NCBI RefSeq assembly: GCF_018977255.1
Contig: NW_024704755.1
Location: forward strand, 124,001 to 188,000
Reading direction: 5' to 3'
Length of the DNA stretch: 64,000 bases
Source: Callorhinchus milii
Lineage: Eukaryota
Below the pieces are notes generated by a model, which saw nothing but the letters and a program-made list of their open reading frames with translations, did no database searches and was not told where the DNA came from. The position numbers were made by a program, and so were the translations under genes. Below are positions 1 to 64,000 of the stretch, piece after piece; within the stretch, counting starts at the first letter, position 1; each line of letters begins with the position of its first letter.

Positions 1-1790
1 CACACACTGTGACCCCCTCCACACACACACTGACCCCCCCACACACACACACTGACCCCCCTCCCACACACACACTGACCCCCCCACACACACTGACCCC
101 CCCGCCACACACACTGACCCCCTCCCACACACACTGACCCCCCCACACACACACTGACCCCCTCCCCACACACCCTGACCCCCTCACACACCCTAACCCC
201 CTCACACACCCTGACCCCCTCACACACCCTGACCCCCTCACACACACACTGACCCCCCCCCACACACACTAACCCCCTCCCACACACCCTGACCCCCCCA
301 CACACACACACTGACCCCCTCCCACACACACTGACCCCCCCCCACACACACACAGACCCCCCACACACACCCTGACCCCCTCCCACACACACTGACCACC
401 CCACACACACACTGACCCCACCCCACACACACTGACCCCCTCCCACACACACTGACCCCCCCCACACACACTGCCCCCCCCTCCCACACACACACACACA
501 CACTGCCCCCCTCCCACACACACACTGACCCCCCCACACACACACACACATTGACCCCCCCCCACACACACACTGACCCCCGCACACAGTGTCACACGCT
601 GACACTGACCCTCACACACACACACACTGACCCCCACACACACAGTCTCACACGCTGACACTGACCCCCCCCACACACACAGTGTCACACGCTGACAATG
701 ACCTCCTCACACACACACTGACCCCCCCACACACACACACTGACCCCCACACACACACTGAACCCCCCCACACACACACTGACCGCCCCCCACACACACA
801 CTGACCGCCCCCCACACACACACACTGACCCCCCCCACACACACACACTGACCCCCCCTACACACACACTGACCCTCACACACACACACACACTGACCCC
901 CCCCACACACGGTGTCACACGCTGACACGGACCTTCACACACACACACTGACCCCCCCACACACACAGTGTCACACGCTGACACTGACCCCCCCACACAC
1001 TCACTGATCCCCCCCACACACTCACTGACCCCCCCCACACACACACTGACCCCCACACACACCCTGACTCCCCCACACACTCACTGACCCCCACACACAC
1101 ACTGACCCCCCCCACACACTCACTGATCCCCCCCCACACACACACTGACCCCCACACACACCCTGACTCCCCCACACACTCACTGACCCCCCCACACACA
1201 CACTGACCCCCCCACACACTCACTGACCCCCCCACACACACTGACCCCCCCCACACACACACTGATCCCCCCCCACACACACACTGATCCCCCCCCACAC
1301 ACACCCTGACCCCCCACACACACCCTGACCCCCCACACACACCCCGACTCCCCCACACACTCACTGACCCTCCCCCCACACACACACTGACCCTCCCCAC
1401 ACACACACTGACCCCCACACACACCTCGACTCCCCCACACACTCACTGACCCCCCACACACACACTGACCCCCCACACACTCACTGACCCCCCCACACTC
1501 ACTGACCCCCCCACACACACTCACTGATCCCCCCCCACACACTCACTGATCCCCCCCCACACACACCCTGACCCCCCACACACACCCTGACCCCCCACAC
1601 ACACCTCGACTCCCCCACACACTCACTGACCCCCCCCACACACACCCTGACCCCCCACACACACACTCACTGATCCCCCACCCACACACTCACTGACCCT
1701 CCCCCCCATATACACTGACCCTTTGCCCCCCACACACACACAGACCTTCACACACATACACACAGTGACACACACACTGACCCTCATATT
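1..1790. repeat. C/CA-rich minisatellite (CACACACTGACCCCCC-type unit)
   Basis: Visible tandem array of variable-length units. Confidence 0.95.
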
Positions 1791-1916
1791 GACCCGCACA
1801 TACCGGACTTGTGTCTCACAATCACTCTTCACTGAAACACTGAGGAAAACACATTAAAACATTCACAGCCGCAGAATAAAACTGCGCCGCCACTCATTGG
1901 CGCACTCCTCGTTCAC

Positions 1917-2197
1917 CTCAATCTCACTGTCAGAGTTAAAATGAATCCTTTATTATACTGTAAGTTGCTGTAATGTTCTGAGACCCTCTCTCCTGGTGTT
2001 CCCGGAGTGACGCGGTGACCGTCTGCTTTCTGGGGACCATTCGCTGTGCTGATGGGATGACGTGTGGGCAGTCGGGGCTGAGGTCCGGGAGCGGAGCGGA
2101 GCGGAGCCTTCACTTCCCCTTCGAGCCGCTCATTGCAGCGGATAAAGGCGATGGTCTGTGCGGCTCTGGAACTCTCACTCCACCTGTTGGCCACGAG
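1917..2197 (-). other. Candidate exon of an unidentified minus-strand transcript
   Basis: TTACAG acceptor, AG|GTGAAC donor, open frame LVANRWSE...GFILTLTVRL, CpG-rich. No family recognised. Confidence 0.25.
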
Positions 2198-2873
2198 CTG
2201 TAACTACACGCTGAGCAGTGACTCCACACAGAGCGGCGAGTGTGTGTGTGTGTGGAACGAATGTGCGAAGGAAACGACGAGGCAGATTATGTCGGCAAAT
2301 TCAACTGCGAATTAGTTAGCTATTTTATCAAATAAATTAATAGCATGAACGACGAAGTAGTCCAGGATCGTGTTTTTTTCTAAGACCAGTTGGCCAGTTC
2401 CTATATAGATATATATGTGACCCCAGTGAGAAGGCATTTTAGACGGATTCTGACCTCCCTAACATGTCAATGTAAAACGAGTGTGTGGTATGTAGGGTAC
2501 TGTGGGAGGACAGGGTGCGGCAGGTCTGCATTCTGCTGCCCTGTTGCTGGGCTGCACATTTTCCTGGGTCAAGGACTCCAGCTGTCCTACTCTGGTCCCA
2601 GTGGGATGAGTTAACACCAACATGTGCAGACAGCTGAGAGGTTCAACAATGGAGCCGCAGATACCAGAGTTCCGATGATATTTTCATGTATGTATTTGGT
2701 TTCAGCTATGGTTAAAACCGCTCCATGTGGGATGGCTCAAATCTCCATCCTCTTCTCCCAGGCAGCAAGTAACCCGGCACCATTTTACAGAATCCACTGG
2801 CTTCAAGAGAGAGCAGGAACCAGAATACATCAATGCCCCCCCTCCCCCCCACAGACCCCTTTCCAAGACACCG

Positions 2874-2905
<32 letters not shown>

Positions 2906-3529
2906 ATAGACAATCCTCCCCACACACACACACACACAAACCTTCCCGAGACTCTTTCCCCTCAGCACAGGATGTTGTTTGATCAGCCGATGACCACGTG
3001 TGGAAACCCATCACTGCTTAAGAGGATCGAACCAAACAGCATTCCATCGAGTCACGGAAAATGCTGACTAGAAATGGAATACTCACTCTCTCCCAGAGGG
3101 ATGCACCCTCCTTGTTTAATTCTGGAGAGTATTTAGGTGCAGGTTTGGGACCACGGCCAAGTGTGCATTGGGGATAACTGCTGGAGTCCAAACAGTTAAA
3201 ACCACATAGCTTGCCCATCGATATCGCTGTCTGGCAAGGATCCTGCTACTTGTCCAGTTAGGACTACCTTACTGTTAGGGTTAACAGGAGCCCAGTGGCA
3301 AGAGGGGCGATTGACTGGGAAACCTGGGGATGGGGGATTATTGCCTTCTGGAAGCTCCGGCCACGGTTTTAGGGGGAGCTTTTCCTCCTCACTGACTCAC
3401 TGCGTGGAAAAGATTCCAGCTTTTTAATGATTAAAGTTGAATGAAACTTGCACAGAAATATCAGCAAATGTTCAAAAATCTCAATGCATTAAAAAAACTC
3501 ATGAATATACACTCAGGGCTGCAAGACAC

Positions 3530-3780
3530 TGAAATATACACTCAGAGCCTGTTACACTCTGAATATACACCAGACCCCGTTACACTCTGAACATACACCC
3601 AGACCCCGTTACACTCTGAATATACACCCAGACCCTGTTACACTCTGAATATACACCCAGACCCCGTTACACTCTGAATATACACCCAGACCCCGTTACA
3701 CTCTGAATATACACCCAGACCCCGTTACACTCTGAATATACACCCAAACCCCATTACACACTGAGTATATACCTGGGCTG
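3530..3780. repeat. 29-bp minisatellite
   Basis: TACACTCTGAATATACACCCAGACCCCGT tandem units downstream of the CDH15 stop. Confidence 0.9.
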
Positions 3781-4299
3781 AAAGACACTGCATATAAACC
3801 CAGTTGGTGTGAAACATTGAATGTGTGAGTGAATTGTGCACATTCTTCCCAGTACTTTCTGCATAATTTACAACTAATATATTGTGTACATTGTGCATCT
3901 GTACACTCACATCCCCTCTTTCTCTCATTCCTCTCCATCTCCCACATTCCCCCTCTCCCACATTTCTCTTTCCATCTCCCACATTCTCTCCCATATTCCT
4001 CTTTGTCTCCCACATTCCCTTTCTCTCTTCCACATTTCTCTATCCATCTCCCACATTTCTCTCTCTCCCATATTCCTCTTTCTCTGTCTCCCACATTCCC
4101 TCTCTCTCTCTCTCCCCTGCCTATAAACAGCAAACCCCAATATCCATCCCCATAAGCCGACCCTTTAGAGCAGACACAGCCACCCACCCACCCCCCGAGC
4201 AGGCTGACTACAGTCACAAGCAGTGTCCAGGCTTGGGATAGGGTCAGAGTTCAGGATGAGAGTTTGCATTGCTATTGGGAATCAGCCCGGGAGCGGGCA

Positions 4300-7200
4300 T
4301 TAGTGTTCTCCATACATGTCGGCCAGCTTCCTGAAGCGAGGGCCCCAGTCATTCAGGTAATCGTAATCATGCTGGTCCTCGGCGGAGGCGGAGGCGAGGG
4401 AGCTGAGGGTCCCAGCCACAGAGCCCTCACCCTCATAGTCATAGATCAGAGCCATGTCATAGGGAGGGGCGTTGGGGTCATTGTCAGCAGCATCCAATCC
4501 CTGCAGGCAACAGAACACAATGATTCGTGTTTGGGAGGACAGATTTTCTCCATTTGCATAAAAAGGCACAAATTCTAAATTTGCTGATGATGCAAAAATG
4601 ATGTCACTAACGTAGAAGAAAACTTCAGGAGAACTTTAGAGAGATGGCGGATACAATTTAATATATTCCCCCTCTAACCCCTCCCCCATATTCCCCCTCC
4701 CCACATTCCCCCCCGCACACACCAGCAATCCCCACTCTCCCTCCCCACACTTACCCCATTGATGAAATCCTCTATATCGCTGGGATCAGCGGGTGGCCTG
4801 CGGGGGTACACTGCGGGGCTGTGGTTGTAGGGAGCATCCCTGCGGAGAGGGGGCTTCCCTCTAGCGGGAGCTGGGAACACTCTGTCCGGGTCCCGCAGCT
4901 GCTCCAGATTGTAGGCTTCCTGTAAAATCAAACCAAGCCCCAAGACAACACCTTACATACAATGTAACACACACCTTACACATAGCCAGAAGACAGCAGC
5001 TTACACACAGCGTCACATGTCACTTGAGGGAAAAACATGTGAAAAGCAAGAGATGGTACAGGAATGTGGGGGGGTGGTCGCTCGCTCACCGCATGATCCC
5101 CTCCCCTTGACCTCGGTGCCTGACCCCCATCCCCCATGTGGTTGCCGTGGTGACTGACCTGGTCCTCCTCGCCGCCGCCCTGCTCATCGTAGTTTAAGAC
5201 ATTGTCTCTGATGTCACTGTCAGAGTCGCTCAGCAACGCCTTGTGTCCCCGTCGCCCGTTCCAGCACAGGCTGACCATCACCATCACTAAGGGCACAACA
5301 CAGTCACCTCGGCTCAACCCCCACCATCCCGGCTCAACCCCCCAATGGCCAGCCCCAGCCAATATGGCCAGCTCCCCCATATGGCCAGCTGCCCCCTCCA
5401 TATGGCCAGCGCCCCCCACCCCATATGGCCGACCACCCCCTCCCCTTGTAGCTAAACCCCCTCTCTCCCCCTCACCCCGTGGCCAGAACCGCCCCTCAAT
5501 GGCCAGAAATGCCTTCACCATGGCCTGCCCCCACCGCTCTGATACATTGCAATAGTGGCTTACAGAACAGCAGAAAGAAGCTGGTGAGGATGATGATGGC
5601 GGCCCCCAGGCTGACGCCCACATGGGAGCCATGGAAAGCGGCAGCGATGGCTTCACAGCGGCCTCTGTCCCCACAGACACACACCGTCACATTCAGGCTC
5701 TGTTCGAACTCCTGGCATGGCTCCCCCGAGTCACTGACTCTCACCCCCACCTGGTAAAACCCTTCAGGCATAGCACTCAGCATCCCCAGCACGGCGTGTG
5801 TGTCTGGAACCAGAGCAACAGCCTCAGCCACACCTACGCCAGCACTGGGATCAACCTCATCACATCCTCCACTCACCGACAAGCTCCCCCCACTTACCAA
5901 CATTTCCCCCCCCCCCACTCACCGACATGCCCCCTCACCGACATGCCCCCTCACCGACATGCAACCCCCCACTCACCGACATGCAACCCCCCACTCACCG
6001 ACATGCAACCCCCCACTCACCGACATGCAACCCCCCACTCACCGACATGCAACCCCCCACTCACCGACATGCAACCCCCCACTCACCGACATACATCCCC
6101 CCCTCACCGACATCCCCCCCCTCTCACCGACATCACCCCCACCGACATCACCCCCCTCTCACCGACATCCCCCCTCTCACCGACATCCCCCCCTCACCGA
6201 CATCCCCCCCCCTCACCGACATCCCCCCCCCTCACCGACACCCACCCCCCCTCACCGACACCCCCCCACTGACACCCCCCCTCACTGACATCCCCCCCCT
6301 CACTGACATCCCCCCCTCACTGACAATCCCCCCTCACTGACAATCCCCCCTCACTGACACCCCCCCTCACTGACACCCTCCCCACACTGACACCCCCCCC
6401 TCACTGACACCCCCCCCCGCACTGACATCCCCCCCCGCACTGACATCCCCCCCCCGCACTGACACCCCCCCTCACTGACACCCTCCCCCGCACTGACACA
6501 CCCCCGCACTGACACCTCCCCCCCCCCACTGACACCCCCCCCCTCACTGACATCCCCATCACTGATACCCCTCTCAAACTCTCAGTGTAAATCACCCCGA
6601 GATTTGGGGGAATGAATGTCAACAAATTATTTCAATCCATTTCACATCACGTGGCCCCGCCCCACGCAGACCCAGGCCCCGCCCCACGCAGACCCAGGCC
6701 CCGCCCCACGCAGACCCAGGCCCCGCCCCACGCAGACCCAGGCCCCGCCCCACACCCAGGCCCCGCCCCACGCAGACCCAGGCCCCGCCCCACGCAGACC
6801 CAGGCCCCGCCCCACGCAGACCCAGGCCCCGCCCCACGCAGACCCAGGCCCCGCCCCACGCAGTCATCCAACCGTTGAGCGCTGTGATCGTCCAGTTGTG
6901 CAGTGGTTCCGAGTCAGGAAGTAACTGGAAGTGGAAGGGCTCCGCGTGCGGCTCCTGATCCTGATCCGTGGCCCAGATCAGCATTCCAGCGCCCGCGCCA
7001 GTCCCGCGGCACAGGGTTCCCGCTCCGGGGAACAGCAGCGGCGGAAAGTCATTCACTTCGGTGATGTGTATGTTCAGAGTCCCAATCACCGTGTGCGGGG
7101 GGAAGCCTTCGGACACCGGAAAACACTCCCGTTACACCTCACACAGTGACACTCTCACACACAGTGACACTCTCACACACAGTGACACTCTCACACACAC

Positions 7201-7902
7201 AGTGACACTCTCACACACACAGTGACACTCTCACACACACAGTCACACTCACACACACACAGTGACACTCTCACACACACAGTGACACTCTCACACACAC
7301 AGTGACACTCTCACACACAGTGACACTCTCACACACACAGTGACACTCTCACACACACACAGTGACACTCTCACACACACACACAGTGACACTCTCACAC
7401 ACACAGTGACACTCTCACACACACAGTGACACTCTCACACACACAGTGACACTCTCACACACACAGTGACAGCTCTCACACACACAGTGACAGCTCTCAC
7501 ACACACAGTGACACTCACACACACACAGTGACAGCTCTCACACACACACAGTGACAGCTCACTCACACACACAGTGACAGCTCACTCACACACACAGTGA
7601 CAGCTCACTCACACACACAGTGACAGCTCTCACACAAAAAACACAGTGACAGCTCTCACACACACACACAGTGACAGCTCTCACACACACACAGTGACAG
7701 CTCTCACACACACAGTGACAGCTTTCACACACACACACACACAGTGACAGCTCTCACACACACACACAGTGACGGTCTCTCACTCTCACACACACACAGT
7801 GACGGGCTCTCACACACACACACAGTGACAGCTCTCACACACACAGTGACAGCTTTCACACACACACACACAGTGACAGCTCTCACACACACAGTGACAG
7901 CT

Positions 7903-7936
<34 letters not shown>

Positions 7937-10900
7937 GACAGCTCTCACACACACACACAGTGACAGCTCTCACACACACACACACACAGTGACAGCTCTC
8001 ACACACACACACACACACAGTGACAGCTCACACACACACAGTGACCGACACGTTACTGCTCAGACTGAGGTGACGTCCACACGAGGAGTGGCGCTGACAC
8101 ACAATCCGGAACATTCTGCTCTGCACTTAAATAGTGAGCATTCGATAACTCACACCCGATGAATCTGATGTCTGAGACGAAATCGAAATCACTGATACTA
8201 TGTGATCCGAACAGGCGCCAGACAGCGGCACAGCTTACCGTGGTCGACGGCGGCGATGATCGCCGTGTAGCGGTTGTGCCGCAGGTACGGGGAGCTGCGC
8301 AGCACCACCTGCCGCAGAACAACTTCACCTGTCTCAGGATCAACCAGCAACCAGTCAGCCGGGTCATACTGAATACTGTAACTGCAACACAGCAAACAGT
8401 GTTACGTTGGAGACAGCACGTACCGAGATAGTGTACAGAGAGTGTGAGAGAGAGTGTGGGTACACACGGGGAGAGAGAGAGAGCATACACACACGGGGAG
8501 TAAAAAAGTGTCTTGGGAAGTGTGAAGCTGACCTGATGTTGTGCTGTTGTTCTCTGTCAGGGTCAGTCACTGTGTATACAGTCAGGACGGTTCCTGCTGT
8601 TGATCCCTCGGGGACCAGCAGGTTGCGGGGGTCGTCCTGAAAGCGGGGGGGCTCGTTTACGTCTGTGATCGTGATGATGACCCTGGCCGAGGGCTGACTT
8701 GATGGTGAGGCTCCAGCCCACAGTTCTGCCCAGTTCTGCACCGTCACAGTCAGGCTATAGTCGGCCACGGCTTCGTAATCCAGGCTCTGGGACAACGTAA
8801 CCACAGAGAAACTCAATCTTACTCCACAATACCCTCATCTCAGTCATATACACAATAATAATCCTTGCATTTGATATAGCGCTTTTTACGTCTTCTAGAC
8901 ATCTCGAAGTGCCTCACAGAATATACTGTAAAGTGAATTGACTGTATATTTTGTGGGTAAAAACGCTGCAGCCAATTGCGCACAGCAGCGTCCCACAAAC
9001 AGTCGTGGATTGAAGTGACCGATTTATTATTATTTTCTTTTCTTGAGGAATTATTAGAGAGAGTGTACACGGCAAGAGGCAGTGTACACTGGGAGAGGGA
9101 GTGTACCAGGGAGAGGGAGATTATATACAATGACAGGGCAGCTTGTAACACTGAGATTGTTAGTCAGACAGACAGAGAGACACAGTGGTATGTGTGTGTG
9201 TGTAAGGGGATGATATGGGGGTCAGGGACACGGTTCATATTTACCCAAACAATATCATCCTCAAACCCTCTCACCTTCTCCACCAAGACGATACCCTGGT
9301 TGGTGTGGGGGTCGGTGCTGATGCTGAAATGCCCATCCTGGTTGCCGCTGACGATGGTGTAGTTTGCCAGCCAGTTCCTGGTCCCAGCCTCATCCTTGTC
9401 CTCCACACTAACTCTGCCCACCTCCTGTCCCACTGTGTCCTCAGTCACTGCCACAGCAAACTGCACAGCAAAGGGAAACGTACACAGCTCCTTACTGCCA
9501 GGGTTCCACTAGCCGACAGACACACACCGTCTCCCCAGTTTGCAAGAGACACACACACACTTCCTGGTGTGCGAGACATACATAACACACACGTATACAC
9601 ATACACACGCACCTCGCTGGCAGTGAAGTGTGGGGCATTGTCGTTGAGGTCAGTGATGAAGATGATGGCGCTGGCTGTGTTGGCGAGGCCGACCCCAGAG
9701 AGGTCAGCGACCTGCAGCGTCAGGTTATATGTGGAGATGGTCTGCAAACACACAGCAGCAACACTATACAAACAGCAACAGTCACAGCAACTGGGTGCGG
9801 GGGTAGGTCATTAGGGGGAGGTCAATGGTCTGGGGGGAGCCAGGGCGGGGAGTGGTTCAGGTAGACGATCGGTGGGGGGGGGGTTCGGGGGGATGTTGGG
9901 TGGGGCCGGGGGAGCATCCCAGGGGGTGTCGAGGAGGCGCCTCACGGTGGGAGTCGGGGGGGCCTCACGTGGGAAGCGCCTCTCGGGGGCGGGGAGCAGA
10001 CACTGCAGACACTCACCTCTCGGTCTAGCCCCACCCCCACAGTGCGGATTTCCCCAGTGACGGGGTCGATACGGAAGAGGCCTTTGCTATGGCCGAGGAT
10101 GGAGAACTGCAACGCGGCGTTGTCTGTCTGAGGGTCATCAGCGTCAGAGGCAGCGATCTGCATCACCAGAGTTCCTGCAGCCACAGCACAGTCACCAGTC
10201 GCACACACACGCGCACCCCCCCCTCGGCGCGTACCATCCCCCCCCCCCCCCCCGAAGCACCATCCCCACCCCCCACACCGGCACACCTCACGCTGCCCAC
10301 TCACCAGGGGGAGATCCCTCCAGGACATGGCCAATGAAGTGCTGCTGGTCAAAGACGGGCCTGTTATCGTTCTGATCAATGACAATGATCTCCAGGTCGG
10401 TGGGATCCTCAAGGGGATTCCCCGACATATTCACAGCGTAAGCTTTAATCTAAACACAGAGTGAGTCAGGTGTTGGGTCATACACTGGGGCAGACACACA
10501 GCCATCAACAAAAAACATGACATTTACACAAAGCCTTTCACTTTGGGAGGACGTGCCAAGGCACTGGGCGGTCAAGGGTTTTCACCCAAGCTGTGGGCTG
10601 GAGACAAGAGGTGAGGGGTGGTGGAGGTGGAAAGAGGACGAAAGTTGCAGTCGAAGAAGAAGGTATTGAGATGGGCCTTGAAGGAAGCGAGGGAGGGGGC
10701 GAGGCGGAGGAGCTCTGGGATGGAGTTCCAGAGGGTGGGGGCAGAGAGGCTGAAGGAACGACTGATGATGGTGGAGCACGGGTAGGTCCAGGCAGGGAGG
10801 GGCGCGTGGGGTTGGGCCAGGCGGCGGCGGGCAGCATGGAGCAGGCCAGGGGTTGGGGGAGCAGGCCGGCACCTGCCGAGAACTTGATCGAGGGGAAGCC

Positions 10901-13497
10901 AGGCCACGGTCCTACCTTATAACTGGATTTCTCCTCGCGATCCAGCACCGTCATCAGCAGCACCTGCCCCGAGTCAGCGTCAATGGTGAATATCCCTCTG
11001 GGCTCCTCATCTACACCAGGGCCTTTAATACTGTAAATCACCTCCCCGGGGATCAGCTGGTCTGACTTAATCTGCAGAGAAAACAATAACTGTGTGTTGG
11101 CGCCGGGGCAGGGCCACCCAGAGTGAGGTCAGGAACCTGGAGTGGGGGCGAGGAGTTGGAGAGGGTTAGTGGGGAGCAGATTAGTGGGGGGGGGAAGGGG
11201 CGGGATGAACCGGGGGTGACGGCGTGAGCCAGGGGGACGGGGATATAGCCGGTGTGGGCGGGATGAACCAGGGTAGTGAACTGGTGGGGTGGGGGGTTAG
11301 CCGGTGGGGAATAGCGGTGAGTATAGCGGGGTGGGGTTAGCCTGTGTGGGGGGGTGGGTAGTGGTAGGGGTCACACACATTCCTAGCAGACACTGCTTGG
11401 TGAGCTCAGGGCAAGGCTAGGGTAAGTACCTGCACTAAGGGGAGGGGGATCTTGCGGGTGTTCTCGGAGACGCTGATGGGGGGAATGACCCAGGCTCTCT
11501 TCACTCGCTGCAGCCCATCGCCTCTTGCCACCGGCCGCCATGGGTACATGACAGGGACCTGGGCATGCGGGGTGTCCTTCACTGGCACTTGATTACACTG
11601 GGGACCATCGGCAGCACAACCACATGGAGGGAGAACACAAACACAGCTCAGGCTACAGGCATTTCCACACTTTGTACACAGGAGGATTGTTGTGAGTCAA
11701 TGAATGGAATATTCCCAAGAAAGTGTAAATATTGTCCAGCGCGTTTACCCCTCCCCCCACCTCCTGAAGGGTAGCAGCCTCCACCCCCCACTGGCGGCCT
11801 TGATGATGTGTGCACTGTGGGGATATGGTGAGGAGATAGTGAGAAACCCCTCAGAATATCCCCAGCTGTCCCACTGCCCAGTCCTGCAATATACACAGCA
11901 CCTGCCACAATCCTTCCCCCTCCCCCGCTCCTTTTCCCCTCTCCCCACCCCTCCCATTCTCCTCTGCCCCTCCCCCACCCCTCTCCCCCGGTTTGTTGCC
12001 CAGGTAGAATTCTCCTCACGCTGTATGAGGAATGTGTGCAGGAGTGTGTGTGAGCAGTCTGTGTGCAAATGGGCTGCTGTGTTTGCTCAATTGCCAGCAG
12101 TTACCTGTGATGTGATAAGAAGTTTGACTGTTGTGGGCACTCTATGTGAGTGTTACATCAGACGGCAGCCCAGAGTGACAGCACCACATGCAGTGGGCAA
12201 CCTCTCCTTTACACACACTCCACATTCAGGACAAGCAAAGGCTGGGGAAGAGCAGCTGAAATGCTAATTACACGGCATCTGTTACTGAGTGCAATCAGCT
12301 GTTGTATCAACTTTCTCATTTCTACAATCGAGCTTTCCCCGCGTTGTTCCTCCTCCCTTCCTGTTCAATCTGCCCGAGACACAGCCGGGGGCAGGCGGCT
12401 GATCACGGCATCAAATTAAAAGCAGATTTCAGTCCTATTTGATGGATACTAGTTACCAACAGGCTACTGTGGGAGCTGCAGCTTGTCACAGAGATTAGTT
12501 GTTTGTTTAAACAATGTGAATGAAATTTCCCTCAAGTTCAATCAAATTTCTCTTAAACAAGCCCCAACTCAAACCCTCAACCTAACCCTAAATCCAGCCC
12601 CAAACCCAATATATTGCACAAATTAAAATCCCGGTAAACCAGGTCCCCCTGAAAGGAATCCCATTCTCCAATGGGAATTTAAACCCAGCTTTTAACCCTC
12701 AATATGAGAAAAACAACATTGAAGCCGGAGGTATTTCATACACGACTGTAGCCCCTCATGTTCCCAGAACCCCCCCACCAAACCCTAGCCCGTCACAGGG
12801 GGCGCAACGACAGCAGTGATGTAACGGGGGGGGGGGACAACAACAACACATTACATTTTGTGTAGTATCGGTGGAAACAATTCTCCCAGCACCTGGGCAC
12901 ATCGCCACAGAGACATTCTGCACCACTTTAAACTGGTTTCACGGGTATCACTGGGGCTGAGTCGGGTCTCAGCTGTTAAGCCTCACAGTGAGTTCGTGTT
13001 GGGCTGTGAGAGAATGGCTGGGACCAGCGGCTGTTTCAGTTTAACTTACTTTTATCAAAGTGCAGCCAGCACGATCAGGACAGCAACAGCAGAACACAGG
13101 AAGCTGTATCCCAGATTACATCCACAAAGTACAGTCACTACACTTTACAGTATATCCTGTGAAGTGCTTTGAGACATCTCAATAATGTGATAAGGCACTA
13201 TATCAAGGATTATTATTCTCATTATTCTGGAGCTCAGTCTGTGTCACATTCAACCCACAGCTCATGTTTTAGGGAAGTGGAGCTGGGCTGGGTGCACCAG
13301 CAAGAGTGCGACTGGGCACACCTCTAAAGCACACACCCACCCTTGCATACACACACCCTCTCACACACACACCCTCCACCCTCACACACAAACCCTAAAG
13401 CTAACACCCACCCTCACACACACACCCTCACACAAGCTTCACATACCTGTACCAGCATCACCAGGGCGAGCAAAGTGAAGATTTCTGTGTCTCTCAT
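4300..13497 (-). CDS. CDH15: Cadherin-15 (M-cadherin), 14 coding exons, ~785 aa
   Basis: Exons (minus): 13497-13447, 11597-11430, 11071-10916, 10449-10305, 10174-10017, 9741-9613, 9460-9275, 8786-8533, 8381-8239, 7106-6873, 5803-5564, 5286-5159, 4919-4755, 4500-4300. All introns GT-AG with compatible phases; total 2358 nt. Signal peptide [17 protein letters not shown], short prodomain with YPWR and RVKR|[16 protein letters not shown] and DxNDNxP Ca-binding motifs, TM segment, [12 protein letters not shown] p120 site, [14 protein letters not shown] beta-catenin tail. Lies next to ACSF3, as in human. Confidence 0.93.
5870..6570. repeat. C-rich minisatellite (CTCACCGACATGCAACCCCCCA / CTCACTGACACCCC)
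   Basis: Tandem units in CDH15 intron 10. Confidence 0.9.
6652..6863. repeat. 22-bp GC-box minisatellite
   Basis: GGCCCCGCCCCACGCAGACCCA, about 9-10 copies. Confidence 0.92.
7138..8045. repeat. (CA)n-GTGACA minisatellite
   Basis: Tandem units in CDH15 intron 9. Confidence 0.93.
8855..9034 (-). mobile_element. SINE 3' half
   Basis: Core and tail of the same SINE family. Confidence 0.8.
10505..10850 (-). mobile_element. L2 3' end
   Basis: [15 protein letters not shown]...[11 protein letters not shown] plus tail. Confidence 0.8.
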
Positions 13498-13499
13498 AG

Positions 13500-13890
13500 C
13501 ACTGGAGAGGCAGAGAGAGAGCAGGGGCCGGGCTGGAGAGGCAACAAGAAATTAGGGGGCGAGCTGGAGCTGTGCTAGATGAAGACAGCTGCCTGTGGGA
13601 CACCAATTATCTGACAGCTTATTGGTTATCATAGGGTCCGAGAATGCAAGTGACTGACTGCACATGTGCTTAAGGGAGGCAAAGTCTGAAATATCTGTCT
13701 CCTGATATAGAGCAGCAACTGTCTAGAGAGACAGCAAACAGCTGCTGCTGCTCTGGCGACCCCACTCCCCCCCACCCCGCATGGGGCAGGTCACAGGTCA
13801 TGAGACAGGGTTTAGTGGCGAGAATGTGCCCCTCCTGAGCTTGTGGTCGAGAGTATCTGGGAAGTGATCCTCACCCAACAGCTGAAGTTT
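13500..13890 (-). promoter_or_regulatory. CDH15: CDH15 proximal promoter with myogenic-type E-boxes
   Basis: CAGCTG at 13586 and 13739 (ACAGCTGC context) and ~13879, CAACTG at 13716, all just upstream of the ATG. M-cadherin is a known MyoD-family target. Confidence 0.5.
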
Positions 13891-14051
13891 GGCATCTCAC
13901 AGACATTACTGAGCTCCGCAGCAATGAGGAAAGTGAGACAGACTGAAGGCATCTCTCTGACAGCATCCACATCAGTGGCTGAAATGTCTTGAGTGTCAAG
14001 CCCCAGATCCAGGTTTTCATCTTAGTCTCCCCTAATGGAGAACAAGAATAG

Positions 14052-14256
14052 TGAAACAAAAACAGAGAGAGCTGGGAAAACTCAGCAGGTCAGGCAGAAT
14101 CTATGGAGAAAGGAAAGTGAGTTAATGTTTCGGGTCCACGATCCTGTCAGAATGTTCTGACGTAGGGTCGTGGACCCGAAACGTTGACTCACTTTCCTTT
14201 CTCCATAGATTCTGCCTGACCTGCTGAGTTTTCCCGCTCTCTCTGTTTTTGTTTCA
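14052..14256. mobile_element. ~205-bp palindrome resembling a Penelope-like element pseudo-LTR, with a degenerate hammerhead core
   Basis: Near-perfect ~100-bp inverted arms centred at 14153; CTGACGTA-GGGTC-GTG-GACCC-GAAACGTT at 14157-14185. Confidence 0.6.
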
Positions 14257-14706
14257 GATTTCCAGCATCTGCAGTATTTTGTGTTAAGAACAACAGTGAC
14301 ACTGATCCAACACCCCCAGTCCTTGGTGATGAGATAAACCCTGAATCTTGTTGGCTCAGCTGCTTGCTGGGCAGTAATTATGTGCTGTTGCATGTCGTGG
14401 ACAGACAGACAGAAAGACAGAAAGACAGAGACAAATACATTGAATCAAAAGAAGTTGGGTGAGGTCTTGGTGTGAGCCAGTCGCTTGGCATCTCAGACAT
14501 TGTTTCGGGCAAATGTTTTTGAGCAGATACAGGATATGTAACTCCTGGAGAGTGAGGGTTAAAGGGCAATATTCTGTTTATTAAACAAAACGTAATGTCG
14601 CTTACTCGTGGTCACAAACTCTGAGCCGTGGGATGTGCACATAACCAGGTCAGAACACATACTGGTAACCATGTCTAGTTGCTGGTAACTGCACCGGTAA
14701 CCATGA

Positions 14707-17700
14707 CTACTTGCCAGGCTGTGGGAAGAAATGTTTCAATAAATCTTTTTTGTTAACTTTTCCCATTGGGTTGCGAGGAATTTCATCCACAAGAATCAGC
14801 TCAGAGGGGATGCTGTATGGTGCCATCTGTTCCCTGTAATGACAAATCAGCCTCACCTCAGCAACTTGTTCCTGTTTCTGTCCTCAGCACATTGACTGCA
14901 GCCCCCCCCTTCCGATCCCTCACTCACCTTGCCCACCCCTTCAGCTCCCCCAGAGACAGCGAGACTCCCTCCTGTACCGTCACCACAGCCGTCACCTTCT
15001 GACCCCAGGTAACATCAGGAACACCGATCACCGCCACATCTGCAGAGCAAAGAGACCGACCAAGTCTGTAACAGCAGCGACTCAGCACTACCCTCCCCCT
15101 GGCAAAACTAGACCCACACAATGCACACAGAGAGACACACACACCCAGTGACAGGGCGAGAGAGAGACACACACACACACAGTGCCAGGGGGAGAGAGAG
15201 ACACACACACAGTGCCAGGGGGAGAGACAGAAACATATTATTTCAACGTGGTTCAATATAAATTTGTTCAGTGGCTAACCTGCAATATGCGGGTGTGCCA
15301 GGAGGTGGCGCTCCACATACAGAGCACTAATCTTATAGCCACCACTTTTGATGATGTCGACAGATGTTCGTCCCAGAATCCAGTATCGGCCGTTCTTATA
15401 CACCGCAGTGTCTCCTGTAACACACACACACACTCCTTATACACCGCAGTGTCTCCTGTAACACACACACACACTCCTTATACACCGCAGTGTCTCCTGT
15501 AACACACACACACACTCCTTATACACCGCAGTGTCTCCTGTAACACACACACACACTCCTTATACACCGCAGTGTCTCCTGTAACACACACACACACTCC
15601 TTATACACGCAGTGTCTCCTGTAACACACACACACACTCCTTATACACCGCAGTGTCTCCTGTAACACACACACACACTCCTTATACACCGCAGTGTCTC
15701 CTGTAACACACACACACACTCCTTATACACCGCAGTGTCTCCTGTAACACACACACACACTCCTTATACACCGCAGTGTCTCCTGTAACACACACACACA
15801 CTCCTTATACACCGCAGTGTCTCCTGTAACACACACACACACTCCTTATACACCGCAGTGTCTCCTGTAACACGCACACACACTCCTTATACACCGCAGT
15901 GTCTCCTGTAACACACACACACCTTACACAGCATGGCGCCCCCTACGAGAAGGTGCTAATGGGGGTTACCGTCCAGTAAGCAGTAGATATCAGCTCTCCA
16001 GTCATTACCTGTCTTGAACCAGCCGTCGTGTGTGAATGATTCCTTGGTTTCCTCTGCTTGGTTCCAATACTTCTGAAATACTGAAGCTCCTCTGACCTGT
16101 AACTCTCCCTCTCTCCCTTCCATGCCAGGCGTGACCTGCCAACCACAACAGACATCAGGCACAGCAAGCTATAGCCACAGAACCAGTGTGTAACAGTGTG
16201 CAGTGATTCACCAATAAAAGACATTACACACCATGCAAGGTCAGAGGTCACTACAGCGGAGAACAGGAGTGATGCCAGGCTTCTCAGCTCATACAACTGT
16301 CAGCCTAGTGACGTGTATGTGTGTGTGTGCATGTGTCAGCCTCAGTGTAACTGAGTCTCTGACGGCCTGACCTTACCCTCGTCTGGTCACTGTTGCTCTC
16401 TGTGATGACGGTACAGGACGGCTGGTATCGTGAGGAGGCTTCCAGTGCGATGCGGACCTCGACCCCGGGCAGTGGGTTCCCAACCGACCCTGAGCACAGA
16501 CCACACCCACCCTGAGCACAGCCACACACCTCGGCCCGGCCAAAGAGCCTCACAGAACCCATCCACACTCCAACAGAGCCACACTAAGTTCTATGTGCGC
16601 ACTCGCGTCTGTGTGAGTCTGCGTGCGTGAGCCTGTGCGAGTCTATGTGTGTTTCTGTGTGTGTCTATGTGTGTGTGCTCATGGTAGTGTGTGCAGACAA
16701 CTTGGGTGTGTCATGTACTGTGACGTGTACAAGACAGAGAATGTCAGTGTGTGGCACAGGATGGCGTACCTGGCACACGGCTGCCATGCAGTGGGTTGGA
16801 AAGCGCCATCCCGACCTCCGTCATCCCATAGCGCTCCAGCAACGTGTGGCCTGTCAGCTTTCTCCACATCTCCAGCATCGGCTGAGGGAGAGCGGCCGAT
16901 CCTGACACCATCAACCTGCAGTCACAGCAAAGGCAGAGCCTGATCAGCCCCTCACAGCTCCAGCCCCCACCACCTCACAGCTCCCCCACTCACAGTTGCA
17001 GCAACCCCCACTACAGCAGTCCCACCTCACAGCAGGCCCGACCCCTTGCAATAGGCCCATCCCAGTCACACCCCCACATGCCACAGCCCCGCCACCAGTC
17101 CACTGTGGTTAGTCTGCTTGGCACCCACCCCACCTGATTTTGTCCTTGCACACAGCGTGGATAAAGTCCTTGACGTGGCACTGGGTGAAGTGTTTCTGGT
17201 AAAACTGGATCAGTTTGGCGTAGATGGTTGGCACGGCCATGAAGACATTAACCCGAGGCGTCCGTGAGGTGTCCGTTCTCAACAACTGCTCCCAAACCTG
17301 CAACAAAGGAATCATTAACCGGGAGTGAGCGATGCCCTGGCTGAGCCTTATCTCTATCTGCTCTGCTTTGTGCTAACTGCAGTTAAAGTACCTTCTGAGC
17401 GTTGAAGTCTGGCAGCATCACACAGGTGGCGCCCACCCAGAGCGGGCAGAGCAGTTTGTTGAGGACACCATGTAGATGGTGCAGAGGCAGCACGTGCAGA
17501 ATGACATCGTCCTTGCTCCAGGCCCACAGCTCCACTAGGGAGGTAACCTGCAGACAGAAAAGCTGTCATAATTACTGAGCCACAGACAGATTGTGTTTGT
17601 GTCCATGTGGGGGGGGACTGATTACTGAAGCTAACCTGGTGCCGCAGAGTCTGGTGTGTGGTCAGGACCCCTTTGGGCCGCCCTGTAGTTCCGCTGGTGT

Positions 17701-18334
17701 ATAATATCAGGGCGCCTCTGTCCTTCCAATCAGCAGGGAAGCCCGTGGTGGTGAGCTGTGGATGTAGGTGTGTGGAGCCTGGTGAGGGTTCCTGGGACAG
17801 GCTGCCACTCTGCAGCACCAGCCATTTAACACCGAGTCGGTCAGCGATGGAAGTCACTCTCTCCGCAAATGTCTCCTCCACAATGACCAGGCTGCTTTCA
17901 CAGTCTCTCAGCGTGTACTCCAGCTCTGGTGCTGGGTGGCTTTTACACAGAGGGACACCAATCCCACCGCTCATCCAGGCGGCCCACTGCGCCACCACAT
18001 AAGAGGCGTCGTTGGGGCACAAAAAGCATACTCGCTGCTGTGCGATGTCTCCGCTGGAACAGTCTAGGGCCCTCAGGATATCCCGGGACAGTGACAGGCT
18101 GATGCTGTACAGCTGCCCATAGGTGTGGTGTCCGAAGCTGTCTACAATCGCTAGTCTGTCAGCAAAGCTGGGAGCTCTGGTGAACACAAAGTGTCTGTGA
18201 GAAAGGGCTGTCAGGTACAGCACCTTCCTCAAACATTTCACAGGCCTGCGGATACCCAGCCGCCAACTGTGCCAGCATTGAACACAGCCTTGTGATGTGA
18301 AGCCAGGACTCTGTCGCAGGAGAGTGTACAGCAT
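14707..18334 (-). CDS. ACSF3: Malonate--CoA ligase ACSF3 (mitochondrial acyl-CoA synthetase family member 3), 9 coding exons, ~592 aa
   Basis: Exons (minus): 18334-17636, 17547-17392, 17297-17134, 16915-16770, 16489-16377, 16135-16009, 15414-15280, 15039-14928, 14833-14707; total 1779 nt. Motifs [11 protein letters not shown] (P-loop), [47 protein letters not shown]-terminus is basic and lacks acidic residues, like a mitochondrial presequence. Start codon choice (18334) is inferred. Confidence 0.95.
15395..15921. repeat. 41-bp minisatellite spanning an ACSF3 intron/exon boundary
   Basis: 13 copies of the unit containing GTCTCCTGTAAC; period 41, one unit 40. Confidence 0.95.
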
Positions 18335-18496
18335 CCTGCAGCTGGTCCAAACCCTTCGATAATCCAGCAAAGAACAAAGGTTAGGTTTACATTAGTAACT
18401 GGGAGTCAGAATGAGAAGTTTATTAACAAGCACCTGCAACGTCAAAATGGCTGAGCACTTCACAGGTAATTGTTATCAAATATAGTCAATCTATTT

Positions 18497-18820
18497 GTGG
18501 AGTCCTGTAACTCAGTGGTTAGAGCACTCGCTTTGCAAGCGAGAGACCTGAGTTCAATTCCCGGCAGAGGGCGAAACCTTGGGCAAGTTTCCTTACTCCA
18601 CACAGAGCCTAATAATAATCCTCCAAAACCCAAACAATAATAAATTGGTCATTTTGAATCTACGACTGTTTGTGGGACATTGCTGTGCGCAATTGGCTGC
18701 CGCGTTCACCCACAAATATACAGTCAATTCACTTTACAGTGTGTTCTGTGAAGCGCTTTGGGACGTCCTCCCGACGTGAAAAGCGCTATATCAAATGCAA
18801 GGATTATTATTATTATTATT
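18497..18820 (+). mobile_element. Full-length tRNA-derived SINE (Deu-like core, L2-type tail)
   Basis: A box TAACTCAGTGG, TGC anticodon-like loop, B box GTTCAATTCC, core GCTGTGCGCAATTGGCTGCCGCGTT, tail GGGACGTCCTCCCGACGTGAAAAGCGCTATA + (TTA)n. Many copies in the window. Confidence 0.9.
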
Positions 18821-19213
18821 AATGTGGGCAAACACAAGGCCAATCTGCAAACAGCAAATCCCACAACAGGGATGAGGTGAATGACCAATTGTATCTGTGG
18901 GGGATTGTTGGCCACGACACCACGAACGAGAAATTCCCTTCTCTTTTCAATGAGTGTGGAGGGTCTTATTGTCCACCTGAACAGCGCACAGACATGACCT
19001 TAGTTTTATGTCTGGAGGATGGCAACGGCTGACAATGCAGTGACAGCCTGGACTGTGAGCTCAAGTACCAACCCGAGCCCTCACCCCAGAGGGAGTGAGA
19101 GCTTCTCAGTCAGATTGACACCATTTCTTTTTTGGTCAACCATCACATACTCCAAACCAAACAGTTCCGTATAAACCGCCTATATGTAAATTCACAAGAT
19201 ATTTATTGCAATG

Positions 19214-19246
<33 letters not shown>

Positions 19247-19267
19247 GGAGGGAGACCTCCCGCTCAC

Positions 19268-19520
19268 CTAATTCCGGAGAGTATTAGGCGCAGTGGCGAG
19301 AGCCGAGGCTCGGGGGGAGCCCAGAGTGTGCGTTGGGGTAACTGCTGGAGTCTAACCCACACAGCTTTGTCATTGGCAGCTTTCCCGCCGCTTGTCCAGT
19401 CGGGACCTGTTGGCAGATTATTATCGTTGTGCCGCTGAGGCCATTGCGGATGATTTTTATTCTCACTTTCCCGCTGTTTCAGGGACCTGTGCGGACCGGA
19501 AATGAACCTGACATCCGGTG
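19268..19520 (-). promoter_or_regulatory. ACSF3: Probable ACSF3 promoter and non-coding first exon
   Basis: CpG-rich patch ~1 kb upstream of the first coding exon. ETS-type CCGGAA/CCGGAT motifs at ~19495-19519; donor-like TAG|GTGAGC at 19268. Confidence 0.5.
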
Positions 19521-19944
19521 TGTCCATCGCTAACACCCGTCCCCGGGGCCTCGGGGCAATGAACGCTGAGCTGCAGTACGTGCTCTCCACCACCAGGCGG
19601 CAGCAGTTGATTGTAGCTGCTCTCTGGCGCCATCATGTGGCGAATACTGACATTGCAGCCAAGTTGCATTACCTGCTGACCGCAGCACATAGCAATGTTG
19701 ACCTCAAGACCCAACTCCTGGAGCCCAGAACCCAAACAAGTGGTGTGAGAAACTTCAGAGACAAATTCACAGCTAATTGTAATACCCCGGCCTGGCACAA
19801 TTACTAGAACTCTCGCCTCAAGGTCAGGAGGTGCCTTCGGACGTCCTCCCGACGTGAAAGGCGCTCTATAAATGGAATCTTGTTGTGGTTGTTGTTGAGG
19901 TGGATTTAAATAGAAAAAAAAATTGATAAAGTACCTTTCATATC

Positions 19945-20780
19945 ATCCTCAGTGCCTGAGGTAAGGAGGTGCTGACGGGAGACGATCAGGAGAGTCTTGG
20001 TCTTGTTGACGTTCAACTTAGCTCTTATCCAGGACTTGATGTCTGACAGACATTCAGTCAGGACAACAGTGGTCCTGAAGTCAAGGGTGGAGACAGAGAG
20101 GTACAGTTGGGTGACATCTGCATGCATGTGGAAGTTGACCCCATGTCTGCAGATGATGTCATCAAGTAGGAGCATATAGATATTGAAGAGGAGGGGACCA
20201 AGGACAGAGCCCTAAGGAACATTGCACGAGACAGTGCGGGGGCTAGAGGAGAAAGCGTTTGTGGAGATGAAGTGGAGATGATATGAGAGATACAATCTGA
20301 ACCAGTCAAGGACAGAACCCTGAAGGTTGAGGTGAGAGGAGAGGCAGTGGATGAGGATAGAGTGGTCAACGGTGTCAAAAGCAGCAGAGAGGTCAAGGAG
20401 GACGAGAAGGCAGAGGGAGCCCTGGTCGCAGATGGACAAAATGTCACTTGTCATTTTGACCAAAGCTGTTTCTGTGCTATGGGTGGCATGTAAACCCGAC
20501 TGGATGGGTTCGTGACAGGAGTGGTGGGAAAGGAAGGAGCAAAACTGGGAAGCAACGAGTTGTTCCAGAACCTTGGAGAGGAAAGGGAGGTTGGCGATGG
20601 GGCGGTAGTTTGAGAGCAGGTGTGGGTCCAGGTAGGATTTTTTAAGGGGATGGGAATGATACCAGTGGACAGGGAGAGGTTTATGATGTCTGTGAGTAGG
20701 GGGGGCAAGCAGGTGGAGCTGAGAGGTAAGGAGAGGGTTAGGGATGGGGTCAAAGGAGCAGGTGGCTGGTTTTGGTGGGT
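19945..20780 (-). mobile_element. L2 LINE reverse-transcriptase relic
   Basis: Broken frames [26 protein letters not shown] and CLSDIKSW...LNVNKT are L2 RT motifs. Confidence 0.88.
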
Positions 20781-21730
20781 TATGGTAGTGGTGAGAGGAG
20801 GGGAAGGCAGGTTCGAAGGTATGGAGAGTAACACAATGTTACAGTCAGCAAGAGCTGGACGGAGGTAGTGAGAGCATTTCCTGCCAACAAACCACAACAC
20901 AAATCAGCATGGAGACCCAACAGCTTTATTTAGTTACATCCATTGAGGACAAGATATACAACAGTCTAAATCACGTACATTACAAATTACAAGGTCCCTG
21001 CTCCAGGCACCCACTACAGCCGTGTGCACACACAAGCTCAGCACAGCCTGAAAAGAGCCTTGTGTAGTGGCACATAATGAGCCTAAAACCTTGATTGGAT
21101 TTATCTCTAAAGCGATTTTCACAAACACAGAAGTGGAACTTGAGGATCAATGAACAGGACAATAAAAAAATCAACTGAAATAAGTGGCATTTTCATTGCA
21201 TTTCAAGATTAATAAAGTTAAACCAGGAAAATGATCTGAGAGCTGTATCCTCCTCACCAGAGGCAGAATGGCATCTATTACATTTAATAAAAAATTCCAC
21301 CCTTTATAGCCCCTTCTCTCCGCCCTCTGTTGTGTTTACACACCACTTCCCCATTGACTACAGTCTGATTAACAAGACTGGTGACTGTGGCAAATAAGAG
21401 TACACTCAAACCCCAAAGCCAACTTGAACCCTGATCCCAGACCAGGTGATCAGACTGAAAAAAGGCACAAGAGCTTCCTCAAACTAACCCGAAAGTAGGC
21501 AATAAACCCTGAGCAGTAACATGTGCTCAGGCCTTCAATTAACACATGGACTAAAGTCAATTCATCTGTTACAAGAAACAAGTCTATAAAATCAGAGATT
21601 TGAGGTTCACAACAACAGCAGCAGAGAGAGGCCACTGCTGGAGAGCGTGCGATGGCCATGGTTTGTCCCCAAGTCCAGCAAATATAAGAGCTTTAGACAT
21701 GACCTGGAACTATCAGCAGCATGGCCAAAA

Positions 21731-23408
21731 TCAACAGACTTGCACCATCATCCCAGAGACAAGATTGTCAAATACCCTGAAAAACAAGAAAAAATGTGTG
21801 AGAGAATGAGAAAGCACCAGAGCATGAATGACACACAGAGATAGAAACGAGTGAGATGAAGAGGGAGAGAGTGAAAGAGAAGCGTAAGCTAGAATGAAAC
21901 AAACAGAATACTTCTACCCCCAACAGCCCTCCTTACGTGGACTGGATGGGCTCCCCTGGGGTGTAGAAGGGATTGCACATGATATCGGTGTAGGAATTGT
22001 GCAGCTTTCGGAACATCTGCACAGAAATAAATAAATCAGATTCAGAGTTACGAGTGCTGGACAGCCAAGCCCACCCACTCCCAAGTCAGTGACAGCACAT
22101 GTTAGAGACACAGTAACGCTCCCTTACACTGTGTGTCCACACTCCCAGGTCAGGGTTAGAGACACAGTAAAGCTCCCTCTACACTGTGCGTCCACACTCC
22201 CAGGTCAGGGTTAGAGACACAGTAACGCTCCCTTACACTGTGTGTCCACACTCCCAGGTCAGAGTTAGAGACACTGTGAATGGTATTGGTCAGACTGCAG
22301 GGGCTATGTGTGGTGATCAGGTACTTACACTGCGGATCTCGTTGTCCCTCAGTGCAATGTTGGAGGAATCCACCACGATGATAAACTTGACTTTAGTGTT
22401 GGTTACATAGCCATACCTGCACCAGAGCTCAGGAAGTCACACCCAATCACAACACCAGTAAACAGCCACATTTGCCACATTAAATATCAAATGCAAGGAT
22501 TATTATTCTTATTATCAAATAACGTTCACAAACGCAACCGAGTCCAGGCACCGATGTGGGCTTCCAATTACTGACCATCCACTCTCCCAAAATTGCACAG
22601 AATATGCCCCCCCCCACAGGAACGCGGTGAGAAATGAAAAGTTGCCACCTGCCTTGAGTGCGTGTGAGTTGGGAACAGGAGTTACATGGGAGTGAATGTA
22701 GGGAAGGGGTCAGAGAGGATGACTGATCACTAACTGACTATCCCTCGGCATCAGCACAAGCCACTGAGTTGAGGATACACCTTGTAATCCTCGGTGGGGT
22801 ACAGCAATCCCAGGTACAGCTCTCTCTGATCCACCAGCGCTTTCCCCACCGCCGAAATCTTCTCCTCCACCACATCCAGTGACGTGTGAACCGTGTAGTG
22901 AAACTTCAACTGCTTCTCCATCGGAACAGTCTTAATGTACAACGGGTAATTCTGTACACAAACAGGTGGGATTAATGCACACCCAGTCCCGCCCCCCCCC
23001 CCACACCCCCCACACCCCCTCCCCCACACCCAGCCCCCCCCCACACCCCCTCCCCCACACCCCCTCCCCTACACCCCCTCCCCACACCCCCTCCCACACC
23101 CCCTCCCCACACCCCTCCCCTACACCCAGCCCCCCCACACCCCCTCCCCCCACCCCCTCCCCCACACCCCCCCCCACACCCCCTCCCCACACCCCCTCCC
23201 CCACACCCAGCCCCCCCCACACCCCTCCCCCACACCCCCTCCCCTACACCCAGCCCCCCCACACCCCCTCCCCCACACCCCCTCCCTACACCCAGCCCCC
23301 CCCCACACCCCCCCCCGCAGCCCCCCCCACACCCCCCCCCGCAGCCCCTCCCCCCCCCCCCACACCCCCACAGACCTGTTTGGCGATCACTGAGACACAA
23401 ACCGCCAT
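21731..23408 (-). CDS. TRAPPC2L: Trafficking protein particle complex subunit 2-like, 5 exons, 139 aa
   Basis: Exons (minus): 23408-23376, 22951-22779, 22416-22329, 22016-21937, 21776-21731 (420 nt). Translation [18 protein letters not shown]...[53 protein letters not shown]...MCNPFY...MMVQVC closely matches vertebrate TRAPPC2L. AATAAA (minus) at 20925-20930. Confidence 0.97.
22100..22275. repeat. ~54-bp tandem triplication in TRAPPC2L intron 3
   Basis: GTTAGAGACACAGTAA...CCACACTCCCAGGTCAG repeated. Confidence 0.85.
22417..22778 (-). other. TRAPPC2L: U12-type (minor spliceosome) GT-AG intron in TRAPPC2L
   Basis: The donor GTATCCTC is the only position that keeps the YKV-YGY frame. Branch-like TTCCTGAG ~11 nt before the CAG, with no real polypyrimidine tract. 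Confidence 0.8.
22990..23372. repeat. C-rich minisatellite filling TRAPPC2L intron 1
   Basis: CACACCCCCTCCC units. Confidence 0.9.
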
Positions 23409-23442
23409 CTTGGGGGCCGCTCTGGTCATGTGACGAGTAAAG

Positions 23443-23449
<7 letters not shown>
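23402..23449. promoter_or_regulatory. TRAPPC2L/GALNS bidirectional promoter core
   Basis: Divergent ATGs at 23408 (-) and 23443 (+). AAGATGGCGG on both strands; GTCATGTGAC at 23425-23434. Confidence 0.85.
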
Positions 23450-29393
<5,944 letters not shown>

Positions 29394-31409
29394 TACCACC
29401 TGCATTTTGGATCCCGGAGCTTAATATGGACTGAGTTTGTTGGAGCTTGCTTAACATGTGTGTCTGAGCTGCTCTCTTCCTCTTTCTCTCATAGCAGAAC
29501 ATATTCATAAAGTCAACCCATTGATGGGAAAATACACAATGGTTGAAAATCATCCTAAATTGTCTGGTGGTTAAGCAGGATGCTCTGAGGCTGACTCACG
29601 AGAGCTTTCCCATTGCAGTCTTTCAACCAGAGGCAAATCAGCACATACTCAGAAAAATTGAGATAGTCAATCAGATAAACTCTTATTCCTAAGATTGGGA
29701 GGGTTACAGTAAAGGAAAAGGTATGTTGTATTTGCACTCTGGTGTCTTCATGATGCTGGCAGGCGGCATCCATTTTACACTTTGTTGAACCTTTCGAAGG
29801 TCGAGGTTCATTCTTCCAACAACAACAACTTGTATTTATATAATGTCCTTTCTCACAGGGTAGCGTCCCGGAGCGCTTCACAGTAGCAGAGTCTGATGAG
29901 CCATGTTTCCAAAACCTTAGACAAACATTATTGAGAGGTAGGAGCCTTGTGCTTCTCATTGCTAATCTCACAACTATTGATCAGTTTCTGGCTGGTCCAT
30001 GTTATTCCCCATCTCCTGCAAAGGCAGTTCATTAGCTTATTCATAGCTGGCTATCGTGCACTGGCGCTCCAATGTCTCCCGAGTGTCTGTTGATGGCACT
30101 GTGGCAAGTCGTTGTTTGGAGACCATATATCGCCAGTTGGTGGCGCTGTTGTACAAACACCCACTGCAGTACCACAGACAACCTGTTGAAGACGCTATCT
30201 ACCAAGGCTGTAGTACCACACACGCCTGTGCTGACATGGTTGTACCATTTAACCTAAAACATATGTCTGGAAAATTGATGGCTTTCACGAACCATTCAGT
30301 AAATCTAACTGGTCACAGACATCAAACCCTCTTGCACAACAGCTAGCTGTACAAATTTTTATTGTACTCGCCATACTCTGACATTTCCTACAGTACTTTC
30401 AAGGTCCAGTTTTTGCAGCCAGAAATTCCTGTTTGATTTTCAGCAGGAAAGTCCTGCCAGTTTGTAGGCAATGTTAATTTAGTAATGTGATTGTTGTGGG
30501 TTTACAATGAACTCTTACACAGTTGTCATATCACTTGCTTCTGCAATTTTATCTTTTGGCTCTCCCGGTTCTGTCTTGTTCTGCTCGTAGTCCTCCTCTC
30601 AGTTATGCTGATGATCACAGCATCACTTTCTTCTGTAATCAGAGTAATTGGAAATGGAACAATTTGAGCCACTGCAACCTGTGCCCCAGGCAGGGAGGCA
30701 GAATGTTTTAGATGAAGCTATTTTACTCTATTTAAATAAACTTCCAATTTTTTTTCCTGTTTATGTTTTGAATGTTTTTATGGTCAGTGCAGCCTGGCAA
30801 GAGTGGCACCTAGGCCACAGTGAACACAGATCCCTTACCTCCACTGTTCACTCTCAGGATGATTCTGGCAGTTGAGATTTTAGTGAATGGGGGAAGTTTA
30901 TTCTGGAAAATGCAAGACAATTCTAAATCTGTTTGCCCATAGCAGGCCAGTAATGGATACATAACCTACTTCGAAGACTAAGCCAACTCAGCTCCTGGGA
31001 ATTGTGCAGAAGCTGGGGTGCCTCTCATTGGCAGCTGGGTAGACATCTTGAATGTTGAGTGCAGATCCATCTCTGCATAATATTACAGATTGGTGCAGTA
31101 CAGCACTGTACCCTCTACAACAGCAACAATAATAATAAATTACATTGATATAACACTTTTCATGGCAGGAGGACATTCCCAAGATGGTAGGCAGTTGAAA
31201 CTGTAACTGCTTTGTCTGGGTGAAAGCTATTTATTGTAACTGCTTCTCCCCCATGTGATCAATTGCTAATGTCATTGCATGGATGGACAGCAAATAGGAG
31301 TGGGAACTGATTCATCTTCCCTTCTACACCTGGGCACTGAGGCTTGAGTACTATCAGCTCAATCAACAACAATAACTTACATTTATACAGCAGCCACACA
31401 CACCCTCCT

Positions 31410-31800
31410 GTCCCCATTGTTCCTCTCTCCCCCATTGCCCCCTCAACCGCACCCTCGTATCCTCAACACCCCCTTAACCCCCATTACCTCCCCCCCATTG
31501 CGCCTTCTCCCCATTTTCCCCCTATTGCCCCCTCCCCCATTGCACCCTCAAGCTCCCCATTGCCTCCTCACCCCCATAATGCCCCTCACCACCCATATTG
31601 CCACCTTATTGTCCCCTCCCCTTTGCCCCTCCACCATTGCGCCCCTGTCCCCTCACCCCCCCATTGCCCTCTCACCCTCACCCCCCATTGCCCCCTCAAT
31701 CACCTCCCTTCCCATTGCCCCTTCTCCCCGACTCGCCACCCCCGTGCCCCCTCCCCCTGTTGCCCCCTTCCCACCGGTTGCCCCCTCACACCCTCTGCCC
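31410..31800. repeat. C-rich CCCATTGCCC repeat upstream of the ZC3H18 promoter
   Basis: Degenerate tandem units. Confidence 0.75.
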
Positions 31801-31836
31801 CTGGGGGAGGAGCTGGTGTCACCTGACCGGTGCTGT

Positions 31837-31962
31837 CCAATGAGCGGCGGGTAATGGCGGCGGTGCTGGCCCGCTCTCGCGCTGCTGTCCGCCCGCCGCC
31901 CGCGCGCCGTTACCCTGGTTACCCGCCTCCCGCCTCCCACCCGCAGCTCCGGCCTCGGACAG
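31837..31962 (+). promoter_or_regulatory. ZC3H18: ZC3H18 CpG-island promoter and probable first (5'UTR) exon
   Basis: CpG-rich stretch ~31830-32330, CCAAT at 31837, YY1-like AATGGCGGC at 31853, strong donor CAG|GTGAGT at 31962. The next acceptor is TAG/CAG (NAGNAG) at 34699/34702. Confidence 0.75.
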
Positions 31963-33756
31963 GTGAGTGTCGGCAACGGGCCCGTGGGGAAGGCATTAAT
32001 CTCAGTACTGACGGGGAGCCCGGGAGCCGCTCACTCCCACACCCCGGCCTCATGTCGGCCATAGGCCGCGGCCTCATGCTGGCGCCGCGTCCCTCCCGCA
32101 ATCGGTCTGCCTGCGAGGGGGCCGCAGCCGCCGGTTTCCCAGCGTGTGAGCCCGACAGGAAAGGCGGGGGGGCGCTGAGGCCCCATGGCGGCCGAGGCCT
32201 CACCCGAGGGCTGAGTGTGGTGAGAATCGGGCCCCGCTCTCCGCCTCTTTCCCCCCCGAAATATCCTCAACTGTAGCCTAACTGGGCCTCAGCCTGAGCT
32301 GCAGCGGCGCCTCTTAATCCCGGGCTCAGATCACACCCTAATCTCTTCCCTTGTGACTGAGGTCATTTTCAGGCTTCGTTTCCTTCGATCACTTTGGATT
32401 CACCCTTTGCCCTGGAGGTTGGTGCAGTTTGATGTCGGTCTCGGTTGGTCCCGGTGCAAACCTGACTCCTGCTCCCAACGTGCATTGCCTCAGTTGTGCT
32501 TCTCGGACGAGTTGTCTCGTAGAGCGCTCTCTCTGCTGTGTTCATTGTTCAGCATAATGTCAGATCAGTGAGTGCTGAAAGTTAATGATTGCAACAGTCA
32601 TTTATCCACCAAATACAAATGTACAGGATCTCCACAAATTAGTCCAGCTCATGTTCATCCAGATCTCTAGTTCCTTCCTCTCTTAATCTTCCCTCTAATT
32701 CCACCTCAGATTCACGGGTCTAGTTTGTCTTTGGAAGTACCGTATGGCAAACTTCTTGCAGCTTGTACAGGTAGAACCAACCAACCCATTAGAGTTTTGG
32801 CTTGCAAGGTTAACAGAAGCCGAGTGGGAAGAATCCCTGCCCTCCTGACTGCTTTACTTTGCCAAGATCTGCTGATGAGCCAGCTGGTTGGTCTGTCATC
32901 AGCAGTGCCCTGGACATTTTTTTGTTCAATCAAAAAGTGAAGTGCAACTATTAGGAGATTGGTTTTGCTGTACGGAAGCAAGGCTCCAAAGAACCTCAGG
33001 TTATTTGTTGCCAAAATCTATCTGGGTCACGTCATTGTATTGCAGTTAATGTATTGCAGTTTGCACAGAAGTTGAGCTACAAGTGAAGTTACTAAGTTGA
33101 GGAAGTGACGATCTCAGGGATGTTTCCTCTGCAGTTTCATAGACCAGTAGGTAAAGGCTGGTTTGATTCCTGGTAAGTTCTGAATTATCTAATCACCACT
33201 GGAGATCAGTTATGGTGCTAGAATTGCAATTTTGGTTAGTAAAAGACTCGATGTTTGTGTGCTTAAGTTTCTTCCTTGGTCACTGTGGCCCTGTTTAAAA
33301 GAGTGAGCCCAAGAGTTACCTGTCGCTTCCTCATGTAGAGAGCTTTCCTGTAGTTAGTGAACATCCCATATATCTTCATTGTGGAGATACACTACAGCCA
33401 GAGGGAGCAGAGACCAGGCTGTGCTGTTCCTGGGTGAGGATGATGCATGGCATTGAGGAATAGAAAACTGTCAGACTGATTTAGTGTCTTTAAGTGTAAG
33501 GGACTGTTAACACTATAAACCTTATCTGCAGATTCACTGGCGTGCTCAGCTGTTACATTTGCTAACCAGCTCTTTTGAATCGTAAGTGGATCAAGTAATA
33601 TCTTGTTTCATTTATTTCAGTAGTGTGGGTAAAACCCAGCTTGCCAATGGGTCTCCCTTGTCAAATGTTGAAATGGCCACAGGTACCACATAGATGGTGC
33701 TTGAAGCTGACTCCAGACCTTAAACCAAGTTCAGTTGATCTGGCAATAAACCAGAC

Positions 33757-34155
33757 AACAACAACAACAACTTGGACTTATATAGCGCTCTCCGTGGTGG
33801 ACGGCGTCTCAGAGTGCTTCACAGTAACAGATCCTGGGGCTGAGCCAGGGGGAGGGGGAGGAAGGTGACCAAAGGTCCAGTCGAAAAGACCTGAAAATAG
33901 GAAGAGAAGGGGCGAGGCGAAGGGAGTGGGAAGGGAGTTCCAGAGCCTCGGGGCATAGTGGCTAGGCTCGGCCGCTGAGGGTGGAGCGGAGGACTCGGGG
34001 GACAAGGAGGAGACCAGACCCTGAGGAACGAAGGTAACAGGCACTATTTTGAGGAGAGAGGAGGCAGAGATGTAGGGGTGTGCGGAGGAGTGGAGGGATT
34101 TGAAGACCAGGGTGAGGATTTTGAAATCAATCCTCTCTGGGACAGGGAGCCAGCC
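33757..34155 (-). mobile_element. L2 3' end
   Basis: HYAPRLWNSLP plus (TTG)n tail. Confidence 0.8.
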
Positions 34156-34719
34156 AGTGCAGACTTCTGCACTGGAAGCACTAGTAAAAGTATTTAAAGA
34201 TGAATTGTACTGACTGCACTGGGTTATAGATTAGAGCTTGCTTCTCATGCAAGGTTTTTACCAACTGTTTGCATTGGTCTGAGAAGGTACCTTAAGTATG
34301 TTAGCTCCTGTTGGGTTGGCAGACTAGTGACATCTGTCACTTATACAGCAGGGAATAGTTAAATGTAAGAATAATTTACAGACTAACTAGTTTTTCTAGC
34401 CCACTCATCCAATTCTTTGTATTCATTTAAACACAGAATCCTTTTAGTTGACAGGAAATTGTCTAGTTCTCTGAAACCTTTGCAATTCCTTGTTCCATCA
34501 ACTATACTAGTAGTTTGTTCCACATAACTATCATGTTTTTAATAAAAAGTCTGCATTTTGTCATTCTCTTTTGTTACCTTCTTTTGAAGGTATGTCATCT
34601 TAGTGAATCCTGGTCTGTGGGTGAGCACGTTATTTTGTTGGGTGTAATGGGGAGCTGCTCGAGAGTTCGTAATATACTTTTGTGTATTTGTTTTTGTAGC
34701 AGGGTAACATTGGCTTCCA

Positions 34720-37700
34720 ATGGACGTCTCCGATAGTCCTGACTGTGACCCTCATTCCCCAGAGGAACAGCTCTCTGATGATCTGTTGCTTGAGGGTGGG
34801 CATGAACAGGATGAAGAGGACGACATAGACAAACAGTCAGAACATGACGGGGAATGCCTCGATTCTGATGACAATGATCGTTGCAGTGAAAGTGCTGAGC
34901 TTGAAAGTGCTGGTGATCCTGACAATGAGGGGAGTCAGGATGAAGTGGAGACCCGTGAATCTGAGGTAGAAGAGGAGGAAAAAGTGAAAGAGGAAGGAGA
35001 CTGCAGTGAGGAGAGTGGCAATGATGGCGAGAATGACGAGCTACCCAAAGACATAGACCTAGAGTCTGATCGAGAGAATCCAGCAAGTCCAAAAAGGATA
35101 CGCAATGCTGAGCAAGGAGAAAATGCACTCTCTGGGAAGCAGGACTTGCAGCCTGATGAGGTTGTTAATGATTCCAAGGATGAGGCATCTTCTGTCAGTA
35201 GAGATCTGGATGAACATGAGCTGGACTATGATGAGGAGGTTCCTGAAGAGCAGCCAGGGGCTGTGACTGAGGACAGTGAGAAACACAGCACAGAGGAGAA
35301 GAATGGCGACTCACCAAATGATGGTGAGAAAGAGAAAAGCAACTTTGAAGACAGAAAGTCTGAAAGAGAGAGGAGAGATTCATTTCGTGAGAGGAAAAAG
35401 GATGAAGATGACGGGGAGCTTGATGAAGGAGAAGTTGAGGTATGAATGTAGATTGGTTTGACACTGGCAATATCAAGGGTAGTTCATCATTTCAGTTGTG
35501 CCATTGAAATGCCTTCAGAATCTGTCCAAGATTTCCTTTGTGTGGAGCCCTTTTCTAGCTGTTAGTGGCTCTCTCTCTCTCTCTCTACTCATTCACTCAC
35601 TCTCACTGACACACACACACACACAAACTCACTATTCACTCACACTCACTACTCACACACACATTCACTCACTAGCCACTCACTCTATTCACTCACACAC
35701 ACTCACTCTACTCACTCATGCACGCACACACTCACTCACTAAAAACCTATCCCTCTCTGCAAAATCCTCCATTGTCTGAGATACAGGACTTGGTCTGTGA
35801 GGTTCTCGATAGGCAAAAGGCTGAAAAACAACAATGTCCCGGGATGGATGAACCGCAGGATACTGAGAGGGATGAGGAAGGAGATGGCACTGTCAGATAT
35901 TATGATTGTCTGACAACTACATACCCATTAGTCTGTCTTTAATAATTGGGAAACTGATGGAGTCAGTCATCAGAAAAAAATAAAATATTATCTGTATAAA
36001 AATAATCTATTAAATGACTTCAGAGATTCAGTCTGACCAACCTCAGAGACTTTTGTTGAGGTGGCATGCCAGATACTAGATTTCCAAAAAGCAGTGACAA
36101 AGTACCATGTGAAACACCCTTCACAGTCACTGGACTAAGGGAGGTCAAGTGTTTGTGTGTTACCTCCTTTCCCTCCTAAATCATGCAAGACTGCTATTCC
36201 ACACACCCGGTTCCCTTCCGTACCTTGTCCAAGGTAGCTATTGTGCACAAGTTCAGTTGGTGAGTAAGGCCTATGGGAGCAGCATAGTCACCTACTGAGG
36301 CCTACGGGAGCAGCATGGATAATCCCAATTTCCCATCTTTGCCTGATGAAGCATTAGGTACCAGGAACACTGGTCAATATACCGTTTCCATAGCCCAATG
36401 GTGCTGGGACTAATTACAGAACTTCTAACACAACATTGGCTGGAATCCGGGATCATACACGAACCTGCATTGTTTTGCCAAAATCATTTCAGTCTATCAA
36501 GATTTCTCCCCAAGATAAATAATTCATTTGGAATTGATGAATTATCATGGGATCTGACAGTGAAAAGGACTTCCTTTTCCCACCATAACAGCACACGACT
36601 AATTTTCCCATGCATTCTATTAACTGGAGATTCTGTAATCCTTGCTGTATTTATTTTACTAGGACGATGATCTTGAAGAAGGCGAAGTAAAGGATCCCAA
36701 TGAGAGGAAGGTCCGACCAAAACCCATCTGCAGATTCTACATTAAAGGTAATAAATCATTGAGAAGGGCAGCAGCTAATTCTTTGCACTTAGCAAAGATT
36801 GAGAATTAATCAAAGGTTGCTTGAAGAGTTGAGATGTTGATGTTTTGACGTCTCTGAGAGTAAATCTGGTTAGCCTGGGTACCCTTCCAGGGATCCATAA
36901 TGTTGTTTCAGCTACAATTGTATTTGCATGAAAGCTCAACTGTTATTGCGGGAATATTTGTGTTCATATGTGATGTCAATTGATAGGATTATTCCTGGGA
37001 TTCTGGTAAAACCTTGCCTAATTTAAAAAAAAAAAATATTTACCGAACTCTCCCTCATTGAAAGTGCTATTTACGCCCGATGAGTCCAATCATCCCTCCT
37101 GTGTTGTGACCAACTTGGATCAGTCATTTCTAGCTCTTGGTCCAGGTTTTGTAATTAGTTGGTATCTGTTGTGGGTTATTGGCTATTGTTTTCCAGGCTA
37201 ATGGACACTTCTTGAATATTGCAAAGGTAAGCAATTGAGCTAATTAGTTTATGTCATTCTTTGTGGCTACATTACTATCGATGCACTGTAAGATGAACTG
37301 TCCAGCTTGCTGTATACATAAAAAGATGGTCTTGTATTTTCACATCATTGATTACTTTTATATAGTGAGCAGGACTTCCTCTTTATAGCTGCCCCTGTTA
37401 CAATGCTTCGCTACCCCCCCCCCACACACATACACACAGAAAACTGAAAGTCCTCTGCCAATGAGGGATCATCAGAAACTGTTAGCATTGCATATTAGCT
37501 GTGAAATATCACAAAAAAATGATTACTGGGTGACTTATTTGGCAGAGCTACTGAGTCCTAGATCTGCAAGCTTACCAATGGAGGTTTAGAGTTGTCATTT
37601 GATGAATAAAATGGCAAAACCTGATATAGAGTCAACATTTTAGTTATACTTCCACAGCGTTAAAAATGCAGAAAAACTTTTTAAAATTAAAATGATATAC

Positions 37701-40700
37701 AGTAAAACTCATATAAATCATATGTTTATAAATTGTGATTCCCTAAGTCGTACATTCACCCAGGTCCCATTCAATTTCCTATCAAAACCATTTAGATTTC
37801 TTTGCACCAGTCATATTAATCACCCCCTAACTTGTAACGCCGCTCCCCGATCCTCCATTACTCCTGGACTTCCCAGCTGTATTAACGGCTGTAGTAAGCA
37901 TAGCCTTAATCCGTCGACACGTGCGCAAAATAACTTCATTTCCTGCCATTCAATGCAGTTCCAATGTTTGCTCTTAGGTGCGCATGTGGCGACAGGTCAC
38001 GGTGCATTGCATCATGGGAAATGTAGTCTTGACCCGTCACCACATGCGCACTTACCGTCTGCAGTGACGAACTACCGTATGTACTTACCGGCTACATTGA
38101 ATTACACACATGTGGTGTAGATTATTGATTAAATCGTATTTTATATGTCATATACAGTTTGCCCACATTTTGGATTTCATGTAAATCATATTAAGTGTTA
38201 TGATCCTGACTGATATGACCGGTATGACTTTTGCTGTAACAATCCTAGTGTTGCTATTTATCCTAGCTGTGTTGGAAAGAGTTAAAAGGGATAATGATAA
38301 TCATAATCCTTGCATTTGATATAGCATCTTATCATGTCTTTGAGACATCTCAAAGCGCTTCATGGAATATACTGTAAAGTGAATTGACTGTATATTTGTG
38401 GGCGAAACGCGGCAGCCAATTGAGCTCAGCAGCGTCCCACAAACAGTCGTGGATTGAAGTGACAAAATTAGGGTTAGGAAGCCCCGTCCTACCTCTCTGA
38501 CCCGCTGACTCCCTACCAACTTGCCCGCTCCCTCCATTCAGTGGGCTCCAATCTGCTCCATGTCTCCCGTCCAAACTGCCCTAGCATCGGTGGCCGAGCT
38601 TTCACCCTCTCTGCCCTCACACTCTGGAACTCTATCCCACGGTCACTTCGCCTCGCTTCCTCCCTTCAAGGCCGGTCTTAAGACCCTTCTCTTCGATCAT
38701 GCCTTTGGTCGCCCTCCCACCTCTCTGCCTTCTCTCACCCCTACACCATCCCTCCACCATGCTCGGGACCCGACACCTGACTGTTCAGCGCTTTGGGACG
38801 TCCTCCCGACGTGAAAGGTGCTCTATAAATGTAATTTTGTTGTTGTTGTTTCGCCTTGCCGGGAATTAAAACCCAGGTCTCTCGCCTGCAAGGCGAGTGC
38901 TCTAACCACTGAGCTACAGGACTCCATCATGTATGATAATGAAATGAGTTGCAAAACAGTCCCTTCATACTTCACTTACAAACTCAATTTAGTTTAAATT
39001 GACGCTACCTAAATAAAATGCATTGGCGTAAAGTACAATCTCTACCAAATTATAGACACCTTTGACAAACATAAAAGTTAAATCAGTCATAAATAATCTA
39101 AAAGTCATGTATAATGCAGAAAGGCACAACAAGAAAATTAAAAATCTTACATTTGATCGCAGTAAAGCCAGAAGATGGCGTTGTTTCATTCATGACTAAA
39201 ATGCTGGAAGTTTACAGCGCAGAAAGTCATGATTTTGATTTTCCTAGGGGAAATGTTTGATTACTTTCCGCCTTTGAAATTAAATGGCTCCTAATCCTTC
39301 AATCCTGTTTCATGTTGAAATGTAGAAGATTGCTTTTTGCTTCCACTGGATATGTTAAAAAAAAGTTCTGTCTTTAAAATGCTTTTAACAGGTTGTTGTT
39401 TTGTAGGTAACTGCACCTGGGGGAATAATTGCCGGTTTATTCATCCGGGAATAAATGATAAAGGAAACTACTCGCTGATAGCCAAACCAGATCCCTTTTC
39501 ACCTAATGGAGGACATCACATAGGACCTCACCCACTGATGCAGGCTAACCCATGGGTATGTAAGCCAATTAATGTTTTAATTGCTGGACTCTGCAACGGA
39601 CCGTTTTTCAGAGAAATCACTCAACATTCTACCTCCAATCAGACAACTTCCATTCTGATTTGAATTAAAATGTGTGTTTCTTAGCATGATTTTATTTTCT
39701 CTCACTTTCCATACTAATTTGGATTAAACTCTCCTGAAAGCGCTGACACCTACTGAGATGCAGTCCATGTTTGCTGATTGCTCTCTGCTGGGCCATACTG
39801 GGCATTTCCATGTGTTGCTCCAGATGTTTAATATTGATGGGCTGTTAAACCAAAAGCAAGAGGACATCACATATGAGCTGAGCCCAATCCTGCTCTCAAC
39901 AGCTGCCTTCACCTGATGTCCACACAAGCGTGTTTTAGTTGGCAGTCAATGGATAGTTGTCAAGACAAAATCCCTGCCTTTTTCCTCTCTGTCTAGCTAA
40001 GACAACTTAAACACAGTTAGCATCACTGCAGCTATCATTGTTGAGATCGGCTGGCCTGCTTCATATTACACTGAGCTTTTAGAGAAGTTAACACTTCTGA
40101 ATTTACTCGCCTGCTTAATTCTGTACCACATAACATTACCTTCCAGAAGATTCCTTCCTTCAGTGAATTATTTTAGTTGATATTTTGTACACAAGTGTGT
40201 GTGAGACACTGCATACTGCTGGGGTGCACAATAGGAGTACTGTGAAAGAATGCAGCAAAGACCTGTGGAAAGTTTTGAGGATGATTTACAATAATTATCA
40301 TTTAGCATATTGCTTCCTCATGCCATACCAAATGCCAAGATGATTACTATATTATTTTCAGTGTCTCAATTTGTCGAGTTGAGAGACCTACTGTCTGGAT
40401 TACTGAAACTTTGAAAGTAGACAAAACTCCGTCATCAAATTGACACAGTATAGAATGTGGACCTGAGGGAGCAATCCTGTTAAACATGTACATTATCCGA
40501 TTGTGCCTTTGTTCCTCCGGGTCTGGCTTCCTCCTCGTTCCCCGAGTCCTCCGCTCCACTCTCGGTGGCCGTGCCTTCAGCCACTATGACCCGAGGCTCT
40601 GGAACACGCTTCCTCACTCCCTTCGCCTTGTTCCCTCCCTTCCTATTTTCAGGTCTCTGCTGAAGACTTTTTTTTGACCGCGCCTTTAGTCACCTTCCCC

Positions 40701-43700
40701 CCCTCCCCCTGGCTCGGTCCCGGGATCCGTCCTGTGAAGCGCTCTGAGACGCCGTCCGGCGTGGAGGGCGCTATATAAATCCAAGTTGTTGTTGTTGATT
40801 GAGCTCTTTCCTAACCTCATTTTCCTTTTTCTTTCCAGGAAACACAAATGTTGGTAAGTTAAAAGTTTGATTTATTAAAATCTTGTAGAATCGTGCTACT
40901 CTCAGTGTTTAATTTGTTGGTAGTTGGTCAGTTGTGAAGTTCAGATCCCATTACAGCCTTCCTTGTCACTGGAGGCAAGAGTTGGTGTTGGGTGTTTTAA
41001 ACTTAAGCCTCAGGAAAACGTTTACAATTCCTCCTGACTGCCTGCAGGTGGCGCTCAAGGGCTCACTTACTGCACTGCAAACTCCTTCTGGCAACTGAAG
41101 CCTCTGCTGTCAGCAGAACAACTGTGTGTTCTTTTCACTGTAATATCATGTGTGACTGATAACTTAATGACAGTTGGCTATGGTGTGATTATAATCAAAC
41201 GTATATTTGCCTACAAATCCAGTGACTACACTTGGCAGAAAAAACCTGTGGAGAGTTTTGAGGATGATTAATAATAATTATCATTTAACATATTGCTTCC
41301 TGATGCTATATCAAATGCCAGGATCATTATTATATGATTTTCAGTGTCTCAATTTGTGGAGTTGAGAGATCTACTGCCTGGAATACTCAAATGCACTCCT
41401 TGCCGGTCTCTCCGGCTCCACTATTCAAAAAATCCAGCTCATTCAGAACTCTGCTGCCCACATACTTACTCAGACCAAACTCTGTACCCACATTTCACCA
41501 GTTCTGGCGATTCTCCACTGGCTCCCCATCACCGAACGGATCGACTTAACTATCCTCACATTCGTATTCAAATCCATTCACTCCCTGACACTTCTCTACC
41601 TCCAACCTCCTCACTCCCCAGTCCACCATTGGAGGTCGCGCTTTCAGCCACTACACCCCGAAACTGTGGAACACTTTCCCTTAATCCCTCCGTCTTGCTG
41701 CCTCTCCCCTTTTTCAAGGCTCGCCTGAAAAGCTTTCTTTTCAACTGTGCTTAAGGTCACCACACACACACACACCAGTTTGGAGTCAGATCCTGCCACT
41801 GTTAAGCTCTCTGCATGGAGGGTGCTATATAAGTGTAAGTTGTTGTTGAGTTTAAATATTATAGTAGCAGCATTTAGACTTTTTGATGATTTACTCTATT
41901 TGTTTCCAGGGTACTCCAGTGATCGATGAATTGTTACCTCCAGTTCCAGTGGAACCTCCAGCGGAGAGTGCGTGGGAGAGAGGTCTGCGACATGCAAAAG
42001 AAGTGAGTGGCAAAATAAATAAAGTAATCTGCTTTGTGTGGGGGCGGGTGGCCATGCTCCTCTGGGGTCTGAGTTACAGTGAACCAACCCACTCTACTGT
42101 GTGCAAATAGCCTGAGGAAAACCTGGCTTTAACATTCTTCCTGTTACAGATGCTGAAAAAAGCCACCATGAGGAAGGAACAGGAGCCAGATTTTGAGGAG
42201 AAAAGGTTCAATGTGACTATTGGAGATGATGATTTTGACAAAGAAAATGATTTTTATCGGGATTGGAATTATCGAGTTGCAAGAGACGTCAGAGAGCCAG
42301 GGTATGTACAGAACTAGACACAAACTTTCATTGAAAGGAAGATAATCGGTAGTTTTATCTTCCTTTTGTATCACCAAACCATTAAACATATATGTTACAT
42401 TCTGTTCAGTGAGCAAGTCAATGTCAGAACATAGAGGCAGGAAGCAGGAGTCTGAACAATATTAGATTAAGAATCCCCGTACACGTTCCTGTCTCTCTCT
42501 CTCTCTGTTGAAGTCTCTGCCGATAGTTATAGAGGGAAGTGAATATCGAATCAGAATCCGCAAATGTAAAATGTTATAAGTAAGAAGAGCTTCAGTTCTT
42601 TCCCTCGCATAAAATGTTTCTATTCTTTTGTTGAATCACAAACTGATTGTCTTGGAGGATGTGTGTGGTGTTTACCAAGCCTTCGAAACCAGACTGGAGC
42701 CTCGTGTTCTGCTAAACACTGGGGTAATGCTCAATGCACAGCCTTAGCCTGCAATATTTCTTTAATTAACATGTTGGATAGGTCTTACTATTAGATCTAT
42801 CATTAGATCTCATTAACTGCTGTGTTACTTTGCTGATCACAAATGAGAGCTGCAACTATTGCTAAATCTCCGTGTCTAGTTACAGGCTTTGAAAATCACT
42901 AATTTTTAAAGTCTGTTCAAAACTTGTCCCAAACTTATTGGAATCTTTTGTTTTTTGGATAAAAACAATTCCAATTAAATGTTTCTACTTTCCTTTAAAA
43001 TGCACCAGTGACTTGGAGTACAGAGACGCAATCAATTACGGGTAAGAACTCTTCACAGAATGTGACGTAGTCCTAGACATGTTGTTGTAAGCTTACTGTA
43101 CATGTGCTGCCCAGACTTCGTCCTGCATGGCCTGGAGCTTGGCATGAATTCTTTCATTCCAATTTTGTTTCGGGAAAAGGGCCTGGAAGAATTTTTCATG
43201 AAAATAAAAGACAAGTTAACTCTATAAGGAGTTATTGCACAATGAAATAGCGCCACTGCATTATTAGTTTACAGCTGTGCAATACACAAGTCCAGCTGAA
43301 GAAGGTGTCCCAAGGGTCAGAGTCACATCTGAGAGCACTGTAAATTGCATTGAGTTATAGCGTAGTCCTGTGCTGGAGGCAACTGCTAATAGAATATACG
43401 GAGTAGCTAAACCAGTAGTTATGTACAATCAGACTTGATTATCTCCGCTCTACAGTCTAGCCCACACAGTTCCTTCTCCTTTATTGTTGTATAATCTCTA
43501 ACCTGTTAGCTTGGTTATGTTCTCATCACTTCCACATGTATGCGGATGACACCCAACTCTATCTTTCCTCCTCTACCCTCAACTCCACGACCACCAATGT
43601 CCTGACAGCTGCCTGTCTGACATCGTGTCCTGGACGAGAGACAACTTTCTTCAGCTCAACGTGCGTAAAACCGAGGCCCTCCTGATTGGCTCACGTCAGC

Positions 43701-46700
43701 GCCTCCGCACCTCAGGCGCTGACAGCATTAGCTCCGCACTCTCCACCTCTCAAAGCCGGTCAGGAACCTCTTTGTTCTGTTCGACCCTGAGCTGTCCTTT
43801 CTTCCTCATATCCGCGCCACAACTGGCACCGCCTTCCATCACCTCCGGAATATCGCCAGACTACGGCACTACCTCACCCCTCACGCTGCTGAAACATTGG
43901 TCCACGCCTTTATCACCTCAAGACTGGACTATGGGAACTCTCTCCCCGCCGGCCTTCCCGGCTCCTCCCTGCACAAGCTGCAGGTCATTCAGAACTCTGC
44001 AGCTTGTGTACTGTCCCGCACCAGACTTCGCGCCCACATCACTCCCACCCTCGCTCGCCTCCACTGGCTCCCCATCCCCCAGAGGATCGAATTCAAGATC
44101 CTCATCCTCGCCTACAAGGCCATTCACGGCCTTGCTCCCTCCTACCTCTCTGACCTACTATCCCCCTACCTACCTGCCCGTACCCTCCGTGCCTGTGGCT
44201 CCGGTCTGCTCCACATCCCCAGCCCCAACCGCCCTACCATCGGTGGCCGGGCCTTCAGCCTCTCAGCCCCGAGGCTCTCGAACTCTATCCCCCAGTGCCT
44301 TCGCCGCTTCCTCCCTTTCCTCCTTCAAGGCCGGTCTCAAGACCTTTCTCTTTGAACGTGCCTTCAGCTCCCCTCTCAACTCTCTACCCCCTCCTCGCCC
44401 CTTCCCTCACCCTAACCATTTCCCCCCTCCTCGCTCCCTCCCTTCCCTCACCCTGACTATTTCCCCCCTGTTCGGGTCCTGACCCAACTGTCCAGCGCCT
44501 TGGGACGTCCTCCCGACATGAAAGGCGCTCTATAAATGGAATCTTGTTGTTGTTGCTGTTATTATAATAATAATAATAATAATCCTTGCATTTGATATAG
44601 CGCTTTTCACGTCGGGAGGACGTCCCAAAGCGTTTCACAGAACACACTGTAAAGTGAATTGACTGTATATTTGTGGGTGAACGCAGCAGCCAATTGCGCA
44701 CAGCAATGTCCCACAAACGGTAGATTGAAAATGACCAATTTATTATTTATTTATTATTATTATAAATTATTATTTATTAACAATTTATTATTGTTTTTGG
44801 TTTTGTACATGAGATCAGGCACCAATTCTGTCCAGAACTCTGTTTGTCTCACTTCTCCCCCACTATTTGCAACCCCCCTCCATAAGAATTGGTGATTGCA
44901 ATCTGTATTTAGGTTTTGGTTATTACAGGACGATTCTTCCAGTCCTTGTGATTAAAATGTCATTCTGTTGCATCCCTAGAAAATTCCATGCTTTTTTCTG
45001 GATGCTTTTGCCAGATCTTGCACGTGTTTTGGCAGTTTAACAGCAACTAATCAAACTACACCCACACCTGTTTATTAAGCATGCTTTTTTAAAAAAAAAT
45101 GCAGCATTTCTGTCTACATTACAAATTACCTCAAAGTGTTAGTATAGGAGTGTGGCAGTTTAGTGCTGCAATGTGTCAGCCTTGCTGAGTTGTCAGCACT
45201 CTCACCTCTGGCTTTGAAGGAAGTGGGTTCAAGCCCTATGTTGGGACTCTGAACTCATCATTTAAGACAAAACTGTCCGTCTACCAGGTCAGATGGATCT
45301 TAAAGCTCTTGCAACACTATTGATAAAGAGATACCCAACACTCCTACAGTCGTGTACACAAGTACACTTAAGTATTTTGCACATCCCAGTACAAATCATT
45401 GTCTGCATCAGAGATGGGAGAGATACAAATGGGTTGTCATATGTTTTGTATTTTGGTTAGACCTGTGACAGGAGCCGTGCCTGGTAAAGAGGAAAACAAA
45501 ACACAGAGGCTTAAAGAATGTGTTTAATGCTTGCTTTTCAGACCTGACACTTATACAGCTCCCTATTATGAACAAGAAGTTGATCGTTACTGGCGTGGAG
45601 GACAATATGAAAACTTTAGAGTCCAGTGGACAGAAGCAGACTATCATTACAGGGTGAGTACTGGTGCTTGTGTAATTGTGAAGTTCTGATTTGAAATTTT
45701 ATTTTCCTTACAGTCCTGGATGTGATTTCTGGACCATTTTGCTTGTACATTCAACGTCAGTACAGTTGATCCAAAATGACTACCAATGTCATAGTGGGAC
45801 TCAATGTGTCTGACAAATTCAACGTCCACTTCCAACAGTGGGAAACTAGGCATGCTCTTCTTACATTTTCCAATGTCCAAATACCTGTGAATACATATCA
45901 CTACACTTAACAATAATTATTGTGAAGGACTTTGAGACATTTCAATGTGACAGTTGCTATATTAGATGCAAGAGTTATTATATATCATTTATAACAGATA
46001 TGTGGACTCTGGCTGGGATGTGGAACAGGAAACAGACCGAAGCTGGTTTAGAATAGCTTCCAGAGGCCAGATTCAGAGCAGCATTGGGAGGCCAGCATTG
46101 GCAACACAACAGCCTTACAAAGAATAGACTTCTGTTTTCTTTCTCTCCATCAGGAAAGAGAGAGGGAAAGGGAACGAGAAAGAGAAAGAGACAGACACAG
46201 AGAGCAACGTGAGAGAGAACGCGAGAGAGAACGAGGAAACCGGATACGTGAGAGAGAAAGGGATCGAGAACGTGAACGTGACAAAGAACGCCAGAGGAGA
46301 AAAGAAGAATGGGAACGTGAGCGTGCAAAACGGGAAGAGAAGGATCGAGCCCATCGAGAACGAGAGAAGGAGAAACCAAAGCAGAGATCCCCACCTCCTG
46401 CAACAAGGTACACTTCAGCTCCAGTGGGCTCTTCTCACAACATTAGCATCGGTATAGGTGTGTACACATTCAAGACTTTATTTGTAACGAGTGACTAGAA
46501 AAACTGGGTCTGTTTTAATTAGAACAGAGAAGGTTGAGAGGAGACCTGATATAGGTGATGAAAATCAAGATGGGTTTTGATAAGGTAAATAGAGAATAAG
46601 ATAATTTTTTGAAAAGAATGTAAAAAAAGAAAAGGGTATAGAAAAGAGCAGGGGAGTTGGACCAAACAGATTGCTCTTGTAATCCTCCTCAAAAGATGAC

Positions 46701-49700
46701 GAGGAAAGGACTAGGACAAATCCTAGGACAGGATTTGTTCTAACCTATTGAATGGATTAAAATATTCTTTTAAAATTATTTGTCTGCAGATTTTGGCTAT
46801 GAATACTTTGAGAGTTCCTCTAATGTTATAATTGGTGTATAAACTGTCTGCTGTGTTAGTACTGAACTAGTTGACAGGATTAGTTGAGGTACTGATGAGC
46901 CATGATCTAATTGAATTTACAAATGTAATCTTGTTGTTGTTGAATGGCGGAACAGGCTTGAAGGCTGAATAGCCTATTCCTGTTCCTATTTTCTGAGAAT
47001 GGGAATGTATCAAGCTTGATGCGCTGCTCTATATGACAGATACAGGTTGCATTTATATAGGTTAATATCTCAGAGGGCTTCACAAAGACTTGGTCAGACC
47101 TCGAGAAAAGGAAAATTGAAAGGTGAGTGTAAGGGCAGTCAAAGTGGTAGGTTTACAGGTGGGATTTAAAGACTGATGAGGGTGAGATGGAGGGTAGATG
47201 TCTGGGGTTAGAGGTGTAGTTGCTGAAGTTTTGGCCAGTAATGGTAGCACAGAGAGTACTCCCGTAGGACTGTAGCTGAGTGGAGAGGGTGAGAAGAGGA
47301 ATGGGGTAGGAGAAGGAAGGTGCTGGGGTGTGAAGGGATTTGTAAAATGCAAACATTTTATTTTCAAGGCAAGTGTCTTTCATAAGATTAAGATGACAAA
47401 CTAAGTGAAGTATTGTAGGTGGTACCTGAGCAACATCTTCTACCGTACAAGTGTTAGTGCTCAGTTAGTAGCACAATCACCTCTGAATTAGAAAGTCCTG
47501 GGTTCAAGTCCATCAGCAATGCTTGAGCTCGTAATTTAGAATATCAGATCAAGGATGCTGCATAAAATTGGAGCTGTTGTCCTTTGGATGAGATGCTACA
47601 CTAAGTTTTCTCTGCCAGTTTTGGTGGTTCAAGTGGGCATTAGGTTTCTATGGCATTATCGAAAAAGCATTAAATGCAAATAATAATTTGTCTCCCCCCC
47701 CCCCCCCACCTCTGCTGCCCGCCGCATCTCCCCCCCCACCTCTGCTGCCCGCCGCGTCTCTCCCCCCCCCGCCCCACCTTGCTCAGCTGCCCTATTTAGC
47801 ATTTTTCCAGGCACAAAGCCCCAGGCAAAATGGCTTCAGTAGCCCTTGATCTATTTCCTGTTCTGCACTTTGTATAGCTTTGCCATTGAACACACACTTC
47901 CTCTATTCCCACACTAATTATTTTACACCTGGCATTGAACTGTAATGCCACCTATCAGCTCACCTAACAAAAGATTCAGAACTTTGGAATTGAATTGCAT
48001 TCGCCCTCATTTATGGCTGTTATTACTGTTTATCAGACGATTACGTTCCCATTGTGGGTAAAAATCTTTGTAAAACTGTCTGTGGTGTTGCTATTATGGA
48101 GTTTTTGTCTTCTTGTGGTGTGATGTAATTGACCTGATTTCTATTCCTGTCTCTGCTTCTGCAGCCAAATTGTGTCCGGATTGTTTCAGGTGTATGCCAA
48201 ATCTGCTTTTATTATTAGCAGCACACAATGCACATCAGGAAACACCTTATACTATCAGAGCGTTACCTTTGTAACATGAGGACAAGCAGGAACCAACATG
48301 AAATTTGGAAATTAACTTTTAGGGGTATTAGAGAGAGAGAGAGAGAGTGTGTGTGTGTGTGCTGAAGTGGTTATGAAATCTCACATTTTCCTCTGCCCTT
48401 TATTTGAACAGCCATTACTTAAGTGACTGCGCAACACTCAGACTATTGAATTTCTATTCAATAAAGTCAAATTGGGCTACAGTGTTGTTGTATCACATTA
48501 TTGGCCTCCTGTTGTATACTGATTATAAATTGTATAAATTGGAACACAGGTAGCCACTTGGAGGAAGTGCTCATATGTTAACATTAAGCACAGCAACTGT
48601 CAGTCAGTTGCAGCTGTCCTCCCATTCATTAGTTGTCGGCCTGGCTCTGTTGGCAGCACTCTTACCTTTCATAGTTGTAGGTCAGAAGGTTGTAGATGCA
48701 TGCCCCCTTTCGTGATTTGAACTCATATTCTGGACCAAGGTGGTCCAGCTGGCGGCTCATGGGGCCGCATCTGGCAAGTGGGCCAATTTCACCCGCCCCC
48801 TCCCTCCATTTCATCAGGCCTGCCCGCTCCATCCAAAACCCATAAATGTTTTGTTTCTGGGAAACAACAACAACAAGATTGCATTTATAGAGCGCCTTTC
48901 ACGTCGGGAGGACGTCCCAAGGCGCTGGACAGTTGGGTCGGGACCCGAGCAGGGGGAACTGGTCAGGGTGAGGGGAGGGAAGGGGGGGAGCGAGGAGAGG
49001 GTAGAGAGTCGAGAGGGGAGGTGAAGGCACGGTTGAAGAGAAACACAAAAATATTGCTGCTGCGGCCCGCGGACGTTTCTCGAATAAGTTATCTGGCCCT
49101 CAATAGCCAAAGGATTGGATCCCCCCCCCACCCTGATCCAGACCGATGCTTCAATATGCTGCTTCAGTGCATTGCTAGAGAGTTGTCATCCTTTGGATGA
49201 GCCATTAAATTGAGATTCTGCTGCCTCTTTTTAAGATCCTGTGGTATCTCTTGAAAAGAGAAGGGAGTTTCTCCCCATGTCCTAACCAACAGTCTCCCAA
49301 AAAAATTGGTCTCTCGCTTTGTGGTTGTTTCTGGGACATTACAGTGTGCAAATCGGCTGCTGTGTTCGCCTATAAAATATAATCACTGCATTTTACAGTA
49401 AATCTTGTAAAGCGCTTTCAGATGTCCTCCTGACATGAAAGGGTCGATATCAAATTCAAGGATTATTATTATTGTCACTCTTCCAGTTGAGTTGTCTTTT
49501 ACACATGCCTCTGTTTTAGCTTTAATCCTTAATTTGTGGCTCATACAAGACTCATTGCAGTCTTTGCTCTGTTTGATGAAGTCCACCATTTCCGTCGGTC
49601 GGTCGGTCAGCAAAACCACCTTATTACACTGTGCTTTCCAACACTACAAAGCCTCTGCTTTTTGTCTCTCTTAGGCTTTATCTGTCAGTAATGGTGATAG

Positions 49701-52700
49701 AACGTGTGCCATGTCCGTGATCTCTGTGAAAGAGAATGTTTGTTTGCTCATCCAGGTGTCTTGACACGTGCAGAAATCCATCACCATACTTAAGAGTATC
49801 CAAACCAGACTGACAGTTCCATGCATGCCATGTACACGTGGAAATTCCCATGTCAAGAATGGAAAGTGTGCTCTCTCCTTGGAGGGTCACACCTTGCTTA
49901 CCTAATTCCCGTGAGCAATAGACAGTTTGTCAAGAGCCAGGACTTGGAGACCCCAGAGTACGCACTGGAGTATTGCTGAAGTTTAACCAGCTAAACCTAC
50001 ATAGCTTGTATCCCTGCCCACGGGGAGAAGAGAAATTGATTAAGATCAAGAATGAATATCTTTCACAGATTCCTCTCAGTTTTTAAATGTGTGTAAATGT
50101 AAATTATAAATCTGGTTTTGTTGCTTAATGTGTGAAAATTGCCTATTATAGTACTTGTATAATAGCAATGTTTATGTTTGGATGAAGCCAATAGTGAAAC
50201 TAATATGGTGACGATCCCACAGAACTATAAATAGAGCAGCTATTTTTAACTCTGATGTAATTATAGAGAAAAGCTACAAATAAAGCGGAAAGAAAGCCGG
50301 CTTTGTTTCCTTTGGTATGCGATCAGCTGTTTAGATTAGGGCAGTGGAGAGTTACAGCATGAAAGCTGAGAAGCTGGTCTATCCAAGTTCTGGGGTGTAA
50401 ATCACACCATTAAACCTTACCTCAGAACTGCATAATACATGAATCTCAGAATACAGTTGTTAACTGAAATAAGTCACTTAGTTCAGGTCAGCAGGGACAC
50501 AATATGCCAAATAGTTGCCTTCATGTGCTGTCAATCTCTTATCTCACTGGCAGCTTTACTTATTGGGCCAGACCAGACACTTGCAGTACATTACCACAGT
50601 AAGCTGACACACTCATGCCCTTTCCAAGTTTGCCCTTTTGTCCCCTTTGGTTGACCTGTCTGATAAAATGTAATTGTTCAGAAAATGTACACCTGATCGA
50701 ACAGCGCATACATGTGGTATCGTTAAGAATAACTTGATGCGCACTAGAAAACTCTAGGAAATAGTCAGTATGTAAATGGTTAGACAGCATATATTAATGA
50801 ATTGGAGTGATTGTGGAACATAAATCACAATTGTTTTTGTGTGTGATTGTGCAGGGAGAGGATTGAATGACTGAGTGTGGTTGGAGCAGAGGTTCCTGGG
50901 TTATTGTCTTTATAAATGTTCTCGATCCTCACACTTCTGCCAGGCTTGTCCCATGATGTCATCCAATGATTTTGAAACAACAGCAAGAAAAATTACATTT
51001 GTATAGTGCCTTTCACGTCGGGAGGACGTCCCAAGACGCTGGACAGACAGAGTTACGGACCCTAGCTGAGGGGCAGGATGGGGAGTGGGGAGAGCAGGGG
51101 GGGAAGCAGGGGGATTGAAAGCACAGTCAAAGAGGAGGGTCTTGAGGTGGGTCTTGAAGGTGGCGAGGGAGGGTTGAGACAGAGGGACTGCAGGATGGAG
51201 TTCCAGAGGGTGGGTGCAGAGTTGTGGAAGGCCCGCCCACTGATAGTAGGGCGAGCAAGGCGGGGTATGTGAAGCAGACCCGAGCCTGCTGAGCGGAGAG
51301 AGCGAACAGAGTGATAGGGGGTTAGGAGGTTGGAGAGGTAGGGGGAAGCAAGACCGTAGGGGGCTTTGGAAGTGAGGACCAGGATCTTGAACTGTATCCT
51401 CTGTGTGATGGGAAGCCAGTGGATTCAGGTGAGGATGGGGGTGATAGGGTCACGGAGCCTGGTGCGGGAGAGGACACGGGCTGCAGAGTTCTGGATGATC
51501 TGCCGCCTGTGGAGGGAGGAGTTGGGGAGGCCAACAAGCAATGAGTTTGCATAGTCAAGCCTCGATGTAATGAAGGCGTGTATGAGAGTTTCAGCGGCCT
51601 TCGGTATCGGAGCCTGGCGACGTTGCGGAGGTGAGGGAAAGAGAAGTAAAGGGTGTCGGTAACTTGTGTACAAGTTTTTTTGATCTGTGATGGCGACACT
51701 TGCTGAACCTATAGCTTTGGTTCATCTCTTCCTAGTGTAGAGGATGAGCCAGTTCCAACCATTTGTACATCACTTGAAATGAAGTGGTTAGATTTTAGCT
51801 AATGTGAGCCATAGTCAATATTTTTATAGCTTTAAGTTTTTCTATCATGTTAAACTGCCTTTCTGATTAAATTGGCATTTAATGTCTTTCAACTTTATTG
51901 CTCTGCATGCAGTAATAGTAATAATCCTTACATTAATATAGCACATTTCATGTCAGTATGGTGTCTCAGAGAGCTTTGTGGGATTTACTATAAAGTGTAG
52001 CAACTGTGTATTTTGTAGGTGAACTGGAATTTTGAGCAATGTGGGGCACAGAGTACGGTGGGAGAATATAATTCCTCAAGATACAGAATAGCAACAATTT
52101 CAAAGGATTATGCAGGTTCAACAACAACAAATTGCATTTATATAGCCACTTCCTTTCACATCAGGAGGATGTCGCAATGTGCTAGATAGTCAAAAGGTTT
52201 GCACCCGACATGGGGGTTAGGTTCACTTCTCAGCCTTTTGGCTAAGATCAAGTGTAGTAAATTTGTGTGTAGCAGTTGGGGCTAAGTGAGATAGGAAGAT
52301 GACCGAAGGTACAGTCAAAGAGGTAGGTCTTGAGACAGACCTTGAAAGAGGCAAGGGAAGGGGCAAGGCAAAGGGACTTTGGGATGGAGTTCCAGAGAGT
52401 AGGGACAGAAAGGCTGAATGCCCGGCCGCCGATGTAGAAGTGAGGACGTAAAGCAAGCCAGTGCCTGCCAAGCGGAGAGAGCAGGCAAGTTGCAAAGGCG
52501 TTTAAGAAGGTTGCAGAGAGAGGGTGGGGCAAGACCGCAGAGGGCTTTAAAAGTGAGGACGATGAAGAATCCAATCCCCTGAGCAATCTAGTTGCTGAGA
52601 ATTGAATAAAGTTTAGATTATAGAATGACCCAGCCTGAGGTTGGTTTTGCACACTGGGTTGGTTTAGGGTGTAACCTGCCTGTTATGAAGTTAGATGGCA

Positions 52701-55700
52701 CACTGGTTTGGTATATGGTGTAACTTGCCTGTTATTAGGTTGGATGGCACACTGGGATGGTATAGAGTGTAACCTGCCTGTTATTAGGTTGGATGGAACA
52801 TTGGGTTGGTATATGGTGTAACTTGACTGTTATTAGATTGGATGGCAGACTGGGATGGTGTAGAGTGTAACCTGCCAGTCAGATGCTCTTTGTTTTCTTT
52901 ATGTTTGTTTATTTGAAGCATGGTAATTTATTACTTAATGAGTTCACTGCAAAAGGGACCTGCGTCACAGCTCAATATTTGTGAATGGGAAATAGAGGAA
53001 CAAAACAAAGTCAATGACACATTTTGTGCACGGCATTTGAGACCAGAAAAGGAACTTGGAAATGAGGCTTGAAATGAAGTAATTTCTTATCCCTTTGTTA
53101 TACAGGGCGGGGAGTTTCATCAAAGGAAAAAAAATGTCAGGTTTCTCTTCCAGTCTTCTTTCCACCCGCCTGGGAAAAATGTATCATTTTGACATTGGCT
53201 TTTCAGGAATCATCAAAGTCAAATGCACAAGGCTTCAGTTGTTATTTGTAGAGCCAACAGCCACCAGCGGGACTGTCTTCACATTGCTGTTCTCCACACA
53301 GTTTCCCAGAGACCAGGTGCGAGTTTCAATAGATGTACAGTTGGTCCATGGTTGTCGCTGATCCTCTTGAAGCCTTCACAAAAGTGAAGTCTATGGCACC
53401 ACAATATAGGCTGGGATATAAAGGAGATGGGATGCACGTACCCTGTCTCCTATTAAAAAGATAAACTTTAGGCTTTTTCATGCTCACCCCGCTCGATACT
53501 CCGTTTGTGATGGCATCAGGGCAAGTAAGAAGTCAGATCATTACTGAGTGGCTCGCAGTTGTGATGTGGGAAGAGTAAATGAGAGGAATTTTAGTGCCTA
53601 TTTGTCGTGATGACTACAGCCATCAACTGATGAAAGCCTTTGTCCTGTAGTCAAGAACACTGTTACTATGCAGTGTATCTTGTGAAGTGTTTTAGGACAA
53701 TTTCATATCTTCAAATACTACAAATATGAGCAGCTGATACACAATGAGAGAAAAGGAACCAAGTAGATGCTCACTCTGATTTTAATCCAAGGTGGTGTAC
53801 CAAAGGCAAGGAGTATTATTATTATTTATTTGCATCAGTGAAAGAATAGTTGTGTAGTGACACCTCGGGTGCAGGGGTCATGTTTAGCAGCAAGTAACTA
53901 CATCATGGATTGGACTTTTTACATACTCAAAACAACCTGTAAAATACACTTTAGGAATTCCAAACCAACAACTGCTTTCACAATGGCTAAACAAGCGTAC
54001 TTTTTATCAATGCATTACACACCCGGTGATGCAAGGTATAAAGAGAAATAATGGCACTTCCTGGTATCACTGAAGAAAATATGTTGCATCATTGTGTGTG
54101 TGGTCAGATATTCTAACACTGGGGAAGTATGTTTATGCCTCACTGCTAATGAAGTAAAGTCTTTATCTTTTATTTTTTAAGGCTCTTAGCTATAAGGCAA
54201 TGCTTCGAACTGCTCAGTGCGCTGTGTGGAGTCCTGTAGCTCAGTGGTTAGAGCACTCTCACCTCGCAAGTGAGAAATCTGCGTTTGATTCCCAACAAGG
54301 TGAAACACTGGGCAAGTTTTCTTACTCCACACGCCTCTGTTTACCTAGCAGTAAGTAGGAGCCTGGTTGTTAGTCGATTGGTGGATCGCTTTTCCAGGGG
54401 TAATGGTTGCTTCAAATTTTTTTTAAAAATACTAATAAATAAATAAATGGTCACTCAATCCACGACTGTTTGTGCAACACTGCTGTGAGCAATTGACTAC
54501 CGGATTTCTCCCACAAAATATGCAGTTAATTCACTTTACAGTATATTCCGTGAAGTGCTTTGAGACGTCTCGAAGACGTGATAAGGCACTATATAAAATG
54601 CAAGGATTATTACTATTATAAACTGCTCACTGCTCTACTATAAAGAACTTTATTTTGATCTATCCCAAGGCTTGTTTGCCTGTTTTCTTGAGTACTCTGG
54701 ATTAAACTCAGAGTGAGTATTTAATTGGTTCCATTTCTCCCATTGGGTATCAATGGCTCAGATTCGTAGGATTTGAAGAAGATACAAAGTCTGTTTTTCC
54801 CAGAATGTAAATAACTACCTCAGCCAGAATGACTTGTTCCCAAGCCACTTTTCTGAGGTAGTCACCTCTGATTCTTCTTTACTGTTAGCGTTTGCTTGAA
54901 AACTGAACTTGAATGTAACTATTTTGTTGGTGGACAAATCTCCTTGTAAAGCCATTGCATCAATACAAAATAAAATACAACATTTGTATAGCTCCTTTCA
55001 CATCGGGAGGATGTCCCAAGGCGCTGGAATCAACTAATTGACTGCACATATATAATCCTTTTAGACTCCGGATTGTGTTTCTCTGTCTTCTGCATGAAAA
55101 TGAAGACGAGGACCTCAGAAGGTCCCAAAAGCATGCTTTGATAGGTACAAGGTTTATGCGGGGGGTTCCCTTCAAATATGTTTTGTACATATGGAATTAG
55201 TCACAAGAGGTTTGGGGGTTTATTTTCATGCCATAGGTTACCACATGTAGAATACTATGGAAAACTTATCCCATTTCAGCAACATTCTTGTTAGCCAGTG
55301 ATCGGTCGGTCGGTCTTTCTTGTTTGTGCTCCTGAGCTGTGTGTTGAAACACTGGTAAACCATAATCAGTTTGTTTGCTGGGAGACTTGTGATCGGACTG
55401 TTCATACCTGGGCTTACTGATTGTTCAGTGCCTTAGAACGTCCTGATGTGAAAGGCACTATACAAATGTAAGGTGGTTGTTGTTGTTTATTTAATTGGCT
55501 TTCTGTATTCTATATAATTCAGCACAGCATACCATGAGAGCGCGTGGAAGTGCATGTGGTCAATGGGAGAGGCATTTGTGTTTGGTGTGTAAGAATTCCA
55601 TGACAAAAGTGTATAATTAATAATTCTTTGATATAGGCGGGGGCTTGTTTGCTCCATGTCCCCACCCTGCCCACTCCAGCATCAGCAGTCGGACCTTCAG

Positions 55701-58700
55701 CCTTTCTCCTCCACGCTCTGGAGCTCCATCCCAGAGCCCCTCCAGCTTGCCGCTCCCTTGCCTCCTTCAAGGCCCTTTCTCTTTAATGTTCCTTTGGACA
55801 TGCTCCCACCCCTTTGCCCTTCACCCCTCTTGATTCCAACCCCCAGCTCGGATGAAAATCCTTCACTGTCCAGTGACATTGGATGTCCTCCCGACATGAA
55901 AGGCATCATATAAATGCAATTTGTTGTTGTTGCCTTGTTGAAATGCTTCAGAGTCTCAAAGCGCTTCAAGAGATTTTCTGTAAAGTGAAATTACTATTTG
56001 TAAATGAACGCAGCAGCCAATTTACCCACAGTGATGTCCTACAAATATCCATGAAATAAATAACTGCGTGAATAGCAATAGTCTGGTGGAGACTTGTTCA
56101 AATCAAAATAGTTTGGATTGAACAGGTTTGAAAACTGGAAAACGTTATTTGGACAAACTGGTATTGCTTAAAACTGGATCAGTCAGCATTGTTCTTTCTC
56201 ACTCGTAGTGCCAGCGTTCCAGTGTCAGTGCAGTGGGGAGGGGAGAAGACTTTGCTGATGGCTTCAAGCCGGACTGTTGTGCCATCACAGTTGAAGGGGA
56301 AAGCAGGAAGGTAAGAATGTTAAATTGAACCAGTACAATTGGTGTGATGAGAGCTGGCATTGCAGAGACCAGGGCACTGGCAAGAGTAATGCATGCCACA
56401 CAAATGGCCTCTTTCTGTGCTGCAAAATATTGTGATTCTATGAGTGACATTATTCTTGTCAATAAAGGTTCTTTTGGATTTCTTGTTTTTCTGATAGATT
56501 TTCATCTTGATGTTGGCCCCCACTTACATACGATGTCCTGAAGCTCTGCGCTGTCAGGCTTCTTGTGTGCAATCCAACTAACATTACACTGAGAGCCCCA
56601 AATTCCATAAAACCTTCCCCTTACTTACTCATAAACTGCTGTAATCAGCCCAACCACTGAACAGCCAGTGCATGCAGTGTTCTTCCAGTTACCATTGCAT
56701 ATTTTCACAGCAGACATGTCCTCACACTGTAATAGCACTGTTAGAAACTAAAATCAGCCATAATCCGTTTGCAACCAGATATCAGACTGTTTTATTATTA
56801 TTCGTTCATTATTCCCAATATCCCAATGGGTCAGACCAAAGGCCGGTACAATCAACAGATCTTATAACAGAATGACACCACTATAGATATCTCGAGTTCA
56901 ACACTGTGTCTTTACAGCACACAAGCTTGATTCTTCATGCTTTCAGTCTTCTTGCTTACAGCTTTCAATCTTCCATCTGATATCCTCAGTCTTAGTGTTT
57001 CTAACTCTCAGTCTTCCATCTCCCGTATCCTTGTCTCCGCAGCCCGGGACGGCCCCATCTCCCGTATCCTTGTCTCCGGGACGGCCCTGCTCACAAAGTT
57101 AACGGAACTCTTATACCGATGTTCGTCCAATCATGGTGTGGACATTAGATCACCTGGTCGAAATCATGCCGGGTTCACGTGAACACCTCATGGGGTGTAC
57201 GTGCCTCAGCACACATACACATTGTCCTTAAGACCCCTGTTATCTGATGCTTGTTATTTTGTTAGGTGGGATCATTAGTACATTCCTTTTAAGTGACTGG
57301 TTATTTCTTATCAGTATCCCGGGATGGTACCAAGGTCCTCTAGTTTAAGCAACTCACTCGTTAGCTGCTATTCTTGAGGGTTGCCTTTTGTTGCTCTTGA
57401 GTGTTAATCATGAGTGTCAGTCCAGTTGCCCCCCACACTTAACTTAAAAGTTAACCTGTTCGCAACATCTATTATGATTCTAGCAGTATACAAAAAGTGT
57501 ATATTCTAACAGCACTACATCATGGATGTGTTCTCACCTTTGCTGCCAATATGGTTATATAGACTCATACCTTTCAGGATTGCGTCTTTGAGCAAGTTCT
57601 GTAAAAGAACCAACGTATTAACTGCTTCAACAACTTGGAATCATTGGCTCTGTGTCAGGTAGACTGTTGCTTGGAGTCCTTTCTAATCAGTCAAAGTGCA
57701 GAGTATTTCAATTCCTGTGTGCACAAAACAGGCATATGTCTGAATGATAAAATCAACAGCATTTATAATTGCATTGTTTGAACTTAAAACTTCGGCACAA
57801 TCAAGAAATAGATGGCATGAGTCATTGATCAGAAAGATTTTGATCCTTGGCTTGTGCTTGAAGTCATTGCCCCCATCTGACTTATGGAGTCATTTAAGCT
57901 CATATAAGCTCATGATATCTTCATGTTTTCTTTGAAATTATTCAGCAATTACTGGATCAGAAATCCCAATATATAAAGTTCTGCAATGTCAGGCTCAACT
58001 CTTACCTTCTCTTGTCAAGAATACATTAGTTGCTAGGGCATGTACATCCCTGGGAATTTCTCAAATGACAACTCCACATAAGATGGACTGTCCCAAGACA
58101 GTATTTCTATACCTTTGGTTGGATTGTTCATCGGATGCTCTCCTTCAGAAATACTCAGATGTTTGATTTACCTCAACTTTTTTGTTTCTTGAGTTTCCTG
58201 TAGAGTGAAGTGATAGTCTCAGTGATAGTCTCAGCAAGCGGCATCTCTCTGGCTCGGACCATTCCCAAGATTCTTTTGGTTCCCTAAACCTGCTGTAAAT
58301 CTAGTTTTTTAAGAGTTTGTCTTTCCATTGACATGCAGTGCTACTACTTGGGAATCCTGCCAAATGAAGTCTCTCATCTTTTGTATCCCCGTCAATTACA
58401 ATCTGAATATTCTAGAATAATCACCTGGCGTTTCAGGTTTCCTAAATTACTCTAGACAAGGAGCATCTAATTACAACCACTGTAGTGATTCTGGCCGGCC
58501 TACTGGCTCCGGCCTCTTCCTTGTCCCTCAAATCCTCCACTCCACCATCGTCGGCTGTGCCTTCAGCCACTGAGCCCCGAAGCTATGGAACTCCCTCCCT
58601 TAATCCCTTCACTTTGCCCCTTCTTTCCCCTTTTCAGGTCACACCTGAAGACCTTCCTCTTCGACCGCACCTACTATCACCTTCCTCCTCCCCCGGCTCG

Positions 58701-61700
58701 GCATCGGGGTCCACCATTGTTAAGCTCTGGGACGCCCCCCTGTGTGGAGGGTTCTATATAAATGCAAGTTGTTGTTGTCAGGGGAAGCAGTGGACGTGTT
58801 ATTAAATTCTCCCGGGAAGGGAGCTATGGGGTTTCCTGTGCATGGAATAAAATATTTTAAATTGAAATGAAACCCAAGTTTATAGTGTGCACATTTCTCT
58901 CTATTTATGTGGGGTTAATCTGTTATAAAAATAAATGCAGATCCCTTCATTGGTTCCAATGGAATGCCCAGGATTATTAAATGATCAATTGGACAGGTTT
59001 TAGGCCAAAATCACTTTTATTTTCCTATAATTCCTATGACAAATGAGATAGAAAGTTAATGAATCGTCAGGAGATGGCTCTCTTGTTCACTTGTTGCGTA
59101 AGGAAGTACTGTTGGGGAAATTTGAAGATTATAATTTTGAGAGTAGGTAAGATAGGTGAAAGGGTTGCAATGTCATGACGTCTGCTATTTAATATAACCT
59201 GCAACAAAAATCCCCTAACCTTGTATTGCCGAATGGCATAGAAATGTGTGCTGGTTCAGTACTTTTCCTTGTCTTGCCTCGCCTTGCCTCGAAGCATTTG
59301 TATGCCTCTCATATTGATGCACAGACATTTGATGTTGAATTCTTATAGCCAATAAAATATGTCTTGCCAAGTTAAATTGTTAGTCAACTTTCACATTATG
59401 ATTTTGTTCTTGTTTGGATGATTTTTATTTTTTTAGAAAAAGTTTTGTAATGGAAGCCAGTGGTCCCTTTGCCGATAAAACTTCCCTTTTAGATTGAAAA
59501 ATATGTGTGGAGAAGTGAGGATATGCTTCAATATCATGCCAGTCATGGAACGTTTTCAACTACAGCCTGCAATTTGTTGCAGCTGTGTGTGCACTGCACA
59601 ATGGTAACAGTCCTAATAAAGACTAGGTATAGGGATTGATAGAGCTTCAAATGCACTTGTACCACAATCCAGCTGTTTGTGCTGTTGGGTTGGTCATGGG
59701 AACAGTAACATGAGGAAATGTGGAGAGTTCCACAGCTGGGAGTGGCTCGATGCCCTGTTGTCTTTTCTGTCACTTGTGGGTACTGCTCTCTTCTCTGCTG
59801 GTCTTTGGGACTTTGCATTGATATTCATTCATTGCAGAGTAAGGGCAGCAGCTGACCAATGTTATGTGACTCATTTGGTTCCTGGATTTCTTGATGGATA
59901 TGTTGCCCAAAGCATTTTTTGATGCCTCAGATCCTTAGAAACAATTCACCTCCTTTCTACCTCTTCCACACTACACGCAATCCATCATTAAATGTCAGTC
60001 CATCCGCATTTGGATCATTTCTGTAGTTGCTACACTTGACAGCAATTATATGTGACCTTCTTCGAGGCATTTTGATATTATGATGTGCTATAGAATACAA
60101 CTTGCTTTTTTATGAATCATTGAGTGTAAAATGCAGAGTAAGAGTGCATTAAGCTCACCCCTTTCTCTGTATCTCTCAGCCATGCAATTTAACTAACTCT
60201 CCCCAGGGACCATTTTATTCTTCTTGACACGTACTGGATAAATTACTGTCCCATCAGATTAGCCATTTGGCCATTTCATCTTCTGTCAATTTACAGATAC
60301 ATGCTCTTTATTCAAACTAGTTCATTGACATTACACCTTTGTTCAGTCACCTGTACAGATACTGTCTGGAAAATTGGCTCCAGTAGATCTTTATACAAAT
60401 TTCACTCATAAAATAAAAAACTGTTTCTTATTGAAGTGAAAGTGGGTGTGGGAGGAAGTTTTTTTTTTTTTGCTCCTCCGCCTCTTACGACTCCCTTCTC
60501 ATTGAATGTGTGATCTTGGATTTGTAAAGAGTCTATATGTACAAGTCTGGCACAAGGTCCAGTTAGTTCCTTTTCTTTCTTATGAACGTTTCTTTGTGAA
60601 ATGAACGTCTAAAAAGCACAAAATGTTTTTGTGTTTGTATTTCACTGTAGGCATGCACACGTTTGAGAATCCTCAGGGTTTCCAGTTTGCAGCACACAAG
60701 ACCTTAGTGGTTTTAAGGAAGATGAATTTAATAATGTTAGCCACACGGCTTATCAGTACAAAGCATTGGAATATTTCATAGCACTTGTCGAGCTAGGACC
60801 GCCAGTGGATAAGGCTTGGCTTATAGAGTTTATGAGTCACAGACTGGTCAAGCCTAACGACTGGAATTATTGCAGAGCTGCTCTGCTTTGGCACGTCTGC
60901 TTAGAGCCATTAATTTCAGGGAGACCCTACTTACTGCTCAACAATACTCGATCAATTGATGATATTTCAACAAGGAATTAGACAAAATAATTGTCCTTGA
61001 GGATCTGGAGCTCTGGTGCTAACTGATCTCACTTTTAGCCGGCAAGTAGAGCCCCCCAAGAAAGAGGCAGCACCCGGTGGTGTGAAGCGGGCAGATGAGT
61101 GGAAAGACCCCTGGCGCCGATCCAAATCACCGAAAAAGAGACCTGTCTCAACCACATCGCCAAGCCGCGGGCGCCGGCGGAGGCGAGCATCGGGGTCATC
61201 TGTTTCAGGGTCTGTCTCGTCGAGGTATGTGGAGTCGTGGCTAACCTTCAGGGTGTCGTTAAGAGATTTGATCTTCAGCCAAACTTTCTCCAATGTTGTA
61301 ATGTCTGTCACATGTGGAAGCATGTTTGACCTGGCTAGCTTCTCCTTTTATTCCTTCCCAAACTTTCTTTGAGGTCTTGTTTCCATTTTAATGTATAGCC
61401 ACTGTCTCCTCTACAATCAGTTCCATTCTATTGCAAACCCCTGAGCATGTATTGTGAATAGCTAGTTGTTTTACAATGAGAAAAAAACAACCAATTCTTG
61501 TTGGGTGGTTGCATGCGTACTGTGTAGTGTGTATACTATCATTTTGCATTCGGTTTTGCTGCGTGTGTGTGTGTGAATACTGCAGTGGTGTGTGTGTGAA
61601 CAATGCAGTGTTGTGCTTGTGTGTGTATGAACGCTGCAGTGTTGTGTGTATGCGTGTGTGAATACTACAGTGTTGTGTGCATATGTGTACTTCAGTTTTG

Positions 61701-63557
61701 TGTGTGTGTGTGCATATGTGTTGGGTGTGTGCATATGTGCACTGCAGTGTTGTGTGTGTGTGCATANNNNNNNNNNNNNNNNNNNNNNNNNNNNNNNNNN
61801 NNNNNNNNNNNNNNNNNNNNNNNNNNNNNNNNNNNNNNNNNNNNNNNNNNNNNNNNNNNNNNNNNNNNNNNNNNNNNNNNNNNNNNNNNNNNNNNNNNNN
61901 NNNNNNNNNNNNNNNNNNNNNTGTGTGCATATGTGTACTGCAGTGGTGTGTGTGTGGGTGTACTGCAGTGGTGTGTGTGTGTGTGTGGGTGTACTGCAGT
62001 GGTGTGTGGGTGTGGGTGTACTGCAGTGGTGTGCGCGCGTGTGTACCGCAGTGGTGTGTGTACCGCAGTGGTGTGTGTGTGCGTGTGTACCGCAGTGGTG
62101 GGTGTCTGTGTGTACTGCAGTGGTGGGTGTCTGTATATGTGTACTGCAGTGGTGTGTGTCTGTATATGTGTACTGCAGTGGTGTGTGTCTGTATATGTGT
62201 ACTGCAGTGGTGTGTGTGTACTGCCGTGGTGTGTGTGTACTGCCGTGGTGTGTGTGTACTTCCGTGGTGTGTGTGTACTGCCGTGGTGTGTGTGTGTGTA
62301 CTGCCGTGGCGTGTGTGTGTACTGCCGTGGCGTGTGTGTGTGTACTGCCGTGGCGCGTGTGTGTGTATGAGTACTGCCGTGGCGCGTGTGAGTACTGCGG
62401 TGGTGCGCGTGTATGTGAGTACAGGGCGAAACCTTGGGCAAGTTTCCTTACTCCACACGCCTAATAATAATTTCCAAAACAATAATAAATTAGTCATTTT
62501 CACTCTACGACTGTTTGTGGGACATTGCTGTGTGCAATTGGCTGCCGCGTTCGCCCACAAATATACAGTCAATTCACTTTACAGTATATTCTGTGAAGCG
62601 CTTTGGGACGTCCTCCCGACGTGAAAAGCGCTATATCAAATGCAAGGATTATTATTATTATTACTGCCGTGGCGCGTGTGTGTGAGTACTGCAGTGTTGC
62701 ATGTGTGTACTGCTATATTGGAATGGGTGGATATGTAGTGCCATTGTTGGGTCTGGTGTGCGCATGCCGCCATTCTGTGTGTGTGCGCTGCTGTGATGGA
62801 CTTAAACTGAGGTCCCATCTGTTTCTGTTGAAGTGGATGTTAAAGATCCCTCAACGCTGTTGGAAAAGAGTGTTCGGGCCAATAATCATCCAAGTTGGTG
62901 GTTTACTTCATGTCTGTTTGTGGGACATTGTGTGTACATACTGGCTGCTGTGTTTGCCTATAAATACACATCACTATACAATAAATTCTGTGAAGTTCTT
63001 TGAGAGATCTTGATAACATGATAAGGCTTTATATCACATACAAAGTTTATTATTTAAATGTTTTAATATTGGGTGAATGTAGGAATTAGGGTTGAGGATG
63101 CCAGGGCCACGTCCAACTTGGGAAGAGAAGAGGGAGTGTGAGAAAGCATATTGTACATAACTGAGTAAATGCCTAGAAATATCTACTCGCTCCTGAGAGT
63201 GCTACTGACTGAGCCGAGATGACCTTTTGTGCAGCCTTGCTGTATGCAAAATGGCTGCCACTTTTGCCCACTATTATAGTCATTACATTTGCCTGCAATT
63301 ACCTTTGAGAATTTTGTAACTGCTAGGTGCTATTTTGAAGGCGAGGAGTTTTGCACTATAGTGTTCTGTGTTACAATTATAAAGCGAAAGCTACATTTGC
63401 CCATGTTAATGTTTTTCAGGTCTTCATCTCGTTCTTCTTCCTACTCAGCATCTGGCTCCTCCAGGTCACGGTCGAGGTCCCACTCAAGATCTTCTTCTTA
63501 TAGCTCCTACTCCAGCCATTCCTCCAGACACAGCTCCTATTCAGGCAGCAGATCAAG
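34720..63557 (+). CDS. ZC3H18: Zinc finger CCCH domain-containing protein 18, 5' portion (continues beyond the window)
   Basis: Coding exons: 34720-35439, 36663-36747, 39407-39555, 41910-42002, 42150-42301, 45542-45653, 46154-46407, 61039-61224, 63420-63557; phases compatible. Acidic N-terminus ([12 protein letters not shown]), [11 protein letters not shown] motif, CCCH finger [48 protein letters not shown]-rich coil, [17 protein letters not shown]-rich tract. Confidence 0.95.
35945..36110 (+). mobile_element. CR1 RT relic
   Basis: [13 protein letters not shown] and LDFQKA..KVP-like segments. Confidence 0.5.
37700..38236. mobile_element. Non-autonomous Tc1/mariner (Tigger/pogo-like) element
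   Basis: TA|CAGTAAAACTCATA ... TATGACTTTTGCTG|TA imperfect TIRs with TA TSD; internal inverted repeat. Confidence 0.55.
38290..38926 (-). mobile_element. SINE (minus) split by an L2 3' fragment (plus, ~38480-38850)
   Basis: SINE tail and core at 38290-38470, tRNA head at 38851-38926. They flank an L2 end with a (TTG)n tail. Confidence 0.75.
40490..40797 (+). mobile_element. L2 3' end
   Basis: [17 protein letters not shown] plus (TTG)n tail. Confidence 0.8.
40839..40853 (+). other. ZC3H18: Candidate 15-nt in-frame microexon (ETQML) in ZC3H18
   Basis: CTAAC branch point at 40811, long pyrimidine tract, CAG acceptor, TTG|GTAAGT donor. Phase 0/0 matches the host intron. Confidence 0.45.
41395..41850 (+). 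mobile_element. Degenerate L2 3' end
   Basis: IQNSAA-like, LHWLP-like and [10 protein letters not shown] segments plus tail. Confidence 0.7.
43009..43041 (+). other. ZC3H18: Candidate 33-nt in-frame microexon ([10 protein letters not shown]) in ZC3H18
   Basis: Acceptor TGCACCAG, donor CGG|GTAAGA, phase 2/2 matching the host intron, no stop codon. TGCATG downstream at 43124. Confidence 0.55.
43530..44560 (+). mobile_element. L2 LINE 3' fragment
   Basis: [46 protein letters not shown] and a (TTG)n tail. Confidence 0.92.
44560..44745 (-). mobile_element. SINE 3' half, tail-to-tail with an L2
   Basis: Same core and tail, reverse complemented. Confidence 0.8.
46495..46990 (+). mobile_element. 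CR1-type LINE 3' relic
   Basis: [27 protein letters not shown] and the tail GCCATGATCTAATTGAAT..GGCGGAACAGGCTTGAAGGCTGAATAGCCTATTCCTGTTCCT. Confidence 0.75.
50980..51650 (-). mobile_element. L2 LINE 3' fragment
   Basis: [21 protein letters not shown]...IQNSAARVL plus tail. Confidence 0.88.
52120..52590 (-). mobile_element. L2 3' end interrupted by the U2 fragment
   Basis: [17 protein letters not shown]...[10 protein letters not shown]. Confidence 0.75.
52222..52259 (+). pseudogene. 3'-truncated U2 snRNA fragment (nt 1-38)
   Basis: TTCACTTCTCAGCCTTTTGGCTAAGATCAAGTGTAGTA matches 35/38 positions of the U2 5' end; two mismatches are CpG decay. Confidence 0.9.
52654..52878. repeat. ~48-49-bp minisatellite, ~5 copies
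   Basis: CACTGGG.TGGTATA..GTGTAAC.TGCCTGTTATTAGGTTGGATGG units. Confidence 0.85.
54226..54619 (+). mobile_element. tRNA-derived SINE, full length, longer subfamily
   Basis: Head GTGGAGTCCTGTAGCTCAGTGGTTAGAGC through the ATGCAAGGATTATTA tail. Confidence 0.88.
55650..55932 (+). mobile_element. L2 3' end
   Basis: TLWSSIP segment plus GTCCTCCCGACATGAAAGG and (TTG)n tail. Confidence 0.7.
56739..57511 (-). mobile_element. Solo LTR (773 bp)
   Basis: TGTTAGAA...TTCTAACA inverted termini with a GCAC 4-bp TSD on both sides. On the minus strand, a TATAAG box at ~57110 and AATAAA at 56791; CCAAT at 57127. Confidence 0.85.
58495..58778 (+). mobile_element. L2 3' end
   Basis: Similar to 40490-40797. 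Confidence 0.7.
61560..62420. repeat. GT-rich satellite (GTACTGCAGTGGTGTG) containing an assembly gap at 61767-61921
   Basis: Tandem units and a run of N. Confidence 0.92.
62423..62662 (+). mobile_element. 5'-truncated SINE inserted in a GT-rich satellite
   Basis: GGGCGAAACCTTGGGCAAG... to (TTA)n; the satellite resumes after it. Confidence 0.85.
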
Positions 63558-64000
63558 GTAGGACCCGAAGTTGCAGCCCCATGAGAGTACACAACACCTA
63601 GGGTATGACCTTCAGTTTGGACAGTTCTCTCCGTCCCACCTACCCTCCGTATTTTTATCCCTGCATATCTTTCTGTCGCCAATAAACCAAGTTGGTACAT
63701 CCAGGAGTCCTCCGCTGGCTTCTGGATGCCCAGAATAATGTGCCTCTGAATTTCTCTTCCAACCAACTGCATAGTTCTTGTGACAAGCTTGATATGAGGC
63801 ACAATATATGAGAACTGTGACTCTAAGGCACGTGTAGTAAATCAGAGTATGCGAGCTTGTCTTTTTCTCCACGTGCTGAGTTTCAGGTCTCTACTCAAAC
63901 CATCTAGAGAGGAAGTGAGTGAGATGAGGTGGGGGAGGGAAATGGTTGCAGTGCCACTGCTTCATGTCCCCCACCTCGCTCGCCCCACTATTGGCAGGCG

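Follow-up and report, generated by a model that had tools for sequence, protein, structure and literature searches.

In Callorhinchus milii the genes TRAPPC2L and GALNS stand head-to-head with a gap of only 34 nt (23409-23442) between their start codons, the TRAPPC2L ATG being at 23408 on the minus strand and the GALNS ATG at 23443 on the plus strand of the window, i.e. the whole stretch of 64,000 nucleotides that was analyzed. We consider it probable that this conserved pair, at its 34-nt gap, is served by a single shared promoter centered on an E-box, with transcription starts that are dispersed and partly overlap. The anatomy of the locus, the occurrence of the same pair with an E-box in corals, contigs of TRAPPC2L ending 12 and 23 nt before its ATG, and further contigs bridging the two genes are all directly observed. 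An earlier note on this DNA had claimed the 34-nt spacing of these two ATGs, the inclusion of both in AAGATGGCGG so as to form a 10-bp inverted repeat, an GTCATGTGAC E-box between them, and an 11/12 fit of both 12-mers to the TISU consensus (SAASATGGCGGC, as given in that note). The coordinates of the spacing all hold, the two copies of the repeat are the only ones in the window, the E-box is present at 23425-34 and both 12-mers fit the consensus to the extent claimed.

The two genes were identified from their second exons (Table 1). The peptide of TRAPPC2L exon 2 matches TRAPPC2L (E = 2.6e-12), that of GALNS exon 2 matches the human GALNS structure 4FDI (E = 1.3e-18), and both are 100% identical to the Callorhinchus milii TRAPPC2L and GALNS records. 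The database TRAPPC2L record of this species begins at the Met of the ATG at 23408. The GALNS record is labeled 'partial' and comes without a start; hence, the ATG at 23443 is our prediction, chosen because it is the sole in-frame ATG after a stop that yields a hydrophobic N-terminus. A Pfam search with GALNS exon 1 returned no match. Given that two RNA-like contigs match positions 23376-23520 with zero differences or gaps, the 34-nt spacing is not an assembly artefact. The genes form a head-to-head pair in the usual sense, being divergent on opposite strands with their 5' ends within 1 kb. GALNS exon 1 has 80 codons here versus 31-43 in most other vertebrate records, and is doubled by an in-frame GC-rich tandem repeat (window 23480-23654) that gives a Pro-rich stretch after the signal peptide. 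This may be a variable repeat or an assembly expansion; it contains a 46-nt exact repeat, and the contig from run X3 is nevertheless unbroken. In TRAPPC2L intron 2 there is a short piece (window 22483-22523) of a very abundant dispersed repeat, which is matched by hundreds of contigs. Judging from their translations, we take the exons beyond TRAPPC2L (window 3200-17600) to belong to a cadherin (CDH15-like) and an ACSF3-like gene, and the one beyond GALNS (window 39319-39660) to be ZC3H18-like, presumably the same arrangement as on human 16q24.3.

Table 1. Features of the TRAPPC2L–GALNS locus, in window coordinates
Feature	Position	Strand	Remarks
TRAPPC2L exon 3	22329..22416	-	exon 2-3 joint omitting 362 nt in 4/4 runs
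TRAPPC2L exon 2	22779..22951	-	peptide match, contigs
C-rich low-complexity repeat	22988..23372	.	occupies most of TRAPPC2L intron 1, flanks module
TRAPPC2L exon 1, coding part	23376..23408	-	followed by GT donor; joined to exon 2 in spliced contigs (3 studies)
TISU/YY1-like context of TRAPPC2L start, CAAGATGGCGGT	23401..23412	-	11/12; near-identical in corals
Interval between start codons	23409..23442	.	34 nt; contains TRAPPC2L contig 5' ends 23431 and 23420
E-box GTCATGTGAC	23425..23434	.	9/10 to CLEAR sequence GTCACGTGAC
Upstream ATG in E-box	23427..23429	-	TRAPPC2L frame; would add 7 residues; weak context
ATG-TGA start-stop in E-box	23428..23433	+	in frame with GALNS ATG, 15 nt before it
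Initiator-like site in E-box	23429..23434	-	+1 at 23431; coincides with X6 contig end
TISU/YY1-like context of GALNS start, AAAGATGGCGGC	23439..23450	+	11/12; apparently lineage-specific
GALNS exon 1	23443..23682	+	80 codons, then GT; hydrophobic N-terminus; start codon predicted
GALNS exon 2	23774..23897	+	peptide match to GALNS

The 10-mer AAGATGGCGG is present exactly twice in the window, at 23402-11 (-) and 23440-49 (+), against an expectation of 0.06, and two copies were seen in none of 100 shuffles of the window. At both genes the ATG within the TISU consensus is the start codon itself, annotated in TRAPPC2L and predicted in GALNS. The TISU element, whose function was defined in human cells, is positioned at +5 to +30 from the transcription start site, and the genes that bear it have a median leader of 12 nt and several start sites (Elfakess and Dikstein 2008, PMC2518114). 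The Callorhinchus milii pair resembles these genes in the 11/12 match at both ATGs and in the 12-23 nt leaders implied by the TRAPPC2L contig ends, which would fall within +5 to +30. It differs from them in that two copies of the putative element are placed back to back around one 34-nt gap. No TATA-like words were found near the module. On the genome-wide scale AAGATGGCGG by itself is hardly enriched (1698 versus 1587 for the control), and the head-to-head double AAGATGGCGG motif is unique in the genome at spacers of 5-35. Two looser double-TISU matches elsewhere in the genome (L083 with a gap of 22 nt and L084 with one of 40 nt) have no gene pair and were rejected. We also dropped the idea that the inverted repeat forms a hairpin; a single fold of 72 nt, without a shuffle control, gave -13.6 kcal/mol.

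The 10-bp inverted repeat is likely to be a by-product of two similar start contexts. A more radical reading would make all the motifs incidental, with template switching or a pair of Met-Ala starts behind the repeat and chance behind the E-box. In line with this, seven of the ten repeat letters are coding (ATG GCG G), AAGATGGCGG is not enriched in the genome, and the E-box alone is not significant in the window, being present in 26 of 100 shuffles. However, the repeat shows no inward extension, as its arms end at the motif edges and the 28-nt middle is non-complementary. Moreover, corals retain the box at the pair, it also lies upstream of TRAPPC2L in birds, a frog and fish, and its combination with a start motif is found 12 times in the genome against 0 for the control (see below). 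We regard incidental motifs as very improbable, and a chance origin of the E-box as largely refuted.

The E-box corresponds at nine of ten positions to GTCACGTGAC, the CLEAR sequence of the TFEB network (PMC9734180), and lies 8 nt before the ATG of a lysosomal hydrolase, GALNS, which has been named as a TFEB target (PMC11533276). It departs from the CLEAR element in overlapping the putative TRAPPC2L start site and in its core, which is CATGTG here versus CACGTG in corals and fish. We take the CATGTG core to be of the M-box type, and USF or other bHLH-ZIP factors would presumably fit GTCATGTGAC equally well. Within the gap the box is off-centre, 13 nt from one repeat arm and 5 nt from the other. 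The CATG form (window 23427-23433) also generates an ATG on both strands, and no such ATG exists in the CACG form of corals and fish. Short leaders would bypass both of these ATGs, and longer TRAPPC2L leaders would add at most 7 residues. The initiator consensus is matched at a sole position in the 34-nt gap, 23431, and at a further position, 23477, in GALNS exon 1; the latter could supply transcript overlap.

A search of this genome with the pattern GTCAYRTGAC N0-30 AAGATGGCG gave 12 matches at 11 loci, compared to 0 for the control. Besides the GALNS–TRAPPC2L pair, Pfam or structure searches identified PPT1, BLOC1S2, a sorting nexin, RAB22A, SIRT1, a BRCA1-like gene and CCDC174 at these loci, and by eye we take three more to be INTU, a ZNF292/RLF-like and a ZFR-like gene. 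Five of the 11 loci are endolysosomal (the GALNS–TRAPPC2L pair, PPT1, BLOC1S2, the sorting nexin and RAB22A), a classification made after the fact and without a control motif. Without the GALNS–TRAPPC2L locus the count is 4/10, for which the binomial P is about 0.006 at an assumed background of 8%. The E-box module is like the CLEAR element in lying near lysosomal gene starts and being enriched there, within the limits of after-the-fact classes and no control motif. At PPT1 (G000:C10:12823654-12823676; L089, L097) GTCATGTGAC is found 7 nt before the ATG in AAGATGGCGGCG, a distance of 8 nt at GALNS. A second box, CTCACGTGAC, lies 40 nt upstream there, so that the layout is almost that of the GALNS side. 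At several of the module loci (L085-L096) the ATG of the motif is not the start of the gene.

To what extent this architecture is shared was judged from a metagenome search with exon 2, which yielded 80 loci, five of which have the first exons of GALNS and TRAPPC2L in head-to-head order. The gaps in these five are 154, 165, 161, 162 and 186 nt, two of the five also hold further GALNS exons, and they are distinct from each other, being 59-78% alike in the interval. An exon of one locus (L046) is 100% identical to Orbicella faveolata GALNS, showing that it derives from a stony coral, and the other four are probably from stony corals too. Each of the five loci contains a single RTCACGTG, and this lies in the gap (shuffles 0-8 of 300). 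The E-box hence looks functional, a view supported by its retention at the pair in 5/5 coral loci and its enrichment together with AAGATGGCG at endolysosomal genes. The coral TRAPPC2L starts have 1-2 mismatches to TISU and the coral GALNS starts 3-7. Exon 1 was present in genomic form at 14 further loci. One of these has insufficient flanking sequence, and 2 of the other 13 carry a box no more than 150 nt away. One of these box-bearing loci (L002) belongs to a teleost, being identical to lumpfish and swamp-eel records; it has ATCACGTGAC 40 nt upstream of the TRAPPC2L start and no GALNS exon in 546 nt. Two coral-like loci (L043 and L061) have neither GALNS within about 300 nt nor a box, and L043 displays repeated GTCAC words instead. 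This joint absence implies that the box may serve GALNS alone. In two invertebrate loci (L010:9362-9753 and L005) the head-to-head partner of TRAPPC2L is not GALNS but an SPT16-like first exon, with gaps of 287 and 275 nt, although these are weak matches (E about 0.01).

For vertebrates, upstream DNA was back-read from 18 over-extended TRAPPC2L predictions, the bird records among them not counting as independent. Close upstream of the start, 10 of the 18 (8 birds, 1 frog and 1 fish, a hake) show SRD or HVT, as encoded by TCACGTGAC, compared to a shuffle mean of 0.44 and maximum of 3, and Lys precedes the Met in 14. In the eight bird records the gaps are about 79-123 nt, four of them reading into antisense GALNS and four assuming that the first Met is the GALNS start. 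Several bird TRAPPC2L proteins (P0040-P0077) are extended at the N-terminus by what is antisense GALNS exon 1, probably through annotation error, and two waterfowl-type records have three E-box words in the gap. Among the GALNS homologues no prediction reads through into TRAPPC2L so as to reveal a shark or mammal gap. The GALNS starts of birds and whales, back-read from predicted proteins, are of the GCCATG type, i.e. Kozak-type in contrast to the TISU context of Callorhinchus milii, and shark GALNS records begin with MWR. Since TISU on the GALNS side is absent in corals, birds and whales, this element and with it the mirror symmetry appear to be lineage-specific. It is likely that the E-box and the TRAPPC2L-side start context constitute the ancient core, and that the GALNS-side TISU was gained along with compaction.

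The association of the two genes is itself known, a point that the earlier note did not mention, with the human GALNS/TRAPPC2L (HSPC176) pair described as bidirectional (PMC8895820, citing Garcia and Nagai 2011). Orthologous head-to-head pairs are listed for human, chicken and Fugu, their coding gaps being 274, 138 and 1088 nt, respectively (PMC1487180 supplements), as against 34 nt here. The human transcripts, at a TSS distance of 166, are given as non-overlapping (PMC1487180), whereas some overlap is indicated in Callorhinchus milii. The same source lists 384 human pairs, of which 337 rows were compared by eye, the other 47 having TSS distances above 526; nine of these rows are blank, two are at -1 and 326 have positive coding gaps, the shortest being 54, 90 and 109. 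Thus, 34 nt is shorter than all 326 positive human head-to-head coding gaps examined (PMC1487180). For other chicken pairs gaps of 63 and 75 are given (PMC1487180). Ancient 5'-5' pairs of the HSPD1/HSPE1 type (Irimia et al. 2012, PMC3514665) are similarly short-gap head-to-head arrangements extending from cnidarians to vertebrates. The main text of that paper does not name GALNS/TRAPPC2L, and its supplementary list may hold the pair; with this proviso, a literature search found nothing on the 34-nt geometry or the coral linkage. In a sponge, bidirectional promoters contain E-boxes four times as often, and a YY1/Kozak motif lies about 10 bp after the start (PMC4773876).

The transcript evidence consists of assembled contigs from 6 of 18 runs, which are only guessed to be RNA, carry no information on strand or caps, and have ends that can be truncated. 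Of four runs examined at the interval, X1 and X3, both from one study (P1), gave a contig, and X2 and X4 gave none there, the X4 contig stopping 4 nt into TRAPPC2L exon 1. The X1 and X3 contigs pass from spliced TRAPPC2L exon 2 through exon 1 and the gap into GALNS with zero differences. That of X3 is 4145 nt long, with 1159 nt before and 2841 nt after the matched stretch, the length expected of a head-to-head fusion of two mRNAs, and its 2841-nt reach into GALNS is the size of a spliced mRNA. Such a bridge implies either DNA or an overlap of at least 30 nt in some molecules, a figure that derives from 31-letter words, whose use in the assembly is assumed. TRAPPC2L exons 2-3 are spliced in 4/4 runs, and the absence of any cover of intron 2 other than on the dispersed repeat speaks against DNA in X3; X1 may contain unspliced or DNA words (share 0.44). 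To the extent that these guesses of RNA are right, both genes are transcribed and spliced, TRAPPC2L in 4/4 runs and GALNS by the extent of X3. Other contigs of spliced TRAPPC2L have their 5' ends at 23431 (X6, study P2) and 23420 (X8, study P3), implying leaders of 23 and 12 nt, contig ends being weak hints rather than caps. These ends would place the TRAPPC2L element within the +5 to +30 range of TISU, and the bridging contigs indicate that longer molecules exist as well. The contig ends are in keeping with a short TRAPPC2L leader. None of the runs yielded a 5' end for GALNS.

These data can be set against two other accounts of the locus. If it were a strictly compact and symmetric unit, both genes would start within the 34 nt without real overlap and use leaders of less than 25 nt on their TISU elements, with the E-box doubling as back-to-back initiators at A 23431 (-) and A 23428 (+). 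Consistent with this, the X6 contig ends exactly at the sole initiator-consensus site of the gap, both start contexts are 11/12 TISU, the box-to-ATG geometry of PPT1 is the same as that of GALNS, and the ATG-TGA would be bypassed if GALNS transcription began no earlier than 23428. Nevertheless, such a unit cannot produce the X1/X3 bridge, with a GALNS start at 23428 needing a TRAPPC2L start at 23457 or beyond. The plus-strand site at 23428 is also not a consensus initiator, X8 ends elsewhere (23420) and the symmetry is not conserved, all of which leaves this account rather unlikely. Alternatively, the bridging contigs, along with the company the box keeps with GALNS in corals, might reflect a pair of promoters that are largely independent of each other. 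GALNS would then begin well upstream, within exon 1 or intron 1 of TRAPPC2L, the leaders of the two genes would be long and overlap in antisense, and only one gene would be served by the E-box. A parallel would be the human pair of MFTC and its neighbor, which we take to bear the current names SLC25A32 and DCAF13. It is alike in its very short coding gap (54 nt, the only positive human gap under 90 nt) and overlapping 5' ends, belonging to the overlapping class at a TSS distance of -329, and is unlike the present pair in the length of its overlap, 329 nt (PMC1487180). The human GALNS–TRAPPC2L pair, moreover, shows no positive co-expression in one array set (r = -0.17, P 0.18; PMC1487180 supplement). 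On the other hand, two studies yielded TRAPPC2L contigs whose ends lie in the gap, X3 is without a branch into TRAPPC2L intron 1, a long GALNS leader would include the ATG-TGA, and the teleost box lies beside TRAPPC2L though GALNS is more than 546 nt away (L002; 1088 nt in Fugu, PMC1487180). Independent promoters are hence decidedly improbable.

A shared E-box-centered promoter with partly overlapping starts thus remains our preferred reading. From the earlier proposal that one symmetric module of ~50 bp serves both genes, it retains the shared compact promoter, a probable short TRAPPC2L leader and the functional-looking E-box, and it gives up strict symmetry and self-containment, as X1 and X3 bridge the genes and the GALNS-side TISU is not conserved. 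The same proposal had offered the compact module and overlapping 5'UTRs as alternatives; the data point to both at once, given that the bridge needs an overlap of at least 30 nt. The overlapping 5' ends of the human 54-nt pair also fit the preferred reading, whereas the human co-expression value (r = -0.17) counts against it. Lysosomal (TFEB) control of TRAPPC2L, likewise part of the earlier proposal, is at present a hypothesis for which the human array data give no encouragement.

In mechanistic terms, a TFEB/TFE3/MITF- or USF-type dimer on GTCATGTGAC, together with YY1, which we infer to occupy the AAGATGGCGG sites, would establish open chromatin, and one nucleosome-poor region would span both first exons. 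Most TRAPPC2L transcripts would begin in or just beside the E-box, with the TISU context permitting their translation despite a very short leader. For one gene or both, part of the transcripts would begin inside the first exon of the other, overlapping by at least 30 nt, and it follows from such starts that the upstream core promoter of each gene would lie within the coding exon of its partner. Given the footprint sizes of initiation complexes, two of these would need to take turns instead of assembling simultaneously.

In conclusion, the arrangement is real and likely to be functional, and represents an extreme variant of a bidirectional pair known from human, chicken and Fugu. What is new is the 34-nt gap, the mixed signal of short leader and overlap, and the E-box kept at the GALNS–TRAPPC2L pair in corals. 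Should only a tighter form of the known layout hold, the locus would serve as a good illustration without adding new biology. A bolder reading of the motifs, which we hold to be doubtful, is that one 10-bp E-box could act as both lysosomal-network enhancer and back-to-back initiator with both leaders below 25 nt, and that TRAPPC2L, a gene of TRAPP trafficking, could be an ancient member of the TFEB/CLEAR regulon in a unit kept since the coral–vertebrate split. Were the dual-initiator part true, this would be the smallest vertebrate two-gene promoter. As a natural two-gene start module of 48 bp, the locus offers a test object for the minimum spacing and alternation of Pol II initiation sites, and is also suited to asking how TISU lets coding exons act as each other's promoter. 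Retention of the E-box in corals points to a possible constrained element next to the human Morquio A gene, which would be worth screening for non-coding variants. Finally, the coral E-boxes between GALNS and TRAPPC2L suggest that a lysosomal hydrolase was already under CLEAR-like control before the bilaterians arose.
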